A DNA stretch of 62,576 bases, filler included, from Rhabdomonas costata (GCA_019059605.1; 42 parts of 42 records of this genome joined end to end with filler, not necessarily neighbours in it); one strand, 5' to 3'. Positions 1-62,576 are shown, numbered from the whole stretch's first letter. Made by a program: numbers and translations. Notes: generated from the letters alone by a model not told the origin.

Positions 1-272
1 TGTGGGGGGGGAGGGACATTCACCCCCCGTCACCACTCGAATAGAGAAGACTTATCTGTAAGTGATCAGCGAATATGTGGCTGGTGACGCACGGCCAAAA
101 TCGAGCAAAGTAGGATTTGCGCGATGTGAATGCGCGATGTGTTGTGGGCGCTTGTTCCAATACAGCCCCACCCCTCGGAGCCAGTGGGAGAAGCCCTGAA
201 GCCTGGTTCTGCGTTGAAAAGAGAGCATTTCAACAAGGAAACAGAGCGTTGGGCTTTCTATAGGGGCCGGAC

Positions 273-1266
273 CGCTGAGCGAAGTAGCGCTGTGAGTTCA
301 GCACAGCCGCTGCGCCGTCGATGGTGTGCAGGGCGTAGTCCACCGCGCAGCACTCCTGGGGAGCCTTGTGGCAGGCGCACAGGAACAGCCACTCTGGCGA
401 GGCCCTCATCTTCGGGCAGCTCGCCGGGGTGCACACAGGGGCCAGGGCCACCACAAAGCGGTTGAGGTCCAGCAGCAGCAGCCTGTCGCCCACGTCGACC
501 CACTAGCACGCGCTCACAGGGAAAGCAGAAGCCTTGCTTTCATCGAAACAAAGTTAACGAGTCCAGCCTTTGTCGCTCTTTGGCCATGTGATTTACCATT
601 TGAACGCCCATCCACCCTACAACATTTACACGACCAGTTATGTTCAGCGTTCAAAGTCGGGTGCAAAACATACTCACACAATGAGGGGGGAAGAGCGAGA
701 AAAGACTGAAGAGTGAAAGAAAGGTGGGGATGAAAGAGCATCCGAGGCAATAGCCGTGTAAAAAAGGAAAGGAAGGGGTATGCCCACATAAAGGGGCAAA
801 CAGCAGATGTCAAATCCGTGAGACATAGTGAATCACAATATCGATAATACACAAAACAACATAATACACAAATACAATATCGACAATAGCTTGGGAATGG
901 AAGGGTTATGCACATGGCACATTCCCCAGTTTTATCCAAATAACTTGTCCAGAGCAATATAAGCAGCGCCCCTGGAGCACCGTGTTTAAGTGAGTGAGTG
1001 TGTGTGTGGGGGGGGGTACGCAAAGGCTCAGCGATATAGGACAAAAATCCTCTCAGTCTTTCGTATTCCATCTCACCATCCCACCTTCCCGTCAATGCAC
1101 ACCGCATGTTTTCGTAGATCCACCGCAGTTCCACCATGGCGGCCTGCTGGGGGTCTGTGGGGAGCAGCCCCCGGGATGGGCTGAGGATGGGCTCTAGGTG
1201 GTGAGGCTGGCTCCGCAGCCTCTCCTGCAGCACCTCCTGCACCGCCAGCGGGGCACTGAGGTCAGC
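273..1266 (-). CDS. MOB4: MOB4/phocein (MOB-like STRIPAK component), two internal exons
   Basis: Exons 1266-1103 and 482-273 join through a phase-compatible GT-AG intron (1102-483). Product: LAVQEVLQERLR...WIYENMR|LLLLDLNRFVVALAPVCTPASCPKMRASPEWLFLCACHKAPQECCAVDYALHTIDGAAAVLNSQRYF. This matches phocein [63 protein letters not shown]. Confidence 0.9.
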
Positions 1267-4200
1267 CTGCAGTCCGGTAGGCAGGCGGAAGGCTCAGCAC
1301 CCACCACACACGCGATCGCAGGCCACACCTGAAACTCGCAGGACGTTCAGATCAGCCGCCAGCCTCTGAGCAACGGCTGCAAGTCAACAAACACNNNNNN
1401 NNNNNNNNNNNNNNNNNNNNNNNNNNNNNNNNNNNNNNTTAATTAATTAANNNNNNNNNNNNNNNNNNNNNNNNNNNNNNNNNNNNNNNNNNNNGCTAGG
1501 GAGGGCGGGAGGGCAATTGTTCAGCAGTGACGGAAGAAAGGTGTTGTGTCTGCATATGGCTGCACAATAAACAGGACATGTGAAGCATGAAGTTGACAGG
1601 CAACGCACAGGGTAAGCACGACGCACAGGAAAAGTCTCACTGCGTGGCTCACAACCACCCGCTCCAGCAACAGGCGGGAGGATAGAATCTCTAAGGTCAT
1701 TCAAAAATGGTGCTCTTTTCATCTGTATTCTTGATTAGAGTCTTGCTTTGGTGATCCTTATTGGACCGCATAGTTTTTTTAGTCGTTTTTCCTATTGCTT
1801 AATTTTGTTCCTGCTTTGAGCCAGTTCTAATGGGACGCACGCTTGTGGCATGTGGTGCATGTGGTGTGTCTTCAGGGGATGAGTGGTGCCAATGGAACCA
1901 CCCAGGCATCAGGCAAACGAAAATTGTGTTCATGGTGTACTACCACCCCAGAGTACACAAGCCGTTTCACAACGTAGCGTGGATCCCGCTTGGCGTGGGT
2001 CACAAGTTTCCCGTCCCGTCCCACTCTATGGTTCTCAACCATTCTCGAAGGTATGTTCGAATGCTGCCGCTGTACCTTTGGCGGTGTGCCTGTTTCTTCC
2101 TTGGAGTTTAAGAAAACAATAGTTCCTGAGAAGATTAAAAGCGACTTTTTATTTACTAGTTTGCGAATTTTTATGGAAAGGAGGCTTGTCAGGAAATGTT
2201 CGGCTCCTCCCCTCAAGCTCTGTCCTTCTTAATGCATCATCTTATCCAGAATTCCCCAAAGGGAAGCAGGCAGCACCCCTCCCTTCCTGGTCGTACTTCG
2301 CTGCTCGCTGCTTCAGCATTTTGGTCAACATGATGGCCTCCCTGGCCACTTCCACCAAGCGAGCACAGCTTGCTGCCGAGCTTCAGCGCAGCAGTGGTTT
2401 GTTTCCGCCAGGTTTCTTGTCTTTGGCAGAGCAAAATAGTGTGGTTTTGGTGGAATCAGTGGTGATAAAGGGCGGAAGGTCTGGTAGGGTATTATTCATT
2501 CATATTGTTATTCATTCACTGACAGTGTTTTCGATGCCAGCAGCTCTGAGCAGCGCTGCTGAGATGATGTGGTCCAAAATATTTAGAAGAAAGAATTAAG
2601 AGCAGCTAGCTCGCAATTGCTGGTTGGTATCGTTGGGTCCCACAAACCCGTATACAGATTTTTACGTATCCTTTCGAATTTTCGCGAACCAAATCTCCAG
2701 GGCGACAAATACGAATGCTTTTGGACTCGTGAACAAATGGACATGATAATGGTCATCCTCGAAGAACAATCATTTTAACGCTGCTAACCGGTTACTGTTT
2801 GATCGACGAAAGTTGAGTTGTGTGCGCTCATGCGGCAAAGCCCAAGAAAGTTAATGCAAAAAAGTTTGACGTCCCCTCCCCAAAACCNNNNNNNNNNNNN
2901 NNNNNNNNNNNNNNNNNNNNNNNNNNNNNNNTTAATTAATTAANNNNNNNNNNNNNNNNNNNNNNNNNNNNNNNNNNNNNNNNNNNNGGGGTTTTGGAGG
3001 AAGGAAGGGAGGGAGGAAGAGGCGTACGATCATTTCATCATGCTCGGTATCAAACGAAGAGCTACTCTTCTCAGCCATTTTAGATGCTCCAACAGAAAAA
3101 ACCTGCCACAGAGCAGAAAGAAGACGGCAGCGCCCCGTGTGGTTGGTGCAGCGGCCTCATGAAAAATTGCGGAAGGTGGGATGCCTAATGAGGCTTTTGT
3201 TACTCGCGGAAAGAGACCTGTCATGCAACTGCCGCCCTTCTCCGAATACCTCCTTATCTGATTCCTATCTTTCTTTCCGCCTTCCTTTCTAACTCAACCC
3301 CCTACCCTCAGCTGACCTCTGAACTCCACCGAACGCGTTCCACGTATATAAGTTGCCCGTTTGCAGTTTGGTTTCCTGCCAACTTTTGCCTTGTGTTGTT
3401 TTTACATTGGTCAGCAGTACAGCAGTCTCCACAAGCCCTCGAGCAGACACTTATGTATCAATGGTTAGGAAGTATCATCCGCAGCTCTGCCGTAACGTAA
3501 CACTTCATGCCAAATGTCAAGCAAGACAACGTACACCATTTTGCAGACAGAGGCCCACACCAACCAGTGCCGATAGACCAGATAGGGCGAAAACAGGGGT
3601 TGCCCAACCTTGGGTAGCAGAACGGAAGTTCTTCTCAGCATCCAAACCGAACACTTGTGCATGCGCCTGAGCTTGTGCCAGCAAGGTCCCACGGTGTGCT
3701 GCACCGGCGATGGCTACTGCATCTTGTCTCGCATCGGAGCGAGCAATTTCAGCACCGCCTCCTTCACATTGGGAGGGTAGACGACCCCTATAGAGAGAGG
3801 CAGTGGCCCGCAATTGGATGCAAGGTCGAAATGCTTTGGAACGGTTGAACCGAAAAAAAAAACAAGAAACGGCTCACCAAGATTGACGCAGTGTCCGTTT
3901 TGAAAACCCACACCACCCGCGGGAACTAATACGGAGTCAAGGTATTCGGGCTTGTGAGAGAGGGCCTGGCAGAGATCCATGGACGAGGTGGAAGCGACAT
4001 CTGATGGCCGCCGTGTACGCAGGAACAAGACCCAACCTGTGCTGTCGAAGAACCGGTCAAACCCAGCGCTTTGACTCGCAGTCTGGAGGACGTCGTTGGT
4101 ACGGTGCATCGCAATCGCCCTCCCTGAAGGACAGGAAAAGCCATCGCAAACCCAACAACAACCACAAGCTTAAGCAAAAAGAAATCCATGACACATTCGG

Positions 4201-6026
4201 GACCCACATATAATTGGATTGTTCCCTCGCATAAGTACAAAACTGATTATCAATATTTTGATTCGAGCACATGGCAGAGGAACAAAGCAGACAGGCCAGA
4301 AGACGGAGAACAGGGCCGCACTTAAGTTGCAAATACAAAACCTTCTCCGAATCGTTTGGAACAATTTTTGCAAACAAACANNNNNNNNNNNNNNNNNNNN
4401 NNNNNNNNNNNNNNNNNNNNNNNNTTAATTAATTAANNNNNNNNNNNNNNNNNNNNNNNNNNNNNNNNNNNNNNNNNNNNGAAATACGAAACATTTTTCA
4501 TCCCACTGAAAAAACCAGGGGAGAGAAGATACAAATACACTCTCGCGTTTATTCGGGACCCGTTCCCAGAATTCCTTGCCGCAAAGTCGGTAACCTGTCA
4601 AAAACAACAGCAAAAACACAAGCTTTGTATTTGGGGGATAGAAAGAAGAAAGGCAGAAAGCGAGGACCCGAAAGATGGATGAAAAGAAAGATGTCCCTAG
4701 CATACGGCCGGGGTGCTCACACAGAGATCCCCATAAGATGATCAGGCGTTCAGCAACTGTCCTCAACCGCAAAGGCAAGCATAGGCATGAATGAAACATA
4801 TCAGTGTGTGCAACAATTTCTGAGGTGGAATCACATTCCACGGATGCCGGCGCCCGCAACCAGTGATTGAACAATTCAGCCCGAAAGTGGGGAAGTTTTC
4901 CCACGACCAACAAAACTTGCCACACACACAAACGGTTTGAAGAAAAAGGGAGTTGGATTTTGTGCCATTTCGCAGTAATTCGCAAACTAGGGCTACCCCG
5001 CCAAACAGTCTGAATGGCCCTACCATGTTGCTACTGACGACATAAGGGATCATTGAGAGAAAAGCAAAAAAAACAAAAAAAAACAGCAACCTTCCCACGT
5101 GACAACGGAAGGGGCTCAGCTCAGCACTCCGCCCTCCAGGGCCTCCAGCCTCACCGGATTCTGGCGCAGGAACCGGGCCACCCCTCGGGGCCAGAAAGGC
5201 TGAGCGAAGGGGTTGCCAAACGTGCGGCGGCGATCCATGGAGTCGCCCAGGCGGAGAGCGCCCTGAGGGCGAAGGTTGGCCTGCAGCGTCTCAAACAGCT
5301 CGCTTGCCTGGTGAGCTTCCACGTGAAAGCTGTCCGCCATTGGGAGGAAAGGGGTTACGCGAAGATGGTAGGGGCTGAACAAAAGCAACGAATTTTATTT
5401 CCTTAGACTTCCCAAAAAGAGGTGGGGCAAGGGCACCCAGTGAATCGGCTCGTGGAGATGTACAACGCTGTTCAGTACAGAGACATGACCGACATTAGCC
5501 TCGCAGGAAGGATGGAGAGACGTGTTATGGAAGGAAAGGTGGGTGCTGGTTTTCGGACTTGTTGGTCAGAAAAGTGAGTGCCTTTCCCCCATCACCCATC
5601 CCAAGCACAAAAAAATAACGAAGACAGCGCTACGACAGCAACCAGCATTTCCGACGTTGTCACAGTCTTCTCCATTGGGATGGTAAGTGGCTGCTGAATA
5701 GCAGTTATTACGCCATAAATTCGCTTTCACAGCAATGGATCATTTTCGTTTGCGAATATGTACACCAAAAGGAGTTCCCCAGCATTGGTAGCATGCATAT
5801 GTCCCACTGAATGTCGCAGTATCAGCCACAGCGAGGGCGAAGACAGAAGTTCCATTTAGGCCCCCCCCACACCNNNNNNNNNNNNNNNNNNNNNNNNNNN
5901 NNNNNNNNNNNNNNNNNTTAATTAATTAANNNNNNNNNNNNNNNNNNNNNNNNNNNNNNNNNNNNNNNNNNNNTTTTGCTAAACTTTGGGACATTGTTGA
6001 GTCTATTTGTTGGCGTTTATTCATAT

Positions 6027-6500
6027 GGCATAACTTTCGCAGTGACCCTTTTTCTAGGGGACACGGGCAAGGCTTCCTAACCCCCTGCGAGAAGAAATAC
6101 TTGTCCTATGGGACACAGCCACGGCTTCCTAACTCCCTGCGAGAGAAATAAAAGCACACATCACTGGAAATGCCCGTCAATGTGCTCCATCAAAGTGAGG
6201 AAAGGGTCCTTTCCACACAAGTTGGCTCTCCACTGGAATTCCTTTACATATCCAGGCAAGTGTCCGTCACTTCTGGTCAGTACACACCAGACCAGGCTTG
6301 CCCCTATATACACTGGGCTTAAGGTCAGAGCCACATTTTGAGCACTTAGAAGGAGAAGGAGGATCTTGGAGAACTCCGTAACCTTTCAGCCACTCCCGAA
6401 GCTTTTTTCATCATTGCAGAGGTCCAAGACATCATAAATTGTCAACATGAGTAACAAAATATAAGGGAAGGAAAAAAAGGGTCACTGCGAAAGGAGTGCC
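6027..6500 (-). mobile_element. Non-autonomous, internally deleted Merlin (IS1595/ISXO2-like) DNA transposon
   Basis: Terminal inverted repeats are GGCATAACTTTCGCAGTGACCCTTTTT (6027-6053) and AAAAAAGGGTCACTGCGAAAGGAGTGCC (6473-6500). Two ~42-bp subterminal direct repeats lie at 6058-6099 and 6110-6150. The flanks attcatat / attttgtat may be a decayed TSD. A transposase remnant lies inside. Confidence 0.8.
6161..6448 (-). pseudogene. Merlin/ISXO2-like transposase remnant: N-terminal Zn ribbon fused to C-terminal helix, DDE core missing
   Basis: MLTIYDVLDLCNDEK(frameshift)LREWLKGYGVLQDPPSPSKCSKCGSDLK...LVCTDQK* is followed, in another frame, by GHLPGYVKEFQWRANLCGKDPFLTLMEHI. The latter matches the HLxxYLxEFxWR...DPFxxLLxxI C-terminal motif of ISXO2-like transposases. 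Confidence 0.75.
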
Positions 6501-7659
6501 ATTTTGTATTTGTATGATGAAAAAGTCGCAAAAGGAACACACAGAGGAAAAAAAAGCTGCCCCTTACCTCACCCTTGTGCTGCTGACTCCCATGGCCACT
6601 AAGACGCTGCACTTTTCTTTCCGCTCAAGAACGCCTAGAAGAAGAAGAAAAAAGGCAAGAACAAAACTTATCAAAAGGTGTTTTCTGCGCGTGCACAAAA
6701 AAAACACCCCCACAACCGAGAGCCTCCAGTCAGCCAAGAGCCGCTCAAGCAGCTTCTTCACGCCACTTTCTGCTACTTTCCTTTCCTTTCCTTTTTGCGT
6801 GAACGTCGTTGTGTCAGCCTTCTTGAGAGGATAAGAGGGTGAAAGGGGTAAACTCTGAGCTGATCAGCAGAATGATCTGATGCCCATCTGAAGTGACTGG
6901 CGTTTCGGCCTTGGCGGAGTGGTTGGGTCATACTCAGCAAGGTATGATCTCCACCTGTCTTGGACTTCGTCGGGTTCTTTGCGGCTGTGTGAGGTGGGGG
7001 TGACCGGATGATGGCTGCAATTGGGCTGTGGTTGAGGTGCGGGGTTATGTATGAGAGAGAGAGATCTTCTTGAGAGAGAGGTTTCCCATAATGTGTCACC
7101 TTCAGGGAAGCGTCAGTCCCAATACATCGCAGTCGAATGTCAGGAGCAGCTTCGTGGTTACCGAAATGTACCAACAGCTATTCTTTTTTATGGCTCTGTT
7201 CGAGTAATAACCCGACTTGGTATCGGAAAAAATGAGGAAAGAACCGTGAAAATCAAATATTGGGAAAACGGACCTCACAAAAACAACCCCATCCGATTTC
7301 TGCAATTCTGTGCTGGGACGTCCATTTCCTTCGCATACCGTGGTGACGTCTCGAAACCAAAAAAAAANNNNNNNNNNNNNNNNNNNNNNNNNNNNNNNNN
7401 NNNNNNNNNNNTTAATTAATTAANNNNNNNNNNNNNNNNNNNNNNNNNNNNNNNNNNNNNNNNNNNNTGTTTTGGTGAGCAGAAGAGTACTCTGTATGAG
7501 GAAATCGAAAAGGGGGGGGGGCACATTGCACAGCAACGGTTGCATGAGGGATAGTTGTTTTCCTTGAAGGCAGTGTTTAACCAGCTTCGCTCACTGAGAT
7601 GTGTGGGGAGGGTACGACCCCTCAGGCACCACCCCGCTCACCAATTTTGCTTTCTTCAG

Positions 7660-8850
7660 GATATGAAGTGAAGACGCAGGGTATGCCTTTTGGGTTTTCC
7701 GCTATGCTTTTTATTGCGTGTATCCCGCGGTATCACGAAAAGGAATGTTTTTAGAAGGTTTCTGAGAATGCCGGAAATATCTGTACCCCATGTTGCATTG
7801 CCATTGCTTGGGAATGGGGAAAATGAAAGAGTCCAGTACAGCATTTTTCAGTTCGATTCACCTGACCCGATTTTCTATTAGTACCCCGCATTGTGTGTGC
7901 AGCTGGTAAATCCTACGTCATTAAATATTCGCTATTCATTGGAAAGTTGCGCGGAAAGTTAGCGTCAGGGTCGATTCATTTGGAACAAAAGTTTTCACGT
8001 TGCCGATGCCCCATTGACTCTGTTTTACTCAAGAACATGCTCATTTTGTTGTGCTTTCTTCTTCTCGAGACTTTTTGTGAAGACATTCTCCCATGTGGTT
8101 CCCTATCATTTGCAGCAAGTTTTCTTTCGTCTGGAATTGTTTTCCGGGGAAAACACAGGGGACTCCTTCATCATCGCCTTCAGTGACCCAATTGAGGCTT
8201 GCAGGCTTTCCTTGGCGGTACACCGTCAGGTTTGTGGTGCGTGTGGTATTTTTGAAATGAAAAAGTCGCGGTGCCAGTGTTGTAACGGGCTTCTTGCGTG
8301 GTTCACACACATGTTTACGTTGGGGAAAAAACACAAGGAAGAAAAACGCAAGAAAATATCAGGCCAGTTTATGATAAAGCTTGAATTGAGCTGAGCCTCT
8401 GTTGGTGCTAACTCGGTGTTTGTACCCGTCGGTCTGGGTTACAGGTACATCCATCGTGAATCCTCGCTTGGGGGGTTTGTGTAGCTTCTCCGGGACGGGG
8501 AGCCGGTTTCCTCCATTGTGGGTTTCGATGCTGCAGTAGGTACAGATGTGGGTGAATTGGTCGCATGTTTTAACAAGTTACCCGCAGGAAATCTGTGGAC
8601 TACTAAAGCATGGGTGGGCTGGGTAGGCTTCAATGGATTATGGGTTGTGGGTTGGTGGGATGCCAGCTGCTAACGCTGAGGTGGGAGACCGCGCTGCATG
8701 GGCTGGTGGAGTCCACGGAGATGGAGACGATTGCGCTCCCCAGTGGCAAGGTGACCTACCTGTGGAAGGGGCTCAGGGTGCGGATGGGGCTGCACGTTGG
8801 GCGGCCCCTCTCTCAGCGGGACATCATCACCAACCGCATGGACTACTTCG
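7660..8850 (+). CDS. Class III adenylate/guanylate cyclase catalytic domain, three internal exons
   Basis: Exons 7660-7680, 8159-8229 and 8667-8850 are all GT-AG and in phase. Product: YEVKTQ|GDSFIIAFSDPIEACRLSLAVHRQ|LLTLRW...LWKGLRVRMGLHVGRP..RDIITNRMDYFG, the kinetoplastid/fungal-type YEVKTxGD, GLRVRMG.H.G and DYFG motifs. Confidence 0.92.
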
Positions 8851-8961
8851 GTACGCATCTGNNNNNNNNNNNNNNNNNNNNNNNNNNNNNNNNNNNNNNN
8901 NNNNNTTAATTAATTAANNNNNNNNNNNNNNNNNNNNNNNNNNNNNNNNNNNNNNNNNNNN

Positions 8962-10336
8962 TAGAAGCTTGTGATGATAATCCAACGGAGTCCAATAGAC
9001 GTTGAGCTTGCGCTGTTCTTGACTTCAGAAGATTACCGGCTGCGTTCCGGTCGTGGAGCGATAGTACTGAGGCCGTCTCGTCCCCTGCGTTACTGTACCA
9101 TAGCACTCGGCCGTTGCCTCTAGGATCCATCTCCGCTTCACAATGTTCATACGTTACCTTCAGTGCCCCGTCTAACACTGTGTCCGTCAAATGCTGATAC
9201 AACACGTCACCTGGTTCGGCGAATTCTTTTCTTATGTCTATCCTATCTCCTGTGACCCATTTTAACTCATGAAAGAATCTCCTATCGCCCAAAACCCATG
9301 CTCCTTTATCATTTTTGTTTCTGGTTGTTTTTCTCAATGTGTAAAACCATCCATAAACATTTTTGCGTGGCAGTTTTGGTTCAGCGTCGCCCCATTGTGG
9401 ACATGGATCAAACGATCTAGTCGGGTGACTGTATTCATTGATGACGTGTGCAGGTAGCATTAATTGGGCTCCACCAACTACTTCTTGCCAGATCGGTGCT
9501 GTTTTATTACCTAAGTATTTATCGTATGCCGTGATCAATGGTCTCCAGCTAAGTAACGGCCAATCGTTAGAGGTTTTAGGTGTTTTTGTTTCTAATTTAA
9601 TCCATCCGGTTTCATCTAATTTAGCTATAGCGAATATCTTATGCAGCTGGGAACGTATATCTTCTTTTTTTAAATATTTTTTTATCATTTCCCACATTTG
9701 ATAGTCGAGTGCCCACACAGAATATTGAAAGGCTGTAATTTCCTTAAAAGTGTGGCCTGCACAATCAATTAAGCAACCTTTACTGACAGCCAGCTCTTGG
9801 TTGGCTTGTAGCATTTGTTCTGCAGCGTCTTGTTCTCCCCAACCTACCAGATTTAAAAATAATTGACCGTCATTTCTAAATATTCCTACATTAATATAAT
9901 TTAACGTTTTAGCTAAATTATCTTCCTTTTTCTTAGGTGCTGTTGGCGTTGCTTCTATTTCATCTGTAATTAGCTTCTCTGCAAGCTCTTTTTCACCCCA
10001 AAAAAGAAGCTCAAAGAATATGTTATAAAGGGTTTCTTTTTGAGTTTCTAAAGAAGAAATGTTTATATGTTCTTTGCCACATTTAGATATATATGGTCTA
10101 ATAAAATTCTGAATAAAGTTAAATACTGACGGTTCTTCTTTTAGAAGTCGTGCTATTGAAGCGTCGTAGCCATGTTTAACGCCTTTGGTTACTTGGATTT
10201 TTTTCCATGGTGTAGTCATTAAGTATCTTGCTAAGAAATATTCATATGCTGATTTATGAATAAACGAGTATTCGTGGCCGCTGCGGCGAAGTGGCAATAG
10301 GCCTTTCACTGCCGCTTTGTCTTGATACCCCACCAC
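8962..10336 (-). CDS. Partial bacterial-type protein: NACHT-associated C-terminal region plus Legionellales-effector-like domain
   Basis: The frame is open and intronless across the whole contig, which is visibly AT-richer than its neighbours. LPLRRSGHEYSFIHKSAYEYFLARY and LLKEEPSVFNFI resemble post-NACHT motifs. LVGWGEQDAAEQML..DCAGHTFKEITAFQYSVWALDYQMWEM..VGGAQLMLPAHVINEYSHPTRSF resembles a domain I recall from Legionella-like proteins. Both ends are truncated. Confidence 0.7.
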
Positions 10337-12141
10337 CCAACCACACCCACCACANNNNNNNNNNNNNNNNNNNNNNNNNNNNNNNNNNNNNNNNNNNNTT
10401 AATTAATTAANNNNNNNNNNNNNNNNNNNNNNNNNNNNNNNNNNNNNNNNNNNNAAATATCAATACTAAGGGTTATTATGACGCGTTTGACCTCTTGAAC
10501 GCATTAACTGCTCCAAAATATGGCAATTTTATTCACTAAAATGTTGCCACAGAGGCAGTATCAAACACTGAAACCATGTGAAGGTGTACGAGTAACACGT
10601 TGTTCGAAATTTTTATCTCAAATGTGTTTTGTTATCCAGGAAACTTCAATTCCATTAAATTTTATCTGCACCTCTCCTTCTGTTGTTTGTCACCATCCAC
10701 TCTTTATACACACGCACAGCTGGTTCGTGAAGCACTTGATGCTACTAGCCGCATTGCTGCACTTTCTCTTGCGCATGATAGACGGAGCCAGATGCTCACT
10801 GCTTATTAATGCGTAATTAAAGCATTGGGTTCACCCAGATCAGACCAACATCACCACGCCGCGCTGTGGTGACTTTTGGGTTGCTCCAAGAAGCGCATGT
10901 GCAAGGATGTCATGCTCACGCTTTTAGCACCAATCCATAATGTTGATTCACAACAATCTGTGCAATATCTTTGCGTTCAGCGCATACGACACATTATCCA
11001 TCGTGTTCCACTCTACACCGCTTTGTATCAAGGTCTCGCGGTGCAATACTTGGAATTAACCTCGTCATATAACGGTGAACACATCCGACACCACACTCGA
11101 CCTGCATCGAGCGCGAATTGAAAGCTCTGCCACTGGTGAGCGCTTGAGTACGAGGTCCTTCTTTGTGACAGGTGTCATCCACTCCGTCCTCGCGGGGAAC
11201 GTGTGGAACATAGACAGTATGCACAGTTCGTAGCCAAATACACACCATACTCCAAGCTTCCAGAAGTGCGCCAACGCTGAGCCCGAGTACACGCAGCACC
11301 TGTGATGTGACTGTGCCCCATAGGACCACGTTCGTCGCGAACGCTTAGCTGCAGTCGCTGCCTTGCGTACCTCCTGGAAGAGCTGTCTATCCATCTGCGG
11401 CACCATGCCTGTGGGGATGTATGACGACATAGCCGTATGCTTACGAGTTGCTACTGCTGTGCATCTGCTAATGGCGTCCACCCTGCGTGCCCCCCATTAT
11501 TGCCAGAATGCCACCATGCACTCCTCGAGTTCTGCAAGCGCTATTCGGACATGTTGTTTTCTACCATTGGCCTTTGAGGTACCCCTGTTGCTGGAGACCT
11601 CCTGGACAGCTTGAATTCTTCGCTGTCGACCTGGCATGGCTGCCACTTTCTCGAAAATTGCGTATGCACTCACATCAACTACGCTGCTTTGTACATCCAC
11701 AAACTGGAGTATCGACACATGCCGTTCTCCGAAAAAACACGCGCTGACCACAACATCACCATTGTGGTTTTGGAAATTGACTTCGAGCTCTACTAGGGTT
11801 AGACCTCCATGCCTCCAAGCGGAGGTCTAACAGTCGCACAGTCGCAANNNNNNNNNNNNNNNNNNNNNNNNNNNNNNNNNNNNNNNNNNNNTTAATTAAT
11901 TAANNNNNNNNNNNNNNNNNNNNNNNNNNNNNNNNNNNNNNNNNNNNGGTGGTGGGTGTCATGTGAGAATGTTCTCCCGTTTTTCACTTGTCGGCGATGT
12001 TCGCCATAGCTCTCGAACTATGGAACATTGATCGGTCGTAAGCCAATTATGGAAATGGTTTTTTGTCAGAGATTATTTGCATGGTTTGCATGTTTGCATG
12101 GTGGTATGCCCAGGTGGATGAATGAGTGGGTGGGGGCTCAG

Positions 12142-13088
12142 TTCTTCGTCTACCCTTGTGGAGTGCCTGCTGCTGTGTGTGCTTTGTGACACGGTGTTGG
12201 ATACGCCCTGCCGCCTGGTCCTCGCCTTGAACCCGCAGCCTATGCTGCCCCCAGGTCCCCGGGAGGATTTTGCAGTCTTTCGAGCTTATCCGCTGGTCCT
12301 CGCGTGGCTTTGCAAGTTTCCCGCAGTAAAGAAACATGAAGGTTCCACCTGCTTTATATGTATTCACTATAGTGTCCCCGCCAACGCGCCTCCGTAGTTC
12401 CGCACTTATTCTCATTTTCGTTGTGGGGTTTCAGGCAGGATTCCGTCGCCTTATGCGGAGTCTTCTGGCGATCTACCGCCGATGTGGTGCGAGGTGAGGG
12501 TGGGCTCGGTGTGGCAGCCGTGCAGCTTGGCTCACCTGCGTCGTGCGCACGGGGGTGGAGCCGGTTCCCCTGGGTCCTTGCCCTTCCCCCCGCCAGGCAC
12601 CCTCCCCACCTGCCCGTACATCTTCGCCTTTGAGGCGGGACCCACCTGCGGGGGTGCGGCCGTAGTGGATGTCACTCCTCGGTGTGCACACTAACGGTGC
12701 TGTTGCTGTTGCTTCCTCATTCACAGCTCCACCCAACCAGTTGGGCTGAGGGAGGGGTAGTACACGGAGATTCACAACAAACTGGCGGAGGATGTTTGAG
12801 CAAAGGAACAAAGAAAAAAGCGCTCGCATTCGCGCGGGACGAGTGGAAGCCCAGCGAGGGACTGAACAGAAAGATGCCGCTAAATGTGCGATATCGGAAG
12901 CGGCTGAATTTTGCTCCAAAGGTACACCCCGAAGTACTCAGTGGCCTTTGCTGGGCGCCTGGAGGCTCTCCCGCTGAAGCTTCCGCTGACTGTGCGGGCG
13001 CGCCGCCTGGTGGAGCCCGAGCTGCGGCCGATGGACGATGACTTTAACATGGTGCAACCCGCACAAAGCCTGCGGGAGTACTACGAAG
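12142..13088 (+). CDS. XPC: XPC/Rad4 DNA damage recognition protein, transglutaminase-like domain exons
   Basis: In-phase exons are 12142-12254, 12435-12681 and 12922-~13088 (last donor uncertain). Motifs: CLLLCVLCDTVLDTPCRLVLALNPQP (cf. XPC [23 protein letters not shown]), LPPMWCEV...W, and YIFAFE...VVDVTPR|YTPKYS (cf. Rad4 YVxAF...DVTxRY). Confidence 0.75.
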
Positions 13089-16000
13089 GTACCATCGCAG
13101 GAGGAGAAGAATGGTGGGACGGGGTCACTTGCGACAAGAAACACCGTTTGCTCGCGCAAGGTCCTTTCTCGAATGACCTGGTTTCAAACCCGACCACACC
13201 GTGTTCGACTGTATGAGAAAGTGTTTGCAAAAAACATAGCAATCCTGATATGATTTGAATGATGAAAATGATGGAAACCTTGGGTCTATATGAACTTCGT
13301 CGCATTTGTTCCACGCTCACAGTTGCTTTACCTTTGAGAANNNNNNNNNNNNNNNNNNNNNNNNNNNNNNNNNNNNNNNNNNNNTTAATTAATTAANNNN
13401 NNNNNNNNNNNNNNNNNNNNNNNNNNNNNNNNNNNNNNNNTCCATGTTGGGATAAGCATGCACCCTCGTTTCGTTACGGGACCCCTTAGCGCTGCGCCCG
13501 GCGCGCAGCGCCCTTATTTGTTATTTAGTTTCTCCCGATAAACATATTGACAAGTTAACTATGATAATGCACTTGTCTTTTTTTACACCATATTTGTGCC
13601 GTTGGTCTCGGAAGAAGATTAGGTGCGATGCGTCGAAGGGGCACCGATTTTTTCGAGACAACAGCTGCCGTTTGCCCAAATCTTGCATCTTGTTGGGAAC
13701 ACACGGTAGAAAAAGCCAGGTTTCGGGCGATAACCTGAGTTCTGTCTCACGTCTCGGATTATGGGGGAGCCTACTGTATAAGTTTTTGCTATCTGCTACA
13801 CAATCCCGGAAATGCATGTGCCCATTTACCAGATTCATTCATCATCGTGACCACCATATTCGAAGGCTGCCATGAACATCACAGAAGACCTTCTGGGCCC
13901 ACAGCGGGAATTTTCCTGATTACTTTCCACTAAGTTTAAGGCTCTCCCCCTTCCCCTTTCTTCCCCTTGCCGGGCACACCAGAAGGGTTTTGGTGGTGTA
14001 CTTCTTTGGAGTCCTTTCTCTCGTTGTTCCTTCTATAGTGATGTTGGCACGTTTCCGGTTGGTACTTGTATTCCTCGGTCGGTTTCTGGCTCTTCAGGCT
14101 GGATCCCTGCCTGCCTCGCTGATCTCTGCCAGCCTTGGTCCGCCGCACCAAGGCCAGAACCCCCAGGCACTTGCAAAGCCTGTGGCTTCCTCCGCCCCTG
14201 TCCCCCGGCGGCAGTCTCTACCACTGGTGGAGGACTCCTCAGCGTACTCAGGGACCGGCTGCCGAGGTCATTTTCCCCGTCTTTCCGTGTAGAGATTCTC
14301 CTGAGGCTTTGTATAAAACGTGCTGTGTATATATATTTTGGGTGGGTGTGTAGTCATCCCTGTCGTTTCACAGGCTTTGCCTTCGACATATTCTCCCTTT
14401 GTGCTGGGCTGCGCGTGCCGGACACACGCACGCACGCACGCGCACACAAACATACACACATCTGCACCACACACAGGTGTCAAATAGAAACACTGGTCTT
14501 TAAGGAGCCTATCATGTGCTGGATGCAATTGGATCGGATCCATATCCACACTCTCGCTCAAGGAGCATCATAGGAAGGGTTCACTTGTGCACAGGTAGGG
14601 CATTGCCCATTGCCTTGGATTAGTCACTACTCTACAGTGGCGTGCGTACCTGTGCGGTGCATTGGTGGCTCTTGAAACTCAGCGCAGGGTGGTTTTTGCA
14701 TGTGCTTTTCCTTTAGGAGTGTCATTGGCCCTCTGAAACGGCAGCATAATGAAAATGGACTTCTCCTTACCCTGGTTCCCATTCTACCATTTTCATTATG
14801 CTGCCGTTTCAGAGGGCCAATGACACACCAACNNNNNNNNNNNNNNNNNNNNNNNNNNNNNNNNNNNNNNNNNNNNTTAATTAATTAANNNNNNNNNNNN
14901 NNNNNNNNNNNNNNNNNNNNNNNNNNNNNNNNGGGGTGGGGGGGTCTTCATCCCAGGAGGGGGTGCACCCCCACTCCACCCTTACCTGGACCACCGAAGG
15001 CACCTTAGGGTGGGGGAGGTGGTCCAGCACTACATTTAGGGAGTATACGAGCGTATGCGAGTATACGACCGGCTATTCTTCACTTGGGGGCCCCAGGAAT
15101 ACGGAATATGAGTGGGGTATCATGTGGTCTTTCCTGCACCCCGAGGTCCAGCATGGGCCAATGGGTGCATGTCAGGTAGAATGCACGTAGGATGCATCGA
15201 GGTACGAGGTGCATCCGGAGTAGAGGTCATCCCCAGGCACCCCCCACCATCAGCCCACCTTACCCTCAGCTTGGCATCAGGTGTCCAGGTCACGTGGGTA
15301 GCATCTGGGTGTGCCTGGGTCCTCATGGTCACTTTTACACCCCCTGTCAGAATTTCGCGTGGGTTTGTGGTTTTGGTTTTTGCATTCGGGGTTCGAAATT
15401 CGGATGTTGGTCTTCCCTAGTGTCTGCGAGTTTATGGTGTCATGGTATCGGCGTTTTTTGCATTCGTGGTTTTGGTCTTTGGTTTCGGTCTTTGCTTTCG
15501 GTCTCTGCATTCGGTATCGGTTGTAACACAGGCTCTCTTTGTATCGGCTATCTTGGTATTCGGTTTCTATCGGTCGCTTTGTGGACTCTTTGCGCAAATT
15601 TTAGAAGGAGCAGTGGGCACTGGCATAACCCCCGTATTTGTACAAACCAAGCCTGATGTATCACCGTGGTTTAGGTGGTGGAACACCCGGACTTAGTAGG
15701 CAGATTACCCATGTAGCTGATTTCGTAGGTGTAGGACTTGATGGTGCTCGTGGTTCCGTAGTGCTTGGGTTGGTCGGAGAAGCGGTTTCGTGGGTCAGGG
15801 TTCGTCTCTCCATCTCTTTGTGTCTCTTGCGCTTCATTTACGCTTCTGTCTCAGCCATGCTCTCTCAACCATTCTCTCTGGTTCGGCTGTCTTACCCATG
15901 TAGCCTTCGTCGTATGCGTGCCTTCCGTGCTCTTGACTTCCTTCTGCTTCGTGTCTCTTCGTCCCTATTCTCCCAAGGGAGGTGAGTACCCCCGCCAGAC

Positions 16001-19000
16001 GCCTATTTTATTACACCATCCGAGTGCATAGATCACAGGCAGCAGCTCAGGAACTAGTACCATGCGTAGAAGAGGTTCCGCATGCAAAGTTGATGTGACC
16101 GCGCTGGACTGGACGGTTCATCAGATACGCCTGGCAACGCACGCTGGTAAACCACGTATGAAGGTCACTGGTAACGATGGAACCAAGGCTATGCATGAAA
16201 GCCACAGGTTGGTCAAGTGCAGGTGCTGCGGCGATATCGCGTTGGCATGGGGCGAGTCATGGACGTTCCTCACAGGTTGTCACACGTTCATGACCACATG
16301 CAGCCAGAGACACTACACCACCCAACNNNNNNNNNNNNNNNNNNNNNNNNNNNNNNNNNNNNNNNNNNNNTTAATTAATTAANNNNNNNNNNNNNNNNNN
16401 NNNNNNNNNNNNNNNNNNNNNNNNNNGGTGTTCGCGAACTTTACCGAGCACGAGATCGGCGACGCCGTGGAGTGGGTCTTTGAAGATCACCCTGCAGATG
16501 TGCAGTCCCCCACCCCCGGACCGGTGACTTCGAGCCAAGGGGCATCCTCCCAATTGAACGAGAGTGGTCCATAAGAGAAGGCTCAGAAGGGGTGTGACAC
16601 TGGCAGTTTGGCAGGGCAGTCGGGAGTTCTGGTTCGGGTTGCGTTGTTTTGGTTGAGTGTGAGGGTTCCTGTTCGGTTTCACCTCCAGTTGAGCCTCCGG
16701 ATGTTTCGCCAGTTTCTTTAACATTTGGTGAGGGGCTTTGCCCGGATTTAGGATTTGACAGTCTGGTCTGCTTTTTGAACGAGCTTGTGTACGACGCTGT
16801 TTTTCCGCCTTGGGGAGTGATTTTCATTTTCACTGGCGCTTGTAAATATGGGTACATTTACTTCTGTTTTGCCGAGCTCTCGGTGGAAACAAAACAGACT
16901 TCCAGGAAGTGCATGCGTTGCAGCGGGAGAGTCGGTACACAGTAGTACGCTTCTGGAATTTCGCTGTAGCTTACGAAAAAGTTGGGAACTGCAGCGCTGA
17001 GGTTTGCAACAATAATGCTCAGCAGTTGGTGAGTTATGATGATGTCTGAGCTCATTACTTGAAAGTTTCGGTTTGAGTTCAAGAATTCGGAGGTGGAACC
17101 CGGAGATCCTCGTCTCTTTAGCACGGCGGTGGGCCTGATATAGGTACATCATAGGGACGCAGAAGATGCCGTATTGCCAAGACCTGCAGCCCACATATGC
17201 TAAAACAAAGCTGAAGGATGCGGGTTGACATCCGTGACTAGATGGTGTTTTGCAGACGTTCGATGCTAAAACCCTCTTCAAATCCTCAATCCTTGAAGGT
17301 AGAAAATGCAAAGTGCAGGCAGCATTTAACGGAAGAAGCATCACCGCTGATATACATCTTGGCGCTGGTGCATCCTGGATCCCTCCTTCCAGTGCAGTTC
17401 CCTCCTCTCCCCTTGGATCCCATCCCCTCCTACCGAAGTAAGCCAATATAAGGCATGCGCTTCCCGATGCTTTTTGTTCCAGGATGTCTTGGACCGCGGA
17501 GCACAACGGAACGGTCCAAGATCCCAGGTGCTTGCGCCAAATTGTTGTCATCGCTTTCCAACAATGGCGTAAGAGGAAATGTATGCGCCCTCTTTCCTGC
17601 GAATTTCACAGGAGGGTACACCCGTTTTTCTGCTTCCGACTTCCTCATAGGTAAGAAAAGGTAAAAAAGCCTCTCCTCTTCACGGAAGGGGACATCCAGG
17701 ATGCACCTTCGCGGAATGCTCAAAACCCTTTCCTGTTTTAGGCATCAAGCATTACAAGCACGTTTCCTATCATCTTTATCATGGTGTCAAACTTCACCAT
17801 GAACCAACCCCCCCAACACNNNNNNNNNNNNNNNNNNNNNNNNNNNNNNNNNNNNNNNNNNNNTTAATTAATTAANNNNNNNNNNNNNNNNNNNNNNNNN
17901 NNNNNNNNNNNNNNNNNNNGTTGTTTTTTTTGCCTTGATTAGCTGGGTAGCTGTTCGCTTTTGAGTCGCGGCGCTGTTTGCGTTTATGCGGTTTCTCAGG
18001 CCGAGCGCAAGCCAACTGCCGAAGCAGAAGTTTTTGGTGAGAACCACGAACGGCAGTGGATGGTGCACAAGGTGTTGGAGTCGGTGGGTTGTGCATGCGG
18101 CGCCTACCGAATGGGGTGCTTTCAGTTGCTGTGCAGGAATATTGGCGCTATATTCGACTTCCTTTTCACTCTCCGCTTTGCTCACTATCTCTGCCTTCTT
18201 GTTTTTCCGGCTATTATTGTAGCCTATTATTAGTTCTGCCTGCTGACCAGATTATATGATAAACATGATAAGCCTTTTTTGTTCACACAAGAATTAACAC
18301 GTATTATCGAATTAACAAGTATTATCTCTCAACATATATGAAACAGGCAGTCAGTTTATCGTTTAGGTACGCATCGCCTTTGAGGTTTTTTGAACGCGAG
18401 ACGTTTTTGGAATGCCGATCTCTACCTTTTGCGCTCTTTGCCCTCAAGGTAGCCAGACGTGCGGTACACGAGTCATCCTACTCGCAGCGCAACCTGAGCG
18501 CTGCGAACCAGTACTCTTACATGCTGTAAAGTTTTTGTCACCAATATATCTGTCATGCATGGAGTGCCCCTCGGAGTGTACTGCACTTTGGCCTCTGAAG
18601 GGCGATGCTCTTTGTCCCACAGTATTGTTACATGTGGATGCCCTCCTATTGAGTTGTATTGAGCTGCAATGGTATCGCTCCTGCTTCTCATCTGCAAAGA
18701 GCAAAATTCTTCGCCTCTGAAGTAATTAGGCTCCGGAAGCGCAAGTCGCAGCTCCGGAATGTTCCGGTGTTTCGTAGTGTTGTTCTGAGGAAGCTTGCCG
18801 TGATTTGATCGGGGAAATCGTTTCATGTTGTGTTTACATCTCTGCAGCTTGCCACGCACGTCTGATGGACTCGCAGGCTGTGTTGAGAATAATAGAGGGG
18901 AGTAACTTTCACTTTATGGTTTGAATGTCTGAATTTGATCCACCCGAACACTTTCCTATGGTGCCGCATTATAATGCGTTACTTGATTGAAGGCCCGGTT

Positions 19001-20458
19001 TTATGAATTTTCCGAGCTTTCGGGCCTGCAATAATGTGTTTTATTAAATGATGGCGGATCATTTCAATGCAACAGGAAGGCGAATCGAGCAAGCACTCAG
19101 CGCTCTTGCATTGCAGCTTTTACGTGCAGTCATTTTCTTTCATCGAAAAAACTAATAGCCTTGGCTGCTTTCTTTCTTTCTTTCTTTATACAGACGCCCG
19201 CCCTATCGGCTATTGTGTATCGTTGTTTTGCCTCACCAGGACACTGCTCCCTTCCTTCTCTTTGTGTCATACTGTTTTCAGTGATTCACCCCCCCCCCCC
19301 CCCCCCCCCACCNNNNNNNNNNNNNNNNNNNNNNNNNNNNNNNNNNNNNNNNNNNNTTAATTAATTAANNNNNNNNNNNNNNNNNNNNNNNNNNNNNNNN
19401 NNNNNNNNNNNNTGTTGTGGTGGTGTGTTGGGTGTTTTCGGTTTGGTGGCGATGCGAGAAAAGGAAACTCACTTCGTGCTTGTTCTTGCGATGGTTTTCT
19501 TGTCTGTTGTGGTGTTGTATATTTGTGCGCACGTTTTGGGTTTTGGCATGGTGGAACAGGATGTGCTTGCCAATTAGCATCCTTCTCCGTTCTTGTCTTT
19601 AATGTCGACGCTGGGAGAGCTGCAAAGCTGATCCTCACAAATGTTCGCAGTTTTGTTGGAAGGAAAGAACTGGTTTACAGCGGCAGACAGACAGAAGGAG
19701 TGGCACTGCGCGCAGGGTCAAAGGTGGGTTGTTATACAAAGAGGCAAAAGGCAAAAAGATGCGCACTTGAGTTACAGACAATGAAGAAACGTGAGTGAAT
19801 CAAGGCAAGCAGGCACGCTGATCCCAAGTTGACCCAAGTGAAACGCTGGCACAGGCTACATATTCCGAGAGCATAACACGAGACGAATATATTTCAAGGG
19901 TGCTCGCTTCAATTACCATGTCTTTTTGTTTAAAAAAACAAGACCAATTTTTTTTGTTGCCTTTTTGTTACCATCGGTAACCAGTACCACCCCGCAACAT
20001 GATTCGATTCGGTCCTGCTGTCTTTTTTTTTCTCATGAGGTGACCTAGCGCTTTCCTTTCCGTTTGCGAGCTTATGAGAATGAGCAGCTGACCCTTCCGC
20101 CAAGGATCGTCAGGTCCATATGTACCGGTTGATCTGGGGTTGTTTTTCTGAGCTGCTCCCATCGCCAGCCCGCCTCCCCTGCTCTCATGTTCAGGCCGAC
20201 CATGATGTAGTATTTATGTTTTCTTTTCCTGGAAGCCTCGTGCTGGCTTTCGTTCGAAAAGAAACTACCGCCCAATCAAAATTTAGGTACAGGCTGTGAT
20301 TTTTCAGGTTTAGTGGAGAGTGTTGGTGAAGTTTTCCTCAATCGTTTGGGCAGAGGCGTCTCGGCGATTGCGCCCTCCAATCTTCCAGGAGTGCTAAAGT
20401 CCAATTGTGTTCCGGATAGGAGGGGGCGCTCATTGATTGGCAGCGTGCTCATATTCAG

Positions 20459-20697
20459 AGCGCCACGGGGTACTGGCGCACCGCCCCTGCGGGGTCTTCG
20501 GGTCTCCGCAGTGTGCCCCGTGAGTCTGCAGTGTCCCCGCGTTGCCTGTCACCTTGATATGCTCTGCACCTATCTCCGTAAGGTCTTTTCCCATCTCTTT
20601 TTAAAAAATATACACAAAACCCATCCCTCCTGACATGTCCAGGCTTCCGGAAGACACCTTGGTGTTTCAGCTTCGGTTGCTGGGACTGAAGCCGTAG
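20459..20697 (+). CDS. Possible FKBP-type peptidyl-prolyl isomerase C-terminus (two exons)
   Basis: Exons 20459-20493 and 20643-20697 splice in phase to SATGYWRTAPAG|LPEDTLVFQLRLLGLKP*. This resembles FKBP GYG..G.IPPNATLVFEVELL, but the match is short. Confidence 0.4.
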
Positions 20698-20737
20698 CTC
20701 ACCCTGCAGCTGGTGTGCCGGCAGTTTCGAGGTTTTA

Positions 20738-20802
20738 GTCGATGAGGTTTTTGTCCCGGAGTAGAAGGTAACCTTTTACTCCGGGACAAAAACCTCATCG
20801 AC
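20738..20802. repeat. Near-perfect fold-back palindrome at contig end
   Basis: gtcgatgaggtttttgtcccggagtagaaggt / accttttactccgggacaaaaacctcatcgac, with one mismatch. Likely an amplification artefact. Confidence 0.9.
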
Positions 20803-23496
20803 ACCAANNNNNNNNNNNNNNNNNNNNNNNNNNNNNNNNNNNNNNNNNNNNTTAATTAATTAANNNNNNNNNNNNNNNNNNNNNNNNNNNNNNNNNNNNN
20901 NNNNNNNGGTGTTTGGGGAATAACCCTAGGAGGTATGCATGTTGAAAAAACGTTTCCTGTGAAAGTAAAACGTAAAGTAAACGTATAAGAAATCGTAAAA
21001 ATACCAAAGCAGATACATGCCCTCTCTTCCGCGATCAAGTGGACTCCTTTTCTGATACGAGTCAGCCACGCCCAGAAAATAGACTTGCTTCCGCCCAGCG
21101 AATTTGTTGGACGTTGCCCTAACTGCAGCAAATCCACCTAATGAAAGTTGCCACTGCGCAGCTAACCCCCATCAATGTTACGATTCACGAATCCCTAGGC
21201 AGTTTTGCGCCGCTGCTGACACTACTGAATGCGTTCACCCGATCTTCGACCCGGAAGCGAGGGGTACCAAAAGACACCAGGGTTCCTGTGCAGAAGAGAG
21301 GACCACGGAGAGGTGCAGTGTTCTGTGAAAGCCCTGCCCAGAGAGAGCTAAAGAGCAGCAGCAGCCCGAGTACAGTGAAGCAGCCATAACTGGTAGGCAG
21401 AAGAAAAAGAGCGAGGCCATAAAGATGGAGGTACAACTGAAATCCATGGGTTGGAGCAGGGCTGGTGAGGTCTCGCTCGGTACAAAATGAAAGGAAGAAG
21501 AAGAAGAGCAGACCTACTTTAAAGAGCAGAAGCCCAAGGAACGCGGCCCTTCTTTACCAGCGGCAATCATGGTATGCGCTTTGCAAAGGAGTCAGCAATA
21601 TACTGTTTTAAAATATGCCCTCAAAGATTCTGGTGCTCTCAAAGCAACCACTAACCGGCCAGGAGAAGATATATGCCGCCCATCCACAAACAAAAAGCAA
21701 ACAGACTAGGCAACAAAAGCCAATCGCATTGGGAGGGGCGGGCAAAGCGCCAAACAGCAAGCGGTGTTTTCTTGTTGTTGATTGCAAGAACTGTTCTAAT
21801 GCCGGGCATTCAAAGACGAGCACCACACCATTAGTATCAGTGACGGAGGCCAGCCCACGGTGTGAACATAGATGGTGTGCTAATCTCATTCCCTAACTTT
21901 ACATGGACACTGTGCTTGGCAGACGAAGACCGGAAACAAGGGGGTCGCGAAATGACAGTTCTGGAAGCATCGTTACGGCAACAACAGCAGAGCCATATTG
22001 CGGCAAGGGTTGAAGATAGCAGTCCTCAGAGCAAACCCACTCTCTCGACAGTCGACAAAGGAATATGTAACAAAAACCAAAATAAAAGCGCGGATAGAAA
22101 GAGTGAGAAGCAAGCGCTGTACAGAAAGATGAGCCGGTTACTCGCCACACACACTCGCCCACTTACGCAATGGTCCCTTTCGCTCGCTCTAGAGACGCAG
22201 GTATCCGCAAACAGCAGACACACACTCACACACCCACACCCATAGCCACACCAACACTGTGGCACTAACAATGCCCCCAACCACCAAACACACCCACCAC
22301 NNNNNNNNNNNNNNNNNNNNNNNNNNNNNNNNNNNNNNNNNNNNTTAATTAATTAANNNNNNNNNNNNNNNNNNNNNNNNNNNNNNNNNNNNNNNNNNNN
22401 GGGTTTTGGGTGGGTGTGTTTGTTTGTGTGTCGAGGAATGTCCAGGGGCGTGACCGGCTGGATGTTCTGTGCTGATGTTGGGTGCTTGTGGGCTGAAGTG
22501 TGAATCCTTCGACGCTCGGGAGAAGAAACAACTTCGTCGTAGGTCATTTCAGTCGAGATTTCATTGTTCAAGCAGCAAGCTTTTCAGGTGATTCCCTCTT
22601 CAGCACATGCGCAGTAAAAAAAAACACCAAAAAGGTGCTTCCCGGCTCTTTGATGGGCTCTCCACCGCAGCTATGGGGTGGCTCGGCGCACTCCTTCGCT
22701 GGGCTGCATGGGGTGGGCAATCCTCAGTCCCCGCTGGGATTCCCCACTGCTCCTGGCTGGGAGGTGAGCCCCTCCTCCCTCTCTCTTCTACGTCCTTGTT
22801 GCATTCAGAAAGAATCCAACTGACCGATCACAGGGCATGCCCGCACAAACGGAGTCCAGTGTCCATTCAGTTGCAAATAAAAACAGACAACAAGGAGCAT
22901 CAGACAAACAGCCGCGTGATGGTAAAATGAAGCAAACTCGTGGGGCGCGCAGAATGGTCTCTGTTTCCGTTAGCAATAATAGACGTGGGCGGCGGAAAGG
23001 AACCGCAGATCAGAGATCCTCGTAGAATGAGAGCAAGAAACGCACCGAAGAAAAATTAGGGAGACTTGAAAGGGGGGTTTGCATTTGCAAAAAAAAAACG
23101 GCCTGTGACTTGGCATGGTATGAAATTTCATTTCCTCGTTCGATATGCGATTACCCTTCAGACCCCATGCAGGCCTGCGTGCTACATTCTTAACCTTTCC
23201 CCGTACCATGATGTGAGTACAATGATAGTGGCTCATGCGTAATGCATTGAGTTCAGATGGTATATGGTGGATGTGAGCAAGAGCCCGGAAATGTATTGCG
23301 GGGATGGGTTTTTGGTTCAACACAAGCAGGCTTGTGATAAACCTAGTCTCCTCTTCGTCCTTCCCACTCGCTTCTGTACAACTAGATAGTTTTTTTTCGC
23401 CATCGCCATCTCCATGTTGCACCATGGGACAGCACTTCAGGTCCCTTTCGCTGACGGCAGCAGTTGGTTGGCGGGGGGACTTTCAAGGGATGTCTT

Positions 23497-23589
23497 GTGT
23501 TTGCCTCCCCCCCCCACACACACACACTTTGTTTTTTCTCCTTGTAAAGGAGAAAAAACAAAGTGTGTGTGTGTGGGGGGGGCAAACAC
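23497..23589. repeat. Internal ~93-bp palindrome containing a C-run and a (CA)n tract
   Basis: gtgtttgcc-(C)n-(CA)n-ctttgttttttctcctt is mirrored by aaggagaaaaaacaaag-(TG)n-(G)n-caaacac. It lies about 200 bp inside the contig. Confidence 0.9.
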
Positions 23590-24214
23590 TCTCAGGGTTT
23601 CGTGGCGTTGTTTCATGCTTCTCTTTGTCTGTGTCGTGGACCATTGGACAGTGAACATTGTTTGCTGCTGGCCGCTACTCTGTTGTCTTTGAAGTGCCTG
23701 CCCTCGTCGCAATGCAGGGAGTGGCACGACCCCCTCCCTGCCCTCCATTCTGAGTCCTGGCGGCGGCGGCGCGTTTTGCGCGTTCACCCCAAANNNNNNN
23801 NNNNNNNNNNNNNNNNNNNNNNNNNNNNNNNNNNNNNTTAATTAATTAANNNNNNNNNNNNNNNNNNNNNNNNNNNNNNNNNNNNNNNNNNNNGGTTGTG
23901 GTGCATTCCAGACGCAATCTTTTTGTGCCATATGGCCCATGACCTGCACAATAAACCGCTGTAAAAGGCAAGATAGGGAAAACCCAACAACAGGCAACAG
24001 AAGAGCAGAAGTGTGCAACTCAGGACATGATGTCAGAGCGAATCGGACTAACTTGCAATCAATTCACCCAGTACAAAAAAGGGAAACTTTGCAATTACAG
24101 GGGACGGAGACCTTGGCTTAAAAAATCCCAATACTCATCCATCCCACACAAACGAGAATTAGATGGCCTCCGCATCACAGAAAAGGTGAAGAACACTGAA
24201 GAAGCAGCTCGAAC

Positions 24215-24331
24215 ATTGGGCGCAGCAGTCGCCTTGTGTGCAGGTCCCAGAGGGGCAAGCGGACACCGTGAAGGGCTTGTACACAGTGCCCTCGGGACAG
24301 GCAAAGTTGAGGCACCGGAACTCCGCGTTGG
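24215..24331 (-). CDS. Single exon encoding a 6-Cys extracellular repeat module
   Basis: AG acceptor at 24333-24332 and donor GTTCGA at 24214, phase 1-1. Translates NAEFRCLNFACPEGTVYKPFTVSACPSGTCTQGDCCAQ. Confidence 0.6.
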
Positions 24332-25409
24332 CTGCAATAGGGTCAAAATAGAAAGTTTTCTTTCACTGCAGTGAACAACCAATAGCACCTAATCCACGCA
24401 TACAATTTCACGGAAAACATCACAGGTGCATTGCACATTAAAAAAGGGGGGGGGAAATGAAAGAAAATTCTTGCAAGCTTCTGCAAATTGAAGCGTCCGC
24501 TTTTTTCGGAAACGTTTTTCTGCAGAGAAACAGACAAGTTTTCAACCAAGCCGGTCCCAGTGGTGCGCAGGGGTGAGTTGTGCGCGTGCCGCCGCAGGAT
24601 GGCTTTTCTTTCCATCAACCCACTCCCTCACCTGTGTTTTTGTGTGCGTTTCCTTTCCGTCTTTTTCATCGCACACGCATGCAAAAACGCAAACAAATCA
24701 AAACAACTGTCCCTAAGTCAAAGAAGAAAACGCCTCCTGCCCCTAACCGAAGGCAGAATCCAACTGCTTACTATACTTCCGCTTTCACCTTCTCTTGGTT
24801 TTTGGAATTCGTAACAAATGAGTGGTCCATCCCCCAAACACAACGAACACTGCGTGCCCCACCAACCCCTAGTCATGTTTCCACTCATATTGGCTGCATT
24901 TTTATCCTTGTGCACATTTTTGAGATTTATACGTTTTTTCTGAATGTCGCCTCACGGGTGTCGATGTTGGGTCCGAAACGTTGAGGGCAATGTGCCACCA
25001 TCGGGATAACGCAACATTTGTTGAACCGAATGGTGACGAAAGGGCTTCCAAATTGTTGTCCCTTTCAAGTTCCTTACTAATTCGAGGTTTGGAAAATTAC
25101 CACCAAAACAGAAGCACTCAAAACTGAAAAGTGAGGGGGAAGGCATACCCACAAGGCTGTATTCTTGGCTGAAGGCACCACCTCTGGGAGACCGCCCCCC
25201 TGTGGTGATTAGGTTGTTGCCCACCATGGCGGTACGGGGGCTGTACAGAAAGTCAGGCATTTGAGAGAAGTAATTCCACAACACCNNNNNNNNNNNNNNN
25301 NNNNNNNNNNNNNNNNNNNNNNNNNNNNNTTAATTAATTAANNNNNNNNNNNNNNNNNNNNNNNNNNNNNNNNNNNNNNNNNNNNTGGGGGGGGGGGGGG
25401 GGGGCGCAG

Positions 25410-26652
25410 TTTTTGGTCGACGGGAAGCTCACCGTGGACAACACGCAGCCCACGGTGGCCTCACCACAGGGCGTGCTCAACGTGCTCACTGTCACCGACG
25501 ACTCCATCCTGGGCAACAGCATGGACCAGGCCGCGGATCCTGCCCAGCTCCTTAGTACGTGCCTGCCTGCCTGCCTGCCCCCTCGGAAGTGCCGCATCTC
25601 AGAACCTCCCTTTGGGTGTGGAGCTGACTGGGGTTTCATAGGAAACGTTTGGTTTCTTGTTTTTTGGTTTTTTTCGCCGGGCGTAACCATGTTCATTGGT
25701 GTATGAGGACCATACTGTGGGGAGAGATAAGCCGAAAATGAATGGGAAAGAAGTTGTCCGAAGGGGAAACCTTTCTCTCAGTTTGATGGTGTGGGGGTAC
25801 CCACCACAACGCGATAAAAGGCTTTTGAGCTGTCGTTATGTCACTAGTAAAACTTGTTTTTTTTTCTTCTTTCAAGGATGAGGTCCAACGATCTTCTCCC
25901 CCCGCTATGCCTTGCGGCCTTTGATGTGACTTCGTGCTTATCAAAACCGAACGAATTCTCGTTATCCTTCTGGATTTGTGGGCGGGGGGGGGGGTGTAGG
26001 CAAGGATTCCAGCAAGATTGACGAGGGCTACGGCCAAGACGACGTCGTGTTCGAGGAAACCCGAAAGTTCCCGCCGCTCTGTCCTCCTCACCTCAGGTTT
26101 GTCGCGCCCTTTTCCTGGGCTCGCGGGTTTTCACATCGCAGGACTTCCTAATGGCCGGTAGACGTAGCGCAGCAGATCTGGTGCGTCTTGGGGGCTAATG
26201 TATTTGCCTTTTCACGTTCCTTTGTGGCTTCTGGCTGCAATGAACAGAGGCTTGATTTCCTGAAATGGACCGCTCGGTGACAGGCGGGGATCTGAGTTAG
26301 CCATGTGTTGACAATGTTGACAGAGGCTGGTGGTATGCAGTTGCCGCAGCGGGTGGAATGTGTACTGACCTTTTGATGACAGCAACGTTTTTGGGGGAGG
26401 TCCTGGCTTCAGCTTTGTTTGTCCGTGCTGTTGACACCCCCTTCCTCGTCTGCCTGGCCCTCAATGGAACCCCCCTCCCACCACTCACGCAGGTACACCC
26501 CGCTGAACTCCTCGCCTCAGAAGCGGTTCTTCGGGGATTGCCCCACGGTCTGCAGCGGCCTGGCCTCCTCCTTCCGGCCATCGGGTGACCCCTGCGTGCT
26601 ACCCATGCCGCTGCACGTCACCGTTAATCACGTGTACTTCCAGCGCAGAGAC
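25410..26652 (+). CDS. PRKAB: 5'-AMP-activated protein kinase beta subunit, three internal exons
   Basis: Exons 25410-25554, 26000-26096 and 26493-26652 are in phase. Product: FLVDGK...(end of glycogen-binding domain)...EETRKFPPLCPPHLR|YTPLN...DPCVLPMPLHVTVNHVYFQRRD (AMPKBI domain). PPHLRYTPLN and NHVYFQRR are kinetoplastid-like forms. Confidence 0.9.
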
Positions 26653-27324
26653 GTATGGCGTCTGTCGCGGGGGGGGTGCCCTCAACCTTACGGTCGGGCC
26701 GCACCGCGGGCTGGCTTATTCCAATATAATACTGTTCAAATCGATCGGCAAAGTCCATAGATTTCAACCCCACCCCACNNNNNNNNNNNNNNNNNNNNNN
26801 NNNNNNNNNNNNNNNNNNNNNNTTAATTAATTAANNNNNNNNNNNNNNNNNNNNNNNNNNNNNNNNNNNNNNNNNNNNGCCCTCCTCTGTTTTGCCGCCT
26901 TTGGTGCTTCTGACGGATAGATTTTCTGCTGACCAGGAGTCAGGCGTCATGTCAAGACCATTGGCATGGTGATTTTTTTCACTCGAGAAGCCTTGAGCAG
27001 GTACTTGTGCAAATTTGATTGACCCGCCTTTTGCTTCGTTTCTGGCCGGGGCCAAAAAAAATTTTGCTTTAATTTGGGTCGTTTTTGGTCTGAGCTTTTG
27101 CTTTTGTTTTGAAGGCGTGTTTGGGTTAGAACAAGTTTAAGAACGCAACCCGTTACCCGTTGATTGGCTCCCTTCTGTGACCGTGATGATGGAGCTTTCC
27201 GTTTTCTGGGGAGGGTGGCAGGTTGGTTAGCAGGCGGTATGCCCTTCACCGCAGCAGTCACCCCTTCACCGGTAGAGCTGCCATCTCAGGAGCAAGCTCC
27301 GATGGCCTTAGTCCCTTTTGATAG

Positions 27325-28267
27325 ATGCTCAATGAGGCGGACCCAGCGTTCCCCTGCGCTTTCGACATTGAAGGCTCAGTTGACCCCAAGAAAATTGGTG
27401 TACGTGGCTTTATGGATGTAGATATACAGTCTACCCTGTTTGTCTTCCCACCACTCAGCCCCGACCCCTTCCCACCTGTTCCCCTGTTTTGTCGTCCTGG
27501 CTCACGTCATTTTTTTCTGGTTTGGTTTGTAAAAAAAAAATCGCCCTTTTTCAGGGGGGTTCTAGTTACTGAACGTTTCAGTCAACAACGCGAAAACTGC
27601 GGAACACTTACAACGTTTGCTTTGTTTGTACCTTTTGGAAACTTCCGACAATGCTGAGACTGCCAGTGCAAGGGTTTATGGTTAGGGATAGTTTCTTTTA
27701 GCCGATTGCATCGAATTACAATTCCATCTGGTTGAAAAGCAAACACCGCGTTCAAGGTCATCTTTGTGCTTGTGCCTACCGAGAGATCCCAGCGAAGGTC
27801 GGAACTGGCAACTCTATGCCCACTCACACGGACCGGGAGCCTCAACCCTTTCGCACGAACTTGTTTCACTTTGTCCGACATGCTCTTTTTTCCAGGGGTC
27901 GCCTTCGTCCGGATGTACTATGATGCAATTCACAAGAACCCCGAAGGCCTTGTGAACTTCTTCTCTTCCTCCTCAAGCTTTACCTTTTCTGAGAAGAATG
28001 CCGCCCCAGAGGCACCCTGCAAGGGGAAAGAGGTTCCTTTTTACCCAAACTCATATTCGCCCCCCGCCCCCCATCCACAAGGTGGCGGGGCATTTTGCAC
28101 TCTTTTAGTCTCCCTCTCCATTTCTGTAGCTTGAATTAGTTTTGTCACTCTTCTAAAAGAAGAGAAGGAGCGGCAGAAATTGCTTTGGAGCTAGAACACC
28201 GCTTCCATGCTCACAGGCCATTCGCGAAAAGCTGGCGAGCTTGGACCTTTCGTCGGTGCAGACCGAG
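27325..28267 (+). CDS. NTF2-domain protein (G3BP/Bre5-like), N-terminal exons
   Basis: Exons 27325-27397, 27896-28032 and 28217-28267 are in phase. Product: VDPKKI|GVAFVRMYYDAIHKNPEGLVNFFSSSSSF...CKGKE|AIREKLASLDL, matching the NTF2 pattern VGxxFVxQYY..L..FY...S...G..AI.EKL.SL. Confidence 0.85.
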
Positions 28268-31200
28268 GTACNNNNNNNNNNNNNNNNNNNNNNNNNNNNN
28301 NNNNNNNNNNNNNNNTTAATTAATTAANNNNNNNNNNNNNNNNNNNNNNNNNNNNNNNNNNNNNNNNNNNNGGGGGTTTGTCTCAAAAAGAAGCTGGCTC
28401 GGAAACAACAGCAGGAAGAAGAATGCAAGGAACGGCAGGCAATGCACTGAGACGAACAAAGTGCATCAAACCAGGGGGCAAATCGGATCTTAATAGATCT
28501 GTTCTGAGCGCAGGATGGCAATGTATGTTTAAAGATGATGTAGAAATTGAGAACACCAGCATTTTCCATAGGGCCAATTGATAAAGCACAGAAGCTTACA
28601 TTGCGGGATGGGATTTAATGGCTACCGCAAAGATGAAAGCTGAGGAGCCACCGCATCATCACTACCGTAGTTAGGAAGAAAAGGGGTTTGTTCAGGGCGA
28701 CTGCGCTGAGACTGTTCGAAGTGATCTGAGGAAACTAACTATCCCCCCCCATCGTCTTGCCCAGTTAAGCCATTTACATACCGTAAACAAAAAGAAAAAG
28801 AAAAATTTCTTTTCGTCATTCCAAATCTGATTTAAAGCATCTTCAAAGGCCGCCTTCCCAAGTATTTGGAAATGAATTCCCCAAAGGGTTCGCAGGAGCT
28901 GAACCAGCCATGCTCTGACGACGTTCACAATGCAAGAGATTTCAAAAACGTTTCACTGCCACAGTTACTTGAAGCCACCGCATACTAAAGAACAGAAAGC
29001 AAACCGTGCTCGCAAGTACATCAGTACCTTGGGTTCACGCGAATGAATTCAAAACACGTTCAAGGAGAGGAAGCGACACGCAAATACGCACAAACATTTG
29101 TGCTATTATAAAGCAAGAAAAAAGCTAGGGGATGCTACACCAGAAAGACCCCAGTCAGGGGATGGAGGTGGGCTGGCAGCCAGCGGCTTCGAAAACATGC
29201 CATTGAACTGAAACCGAAACCGCTTCGCCACTGTGGGACACCAGTGTTGCTTGGTGTGTCCGCCCGTTGAGGCAGAAGTGCGGATGTCCGCTGATTTATA
29301 CCACACCAGTCGTGCAATGTCGGCAACATCAACACCATATAACGGATGGCACTCGTCAGTGACAGAAAGAAAAGGAAAAACACAGCAGCGAGAAGCCGCA
29401 CTAGTTTCCAGCGACGAAATTGTGGACAAGGCAGGCCACCACCACCACTGCCGCGAAGAATAAGGAGGCCATGACCACGTACCATGCAAAGACGAAGGAG
29501 AGCTTTACGATCACGGCAACAAAGCGCAGAGCTACCACCGTGATTATGACGCCAAGGAAGAGCAGCACAATTCCTGAAAAAGATGAAAGGGGAATGGCTC
29601 TCAGAAGGCTTGAGAAGCAAAACAGAAGCGATCCAGTCCATACTTGGGTTTTTGGGAATTCGACGCCGTAGTAAAAGACGTTTTTAAAACCCACTCTTTC
29701 GACTTTCTAACAGAAAAAATGTTACCACTGGTAACCCTTACCCCCCCACACAACCNNNNNNNNNNNNNNNNNNNNNNNNNNNNNNNNNNNNNNNNNNNNT
29801 TAATTAATTAANNNNNNNNNNNNNNNNNNNNNNNNNNNNNNNNNNNNNNNNNNNNGTGTTGGTGGGTGGAATGGTGCTGTTGCGGGTGTCCGGGACGCAT
29901 TGTGGCCAGGTGCCGCGAGCTGTGGGGCTCTATTCACAAGGCTGTGTTCTTGGAGAGCTGGCGGTACTGCCACGTGGACGTTCCTTCCTCATGTGAGGAC
30001 CCGCTGTACTCTCGTCGCAAGAGGTAGCCTTTCCTGGCAGCAGAGCAGGCGCACGCGGAAATGGAGGACATGATGCAGGAAAGGGAGGGAGAGAACGAAG
30101 AACGAAGATAAAATATAGACAAAGGGATTGGAGAAAAAGCGAATGATGCTCCGGGATGGGGTTTAGGACACCCAGGACAAAAACATTATCAGACGTAATG
30201 ATTGCATTCTGCTATGATTCCACCAAAACTTCGGGATGATCCCCTCAAATAATTGCCCGGCAATATCCTCGCCGCCGTCCCCCCGCTCCTGCGGCGCGGG
30301 CTGGCGTCGCCGCTGACAAGGATCCACCGCCGCGATCCATTGCCTCCGGCTTGAAATAATAACAAAACTCAGTTCAAAAAGGAACCTCTCCAACAGCAGC
30401 AGCGGCTTGCCCGCCTTCAAATAATTCTATCCAAAGCCCAGCAAGCAGCAAGAAGCAAGTCCTCAACCAGCGAATCCATGATTTACAAACACCTTGAAAT
30501 GAAATGAAAATTTTTTGAAAGAAGATTTTTTCACAGTTCATTCAGTACGAACTCACACCCCATCCTCGAATGAGAATTCAGAAGAGGAAATTATCTGGAA
30601 ATTGTGGGAAATAAGCCGTGAACAAAACACCCTGGCAATAGTTTTCAACGCCAACACCAAAAAGAAACGCTTATTTCAACAGGTTCGCGATGTAAAATAC
30701 TAAACTTATGCTATTCAAAAAATGTCAGCCAGGGACGACCTGCATGCTTTGATGTCCCATACTTGTCATGAAGGACAATCCTCGCCGAGATCCCAAATGA
30801 CCATGGCAACGAGAAAAATACGATGACGCTGACAAAATGTTCATTGCAATCGTTGTGGTCTCTTTGTCGTTGCTGTCGTGTTTTCATATGTGATCGCAAA
30901 AGCTTTCGTGTGACTTCGCTAGTACGAGGGAGGAGGGAGGAATGGATGATGAACCTACAGAAGCTTGAAACGTTGACTTAACTTCTTTGGGAAAAAATGA
31001 TGCCAGAAGTATTGAAATGCCTGGTTATGCTAGGTAGTTGGACTCGTTAGCTCTTTGCGTTGACGTCTGTTACACACCCAGTTTCAGCAAAGCGGATATA
31101 GACCGTCTTCAACGGGTTACCCCTCCCTTCTCAAAAGTAGAGTGGTGGGAGGCTCGCGCTCTACGGCCTACTTCCCTACCCTCTGCACCCCCTTCTCCTC

Positions 31201-32330
31201 CTGTCATTTCTTGGGCGTGCTCGGCAAGGGTACTCTCACCCCAAAACCNNNNNNNNNNNNNNNNNNNNNNNNNNNNNNNNNNNNNNNNNNNNTTAATTAA
31301 TTAANNNNNNNNNNNNNNNNNNNNNNNNNNNNNNNNNNNNNNNNNNNNTCAGTTTTGCGCACCTCCTGGGAGCCCATCACCCTCCTTATTGTTCTTGTTG
31401 CCCCCTCCCCCACTTTAAAAGCACTACAGGGCGAAAAATAGCCTTAGCATTATCCGCGACAGGAAAAGTGGCCATACAATTCAACTCAACCAAGCTTATG
31501 ACACCTCACATGCATCCACTCACCAAAGGTCAAAGTTAACCACCCTACGTGGCTGGGGCCTGGAGGCACCCCTGTGTCTGGATTCTCGATTCGCTTGTGG
31601 GAGACCATTGATGCACCAGAATACCGGTAAGACGGTCAGCTGGTGCACTTGTTTCTGTTATCGCAGTTGGCGCAGATTCGGTCGTTCAACGGCGAGGCTC
31701 CTGTAGCACGCACCACCGTGGCTCGTGGCTCGCCCCGCAAAGTCGTTCATGACCCTCTGCACTCCAGTGGAGCGGGCTCCTGAGTGTTCGGTTCAACCTC
31801 CTGTCCCAATACAGTTGTACAATTCCAGAACGAGAGGTTCCCTTGAGAGGTTCCCTGATTGTCATTGTCAGTGGAGGCGGCCGTTTCAGCACTCTTTTGT
31901 GAGTGCACTTCTCCGGATTATTTGCTGATTGACTCGTCATTGACCGACTGATGGACCGAACGGGATGTCTCTTTTCTTCCAAAGCAGCCGGTTTCCTCTG
32001 TTGGTATTCAAAGAAAAGTGAAAAGTTCTCTACTGTTGAAGTGCATCAGGCATCGGTACACATTTTTTGTTCCTGTTTTCGTTCGTTTCCGAAGTGTTTG
32101 CTCAAAAACCGTTTAAATGAGATGTCAACAGGGCCGCACCACAACAACAGCCGAAAGCCGGGCCCCCGGGCCCCGAAAAGTAAACTGAACTCCATTGTTT
32201 CGATTGCCGCGTGTGTACAAAACGTGTGTTTGTTTGCAGACGCGTTTTTTTGCACCCCATTTCTTCTCAAGGCTGCCTTCTTGCGGCTTCTACGTCCTTT
32301 GAGCGTGTGTGTGTAGCGTTCAGTGCGGGG

Positions 32331-32537
32331 ATGGCTTCCCGGCGTGTGATGTTTCTGGGCCGCCGGTGGGTGGCCGCCGGTCTCCTAGCCGGAGGACTCT
32401 CGTGCGCGGTGTTTGCGGTGCGCTTCTTGGACACCCCCACGGCGTCGGCGTCCCTGGGGTCCTCCTCCTCTTCGGCGGCAATCCCTTCCTCGGGTCCAGC
32501 AGTGAAGCTCCTGCTGACCAACCAAGAACAGCAGGAG
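32331..32537 (+). CDS. Probable first exon of an unknown protein with an Arg-rich/hydrophobic targeting-like N-terminus
   Basis: A GC-rich ATG-initiated segment, MASRRVMFLGRRWVAAGLLAGGLSCAVFAVRF...LLLTNQEQQE, ends at a GT. No family is recognised and the donor is atypical for this genome. Confidence 0.4.
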
Positions 32538-32658
32538 GTTGGCAGCAGGGTTTTGCGAGAAAGGGTAGTGTCAAGTTTGACCTGGGGCATGATAATGAGC
32601 GAGTTCTATGTGCTCAAAGAATAACTGGCATTACTTTAGAATTGTACCCACGGCCAGG

Positions 32659-32732
32659 AACCCTAACCCTAACCCTAACCCTAACCCTAACCCCAACCCC
32701 AACCCTAACCCTAACCCTAACCCCAAACCCCC
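32659..32732 (+). repeat. Telomere-type (CCCTAA)n tract with CCCCAA variants
   Basis: About 12 hexamer units at the contig 3' end. The C-rich strand points outward, the wrong polarity for a true chromosome end. Confidence 0.9.
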
Positions 32733-32832
32733 NNNNNNNNNNNNNNNNNNNNNNNNNNNNNNNNNNNNNNNNNNNNTTAATTAATTAANNNNNNNNNNNN
32801 NNNNNNNNNNNNNNNNNNNNNNNNNNNNNNNN

Positions 32833-34225
32833 GGCTCCTCGGGATCCCGGGTCTACATTTACACCTGGAAAGCCCGCACGGCGAACACCATTCCCGACGT
32901 CGTCGCCGCACCGCCGGACCAAGCCGCTTGGTCGCTGAAGATCAAGCCCGGGATTTCGACCTTTGCCACCGCATCCATCGACGCTGCCGCCGTGGAAAAG
33001 TACCTCAAGCCCCTGATCGACTACGCAGTTTCGAAGATCCCTGCTGACCAGCAGAGCTCCACGCCCATCTACCTTCTTGCTACGGCGGGAATGCGTGGGG
33101 TGAATCCGGCGTATGCAGAAAAGCTGTACGCGGTGGTGCGCAACTACTTGGCCACCACCCCGTTTGTGTTCACACCCATATGGGCCAGAACTCTCTCTGG
33201 TGATGAGGAAGGCACCTACGGTTGGGATACCATCAACATGCTTCGCAGAACGTTGACACTTCCTCCGGGAGAGTCGTGGGCGGCCTTTGACATGGGTGGG
33301 GCCTCTACGCAGATAACCTTTGTGCCCTCGGAGGTTCCTCTCTCGGAGCACTTTGAGCAATGGGTTGCGAATTACACCTTTCAGTTGTACACACACAGTT
33401 ACTACGACTTTGGTCAAGACCGGTTTTTGGGGAAAATTCTTGCGTCTTTGGTCGCGGCAAAGGCCACCAGCAACCCATGCGGCCTTCGAGGCTACAACAA
33501 CACCTCCGGTAAGACTGTGCTTCCCGGGGCCTACGATGCCGTGGCCTGCAAGGCTGCAATTCGACCGTTGCTGGGACTGAAGCAGTTTTGCCCCCTGCAG
33601 CCCTGTGCACTCTGGAGCGAATACCAAGCTCACGTCCCGGACAACATGAAGCTGTGGCTCTTCTCTGCCTTTGCCTACAATGCTGAGTTTTTCGGCTGTA
33701 GTGGGGATCATCCGCTGAACTGTGTCGACAATGCGGCAGTGCCGTGGTGCACGACGAACACCCTAAGCACGGCCCAAGCTCAGCATCCTGGCTCTGCGGA
33801 TTGGTATCTTGCCACCTATTGCGGCTCAGCGGCATATTTCCACCTCCTGTTGACGGAAGCCTACGGGTTAAGCCCGCAACGTATTGGTCGATTTCTCGCG
33901 TATGTCGACACGACCGAGATTACTTGGGGTATGGGCGCGATGATGGCGATGCAGGGAGCCTACTATTGTCCCAGCTGCTCTGCCGCAGCCCTCACGTCCT
34001 CCACTGCAGCGGAGAGCACTACTCTCGCGCGGACAAAGGTCGCTATTGACATCCAGCACCTTGCTACGCCCGACCCTTATGCCATTATCATTGACGCCGG
34101 CTCCTCGGGATCCCGGGTCTACATTTACACCTGGAAAGCCCGCACGGCGAACACCATTCCCGACGTCGTCGCCGCACCGCCGGACCAAGCCGCTTGGTCG
34201 CTGAAGATCAAGCCCGGGATTTCGA
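32833..34225 (+). CDS. GDA1/CD39 family apyrase (NTPDase), in-frame tandem domains; no start, stop or intron in the contig
   Basis: The frame is open from 32833 to 34225. All apyrase conserved regions are present: (DA)GSSGSR, ATAGMR, LSGDEEGTYGW, DMGGASTQ and TWGMGAM. A linker then leads to a second IIIDAGSSGSRVYIYTW...KIKPGIS. Confidence 0.95.
34099..34225 (+). repeat. Exact 127-nt direct repeat of the contig start (32833-32959); repeat unit 1266 bp
   Basis: Both contig ends carry identical sequence. The offset of 1266 nt equals 422 codons. Confidence 0.95.
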
Positions 34226-34439
34226 NNNNNNNNNNNNNNNNNNNNNNNNNNNNNNNNNNNNNNNNNNNNTTAATTAATTAANNNNNNNNNNNNNNNNNNN
34301 NNNNNNNNNNNNNNNNNNNNNNNNNGTGGGAATGCTGCGGGTAGACATTTTGCTCCCGACACGAAATACCAGCCGTTTGGGTATTGTGGAATCAGCCGAG
34401 AAAGGGGGGGGGGGCTGCTCGTGAAGGTTGTGCTTTTTC

Positions 34440-34805
34440 GTGTGATGTGATGTTCGAAGTTGTCGAAAAGCTTCTGGGGAATAGTTTGTGTGTCCATATG
34501 CTACGTTTTCGTTGGCTTTCTCCCTGTTACAATGGGTTAGGTGCAGTGAAGTTCGCCCCGCAATTATAACAAAGGCTATCAACCCGAAAAGCACTGTTTC
34601 CAGTTCTGTTTGTTCATATGACGTGTTTTTAATCGTCGAAGAACTTCATAGAAAAGGTTTTTGTGTGTCGAAGTGCTACTTTTTCACTGGCGTTCTTCGT
34701 CAGTTGCTTCTACACGTTACATTGCAGTGATGTTCAGGTGCAGTGATGTTCGCTCCGCAGCTATAAAAAAGCTGCCAACCCGAAAAGCACTGTTTTCAGT
34801 TCCGC
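34440..34805 (+). repeat. Degenerate tandem duplication, unit about 180-200 bp
   Basis: ggtgcagtgaagttcgccccgcaattataacaaaggctatcaacccgaaaagcactgtttccagtt (~34540) recurs as ggtgcagtgatgttcgctccgcagctataaaaaagctgccaacccgaaaagcactgttttcagtt (~34737). Upstream blocks are also similar. Confidence 0.75.
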
Positions 34806-34873
34806 TTTTTTTCTTGCTATTTTTGCCTATTGGAGAACTTGCTTAGTCACCTTCCCTCCTCCTTCTTCCGCAG

Positions 34874-35067
34874 GCATCTCGGTCCATTCCTGCGGGAAAG
34901 GAGTTGGCGGAGGCTTGCAAAGCGGAGGACCGCGAGAAAGCGCTGAGCATTCTAAGGACCGGAACCCCAGAGGTCAACCAAAGTTCGAGCACGAACTGGA
35001 CCCCCCGCTGCATTATGCGGGGTGGTTGGGATGGGAGGATGTTGCCGAGCAGCTCATCGAGGCAAAG
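34874..35067 (+). CDS. Ankyrin-repeat exon with an apparent frameshift in a C6 run (35001-35006)
   Basis: The exon is bounded by AG and GT. ELAEACKAEDREKALSILRTGTPEVNQSSSTNWTP continues, after a frame change, as LHYAGWLGWEDVAEQLIEAK, which restores the ankyrin TPLHxA..G..xVxxLL motif. Confidence 0.7.
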
Positions 35068-35821
35068 GTACTGCCTCCACGGTTTTTCTTCTTTCTAGCT
35101 TTTCAAATTCCGGTCGTATCAGTAACCTCACTGCCATCGGTGGTGCGGTACGGAGGGAGTTTATGGACCTTCATTGTACCATGCCAAGGTTGGCACATGA
35201 CTGTGGTGCAGCTAGTCCTTAGTCAGCAGGTTGACGACCCAACCAAAAAATAGCGATCGAGTTGGCTTGTGGATTGTGGTGCTTGCAACAACGTCTCTCT
35301 CTCTCTCTTTCTCTCTCTCTCTGTGAAGCAAATGGCATGCTACGGGGTCAGGACAAGTGTGGGGAGTACCTGCACACTCCACGTTTGAACCCCCCCTTCC
35401 CTCAATTTTGCTTCTATGTGACCCTGCTTCCCACAACTGGAGTTGCCAGATAGCCCCGAGCATGGTGGCTACTCTTTTGACCAACGATGGCCATTTCCCT
35501 TAACTAAAAAAATTAAAACCTCCGAATGTGAACGGATGGTAAGCTGCTGTGGCCGCGGTTGTGTGAGAGGGCTCGGTTTCCCGAACCCCGTACTGGGCCC
35601 GGCAATAACCTTCCGACTGCCCCAAAACGGACCGAACGGCGTCGAACGGCAACACCCCTCGTGGCAAAGTGGGGTGATTTGAGGCGTCAGCGGACGAAAA
35701 GGGAACCGGAACACGGAANNNNNNNNNNNNNNNNNNNNNNNNNNNNNNNNNNNNNNNNNNNNTTAATTAATTAANNNNNNNNNNNNNNNNNNNNNNNNNN
35801 NNNNNNNNNNNNNNNNNNGGG

Positions 35822-35889
35822 TTTGGTGACCCGTCAATTATCACTCCCTGAGATTCGATCACGAGAGTGATAATTGACGGGTCACCAAA
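35822..35889. repeat. Fold-back inverted repeat (25-bp arms) at contig start
   Basis: tttggtgacccgtcaattatcactc ... gagtgataattgacgggtcaccaaa. Confidence 0.9.
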
Positions 35890-38800
35890 GTTCCTTTCGC
35901 CACGTTTATTGCTGCTTACCCTATGCACCTCCTCCGCGTGCCCGCAACAGCAACTGAGCTGTCCATGCCATGCCCTGTGTGGACGTGGATGTGGCGGAGG
36001 TGGCCAGACGATGTCCGCCTGTTCTCACAGCCACTATGGTGGGTTGTTTTGTGTGCTGCCCAGTGGTTCGCTGGAGCCCTGGTGCATGTTTCCGGCACTC
36101 ATACTCCGGATGTGTCCAGATGGAGACCCTTCCGGCGCAGCTCGAGGCCGCCGGGTACAAGTTCACCAAGTTGGATTACCGCATGTAACCAACTAACCAG
36201 CACAGTTACTTCGGCAGTTATATATATACAGTTGGTTTGCAGGCACGATTGACCACGAAAGGCACTCACCGGACGGTAACGTACGCAGAGCCCCGCACGG
36301 CAATGGCCTCCATGATAGGCCGCTCCACATCCCCGCTGTCGGGATCCACCACGGACTGGAACGCGAAGGTCGCCGCGAACTTCCCCCCTCCCTGAGACAG
36401 AACCGCCCCATGTCTTGCACCGTCGACAGCACCCAGTCCGCCTCCGTGGGCTCGGCTAAGGAGTTAACTACGTCCTTCGCCCCCACGACGAAAGGGTATG
36501 ACACCTGTCAACGCAGAAAAAAATGCTAAAGCATCGGGACAGCTCAGAGGGAATCAACGGTGTGTACGTCTTTGCCACCAATGTCCCAAGAGCATATATA
36601 CAATGGACACCCATTCTGCAACTCATGATACACCCATTCTACAGCTCAACTCATGATTACTGTGTTAAATTCTCCATTTGACGGGCGACGCTCCCACGAA
36701 ACAACACCGCGCAGCTTCCGGTCTTCCACACCTCTTGCTGGCGCCATTTATACAGGCAAAACCCCCACCGGCAATTTCCAGATAACCGCCAGCCGCTAGG
36801 TGGTATTGGTGTATCGGTTATATGGTTTATCGACACATGTATCTCTCCATAACAACTGAGATCAAAATCCCCCTTGTGTCTCGAGATACAACCCCACCTC
36901 ACGACACGAGAGCTCGCAAAAAAAATGTCGCCTCGTTACCTCCCACAGGTGCTCCAAAAATTTAAGAGACTACCGCCCAGCAATTAAGAGACTCAAACAA
37001 AAGAGAATGCCGTTTTCCGTTGTCGATAATCTCCTAGTTGATGGGCGGTAGTCTCTTAAATTCGAGAGACGGATGTAAGTCCCCGCGAGACTTTGATCCA
37101 CGGACGAGGCAGGGGAACGCGCAGGGGGTACCCGAAGCCCTCCCGCGGGCATCAGAGTGAGCAGGTACGGCACGGTAGTGATTCTGCGCAAGGGGGGGTG
37201 CCCCTCCACCCNNNNNNNNNNNNNNNNNNNNNNNNNNNNNNNNNNNNNNNNNNNNTTAATTAATTAANNNNNNNNNNNNNNNNNNNNNNNNNNNNNNNNN
37301 NNNNNNNNNNNTGTGTGTTGTTCTGCTTTCAGGACATTTCTGACTTTAGGAACCTAGATCTGAGTAAATACCTTGAAGGCTGAGTGGTGGGGGCTGCAGT
37401 TGCGACTGTGGTGCTGTGTCTTTGGACAGGACGACCCCAATCCCCTCTGTGAACCCCAACGAGCTCAAGCGCCATACGGCGGAGAAGGAAAAGCTGATCC
37501 GAGAGCTGTGCCAGAGCTACGTCCGCAACCCACAGGTCCCCCCCGACCCAAAGGGGTGAGTGGGTGGGGGGATTGCGGAGCACAGCTTCGACTGACAAGC
37601 GTGGTTGGCTTCCAATTATCGACAATTGTACACGCCTGTTGGCTTGCGGTCTTTTTCAACTGACTCTCCTTGCCTTTACAGAGGCCTTTCCAGAGGCAAC
37701 ACTGAACAGCATTTTCCCACCCCGGTTTTTGACGCCAGTGGTGGTACGAGTCAAAGGTGTGGTTGGAGGTATTTTTTTGATGGGGAGGCGGTGTTTGACA
37801 TTGCTAAACGGTGAGATGCGAGCAAGCTTGGCCACGCAAGAACCCCGAACAGGTGTGAAGCTTGCAGGTGAACACGGCAACTCTCAACCTCCCCTCCTCA
37901 GCCGGCCGCTAAAATATCCCAGATTTTTTTTGGGGGCTCACTTTTTCCTTTTTTTTTCACTTTTCCTTTTTTTCGTTTTTTTTTCTTTTTTTTTGGAATT
38001 TTTTTTGTGGTCGCACCCGCGGCCCTCAATCACTGCGAGCTTGGCCTGTCGAAAACGAATTACCCGTACCAGAAACGGGCAAGGTGAGGAACCCTCCCAG
38101 ACGGTCTCTATTTTCGCTTCTGATGACACAAACAGAAACAAAACCACTCCCAGAAAACCTCTCCTCTCAATTCTGGGAACCATTTTTCGCCCTTCCCGAA
38201 GTCGTACCCAAAGCGCAATCTAATGCACCACCGAGGAACTACCGAGGAAACCGAGGTAAGGCATCCAAATGCAAGACTCCTAGTCTCGTTCCTCAGTTTT
38301 TAACCGTCTAACCTCGGATACTATTCAACAACCTCCGAATGCATGACACCATCAAACGTTAACTGTTTGGGGTGCTCTTAAACCCGCAACAAGTCAGACG
38401 GACGCCATCCAATAAAAAGCTGATGTTTTTCCTCTCTCTCTCTCTCTCTTTCCCACCAGCATCTATTCTTTTTCTTTACGCGTGTCACTGCCTCTTTTGG
38501 GCTCGCCGATGACGGATCCCAACACCGTCTTGCAGCACATCCTCGCTGCTGTGGAGCAGATCAAGGCTTCCCAGCAGTCTCTCCAGCAGAGTCACGTCGA
38601 GCTTCAGACGCAGTTCTCTGCCTCCAAGCTCGACCTTGAGGCGAAGTTCGCCGCCCTCACCCTTTCTCTCGCCCCGCAGGTTCCTACCACCCCCACAANN
38701 NNNNNNNNNNNNNNNNNNNNNNNNNNNNNNNNNNNNNNNNNNTTAATTAATTAANNNNNNNNNNNNNNNNNNNNNNNNNNNNNNNNNNNNNNNNNNNNAG

Positions 38801-38993
38801 AAGATTTCATACTCTCCTCAGTCATGGGTCATCTGAATGCAGCGCTTGGTAGCTCCCGGTGTCCGCTCGACTTCAGCCATCCACGTTGAGCTCTTCACAT
38901 TTTGTAAGTGCGTCTTGCCAACACTTTTTCCTATTCCTTTCGATTTTTTGTCCCGCTGTGCAGCCGTATTTATTTTGTTTAAAAGGCGTTTCA

Positions 38994-40191
38994 ATGGAGG
39001 CGATCTATTTTGGCAATATTCCTGTGGTGCTTTGCACCGTCTCGGGGTGCGTGCGCAGTTTTTCTTCGAGTGAGTGGCAGGAGGACCGGAGCCCCGAGTC
39101 CGTGGCCCTGGTTTGCTCACGCTCACAGCGCCAGAAGGGCCCCGATTCTGATGTGCCCGACATCGTAGTCCCGGCCATCCCCGCCCTGGACTTCCAAGAC
39201 ATTTCTTCGGGAAAAGAAAGCGGCGTCCCGGTTCCTGAGTTCCTGAAGGTGCCTCTGCTGAAGTTCCCTGCCAGCACCTTCTCTGGGATTGCGGGGGTTG
39301 CCAGTGGGGTCCGTAGTGCACTGATCAAGGACCCTCAGGCACCGAACTTGTGGTTCCGTCTCAAGGGCTGCGGCAACGTTGACCAGGGGTTTCCGGTCCG
39401 TGTGAATCCGAATCCACCGGGACCCAGTGGGGGCTCGGGATGGAGAGATATTCGAGGCTGCGCCTTTCCTCACACCGCCCTTCGTGAGCTGAAGATGAAC
39501 CAGCTGCTGACCTCGGAGCTCGCTTCTCGAGGAGTGGTCAGCGTGAACACCGCTGTGGGCTTCGCCTTGTACAGTGCACCGCACCTCCCTCTGGGCCCCG
39601 ACTTTCCCACCGCTTGTGTGCTGATGAAGACCTTAGGAGACCGCAGGCTGGGCAGCCATGTCCTCTCCGGACTGGAGCTGCTGCTTCCTCTCTTAGTCGA
39701 CGACGCAAAACTTAACCCTGAGAAGCTCACCCAGGTTTTCCCATCTAAGAGGCCCGGCAGGGCTGAGGGAGATCTCAGCAAGATCGCAACCTCGGCGGAG
39801 CTTATGTCGGATTATATGCTAGGCACCCTGCCAGTGAGGCAGGATGGTGTGTATGGGTTGACTTGGCCGGATTTGCCTCGGGACAGCTCTGTTTTAGCCG
39901 ACCTTACAAAGGCAGAGCATGCCCTCCCCGAAGTCCCGCCGGCTGCCTTGAAATTTCCCAAACAATGGACAAAGGGCGGATTTGAAATAATGACTCCTTT
40001 CTGGCAAAAGCTTTGGCAAGAAGCCGCTGAACAATACTCCACCGCCCTCTCAAAGTGCCGCGAAGGCGGCGGAGTGGAGGGTTTTACCTCCTCTCACGTT
40101 TTGGCGTACCTTTACTCCCGCGTTGGATACGACGCCGGTTGCGTTTTGCGCGGGATGCACGGGCTGGGCGTCTCCTGGGGCACCACCACCC
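38994..40191 (+). CDS. Uncharacterised intronless protein with SelO/YdiU-like kinase-fold motifs, 3'-truncated
   Basis: The frame runs from ATG 38994 to the contig end (~400 codons). Motif order: SGVRSAL..WFRLKGCG..RGCAFPHTALRE..GDRRLGSH..GMHGLGVSWG. This parallels SelO GDGR..LKGAG..GRAVLRSxIRE..HLRFGHF..GFAHG. The coding call is solid; the family call is tentative. Confidence 0.65.
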
Positions 40192-41388
40192 NNNNNNNNN
40201 NNNNNNNNNNNNNNNNNNNNNNNNNNNNNNNNNNNTTAATTAATTAANNNNNNNNNNNNNNNNNNNNNNNNNNNNNNNNNNNNNNNNNNNNCCACCTTGT
40301 GCAAGCAAGGTCGGGATACAGTCCAGCTCGAGTGGGATCCAGAGGCACGACCACACAAAGAGGTAGGAGCCAGCGTTTTAGGGCGGCGGTGGTTGATCAT
40401 AATGACCGACATGTGACCGTTTCCCCTGGAGGGCGCTGGTATTTCTGATAAATCGATGGCAGCTGACAGTGGCGGAGTTTATCTTGTGACAGAGTATTTC
40501 CATTAGCTCCGGAATTTCTGTTGTCGCGTTATATATGATTTCTCATGCGTGTTTCAGTAACCCGTATCCAGATAAACTATGGTACCCATAACGATGAAAT
40601 CACGGATGAATACAACCCTACAAAGGTCACCACTGTGTTGTACATCGTGCAGAGCACAACCATGCCAATTCCGAAATGGAACTCATCCGCGCCTATCCGC
40701 ATCCGCGGCAACCGCCTCCCGCGCAGGGGCGACAACCCCCCCCAGCTCCTCGAGATAGCCCTCCACCTCTGCAAGAAAAACGAGCATACGACGAAGCTTG
40801 CATAACGCAACGGTTACATTCGGGAGTAGCGTAACAAGCCCAAATCGCAGAACGGCCTGACACAGACTGGCCTTTTGATATCAACCCCCAGAACTTGGGA
40901 CCACTCGGGCCTTGGGGTATGCTCACTCATATGCCTAGTCACCTTTGACCAGTCGCGGAGCATACGAAATCGTTGACGACGCGAACCACTTCAACGTCGG
41001 ACTAAAAGACGTCAATCAAAGAAGATCGGCCCAAAGGCCAAAGGGCAATTGCTGCTGTAGCCGAGATCCCGAAAATACGCTGCCTCATATGGGCAACGCT
41101 GCTGCGGAAATCAAAGCACAGAAGCGCAGAAAGCACAGAAATAAACGCCTGCAAGACTACGAGGACAAAACGGAACGACGACTGGCTATGAAAGCACTCA
41201 AACATGCCCGTAGAAGGATCCAGCCCCCCCAGAGGGCATCACGGGAAAAGTACTCGTGCCGTCGTCAGCGAACATTGTGCGGATGAAGTCATACACCAGC
41301 GCAGGCAACCCTTGCACAAACTCAAGAGGGCTGGTTTCCGCAAAAATCCATCTCTGTGAGCCAACAACGGGCATTCAAAAGGGCTACA

Positions 41389-41545
41389 GTCGGCCAGCCA
41401 ATCCGCAATGAAATCGTTGGATTGTTGGACTCCGGCATTGGTTCAACAATCCATTCCACTTGATCAAACTTCCACCCTAACGTTACAAAATGGCACCACC
41501 TAATGTCACAGGCCAGGAATGCAACAGGGGTCGGGGACGGCGGCA
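41389..41545 (+). pseudogene. Possible degenerate retroelement aspartic protease
   Basis: IRNEIVGLLDSGIGSTI contains a hydrophobic-hydrophobic-D-S-G motif (41428-41436). An in-frame stop and ATGVGDGG (flap-like) follow. The evidence is short. Confidence 0.35.
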
Positions 41546-41844
41546 ATAGACGTCGTGACCATGATTTCTTTCAAACACCACCGGAACCAGTTCGCGTCAG
41601 ATAGTCCCATTTTCTCCAGAATGATATGGAAGAAACAGCCCTGCAGAACCCATGAGCCGTCACAAGCAGCCAAAAAACCCACCCNNNNNNNNNNNNNNNN
41701 NNNNNNNNNNNNNNNNNNNNNNNNNNNNTTAATTAATTAANNNNNNNNNNNNNNNNNNNNNNNNNNNNNNNNNNNNNNNNNNNNGTGTGGGTGGGTAAGG
41801 TGCTAACTTGTCTTCAATGGAAATAAAATGAGACGGTTCCATGC

Positions 41845-43134
41845 CTGCAAGTCCTTCAGCACTGTCCCTTCGTTTGCATAGAGCTCACATTGCCGGGGTG
41901 TGATCTTCAGAACGTAAAGAAGACCATCGGTCCGCGCGTCACGATTCTCGCAAAGGCACAGGCGCGAAGCAGGAGAGGACGCAAGTTCCTGAGAGAGCAA
42001 TCCAGTACACATTTGCGCGGGTGAGCTACTGGAAGCAATGCTTCCTCATTTTCGGCCCTGGTCCTCCCATCCCTCTTCCCTGGTGAGGGTGAGGCCAAAT
42101 ATGACGCGTTTATTGTCACCTTTCAAAAGACGATGGTGGTGACACAAGATGTAGTGGCGTTAGCAATCAACAATTCGTCGCTATCTTCCCAACCCAAAAA
42201 GTCTGGAAAATTACTCCTATGTTGACCTGTTTTGAAAACCCTTGCCGTCGTTTTCGTGCTTGCGATGTGCTTGCGATCTCCAGTTGCATATCCAGTTGGC
42301 AAGCTTTCGGTCTGGGGTGTCATATGCTCTTCACACGCCCCATCCAGCAACGCTTGTTTCTAGCTGCCGCCCCGCTGTTTTTGTGTATTCCGTGAGTTTG
42401 CGAGTGAAAACAGCTCTTGGTGATCGGCGCATTCGTTGCTCTTTGCGCCCTCATCCTTTTCACGTCGAGTTTATCTTCGCGAGCGGAAATAGAAACCGCC
42501 TTTGCGGGTTCCCCATCTTGCTCTTTATTTCGGCCGGGTGCGGTTTGTTGCTGTTTATTTTCTGTTGGTAATGCTGTTGAACCAATAACTGAACTGTGGT
42601 CACGCAGTGCCGTGCATTTATTCACCCAAAACCAAAACGTGATTGTATTAGTTTCCCAAAAATTGTTAATGAAATTTGAGTTTTTTAAATTTGAAAAAAG
42701 GGGAACAGACGAACAGAAGAACAGAGCATGAAGTGAGAAATGGTCACAACAACGCCGTGGAGAACAAAATGTGAAGTTCAATTCATCAGAAGGTTTCACC
42801 CGCTTTTCAGTTCTTGAGTAAAAAGAACACTGAAACTATGAAAACTAGACTTGGAATACAAGTCAAAAGTCATCATCACCGCCCCGCTCCCGAAGAGCTA
42901 GATCCTAGGAAATGTAGAGGGGTTGAGGGGGTTTAGAGGGATTGGGAAATACTGAAGAAGGAAACGTACTTGGACAATCCGGTACTCGTTAATGCACAAG
43001 TTGCCTTTCCGGCGTTCCCGAGAAATGACAGCCTGCTCCACATGCTTCACCGGGGTCACAGAAGGCGGCCCAGGAATGGCCTCCTTCTTCCTGGCCTCTT
43101 TTCGAAAAATACCTTTAACAGGGCAGCAACCCAT
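41845..43134 (-). CDS. Protein kinase N-terminus (subdomains I-III) with an MGCC acylation motif
   Basis: Exon 43134-42970 (donor GTACGT) joins exon 41988-41845. Product: MGCCPVKG...GNLCINEYRIVQ|ELASSPASRLCLCEN..GLLYVLKIT..YANEGTVLKDLQ. The INEY, YVLK (VAIK-equivalent) and alphaC Glu pattern fit. Confidence 0.65.
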
Positions 43135-44444
43135 TTTGTGAGCTAAACATAATGCGGGAGTGCAAATAAAAAAACCCNNNNNNNNNNNNNNNNNNNNNNN
43201 NNNNNNNNNNNNNNNNNNNNNTTAATTAATTAANNNNNNNNNNNNNNNNNNNNNNNNNNNNNNNNNNNNNNNNNNNNTTTAGGTGGTATGAATGGAATTA
43301 TATACGATGAAGTATAGTTATACTCCATTCTCGTGAATTACTGAGGTTTTGACATCAGGAAGCAGAGACTAATCAACTGCAAAGATTTTGCATTACTTAG
43401 TGATCAGATCAGTGATTCATTGAATTCCAAATCTCATTTCTGCAATGTCGCCAACTTTACCAGAGTTATCTACGACAATACTCGCGCAGTAAGTGAGGTT
43501 TAAAAGCCGTCTGGAGACTTATTTGAACGCACCAATAATCCACTCGCCGAATATAAGGCCAAAAATTGTAAGGCTGTAATGTGGCTGCAAAGGAAGAGGC
43601 TTTGTAGTGCTTCTTTGATGGTATGTGTACTCATTCACCAGAACAATGCTGGATACCTAGAATTTCAAACTGTGCCAATGTCGATACCACAAGTTTTAGC
43701 AAGGTCTTTGATTTCATTAGGCAGATGTCAGTTTACTCTATCAGTATTCGAGTACATTCGAGTACGCAGACGTAAATTAAAAGTGTATCCATACTGCAAT
43801 ATTACATCGTTGAGTCGGAAATGGAGTGTTTGACAAAATACCATAGATCTCAAAATACAGATGGCCTTCAGCACAAAAGGCCCATCGTGAGTGTAAATTT
43901 TGGAGCAATGAGTCGTAGTGAAAGTCGAAGTGAATTATGTTATAAAAGCAAGCTTTATGTTTACGTGGGATCAATTAAAGCTTCGTAATATCTAGAATTC
44001 AAATGGATAACGTCCACAGCCATCAGGATTTCACGCGGAAAACATTGGATTGAATATGCATTGTCGCAACTGAGGTAGTCTTGGCGATGTCCTCTCTCCG
44101 TGCAGGTGTGAATATTAAAGTCGCAGGTGGAAACCAGAGAAAAGCGTATGGCCTGCTATGCAAAATACACAAACTGCATAGGCGTCACGAAAGCTTCATT
44201 ATTTTCATGTGGTTCAGTGGCAAGCTTCTTCAGTTACGAGATGTTACTCATGGAGAAAGATATCAGAAGAGCGCTCATATGATATCATAGTGATATCTAA
44301 TGTGCTTTTTTGCCATGAGAGTTACCATAAAGCTTTCTATTTGAGTTAAAATCTCATAACACTAGTTAATGCCCTAGATAACAGGATATAGAGGACACAG
44401 TTTAAAACTTGAAACAAAAGTGGTGCAGATGGAAAGTCGATCTC

Positions 44445-44662
44445 GGGTGGAGGTTGGGTATTCTTTATCTTTACCTGATATTTTAACACAACGGGCGAGA
44501 GTAAAGCAGAAGCAGATGCACAAGTGGTGGTGTAGTACTCTTCATTATTGATGACTCAAAAATGAAGAGTACTACACCACCACTTGTGCATCTGCTTCTG
44601 CTTTACTCTCGCCCGTTGTGTTAAAATATCAGGTAAACATAAAGAATACCCAACCTCCACCC
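44445..44662. repeat. Fold-back inverted repeat (~100-bp arms) at contig end
   Basis: gggtggaggttgggtattctttat...gtactcttcatt is mirrored by aatgaagagtac...ataaagaatacccaacctccaccc, almost perfectly. Confidence 0.95.
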
Positions 44663-45018
44663 AACACANNNNNNNNNNNNNNNNNNNNNNNNNNNNNNNN
44701 NNNNNNNNNNNNTTAATTAATTAANNNNNNNNNNNNNNNNNNNNNNNNNNNNNNNNNNNNNNNNNNNNTGGGGTCCGCTGCTCAGGATACTTTTTTAAAA
44801 GAATTTTCTGTTAGGATGGACATCCGAGATTCTTGTTGTTTTTTCCTTGCTGTTTTGCTTGACTTTCATCTTCGTTTCATCTTTCACCCGAAAATGAGGA
44901 AGAAATTCCCAAATGCATGCCTGCTGGGTGCAATCCGATCATCATCAGTGGGTCATCAACATTATCAGCCATAAACAAAGAAGGCGAAAGCAAACACAAA
45001 CAACACAGACAAACGGAC

Positions 45019-45807
45019 CGTTCGAGCTCCTCGCGGACGCGCTGCACCTCCAGGTTGCACAGGGTTTCCCGGAACCACGCTGGGGGGGTCAGGCGGTCCA
45101 GGAATTTCTTGTACCGTAGGCAGGACTGCATCTGCAATCCCCCACCCCCGACCACGCATTGAGCATCGGAAAAAGAACAGGGACGGCCTTTGTCTGCTGA
45201 GAATTCTATCCACGCTTGGCCGCTTCGTTGAAAGCAAAAGAACGCAGACTCCCTTCCCTTCCATGTGAAAGCAGTCCTGTACGAATGTTTTCAGACCTGC
45301 TGGTTGAGACCCCCCCCTAAAAAATTCACATTTTTTTTAACTTTTCACCGCGGTCACTCGCGTATTCTTTGTTTCTTGTGAGTCCCCTATTAGCGAGCGG
45401 AATTAGAGACCGCCATGGCGGATTCCCGCCTTTTCCATTTCCGGTGGCATTGACCAAGCTCGCAGTGATTAAGGGCCGGGGGTGCGACGACCCAAAGTGA
45501 GCTTTCAAAAAAACAAGCCCCCACTAAAATTTTTTTAATTTCCGCTATTTACAAATTTGTCTTAGAAGTTTTTTTAAATACAAAAAGGAAGGAGTTCCTG
45601 ATGTGAGGCGGCATAGTGCAAGCCACAGCGGCATTTCTCTGGTGTGGTTCCTTCAAGGGCTCAGAAAGGAGATACACACACACTCAGCTTTTGCTGCCTG
45701 CATAACGCGCGGGGCACAGACCTGCTCCTCGTACTTGAGCTTCTCGTTGCTAATCGTGGCGATCTGAGCGCTGAGCTTCTTGATCTCTGCAGTCTTCTCC
45801 TGCTTCC
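45019..45807 (-). CDS. CFAP100: CFAP100/CCDC37-CCDC38 family flagellar coiled-coil protein, two exons
   Basis: Exons 45807-45722 and 45131-45019 give KQEKTAEIKKLSAQIATISNEKLKYEEQ|MQSCLRYKKFLDRLTPPAWF. This matches the family pattern KxEKxxEIKxL..I.....KYEE.L.....YKxFLDxxTPxEW. Confidence 0.8.
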
Positions 45808-46499
45808 CTGTTGTTGGGGAGTTGCGTTTTCTGAAAGAAACGTAGGGAGCAAAGAGACTCATTGGGTCAATAAAGGCGACATTGGGTAGCAGCGAGTACC
45901 GGCACGTGGGCTCAAAGGAAGGCCCGTCCATTTCATTTCCTTGGATGCTCAAAACATACATGTGCACGCAACGCACATGCAAAATGTGCTGAGGCGGAGG
46001 TACAAACGCACTGGTAACCCTTCTCTCGGATTCTATGGTGCAGTGCATCAGGCGTTCGATACATTTTTTGAGGGTTATACCGTTTACCGAAGGTGAACGG
46101 CGGGGGTACAAAACTATGCGGATGGGCTTGGCCACCCAAAACCCCAACCACACCCAACACNNNNNNNNNNNNNNNNNNNNNNNNNNNNNNNNNNNNNNNN
46201 NNNNTTAATTAATTAANNNNNNNNNNNNNNNNNNNNNNNNNNNNNNNNNNNNNNNNNNNNTTACTGACGTAGGCAGTGCAGTCCGCTATCACCGCCCCAC
46301 CCGCAAGGAGAGACCGAAAGGGAACCATGTGGAACAAAGCTGGAGTGTCAGCGTCGATATTTACAGGCCAAAGGCAGGACTGCACCCACTTGGGGTGTTC
46401 TGATGAGGGGATAAAAAGGGTCCCACGCGGGGCCGCGCTTCCGGTTCATCCGCGAGGGCAACAGACGGCAAAACCCCTGTCCACCCAACACTAGCATAG

Positions 46500-47000
46500 A
46501 TGGTATCCGAAAAAAAATAGAGGTACGGTAGACTGGCCATTACGTCGCCGGTCGAACTGTGTTTGGCGAGGGAGTCGGCGAGACGCTGTGCATCTGCTGC
46601 CAGGGTTCCCCATGGGCAGTCATGCTCAGCAGGGGTGTATCCTTCCAGGACGCGGCGCGAGGTGAGCAGGGCAGCTTGGTGGGCCATGATCCGGTCCACT
46701 ATGTCCAGTATATCAGAGCCCGATGGTTTGACCCATGGCACTCCCAGAAGGAGGCATCTTGAACCAACGTCGAAGCGTAGTTGGCACAAAGGATACCACG
46801 GTGAGTGACGAGCACGGCGGCAAACACAACACGATACCCGTGACGGGCTCCATCACTGACTACCAGGAAGGGCCCCTCGTCATTGGCATCAGCGACATAG
46901 GAGATCGAGTGGATCACGGTGGACGGCAGCGTCAGGGATGGATCAAGAATAAGATGGAGATGGAACACTCTTCCTGGAACAAGGTGATGTCGGAGGCGTT
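46500..47000 (-). mobile_element. Degenerate retrotransposon RNase H domain
   Basis: FLVVSDGARHGYRVVFAAVLV...ASFWE lies in one frame and YTPAEHD..LAADAQRLADSLAK in another (cf. RNase H TDGS, WVPAH and NExADxLAK). Frameshifted; boundaries approximate. Confidence 0.55.
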
Positions 47001-47092
47001 AACCGATTAGTCACCTCTGCTGCTCATTTGCTGGGCTGAACCGGACGTTCTTCTGCAGGGCTCCTTCTATTTCAGCTTCTGCTCTGTCGTAG

Positions 47093-47344
47093 CGCACTGT
47101 TGCGCCGATGCCCTTCACGGACATCTGCGAGAAGTCGCTGCGCGGTGTGTGTGCGGAGAATCCTCGCACCTGCGGAGCGGCCCACGGGTTCGGAGAGCTA
47201 TCCAACCTTTCGTGCTGGGTATACTTCCGGGATAACCCCAGGGCCACAGAGATAGACGCCGCCAGGCTGCTTCCCGAGCACGCCCGGGACCCGAGCTTTC
47301 GAGTCATCCCCATCCTTGAAGGTGTGCAGGGCGCGCTGTCGTGA
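47093..47344 (+). CDS. CCCH zinc-finger protein, probable terminal exon
   Basis: AG acceptor at 47091-47092. ICEKSLRGVCAENPRTCGAAHGFGEL is C-x7-C-x6-C-x3-H with the typical AHGxxEL tail. Stop at 47342-47344. Confidence 0.6.
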   Translation, partial: RTVAPMPFTDICEKSLRGVCAENPRTCGAAHGFGELSNLSCWVYFRDNPRATEIDAARLLPEHARDPSFRVIPILEGVQGALS

Positions 47345-47526
47345 TGGTGGTGGACGAGGATTTATCCGAGTGGAGAGGTTCAGAGCGGTGGCATTGAAGG
47401 GGGGACCACAGAACTGCTCCAACACGGCACGAGCGTCGGTGGGTTCACCCAACCTCACCAGAAGCCCTGACGAGAAAAGTCACACAGGAGAATAGCCAAC
47501 CCCAACAAACCACTCACCAACATCCT

Positions 47527-47653
47527 GTCCACCACCATCACGACAGCGCGCCCTGCACACCTTCAAGGATGGGGATGACTCGAAAGCTCGGGTCCCGGGC
47601 GTGCTCGGGAAGCAGCCTGGCGGCGTCTATCTCTGTGGCCCTGGGGTTATCCC
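47527..47653 (-). repeat. Exact 127-nt inverted copy of 47229-47355 at contig end
   Basis: Reverse-complement identity over exactly 127 nt, which fits an inverted chimera truncated at the assembler k-mer length. Confidence 0.9.
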
Positions 47654-49733
47654 NNNNNNNNNNNNNNNNNNNNNNNNNNNNNNNNNNNNNNNNNNNNTTA
47701 ATTAATTAANNNNNNNNNNNNNNNNNNNNNNNNNNNNNNNNNNNNNNNNNNNNGGGGTGGGTGATCACGTGATCAAATACGGGTTGAAAACAAGCATTCC
47801 GCAATACTTGTCGGTGCCAAGGGCCAGCTGCGGACAGCATAAATGATCCAAAAGGCCGGGTTGAAAACGAAAGCAAAAGGTCAAATGAGGTATTTCAACT
47901 GGGTTTCAACTCCGTCAACCACGTTTCAAGGTGTTCGTGGGGATGAAATCACAAAAATATGGCTCAAAAGCATTTCTGAACCTCCCCTAAAAATCCTTCC
48001 AAGTGTGCCTATCTTTTCAACCCAAACAGCAAACTCCTAAAACGGCACTCTCAGGACTTGCCCATAAAGAAGTTCCTCCCTCGGACCTCCGCGTGGATCG
48101 ATCTCCGGAGAAGGACAGAAGCTTCCACATCACGGAGCAAGCCACGAACCGCGGAAACTCCCCGTCGATCTTTGGGTGCTTGTTGGCAAGCACCAGTGTC
48201 CGAGTAAGGAACTCCCCGATAGTTCCGCGAAGCTCAGTAGCCGTCGCAGGTTTGTGGTGTAGAAAGTCCTGAAAGCAGACGTCCCCCTTCAATGGTTCAT
48301 GTCATGAAAAGTAGCAGAGGTCAATTGAATCAAACAGAGGCCAACGGCAACCCAGACGGCCACGTCAGGAATTGGATCCGATGCTCATCCGGTTATGCTG
48401 ATTTGGACCGCTTCGGTGGATACAAAGCGAGTCTTCATTGGGTGGCCAAAAGTAAAACGAGCTATAAGGGCTATGAAAAAGAAATGGTATCATGCCTTTG
48501 GTGCTAAAAGCTGCTAAAAGCCACTTGCGGCTGGTTCGATAATGTGTTTTGTGTGCGAGAAGATACGACTGAGTCCAAAAAAACAGGGTACCAGGAAGCA
48601 CGACTTGCAGAGAACTACTGATTGGGGTATCTCCTAAGAAAAATGGTCGACCCAAGTTTTGACAAGTTAAATGGCGATTTTGAAAATGAGAGTTTGTGGA
48701 TGAGTGCAGCCATCAGTTTTGGGGCGCGGCCTGCAACCTAAAGACAGGACACCGATAGGACATTCGCTTGACCTCTCCGCCCCTCACATCGTTTGAGACG
48801 GGCGCTGCAAAATCAAAGCTTGAGTCCGCATCATTTTCATGATGGATGGGACTAGCGTGAATGACATACATTGACACGCCACGGGTCACGGGTGAATTTC
48901 TGGCCTGCGGAAGCCATTCTGCCAATGCTTGTGGATTTTTATAAAATGAATGAGGAGAGGAAAGATCATTGGACTTACATTGAGTTTACCAGCTTTTTAT
49001 CAGTGCGAGGAAAGTAGGAAGTGAAGGCTGAGTTCCTCGCTTGGAGCTCTTTGGATCTCTTCAAATTCCATTCGAATCTGCACCTTAAAGTTTATCGTAC
49101 CTTGAGAAAGGGGATTGCTTCTACTCGCACTCGCAGCTCCAACACAACCNNNNNNNNNNNNNNNNNNNNNNNNNNNNNNNNNNNNNNNNNNNNTTAATTA
49201 ATTAANNNNNNNNNNNNNNNNNNNNNNNNNNNNNNNNNNNNNNNNNNNNGTTGTTGTGTCTGCCCTGCATTCCAGGTAAATACTTGGGAAAGGGATGTTG
49301 AAAGGGAATAGTAGGGATGGGGTTTGGGGCCGGCAACCGAGCCACTTGCAAAGCACAAAGCATGCTACAGAGCATGCGCTGTCTCGTGGTTCGTCGCATA
49401 AGTGAAGATATACGCCCCCCCGTCAGGGGGGTGGCGACCGCTCGGGGACGGGCACTCAAGGCCATGCCCCGGATCTCTGCCGAAGAGAGAGGTGAATCTC
49501 TCACCAACGAGGTGAGAAAATTTTCTATTATAAGGATTATGTGCCACTGCGGAATTCCCATGCCAGGCCTCCTCTGCAACTGGGGAAGGCCACCTGCATC
49601 GCAGGCTCGTCGCAAAGCCATACAATTCAGGCTTTTCCTCAGACTTTCACCTCGTTCGCCCCCCCCCCCTCCACCTCCATTCTCCTTCTCCAAAAACAAC
49701 CACCGGGCAAACGCAGAAAGCAACCGCACAAAC

Positions 49734-50641
49734 CTCGCGCAACAGCCACCCTGCGCCGGTCTGAATGAACCTCTCCGAGCACTTTGACGCGGTCAACGCA
49801 GCAGAGCAGGTCTTCAGCAACATCGAAGTGAACCCCGGGAACATCCCGGCATCGCCTGCGCATACGCGCACAAAAATGGAGACGGATCCTATTCACGGAG
49901 GAACCGAACCCGAGCACTAAGCCTGCCACGAAAACGGGAGCCGACTTCTTCCCCTGAACAAGCCACAACTCCGCCCTACAGGTTAATTCTGAACCTGTCA
50001 TCTTTTTCCTATGTGGTGTTGTTATGGATTGTTATGGATTCTGCTAATCAATATGTTGAAAACCGAACACGACAACTGCAACCAACAGCCTAGTTGCAAT
50101 GCGTCCAAGGAGCACAGTCAAAAACACACAATGCACATAACCTGACAAGGACCCTATGAGTATGATCGAGGAATAGCGCGTGCGGGTGACCGGGTGGGTT
50201 CCCCTAGCATTAATTCGCCAAGCTCTGCTTCAAGAACCCCCCACGGCGTTTTACAGACCCAGACCTGCACCCAGAACTTCACTATGAATTCAAAGATAAG
50301 GGGCTCATGCTCTCACACACTCTCTCTCGCCATGATGCCATTCCTTGAGTCTGCAATGCATACAGAAAAAGATTCGAAAGATATGTTAGTGTGGAGTCTG
50401 CGTTGGACCATCGAATAAAGTAACCGGGGCTACCAACCCAGCAAAGTGTGGGGGAATCCGCGAAGACCCGTACGTCACCCATACACACCTCGCTTGGCCA
50501 GGGTCACAAAGGAAACCATTGACGCACGCCTTTGCCACATCGGCGCCGCTGTGTGCCACGCCGCGACTGCCCGAGCACAGGCCTCGCCCAGGGAAACGGC
50601 TGCGGAGGCGGTGTCATGAGCTATCCCCCGGCGTCTCTTGG
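49734..50641 (-). CDS. DNA alkylation repair enzyme (AlkD-like HEAT-repeat family), two exons
   Basis: Exons 50641-50489 and 49855-49734 are in phase. Product: ACARAVAAWHTAAPMWQRRASMVSFVTLAKR|GDAGMFPGFTSMLLKTC...ERFIQTGAGWLLRE, carrying the W..S...WxRR and FxQxxxGWxLRE signatures of the family. Confidence 0.8.
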
Positions 50642-50777
50642 NNNNNNNNNNNNNNNNNNNNNNNNNNNNNNNNNNNNNNNNNNNNTTAATTAATTAANNN
50701 NNNNNNNNNNNNNNNNNNNNNNNNNNNNNNNNNNNNNNNNNTCCCCGTTTTTGCATTGTTTGTGCTTTGGCGCGCAG

Positions 50778-50882
50778 GCACCTGCGGCGGCACCGGCTTC
50801 GTGTGCCCCGTTGTGCTGTCTCCCAACAATCCCAGCACTGTGTGCGCGGCGGCGGTTTGCACGGAAGCCGAGTGCTGCAGTG
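50778..50882 (+). CDS. Single exon encoding a 6-Cys extracellular repeat module
   Basis: AG acceptor at 50776-50777. Translates TCGGTGFVCPVVLSPNNPSTVCAAAVCTEAECCS. The donor is GTGTGA at 50883 (phase 1) or GTGAGT at 50885. Confidence 0.6.
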
Positions 50883-52288
50883 GTGTGAGTCCTGTGAAGC
50901 ACGCCTCGCACTGTACCCCTTCCCTTAACGTTATTCATCGTTCGTCGTGGTGTTCTGAACGTCTCGTCGAATTCCCTCCTTCCGTGTTTTTTTCCTTCGA
51001 CTCCACTCAGGAACAACCCTGCTGCTTTTCTGGCCTCTTGTTTTTTCCTGAACCACTCAGCTCTTCGCTGTTTGCCATGCAGCTTGCCCTCTCCCACCAG
51101 TCGTGTTCTTTTCCCACAGGGGTCGTGACTTCTGTGGCCACCGCTACCAGTACGGTTATGCTTGCGACGGTATGCTTAATGAGAATCCCTCACACATATA
51201 GACAAAGAAAGCCACTGTCTTTCCCTTTTGCGCCGAGCATGACCTCTTGTGTAGGTCTGTCTGATCCCCCATCGGGTTTCTCTCCCTCTGAGGGCACGCA
51301 TCATCGAACACGTTCGAAGAGGCGCGGAGAAGCCCTTTGTGTTTCTTCTCATCACCTGAAGACCTCCTCGGAAAGCTCTGAAAAGGAGTTTCTATGGTGA
51401 CGGATTTCCCCACACACAGGAAAGCCTATTCAATCAACAGACAAACCACCTCATTTTTCGGTATTTTTGTTCTTGAACATCTGCATTTTATATCACGGTA
51501 TCCGTGGCATAGAGTGGGATACATGCATACCATCACCCTACCCCTAGGATGAGGCAACCGGGACAGTGGGTGTGGTGGTACGTGTCTCTTCGCTCACTCC
51601 ACCGCCATAAGGCCCCTGAGTTCACTCCGACCACTGGAATACCTGAGTTAGAGGGTACGGGTTAAGGTGAAGGTGATGGTTGACACGAAGGCATGTCACG
51701 AGGTACGAGGGCATGCCGTAGTAGGGAGTCATGCTGAGTTCTTGCTTCTTCTACTGCAGTCATGCTGATCCTTCTCACGCTCTGCCTCAACTCACGATGC
51801 CCTCACCCTCCAACCACCCCACGAACCCCTCAGCCACCACACAGCCATCACTCCATCAGCATTCCCTCATCTCTCCATCACCACTACCAACACACAGAAG
51901 GCCTCAGGAACCAGCGTCACACCAACCTCCAACAACACCTCCAACAACAGGGCCCAGGAATCGCACACAACACCCTAACATAGACGCATGATGTTGATGG
52001 GGTACTGTTAGGGATGACATCCGCACATCATGGGCTGATACCGTTGTGACACGGATGCCATGCTGAGGTCGATACCACCACCCAACTTCGGACCCACACC
52101 ACCACCACAACATAGTCAAAGTGACACACCACANNNNNNNNNNNNNNNNNNNNNNNNNNNNNNNNNNNNNNNNNNNNTTAATTAATTAANNNNNNNNNNN
52201 NNNNNNNNNNNNNNNNNNNNNNNNNNNNNNNNNTGTTTGTTGGCATCTAGACTTTGTACAATTGGGGCAGCACCCGTGGGTGGAGGAC

Positions 52289-52459
52289 CTGAAGCCCCTC
52301 GGAGATGGCTTTGGGATCCCGAAGGGCAGCCTTAGCGCGGAACTCCGCGCGGACTTGCTGCGTGCTGTGCTGCTGGTGGGTCTTGTCTCGCACCAGCAGA
52401 CAGGCCTTCAGCAGAGAACGATACAGCCCGAGGACCTCCGCCTTAGCGCCCGCCGACAT
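52289..52459 (-). CDS. LYR-motif (Complex1_LYR) mitochondrial protein, first exon
   Basis: MSAGAKAEVLGLYRSLLKAC...QVRAEFRAKAALRDPKAI shows the VLxLYRxLL and RxEFR..DP..I signature. GT donor at 52288. Confidence 0.85.
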
Positions 52460-55280
52460 TTCCTTCTCCGGGAAACAAAACAAATCCAGTGGCTCCACCA
52501 GCAAGGATGTTAAAACGGAATCAAATAATTCGAAAGCGTCAGCTGACAATTTTGGAGGAGTATGTGTATCGAAAGGGAAACAGACGGACCAGCGAACCAG
52601 CTCACGGGCTGACGAACAGACCAAACTTTACATGCCAGGGTGCTCACTTTTTCGATTGAATTCTTTTTTAACAAAATTCTTTTTGCTGCAACCCAATTTT
52701 CTGTAATCACACAGGCTGAAGGAGCCCGCACCCATATTTGTCGCATGCTGGGTGGCTTTGCTGGGTTGCACAGGACATAAGAAATACCCCTCCCAACGCG
52801 GACACACTCGAGGTGCACCATCATCAAAAAGAACACGCCCCCCACCCCAATTCCCCCATTCTGGGCCCAAGGGCAAACGAGAGATCAAGCCACCTTGGTG
52901 TCTGCGGTTACGTGACAATCTGCCTCTACACCACCATCTGTCTCCACAAAGGCTCACAACTAGGTATGAAGGCATCTCCGCAGTCAGGGCCGTATCACCC
53001 ATGGGTTAGAACTGGATCGCCGCTCGAATCTTGGCATGAATCCTCTGATGACATCTTTGAAGGTACAGAGGTGCGGTGCCGAGGCGACTCGAGGGAGTAT
53101 GAAGGAAACTGCAATGGCAGGAGCAAGACTGATATACTACTTTGACTTGGAATTGGGTTCGAGCCCTGCTATCTCACAGTTTTAAGCCCACCCAACATTT
53201 TCCGAACTCTTCCATTGACACTGCAGTCAAAAGTCCAGAGCTGCGCGAGTGCTCCCAAAGATGCCCACCAAGAGAAATCTGCTCCACCACACTTGGCCCG
53301 TCGAGGGTAAAGAAGTGTCTTGCCCCCCGACCGGGTCCCAGGAGTCCTTGCGCACGACCCTTTGAAAAAAACTCAGGAACAACAATAAGCAAACCGAAAG
53401 AAAAAGGGGAGTCACACGCAGCACACACCCGGCCCTACGTACAGCCCGAGCGTGCCGATCAGCTTAGGGCAACTTACGGTATGTATGTGAAGCTCGACGG
53501 CGTTCGGCGTTCGGTGTATATGTGCGAATGTGTACGCAACAACGGGGGAAGGGCGGAAGCCTCGGCGAAGCACATACAGAGCACTATACCCACATCTCCC
53601 TTCGCGCTGAACAACGGGAAAGGAGNNNNNNNNNNNNNNNNNNNNNNNNNNNNNNNNNNNNNNNNNNNNTTAATTAATTAANNNNNNNNNNNNNNNNNNN
53701 NNNNNNNNNNNNNNNNNNNNNNNNNGTTGTGTGGGTACTCTCTCAAAGGGCACCACTCCTTGTTCGGCATTCGCCCGAAAGGCCTGCTCCAGGGTCTCGG
53801 AGTCACACGTTGGCTGAAACATCCTGATCTGAGACGTCGAAAGCTCCACCACCGTATCCATCGGGGTGCTTGTTCTTCCCAGGTGCACACTGTATGAACT
53901 TTGAAGAAAATTTCCGAGTAAAAACAAAAAAAACAGATCACTGCGAACTTCGCAAAAAGAAGTCCCATGAAAAACGAAAACCAAAAAACGCTGAGCATGG
54001 CATTAGGTAATTCTTTCCACACCTGGGTTTTCAGTCGGTAAGTATGAAAACCCTCATGGAATGAGGTAATCGAACTTTGCCGTAATTTTTTCTATGGCCG
54101 TAGTTTGTTTTCTTCGGTTGTATTTATGCCTCGGATCGAAAGAGGTCAATGGCACGCAGAAGCATTGACGGAAGGGAAAACCTGCAAATGTAATCCAATC
54201 CAAACACCGCAAACAAGCAATTGCAAGGTTTTTGGAAACATCATGATGAGCTCATCCCAATCAGCTCACGCAAGCATTCCGCCGCTCGGTTGTTCCGTTC
54301 TCTTTGCATTTGAGGGAATATGAGTACACTGCTGCGTTTTCGGCAATTCCTTCTTTTACACTGCGGGAGCTTGTTAAGACTTACCCGTGATGATTCATGG
54401 GACATTTGAACATTAGCTAATCCATTTCGAAGTACGATGCTCGCTTCGGTCACCACGTGATGACTGGCAGGATGACCACATTGGGAAAGCCCAACCAATG
54501 ACAATGGCATCATCGCATCCTCATGAACCGTCTTCACCGCGCAAAATGAGCAACAGAAGGTGCATCACATCAATAAGAGTGGCCCCGTTTGACAAAGAAA
54601 ACGTCCTCAGATGAGCATGCACATCCACTAAGATGAGAGGAGTTGAACGTAAAAACGCCATACGGGCACAGAAAAAGACAGGCACCAATTCAAGGAACGT
54701 CCCCATCCACAGGCAGGGACACTCAACGGTAAGTCTTGGCACCACTGGGTCTTTCACTCCCACTCCAGCCCTTCTCAGCGCAAGACCCCCCCCCCCTCTC
54801 TCTCTCAGCAAATTGGTTAGAGAAAAAAGCTGCCCATCTCGTGACAGAAAAACAGAAAATTAAACGGGCACGTACGAATGGTCACTGCCGTATGCAACCG
54901 AACCAGGGAGGTACACTAAAGTTCTGAGACGCTCCTCCGGATCGAGAGCGGAAAAAAATCTGCGCAGACAAAACTATGCCGACTTCTGTTTCCTTTGGAA
55001 GCTTCCCACTCACACCTCAAAGCCGTGCCTACCGCCGAATTTCCACTCTCCACACAGTCGAAAAGTCCAGTCCCTCTGCAGAGTACTGAAAACTGCTGCA
55101 ATAGTGAAGAAAAGGANNNNNNNNNNNNNNNNNNNNNNNNNNNNNNNNNNNNNNNNNNNNTTAATTAATTAANNNNNNNNNNNNNNNNNNNNNNNNNNNN
55201 NNNNNNNNNNNNNNNNGTGGTGGGTGTGTTTGGGGGGTGTGTGTTTGGGTGTGTGTGTGTGTGCGCAAGGAATCACACTA

Positions 55281-56157
55281 TTATACTCTTCTGGCGTCCG
55301 GTTGCCCTGCCGTATCCAGGGGCTCGCCGATGGGGTCGCTATCATCCTCAGGAACCACCGTGTTGATGTAGGTGTACCGCGAGAACAGCACAAACAGTTT
55401 CCGGAACCACACAAACTGCGTCTGGGGGAGGGGGGACGAGAGGAAGGTGAACCCCGCACAGAAACGGAAAAGGAAGGGGGATTCCCAAAGCAGGAATATG
55501 TCGATGCATACGAGGACACACAACGTTCCAGGAGACATAATATCCAACGGCTGATTTTGGTGTTTGGTTGTGGATGAGGCGAGGCGGGGGGGGGGGGTGG
55601 GGGGGGGGGGGGGGGGGGTGCGGGCGGTTCCGCAGTTGCATGATCCCGAAATCGCTTTCCATATCATCGACAAAACTTTTATTTTTTGTGTTTAGTCAAA
55701 CGCCCAACATGCCTTGCATGAAACCGTGGTTATAACCCAAAACTGAGCGATTAATGGGCAACATCCTCCTCCTTGGTGTTTCTCAGTCCGATCAGATATG
55801 ACAAAAACTCTCCTTTTACTGTGAAGCCTGCTAGGGTTGTCGCTGCACTCGTCATCTCACGGTTGCAGATGCGAAGGGAGGCAAACGCAACAAGGGATCC
55901 TCTTAAGCTGAAACAAGGTCTGCCAACGGCTGAAGCAAGGCAGCATTGTCATGCCCCCGATACATACCACAACGGGCGAAGTTGGTAACAGCTTGAACAC
56001 ATCATCCCAACGCCCACATGCAGTCCTCCCTCCGAACCTCATGCAGGGACATTAGCCTCCAGTTGTGCATGAAGCCCCACTGCACGTACATTTCCGTGCT
56101 GGGCCCGCGGAGCAACGCCGTGGTCAAGTGGTCCAGCAGGCCCAAAAACTTCCGGAA
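55281..56157 (-). CDS. PIGL: N-acetylglucosaminyl-phosphatidylinositol de-N-acetylase (PIG-L/GPI12), last two exons
   Basis: Exons 56157-56038 and 55421-55281 give FRKFLGLLD...RLMSLHE|TQFVWFRKLFVLFSRYTYINT..*. Compare PIG-L LRKYISLLD...[28 protein letters not shown]. Confidence 0.88.
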
Positions 56158-56707
56158 CTAGATTTTCACACCCCACCCCACCCCAATACCAGCGGCTGCG
56201 AGAAGGGACAAGACGAATACCCAACTCGCATCAGACGGGGCAGACTTTCACTAAAGAACAAGCGCATCCCGTTTGTCCCGGTTCTCACTCGTAAAAGCTG
56301 CATAAATCAGCCACCAAGTATCAACTGAGGAGAAGGGGGGGGGGGGGATGAAGAGGTTCCGTGATATTACCGTGGACGCAACAGAGCAAAAGGAAAAGTG
56401 AGGAAAACAAGAGCCCAAACCAAAAAAACGGTCATCTGCGCAGACAGAAGGAAAACCCGACACGAAAACGCAAGCAAAAATACTGAATACTGAACACTGC
56501 ATCAGACGTGTGGTGCCAGCTCTGCTTCTCTCTTCAGGAGGAAACTCCTTCAGCGGTGGAGAAGCCTGGAGACCTTTGAAATTGGGGCAGACGCACCTGA
56601 GCCAACCNNNNNNNNNNNNNNNNNNNNNNNNNNNNNNNNNNNNNNNNNNNNTTAATTAATTAANNNNNNNNNNNNNNNNNNNNNNNNNNNNNNNNNNNNN
56701 NNNNNNN

Positions 56708-57860
56708 TTTTGTGGGGAGGGGGCGTTGGTGGCGCTGCGGCTGCGCTGGCGGCTCGCCGCCGTGGAGGTGCTGGAGGGGGTGGGCTTGCCTCCTCCAGAC
56801 GCATTTGAAGAAGGGGGACCATCAAGCACGTCCGCGCTGGAGAAGGGGTCTCCAGTCTCAGCCCCGACACCTTCTGTGGACGTAAAAAAACATAAACCGG
56901 TGTGTTTGCGTGCGTTTGTAATGAGTGGGGGTGATCTCAACATTCAAACTTCCACATCACACCAACAGAAGCAACAGGAATTTGGTTTCGAATACAAGAG
57001 AATAACACAAAGACAGGTCACCCCTTTCACGCCCGTCCTCCTCACTTACGTCCACCACCTGAAGTTGGGTGCTCTAAGAAATCACAAAACTCCAACTCTC
57101 TCCACTTGACCTGATTGCATGAAGAAAACAGGTGGCAAAAATGCCAAAGAGATCAGCACAGCTTTTTTTAACAGAGCACTCCACGAGCATCGAACAACAG
57201 TAAAACATATGAATGTGGGGTATGCAAGCGAATGCCCAAGCCGGGGATTCAAATTTCGGCTTCTCTCTACTCGGTGCTGGAGGGCCATATAAGGCCAGAC
57301 CGCACGCTGCCAGCAGTATGCGCAGCATCGTGTCAATGTGAAGTGTGGGTGTGGGAGCGGTGTCGTGTGGAGTTCCTCACCATCCGTCTCGTCATCGGCC
57401 GGGCCAGCGCTGCGGGTTCGGAAGCGGATCCTAGTCTGCGGGCGTTGTGGCCCCCGGGACTCCCGGGCAGCAGTCTCCCTAAAAAAATCACCAACACACG
57501 AAATGTACGAAGGGTTCTGGTTTTATTTTTCCCGAAAGAAAACGAGGTGCGTGTGTGTGTGGGGGGTTGTTTTCACTTCTCAACTTCACACAATGTCAAA
57601 GCTTCTCCGCTGCACCCCCTTGCGTCCAATTTGTGGTGGTCATCCTTCTCCTTTTCACTCTGTATTTTTTTTGTGTTATTTGTTTGGGTATCTGAAGGTG
57701 CCCTCGTTCCATGGCACCACCAATATTGCAGACCGCAATGAATATTGGGGGGGGGGGGGTAAAAAATCCCCGGCAGGGACGGAGACTAGGAGGCACACCT
57801 GCGCAAGGCCCTGTGCATCTCCTCCATCTCCTCCAGCTTCATCGCAGCGTTGGACATCCA
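56708..57860 (-). CDS. Hypothetical low-complexity protein, three candidate exons
   Basis: GC-rich AG/GT-bounded segments 57860-57799, 57478-57381 and 56873-56708 splice in phase without stops (WMSNAAMKLEEMEEMHRALR|RETAARE..DETD|EGVGAETGDPF..). No family is recognised. Confidence 0.4.
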
Positions 57861-59926
57861 CTGTTATACCGACCCCCCCACACACACACTCCCATCCCAG
57901 TATCCCAACGGGAAGGCAGGTCACCTGAGGGACAGAACTATATGCCACTCCCCTTTCCATTCTCCTCCCACACACTTCCTCGCACCTCCTCGCAAAAGCT
58001 TCTCTCATCCATCTACACTGGGAAGCAATCGGCAGCAGAAAGGGATCAGCGCAGTATCTATCTATGAAAAACTCTGCGCACACAAGCGCACACAAACCCN
58101 NNNNNNNNNNNNNNNNNNNNNNNNNNNNNNNNNNNNNNNNNNNTTAATTAATTAANNNNNNNNNNNNNNNNNNNNNNNNNNNNNNNNNNNNNNNNNNNNT
58201 GTTGGGGCGGGGGGGGGGGCAAAGCAGTCCCCATGAGTGCCGTGGTGCTGTGAGAGAGGGCAAAAAAAAGACACGATGAGTAAAGAACCAGGAAGGAAGG
58301 AAGGAAGGAAGTGGGTTTGCCACCTGCGTCATGACCGCTCGCAAGCTGAGTGGAAGCTCTGCTCTCAAGCGAATACTTTTACTTTGGGAGGGGGTGATGC
58401 ATGGGGGTTGAGGAGCAAAAGAAAAGGTACCGAGAAAAGAAACGAAGGGAAAGAAACCAGTGGCCTCGTCTTGGGCACCATTGGGAGTGAGCGGACACCC
58501 ACCAGCACCAGGGTACCCCTCACATCGCAGCATCCCAGCAAACAGCAACCACCCGCCTACACACATTACACACACACACCAAATGCGCAAAGATGCCCAC
58601 GAATGCAACTTTGGGCATCTAGCGAAAGCCCCATTTCGACTTACCATCGTTATTTCGCTCATTCTCGTGGCTGAATCGCAGACCATCTGCTTCTCACCAC
58701 GCACACACGTTCATCGCCAGAAGGAGGAAACTTTGCACTTGCCTCCAAAACACGCATACAAACATACGTATCCATTCAAGCGAGGAATTTTCGGAGTGTG
58801 TGTGGGGGGGGGGGCGGGTATTGTGTGCGAATGGTGGGCACATCGGTGCGAAAACCACAACGAGCACCATTATTGTCCTGATGGTGCAAACACACATTTG
58901 CGCGCACGCTAGAGAGAGAGGGACCCTACCACTCCTCCTTCATTCCTTGCAACCCTCCTCATGGGGGAATCACGATACAATTGCACCCTCCGATGAGGTG
59001 AGGTACCTTCCCGCTAACCAGAAAACCTTACCGTTGAGTTCCAAACCTTCCAAATCACACACAGACTGACATGACCACTTCCGCCAAAGCACACTATCAG
59101 AACATCTCTTCACCCCCGAGAATGGGCCACGGTGAGTACGCCGGGGCCACTGCAGTAATGAGGGAAGATGAACACCCCGAAAAAATAACACGCGCGAAAA
59201 AGACCACAGCAAAAGAAACGGTGAGACACGGGGCACAAGAGGTTTGCATGGGCTGCGTACCTTCCCCAGTAGAAGCAAAAAGGCACCGCAACGCATAGAC
59301 GATAACACAACCTAGAGGCTTTTATTGCAACATCGCTTGCGGGTACACGGCACACCAATGCTCCCTTTCATCGCAATTTAATGTACAAGCATCGCAAAAA
59401 ACCAGTTCCAATTTCTATTCAACATCTCCATGCGAATTTTTCCCCAGACTGGTCAGGTTTGACCAGTACAACGAGTGTTACAAACGCATACCGGGTTCAT
59501 CCTGGGTCCAAGACAAAATTTTCCCCAGAGCCGAGGAAAGCACCCCACCCCAGACATACGTTGCAAACAAAACACCACACACACCCACCACNNNNNNNNN
59601 NNNNNNNNNNNNNNNNNNNNNNNNNNNNNNNNNNNTTAATTAATTAANNNNNNNNNNNNNNNNNNNNNNNNNNNNNNNNNNNNNNNNNNNNTGTTTGTGG
59701 GAAATTTGGGAGGAATAAGTATCTCCAATCTAGCAATTTACCATCTCGAGAGCTTGGTGTGTAAGTTTGTGACAGCGGTCACGCTGTTGCCCCTGCTGAA
59801 CTGCTACATTCAGTGTTGCAGACCCATTGGTTGCTAGTCACGCTGATCCACTGACATTGGGCTAGTACACAACGGGCAAGGAATCCCGGGTGGTTCACCA
59901 CAGGCGATTTCGGAAGGGCTTCAGGT

Positions 59927-60035
59927 ATGGTTATGATTGTGGTTATGGTTAGGTTTATGGTTATGGTTATGGTTATGGTTATGGTTATGGTTATGGTTAT
60001 GGTTATGGTTATGGTTATGGTTATGGTTATGGTTA
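59927..60035 (+). repeat. (GGTTAT)n hexamer microsatellite
   Basis: More than 12 perfect GGTTAT units with degenerate flanking units, including one GGTTAG. Confidence 0.95.
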
Positions 60036-61184
60036 CTGTAAACCGTTTTGCTGTATTTTCATTATTTCTGCTTTTGTCCCCCTTCCGTTGGTTCTCCCCA
60101 CCCAGTACCCTGTACTCTTTGAGTACTCTCTTCTTTTTCTGTTTGTTGTCAAATATTCCGCTTTTTTTAGAAGCGGCATGTGTGCAACCGCTTCTGCTCA
60201 CTCCTCCTCAAGAATACGTCCTGTCTGCTGCCACAGAGCTTGCCTGGAGCGCCGCAAGCTGAAAGCTGCTCAGGCGACTGTGCGTGTCCGAGACCGCTCT
60301 CCCAAGATGCCTCCAAGGACCGGGGCTTCCGCGGCAGTGCAGGTGGACCTCTCCTCGTCGTTGTCCACCCCCACACCCGGACACTTCCCCCCTGCACCGC
60401 TGTGCTGGGTGGGACCCAGCCCAGGGACGGGGGTGGTGTCCTCGGTCGTGGGGTCACCTGTTTTCCCCGGCAGCTTGTCATGGAACACTGGGGGTCCAAT
60501 CCCTGTGGCTCAGAGCCTTGTGCCTGGGTTTGCGGCATTCCCGGTAGTGACCCCCCTCCTCCTGCTCCTCTCCTGGTTGCAATCGTTGATCATTCACGCT
60601 CACCAGGTGCAGCAAAGTGCCAGTTGCAACGGTCAGCTCAAGGTCTTGAGGGACGTTCTTCCGGTGATTAGCGTCCAGTTCCAAGTGATGGGGAAGGGCA
60701 ATGGTCATATTTTGTGCAGAGGTTATAGCTGAGCTGCGAGAGTACGCTCTGTCTGCTGAAGTGCAATCTGCAGTCAGGTGCAGCCGACATCCAATCATTC
60801 CCTCTTCCAGCGTAATGCTAATTCATCCTCGCGGACGCACTGAGGCGCACAGCGGAGAAGACTATCGGTGGACCCCTGCCAATGCCAATATGCAATGCAG
60901 GGGTGACGGAAGAGGCAATGAAAGCAAAGAGAGGAGGGGGTAAGAGGGTGAGAGTTTTAGAGCGGAGAACGTATGGAGAAAGAGGCAGCCAGAATGGCAC
61001 TGGCCGAAAATTTTAAGATGTAGAATACCCCTCCCAAAAGTCAACCGCAAACTCGTCCAAAGTCGCTCGCGAACCAACACCACANNNNNNNNNNNNNNNN
61101 NNNNNNNNNNNNNNNNNNNNNNNNNNNNTTAATTAATTAANNNNNNNNNNNNNNNNNNNNNNNNNNNNNNNNNNNNNNNNNNNN

Positions 61185-62576
61185 CCCCTCCTGGGGCATC
61201 TTCCTCCCCTTCGTCCCCTTCCTCTGCCCCATTTGTCGGGCCCTCGGCTATCTTGCTGCCCCACGAACAGCCGCTCTCGCCTGGGGTGAAGATTACCAGC
61301 CTGCCCAACGGCACAGGATTTAGCTTTACTTACTACTCCTGGTTCAAGGTTGACCGCGAGGAGTCTGACTTGTATGCTTGCGCTGTTGGTTCTTTGCTGC
61401 CTGGATTGCAGAGAAAAGGTGACACTTCCGAGAAAACTGTCATTCTCCACTTATTGTAAATACGAACATGTGTGAATGTGCACGTTTTTAGTGGGTTTCG
61501 CTGCTTGCGCTTGGCCGCTAACCCTGTTGAGTGTTTCAATGGTCGCCCTTGGTAATGGGTTTCCTCCCCGATGGTGGTTCCTGCCCAAAGCGCAACCATG
61601 GATCATCAGTGTGTGTTTATTTACAGGCGGTATCTTTTCCACCGGGGTACGACGGAAAAGATTCGTCTGCCGTCGCTTGCAATATACCCCAGTCAACTGA
61701 AGTTTGCGATGAAGCTTGATACCGAGAGCTCGCCGAACTTCGGGGTAGATTCCTCGTGGGAGTTCCCCGTACAGCGCTGGTTCCACCTGGCCTGGGTTCA
61801 AAGCGAGGTGGAGGTGTCGCTTTACGTCAATGCCGAGCGAATCCACACCTTTGGCCTTCCCACTCCAATGAGGAACCCTGACGGGCAGCCGCTTTGGGTG
61901 TCCGCTCCATGGTCAAAGACGACCGGAATACTTCTCCGAGACTTCGGTTTCGCCACCTCCGCCCTATCCGTCCAGGAGCTCTCTCAGACTATGGGGATGT
62001 CGTCCGTGCTGTATGTGGATGAGGAGGAGAATGTGGTGAAGGGCAAGCGTGTTTTTTCCATGGGCCTGCCCTACCTGGACAGTGGCTACACTTATTACGG
62101 ATGGGTTCGAGTTGACCACCAGGACGGTGTAGTGCGGAATATCTTTCACCGTGGAGAGGAGAAAACTCACCGGCCCTCCGTAAATGTCAAAGCTGGGTCC
62201 CCGATAAAGCTTCAGTTGCAGATCAGCACGGCTGAGGATCCTAACTTCGGGTCAGAGCTTCCCTGGGAAGTTCCCCCTGGGAAGTGGTTTCATTTTGTTT
62301 GGGCTCAGAATGCGCAGACCACTTTGTTCTACATTAACGGCAGGAAGGTACACAACATGACCGCGCCGAAGCCCCTGCTGAGCCCCAATGGCCAACCTCT
62401 GTACATCGGAGCGCCCTGGGCCGGGGATTCGGGGATGCACCTCCGAGAGGTCGGGCTGGCCAACTTTGAAATGCAGCCCGCAGAGTGTGCTGCACAGGCC
62501 CGAGACTTTCGGAAGCGTGTGTTGCTATTGACGCAGGAGCAGGCAGTTCAGAAAGGGCAAAACTTCACCAACAACC
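61185..62576 (+). CDS. Tandem LamG-like jellyroll (concanavalin A-like) domain protein, partial
   Basis: Exon 61185-61371 joins exon 61627-62576, which is open to the window end and so absent from the ORF track. The repeated unit is TYYxWxxVD..RxxFHRG..PS..PNFG...W..P..WFHxxWxQ....YxN...GQPLxxxAPW. Two full copies and the start of a possible third are visible. Confidence 0.85.

Follow-up and report, generated by a model that had tools for sequence, protein, structure and literature searches.

A self-overlapping Rhabdomonas costata contig probably represents collapsed, in-frame tandem GDA1/CD39 apyrase domains

Within the draft genome of Rhabdomonas costata we identified a contig that probably represents at least two near-identical GDA1/CD39 units, arranged head to tail and in frame within one nuclear euglenid gene, which have been collapsed into a cycle of the assembly graph. 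Several apyrase domains in a row are apparently a layout that is seen in related protists and has not yet been described. Compared at the level of sequence, the contig is similar to the linker-joined two-domain apyrases of euglenids and other protists, a small group that is undescribed, and differs from them in that its units are nucleotide-identical.

The repeat unit and its apyrase domain

The window, the 62,576-nt stretch of DNA that we analysed, is composed of 42 contigs of 1384-1396 nt that are ordered by size and separated by N/TTAATTAATTAA spacers, and does not represent contiguous genome. A contig neighbouring the one described here ends in CCCTAA telomere-type repeats. The contig at 32833-34225 (GC 58.1%) carries the same 127 nt at both of its ends, with identity breaking at 128 nt, and the repeat unit defined by this overlap is 1266 nt, or 422 codons, in length. 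Comparison of the ends thus agrees with an earlier, sequence-only reading of this DNA, which had proposed a 1266-bp unit whose next copy is identical for 127 nt. A terminal self-overlap of at least 21 nt was found in this contig only (1 of the 42 in the window), and is therefore not a general property of the assembly. The features of the contig are as follows:

32833..34225, + strand: whole contig, 1393 nt, comprising one 1266-nt unit and 127 nt of the next
32833..32959, + strand: first copy of the 127-nt terminal duplicate (GSSGSR...KPGIS), beginning in the second half of ACR1
32833..33951, + strand: body of the GDA1/CD39 domain, residues 1-373, from Pfam, PDB matches and the AlphaFold2 model
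33079..33096, + strand: ATAGMR (apyrase conserved region 2), with T84, G86 and R88 invariant in a 60-sequence alignment
33199..33213, + strand: GDEEG (conserved region 3), with E126 invariant in the same alignment
33289..33306, + strand: DMGGAS (conserved region 4), with G155 and G156 invariant in the same alignment
33922..33942, + strand: TWGMGAM (conserved region 5), with W365 and G368 nearly invariant in the same alignment
33952..33978, + strand: C-terminal extension QGAYYCPSC, with counterparts in L001 and in both domains of P0123 (see below)
33979..34068, + strand: linker of 30 codons, SAAALTSSTAAESTTLARTKVAIDIQHLAT, rich in Ser, Thr and Ala and of low model confidence
34069..34225, + strand: start of the next unit, PDPYAIIIDAGSSGSR..., with the ACR1 motif DAGSSGSR at 34093-34116 and 52 residues visible
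34099..34225, + strand: second copy of the 127-nt terminal duplicate, 100% identical to the first

Frame 1 of the contig is open throughout (464 codons, translated as P0001), with no stop over the full unit, and the remaining five frames of the unit contain 3-22 stops each. The uninterrupted GDA1/CD39 domain running into the next ACR1 that the sequence-only reading had described is therefore present, and the linker sequence and the restart at PDPYAIIIDAGSSG that it had given match the translation. Residue 87 is the first Met of the unit, and no in-frame ATG lies ahead of ACR1. As none of the 19-residue Kyte-Doolittle windows of the unit has a mean above 1.0, the unit contains no signal peptide or membrane segment, in line with the earlier statement that a signal peptide is lacking.

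We assign the unit to the GDA1/CD39 family by its profile match, its motifs and its PDB homology. P0001 matches the Pfam GDA1_CD39 profile (PF01150) with 231.2 bits (cut-off 24.9; E = 2.4e-68), residues 1-373 aligning to profile positions 17-410 of 423. All five of the motifs that we take to be the apyrase conserved regions are present (DAGSSGSR, ATAGMR, GDEEG, DMGGAS and TWGMGAM), and S2 also falls on an invariant column. Using phmmer, P0001 matched 19 distinct PDB sequences, the best of which was rat NTPDase1 (3zx3, E = 1.8e-35); in this match, residues 415-441 align again to the N-terminal strand of the structure. An AlphaFold2 model built on the 60-sequence alignment has a mean pLDDT of 88.6 and a pTM of 0.82, with a block-mean pLDDT of 84 in the first block, above 90 from residue 11 to approximately residue 370, and a pLDDT below 50 at linker residues 394-412. 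As modelled, the apyrase domain of the unit is folded and the tether that comes after it is disordered. The 10 cysteines of the unit all lie from residue 216 onward, leaving the N-terminal lobe without cysteine, and six of them occupy invariant or nearly invariant columns of the 60-sequence alignment. A cysteine-rich C-terminal lobe is typical of secretory-pathway and extracellular members of the family.

Tandem and two-domain relatives

A scan of public metagenome contigs returned one relative of the unit, L001 (1407 nt), which exhibits 86% amino-acid identity over all 464 query residues. The first 149 nt of L001 recur after 1258 nt with 2 mismatches, and the difference of its overlapping ends at these two positions points to separate, non-identical tandem copies. 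Because L001 repeats the head-to-tail layout, the junction of unit tail to unit head is real, recurring in a different organism and an independent data set. A tandem array accounts for this layout better than either a monomeric circle or a chimera formed during amplification, which lends support to the earlier proposal that near-identical apyrase domains, arrayed in tandem and in one frame, have been collapsed.

Comparison of the window unit with L001 gave a dN/dS of 0.058 over 291 ungapped codons (dS 1.40) and of 0.077 over 102 C-terminal codons, with dS ranging overall from 1.4 to 1.8. These ratios imply that the unit encodes a selected protein, and point to strong purifying selection on it in both lineages. 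Like the window contig, L001 lacks introns; as the intron-less tandem unit is found in both at a dS of ~1.4, it is old, and the recent retro-copy that had been suggested from the sequence is not borne out. The junction of L001 is out of frame, in that the upstream domain ends in ...CPTCLPSPGPSPGPQQRYL followed by a stop and the next domain lies in another frame, and the length of its unit is 3n+1. In addition, the first copy has TGA where the second copy has TGG. Both differences between the copies lie no more than 114 nt from a contig end, so that assembly error is possible.

Proteins with more than one such domain, for which the sequence-only reading had suggested searching other protists, were found in the euglenid Entosiphon and in environmental eukaryotes. 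Among the 120 matches listed from a search of near-length proteins, the relatives were single-domain proteins of no more than 40% identity, the top matches coming from Entosiphon sulcatum, Peranema trichophorum and Mantamonas, each with an N-terminal hydrophobic signal; by itself this search would have given the false impression that tandem forms are absent. A search of longer proteins was led by P0123 (786 bits), P0124 (596) and P0125 (362), the next best of the 120 matches listed scoring 120 bits, and each of these three proteins contains two Pfam GDA1_CD39 stretches with the motifs duplicated. P0124 is E. sulcatum EP01012_P005852, a complete transcript ORF of 894 aa. An exhaustive search of representative sequences yielded two more, P0245 from Entosiphon (1052 aa) and the metagenomic P0243 (812 aa), such that the set consists of two Entosiphon transcripts (P0124 and P0245) and three environmental proteins (P0123, P0125 and P0243). 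As these proteins were found as ORFs, out-of-frame cases are invisible among them, which is an ascertainment bias.

All five two-domain proteins are collinear with the contig through its junction as single tblastn matches, and their inter-domain linkers comprise 15-45 residues that are devoid of hydrophobic stretches. Strong hydrophobic segments (Kyte-Doolittle mean of at least 1.9) are found at both chain ends in P0124 and P0125 and at the C-terminus only in P0123; P0243 has none, and in P0245 a single weak one (1.66) is located within the first domain. The contig matches this linker-joined architecture, with no stop and no hydrophobic window between its domain and the next ACR1, of which unit only 52 residues are visible. 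In P0124, the two domains agree completely over a run of 46 residues, suggesting gene conversion.

We placed the unit in a quick maximum-likelihood tree of 46 rows, comprising 7 domain slices and P0002-P0040 (39 of the 120 near-length matches listed), for which SH-aLRT was the sole support measure. The window unit falls in a 7-row clade with Entosiphon, Peranema and both P0123 domains (SH-aLRT 98), as sister to domain B of P0123 (SH-aLRT 91). The two domains of P0124 are sisters (SH-aLRT 99), as are those of P0125 (SH-aLRT 91).

Closer relatives of the protein were not recovered: among 1.84 billion representatives there was no protein above 80% identity, the best being 80% over a 148-residue fragment, none that spans the junction at more than 50% identity, and no transcript-derived copy of the gene. 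A search of short proteins over the junction yielded 1 match among 48 candidates, P0365 (69%), which ends 12 residues after GAMVA and does not cross the junction. In the rows of Table S8 of the R. costata genome study, four K01510 apyrase transcripts and one K01511 transcript are given, and according to these rows they enter the predicted mitochondrial proteome only via an enriched Euglena gracilis orthologue (PMC8219788). The apyrase transcripts named in that table include RCo000981, RCo000983, RCo024154 and RCo050483.

The linker and the closure of the contig

At the junction, the contig reads ...QGAYYCPSC, 30 residues and then PDPYAIIIDAGSSG, L001 reads ...PDPYGIIIDAGSSG, and the two domains of P0123, which at 48-51% identity is the closest of the two-domain proteins, are joined by ...QSSFYCPACRAYARPSPGPDPYGLVIDAGSSG. 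The motif Q..[FY]YCPxC...PDPY[GA][IL][IV]IDAGSSG is common to all three, with the PDPY at the start of the next unit recurring in the inter-domain junction of P0123 and in the junction of L001, and the C-terminal extension having QGAYFCPTC as its counterpart in L001 and QSSFYCPAC and QGQFYCRPC in P0123.

The linker between these motifs is of a different character. With a length of 90 nt in the window contig versus 82 nt in L001, it accounts for the entire 8-nt difference in unit size, and the two linkers are barely alignable, with 55% identity when gaps are allowed; third codon positions are also 55% identical. On this comparison the linker evolves almost neutrally. A 1-nt indel directly after the CPxC codon shifts the reading of the linker between the window and L001, and the +1 frame of the window linker (LPQPSRPP...) resembles the in-frame reading of L001 (LPSPGPSPGP...) and the RPSPGP of P0123. 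A linker or cleavage site conserved among relatives, as in a cleavable polyprotein, is not seen, given the differing lengths, the other frame and the stop in L001. An open frame of 30 codons is expected in 25-45% of random sequences of similar composition and a unit of length 3n in one case out of three, such that read-through in the window alone amounts to only about 10-fold evidence.

These properties of the linker bear on a reading in which the tandem array is real and the linker is a small intron or spacer that is not translated as read, leaving either a multi-domain protein with a shorter, spliced linker or units that are expressed otherwise. Its favourable points are the stop and the +1 offset in the L001 linker, the silent-site-like evolution of the linker with its indels, and three GT..AG candidates (46, 61 and 70 nt) ending at L001 position 480 that restore the frame of L001. 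The linker of P0123 is also much shorter, with 9 residues between CPAC and PDPY, and two environmental fragments, P0247 and P0365, resemble exons that give way to non-homologous sequence, which indicates that relatives have introns in this gene family. However, an intron starting at the homologous GT in the window would be 43 or 61 nt long and would break the frame in either case, and the only frame-keeping GT..AG candidate there (33968-34009, 42 nt) would delete the conserved CPSC. The frame of the window contig is moreover open, its unit is 3n, and with no in-frame ATG before ACR1 and no signal peptide the units are not separately translatable. We therefore consider an untranslated linker unlikely. 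An intron common to both linkers was rejected, as the 46-nt candidate restores the frame in L001 and the 43- and 61-nt candidates break it in the window; a linker intron could be present in L001 alone. Separate translation of each unit was likewise rejected, given that no in-frame Met precedes residue 87 and that there is no signal peptide, and since no unit can start translation alone, the product would be multi-domain either way.

SPAdes employs k-mers of up to 127 and prints cycles with an overlap that is k long. As the overlap here is exactly 127 nt, the closure of the contig does not show a circle: it is what would be expected of an assembly-graph cycle at k = 127, and means that reads join the tail of one unit to the head of a unit. 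The R. costata draft genome is described as a SPAdes 3.7.0 assembly of WGA4-amplified DNA with an N50 of 1194, built from 250-nt MiSeq and 100-nt HiSeq reads, with a GC content of 51% for the genome versus 58% for the transcriptome (PMC8219788). The GC content of the contig, at 58%, equals that of the transcriptome. A non-host source, which had been raised as a possibility, is not supported, in that this value fits host coding GC and the nearest named relatives are euglenids. The entry and exit edges of the cycle were sought with tblastn using 12 apyrase proteins, and no other apyrase pieces were found among the 42 contigs of the window. An isolated cycle would arise more easily if there are many copies, in which case the coverage of the linker edge equals that of the unit, or if the flanks were missed by amplification.

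The sequence-only reading had alternatively offered a small circular DNA with an infinite reading frame, and a 1266-bp extrachromosomal circle would account for the identical ends of the contig and for a cycle with neither entry nor exit among the 42 contigs of the window; euglenids are reported to carry extrachromosomal circular rDNA (PMC9082867). The length of the overlap, however, matches an assembler k-mer size and a common maximum k, and the L001 unit of 1258 nt, with stops and with ends that differ at 2 of 149 positions, requires at least two distinct copies there and indicates that an endless frame is not conserved. On a circle, moreover, a protein with 10 cysteines in each unit and with relatives in the secretory pathway would lack both a start codon and a signal peptide, and we consider such a molecule very improbable.

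Equally, we give little credence to an artefact in which whole-genome amplification or mis-assembly linked the two ends of a single-domain gene, tail to head. The R. costata DNA was amplified (WGA4) and its assembly is very fragmented (PMC8219788). The 5' ends of 11 of the 42 window contigs are at least 90% G/T and the 3' ends of 19 of the 42 are at least 90% C/A, and these tails look like remnants of amplification primers, which would be in keeping with such an origin. Against it, the same junction and flanking motifs occur in L001, which stems from an unrelated data set, and the junction is matched by the point at which the two domains of P0123 meet. The tail and head of the unit share no homology that could drive template switching. 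Furthermore, a de Bruijn contig can contain only those 127-mers that are present in the reads. Finally, an intron-free unit in an intron-rich genome, the nonsense codon and frameshifted linker of L001 and the lack of a matching transcript-derived protein in the representative search might point to a tandem satellite that arose from an apyrase retro-copy and is decaying without function. This reading is highly unlikely in view of a dN/dS of 0.06-0.08 over 393 codons at a dS above 1 and of a window unit that has no defect and keeps every conserved motif intact.

As a practical lesson, self-closure of a contig over exactly the k of the assembler represents a graph cycle, and is no evidence for a circle.

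Predicted product and significance

Under the favoured reading of collapsed tandem units in one gene, the entry edge, with the start codon and signal peptide, and the exit edge, with the stop and a membrane or lipid anchor, would each lie on contigs outside the window or be unassembled. The product would be a secretory-pathway chain of several apyrase ectodomains, predicted to be catalytically intact, on flexible Ser/Thr/Ala-rich linkers, led by a signal peptide and ending in a C-terminal anchor as in P0123, P0124 and P0125. Its predicted activity is the extracellular or lumenal conversion of NTP and NDP to NMP, with a plausible role in nucleotide and phosphate scavenging in an osmotroph. Unequal crossing-over or gene conversion may keep the units of a genome alike even as they diverge from one species to another, their identity at the nucleotide level implying ongoing homogenisation. 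We infer translation through the linker, as well as this topology, activity, copy number and homogenisation.

The closest known counterparts are the two-domain euglenid and environmental proteins, which have the same two PF01150 domains per ORF, a junction collinear with that of the contig and a place in the same clade, P0123 also having the YCPxC...PDPY junction motif of the contig. As far as our searches show, they have been neither characterised nor named. The two domains within each of these proteins are 30-62% identical to each other, whereas the window units are nucleotide-identical as assembled, and the window linker is the longer. The two-domain proteins are also chains with visible starts, stops and anchors; the window contig shows none of these, and its copy number may therefore exceed two.

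Rat NTPDase1 (3zx3), NTPDase2 (3cj1) and the bacterial and plant apyrases of solved structure belong to the same family and have the same conserved regions as the window unit, which differs from them in that its N-terminal lobe is cysteine-free and in that it runs on into another domain. These enzymes have one catalytic domain per chain, placed between two membrane helices or after a signal peptide, and to our knowledge all characterised NTPDases are built with a single catalytic domain. In the literature searched, which largely excluded subscription journals, we found nothing to contradict this and no description of tandem GDA1/CD39 proteins. One predicted chain from Strigamia maritima (P0250, 1697 aa) contains several GDA1/CD39 domains; the membrane helices that flank each single unit are retained, and it thus looks like neighbouring ENTPD genes that were fused by the gene predictor.

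Head-to-tail, in-frame, near-identical units with a single start and stop are known from the polyproteins of Euglena and dinoflagellates (LHC, RbcS and form II RuBisCO) and from polyubiquitin, which consist of small plastid-targeted or cytosolic units joined by short, conserved, cleavable linkers. The window contig likewise presents identical coding units head to tail and in frame, but its unit is a putative secretory enzyme of 380 residues from a host without a plastid, and its linker is not conserved. A poly-apyrase of the polyubiquitin type, with more than two identical, intron-free units in one giant gene, concerted evolution, an array kept across euglenids and a single signal peptide leading a multi-catalytic chain or a precursor that is cut, is a tentative extension of the favoured reading that we regard as possible though doubtful. 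If true, this would be the first case in which a euglenid without a plastid makes a secretory enzyme as a polyprotein.

Ecto-nucleotidases are central to extracellular nucleotide turnover and scavenging, and a family in which flexible linkers tether two or more intact domains would represent an architecture new to these enzymes. Should the array prove to be long and translated as one chain, it would show cleanly how a protein-coding repeat undergoes concerted evolution, and the polyprotein habit of euglenids, as seen in plastid proteins, would extend to an enzyme of the secretory pathway in a lineage that lacks a plastid.

Multi-unit GDA1/CD39 proteins and gene models in other organisms

Two proteins from Entosiphon sulcatum carry two GDA1/CD39 domains in a single chain. 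In the first, P0124, domains 1 and 2 are 61.5% identical overall and have in common a run of 46 consecutive identical residues, which, judged from the sequence, looks like a gene-conversion tract between the domains of one gene. The second, P0245, is 1052 aa long, and its phosphate-binding motifs read as degenerate in both domains, with IQAGSAKSS and VDVGSETR, for instance, replacing DAGSSGTR; this protein may be a pseudo-enzyme. Three ENTPD units are also found in one 1697-aa gene model from Strigamia maritima (P0250), where each unit has its own flanking membrane helices, and this model probably represents three tandem genes fused by the gene predictor.

Copy differences in L001 and the ends of contigs

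In L001, the 1407-nt metagenome contig whose tandem layout resembles that of the window's unit, the overlapping copies mismatch at 2 of 149 positions, as listed here.

Differences between the overlapping copies of L001
Difference 1: 98-100 versus 1356-1358, a codon
Difference 2: 114 versus 1372, a single position

One of these two differences changes a conserved Trp codon, TGG, to TGA in the first copy, which could reflect either a decaying edge copy or an error at the contig end.

Amongst the 42 contigs of the window, 5' ends that are at least 90% G/T over 14 nt occur in 11, and 3' ends that are at least 90% C/A occur in 19. The probable origin of these tails is degenerate primers for whole-genome amplification, pieces of which stayed in the assembly; the contig that carries the apyrase unit (32833-34225) has neither type. 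Telomere-type repeats (CCCTAA/CCCCAA) close the adjacent contig (31349-32732) at window positions 32657-32732, and this contig may therefore be a chromosome end.

Apyrase transcripts of R. costata and possible introns in close relatives

The predicted mitochondrial proteome of R. costata in Table S8 includes four apyrase transcripts under K01510 and one transcript under K01511, and the sole ground for their listing is enrichment of a Euglena gracilis orthologue in a mitochondrial fraction (PMC8219788). A mitochondrial placement is doubtful, because the family has signal peptides and disulfide-rich ectodomains.

Several short environmental ORFs (P0247/P0355-P0357 and P0365) share 64-80% identity with the window's unit. 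In each, one block matches the unit and is followed by unrelated sequence, with the matches breaking off near unit residues 36, 164 and 372. By this pattern of alignment the ORFs look like intron-bounded exons, so that some close relatives would carry introns at sites that lack them in both the window and L001.
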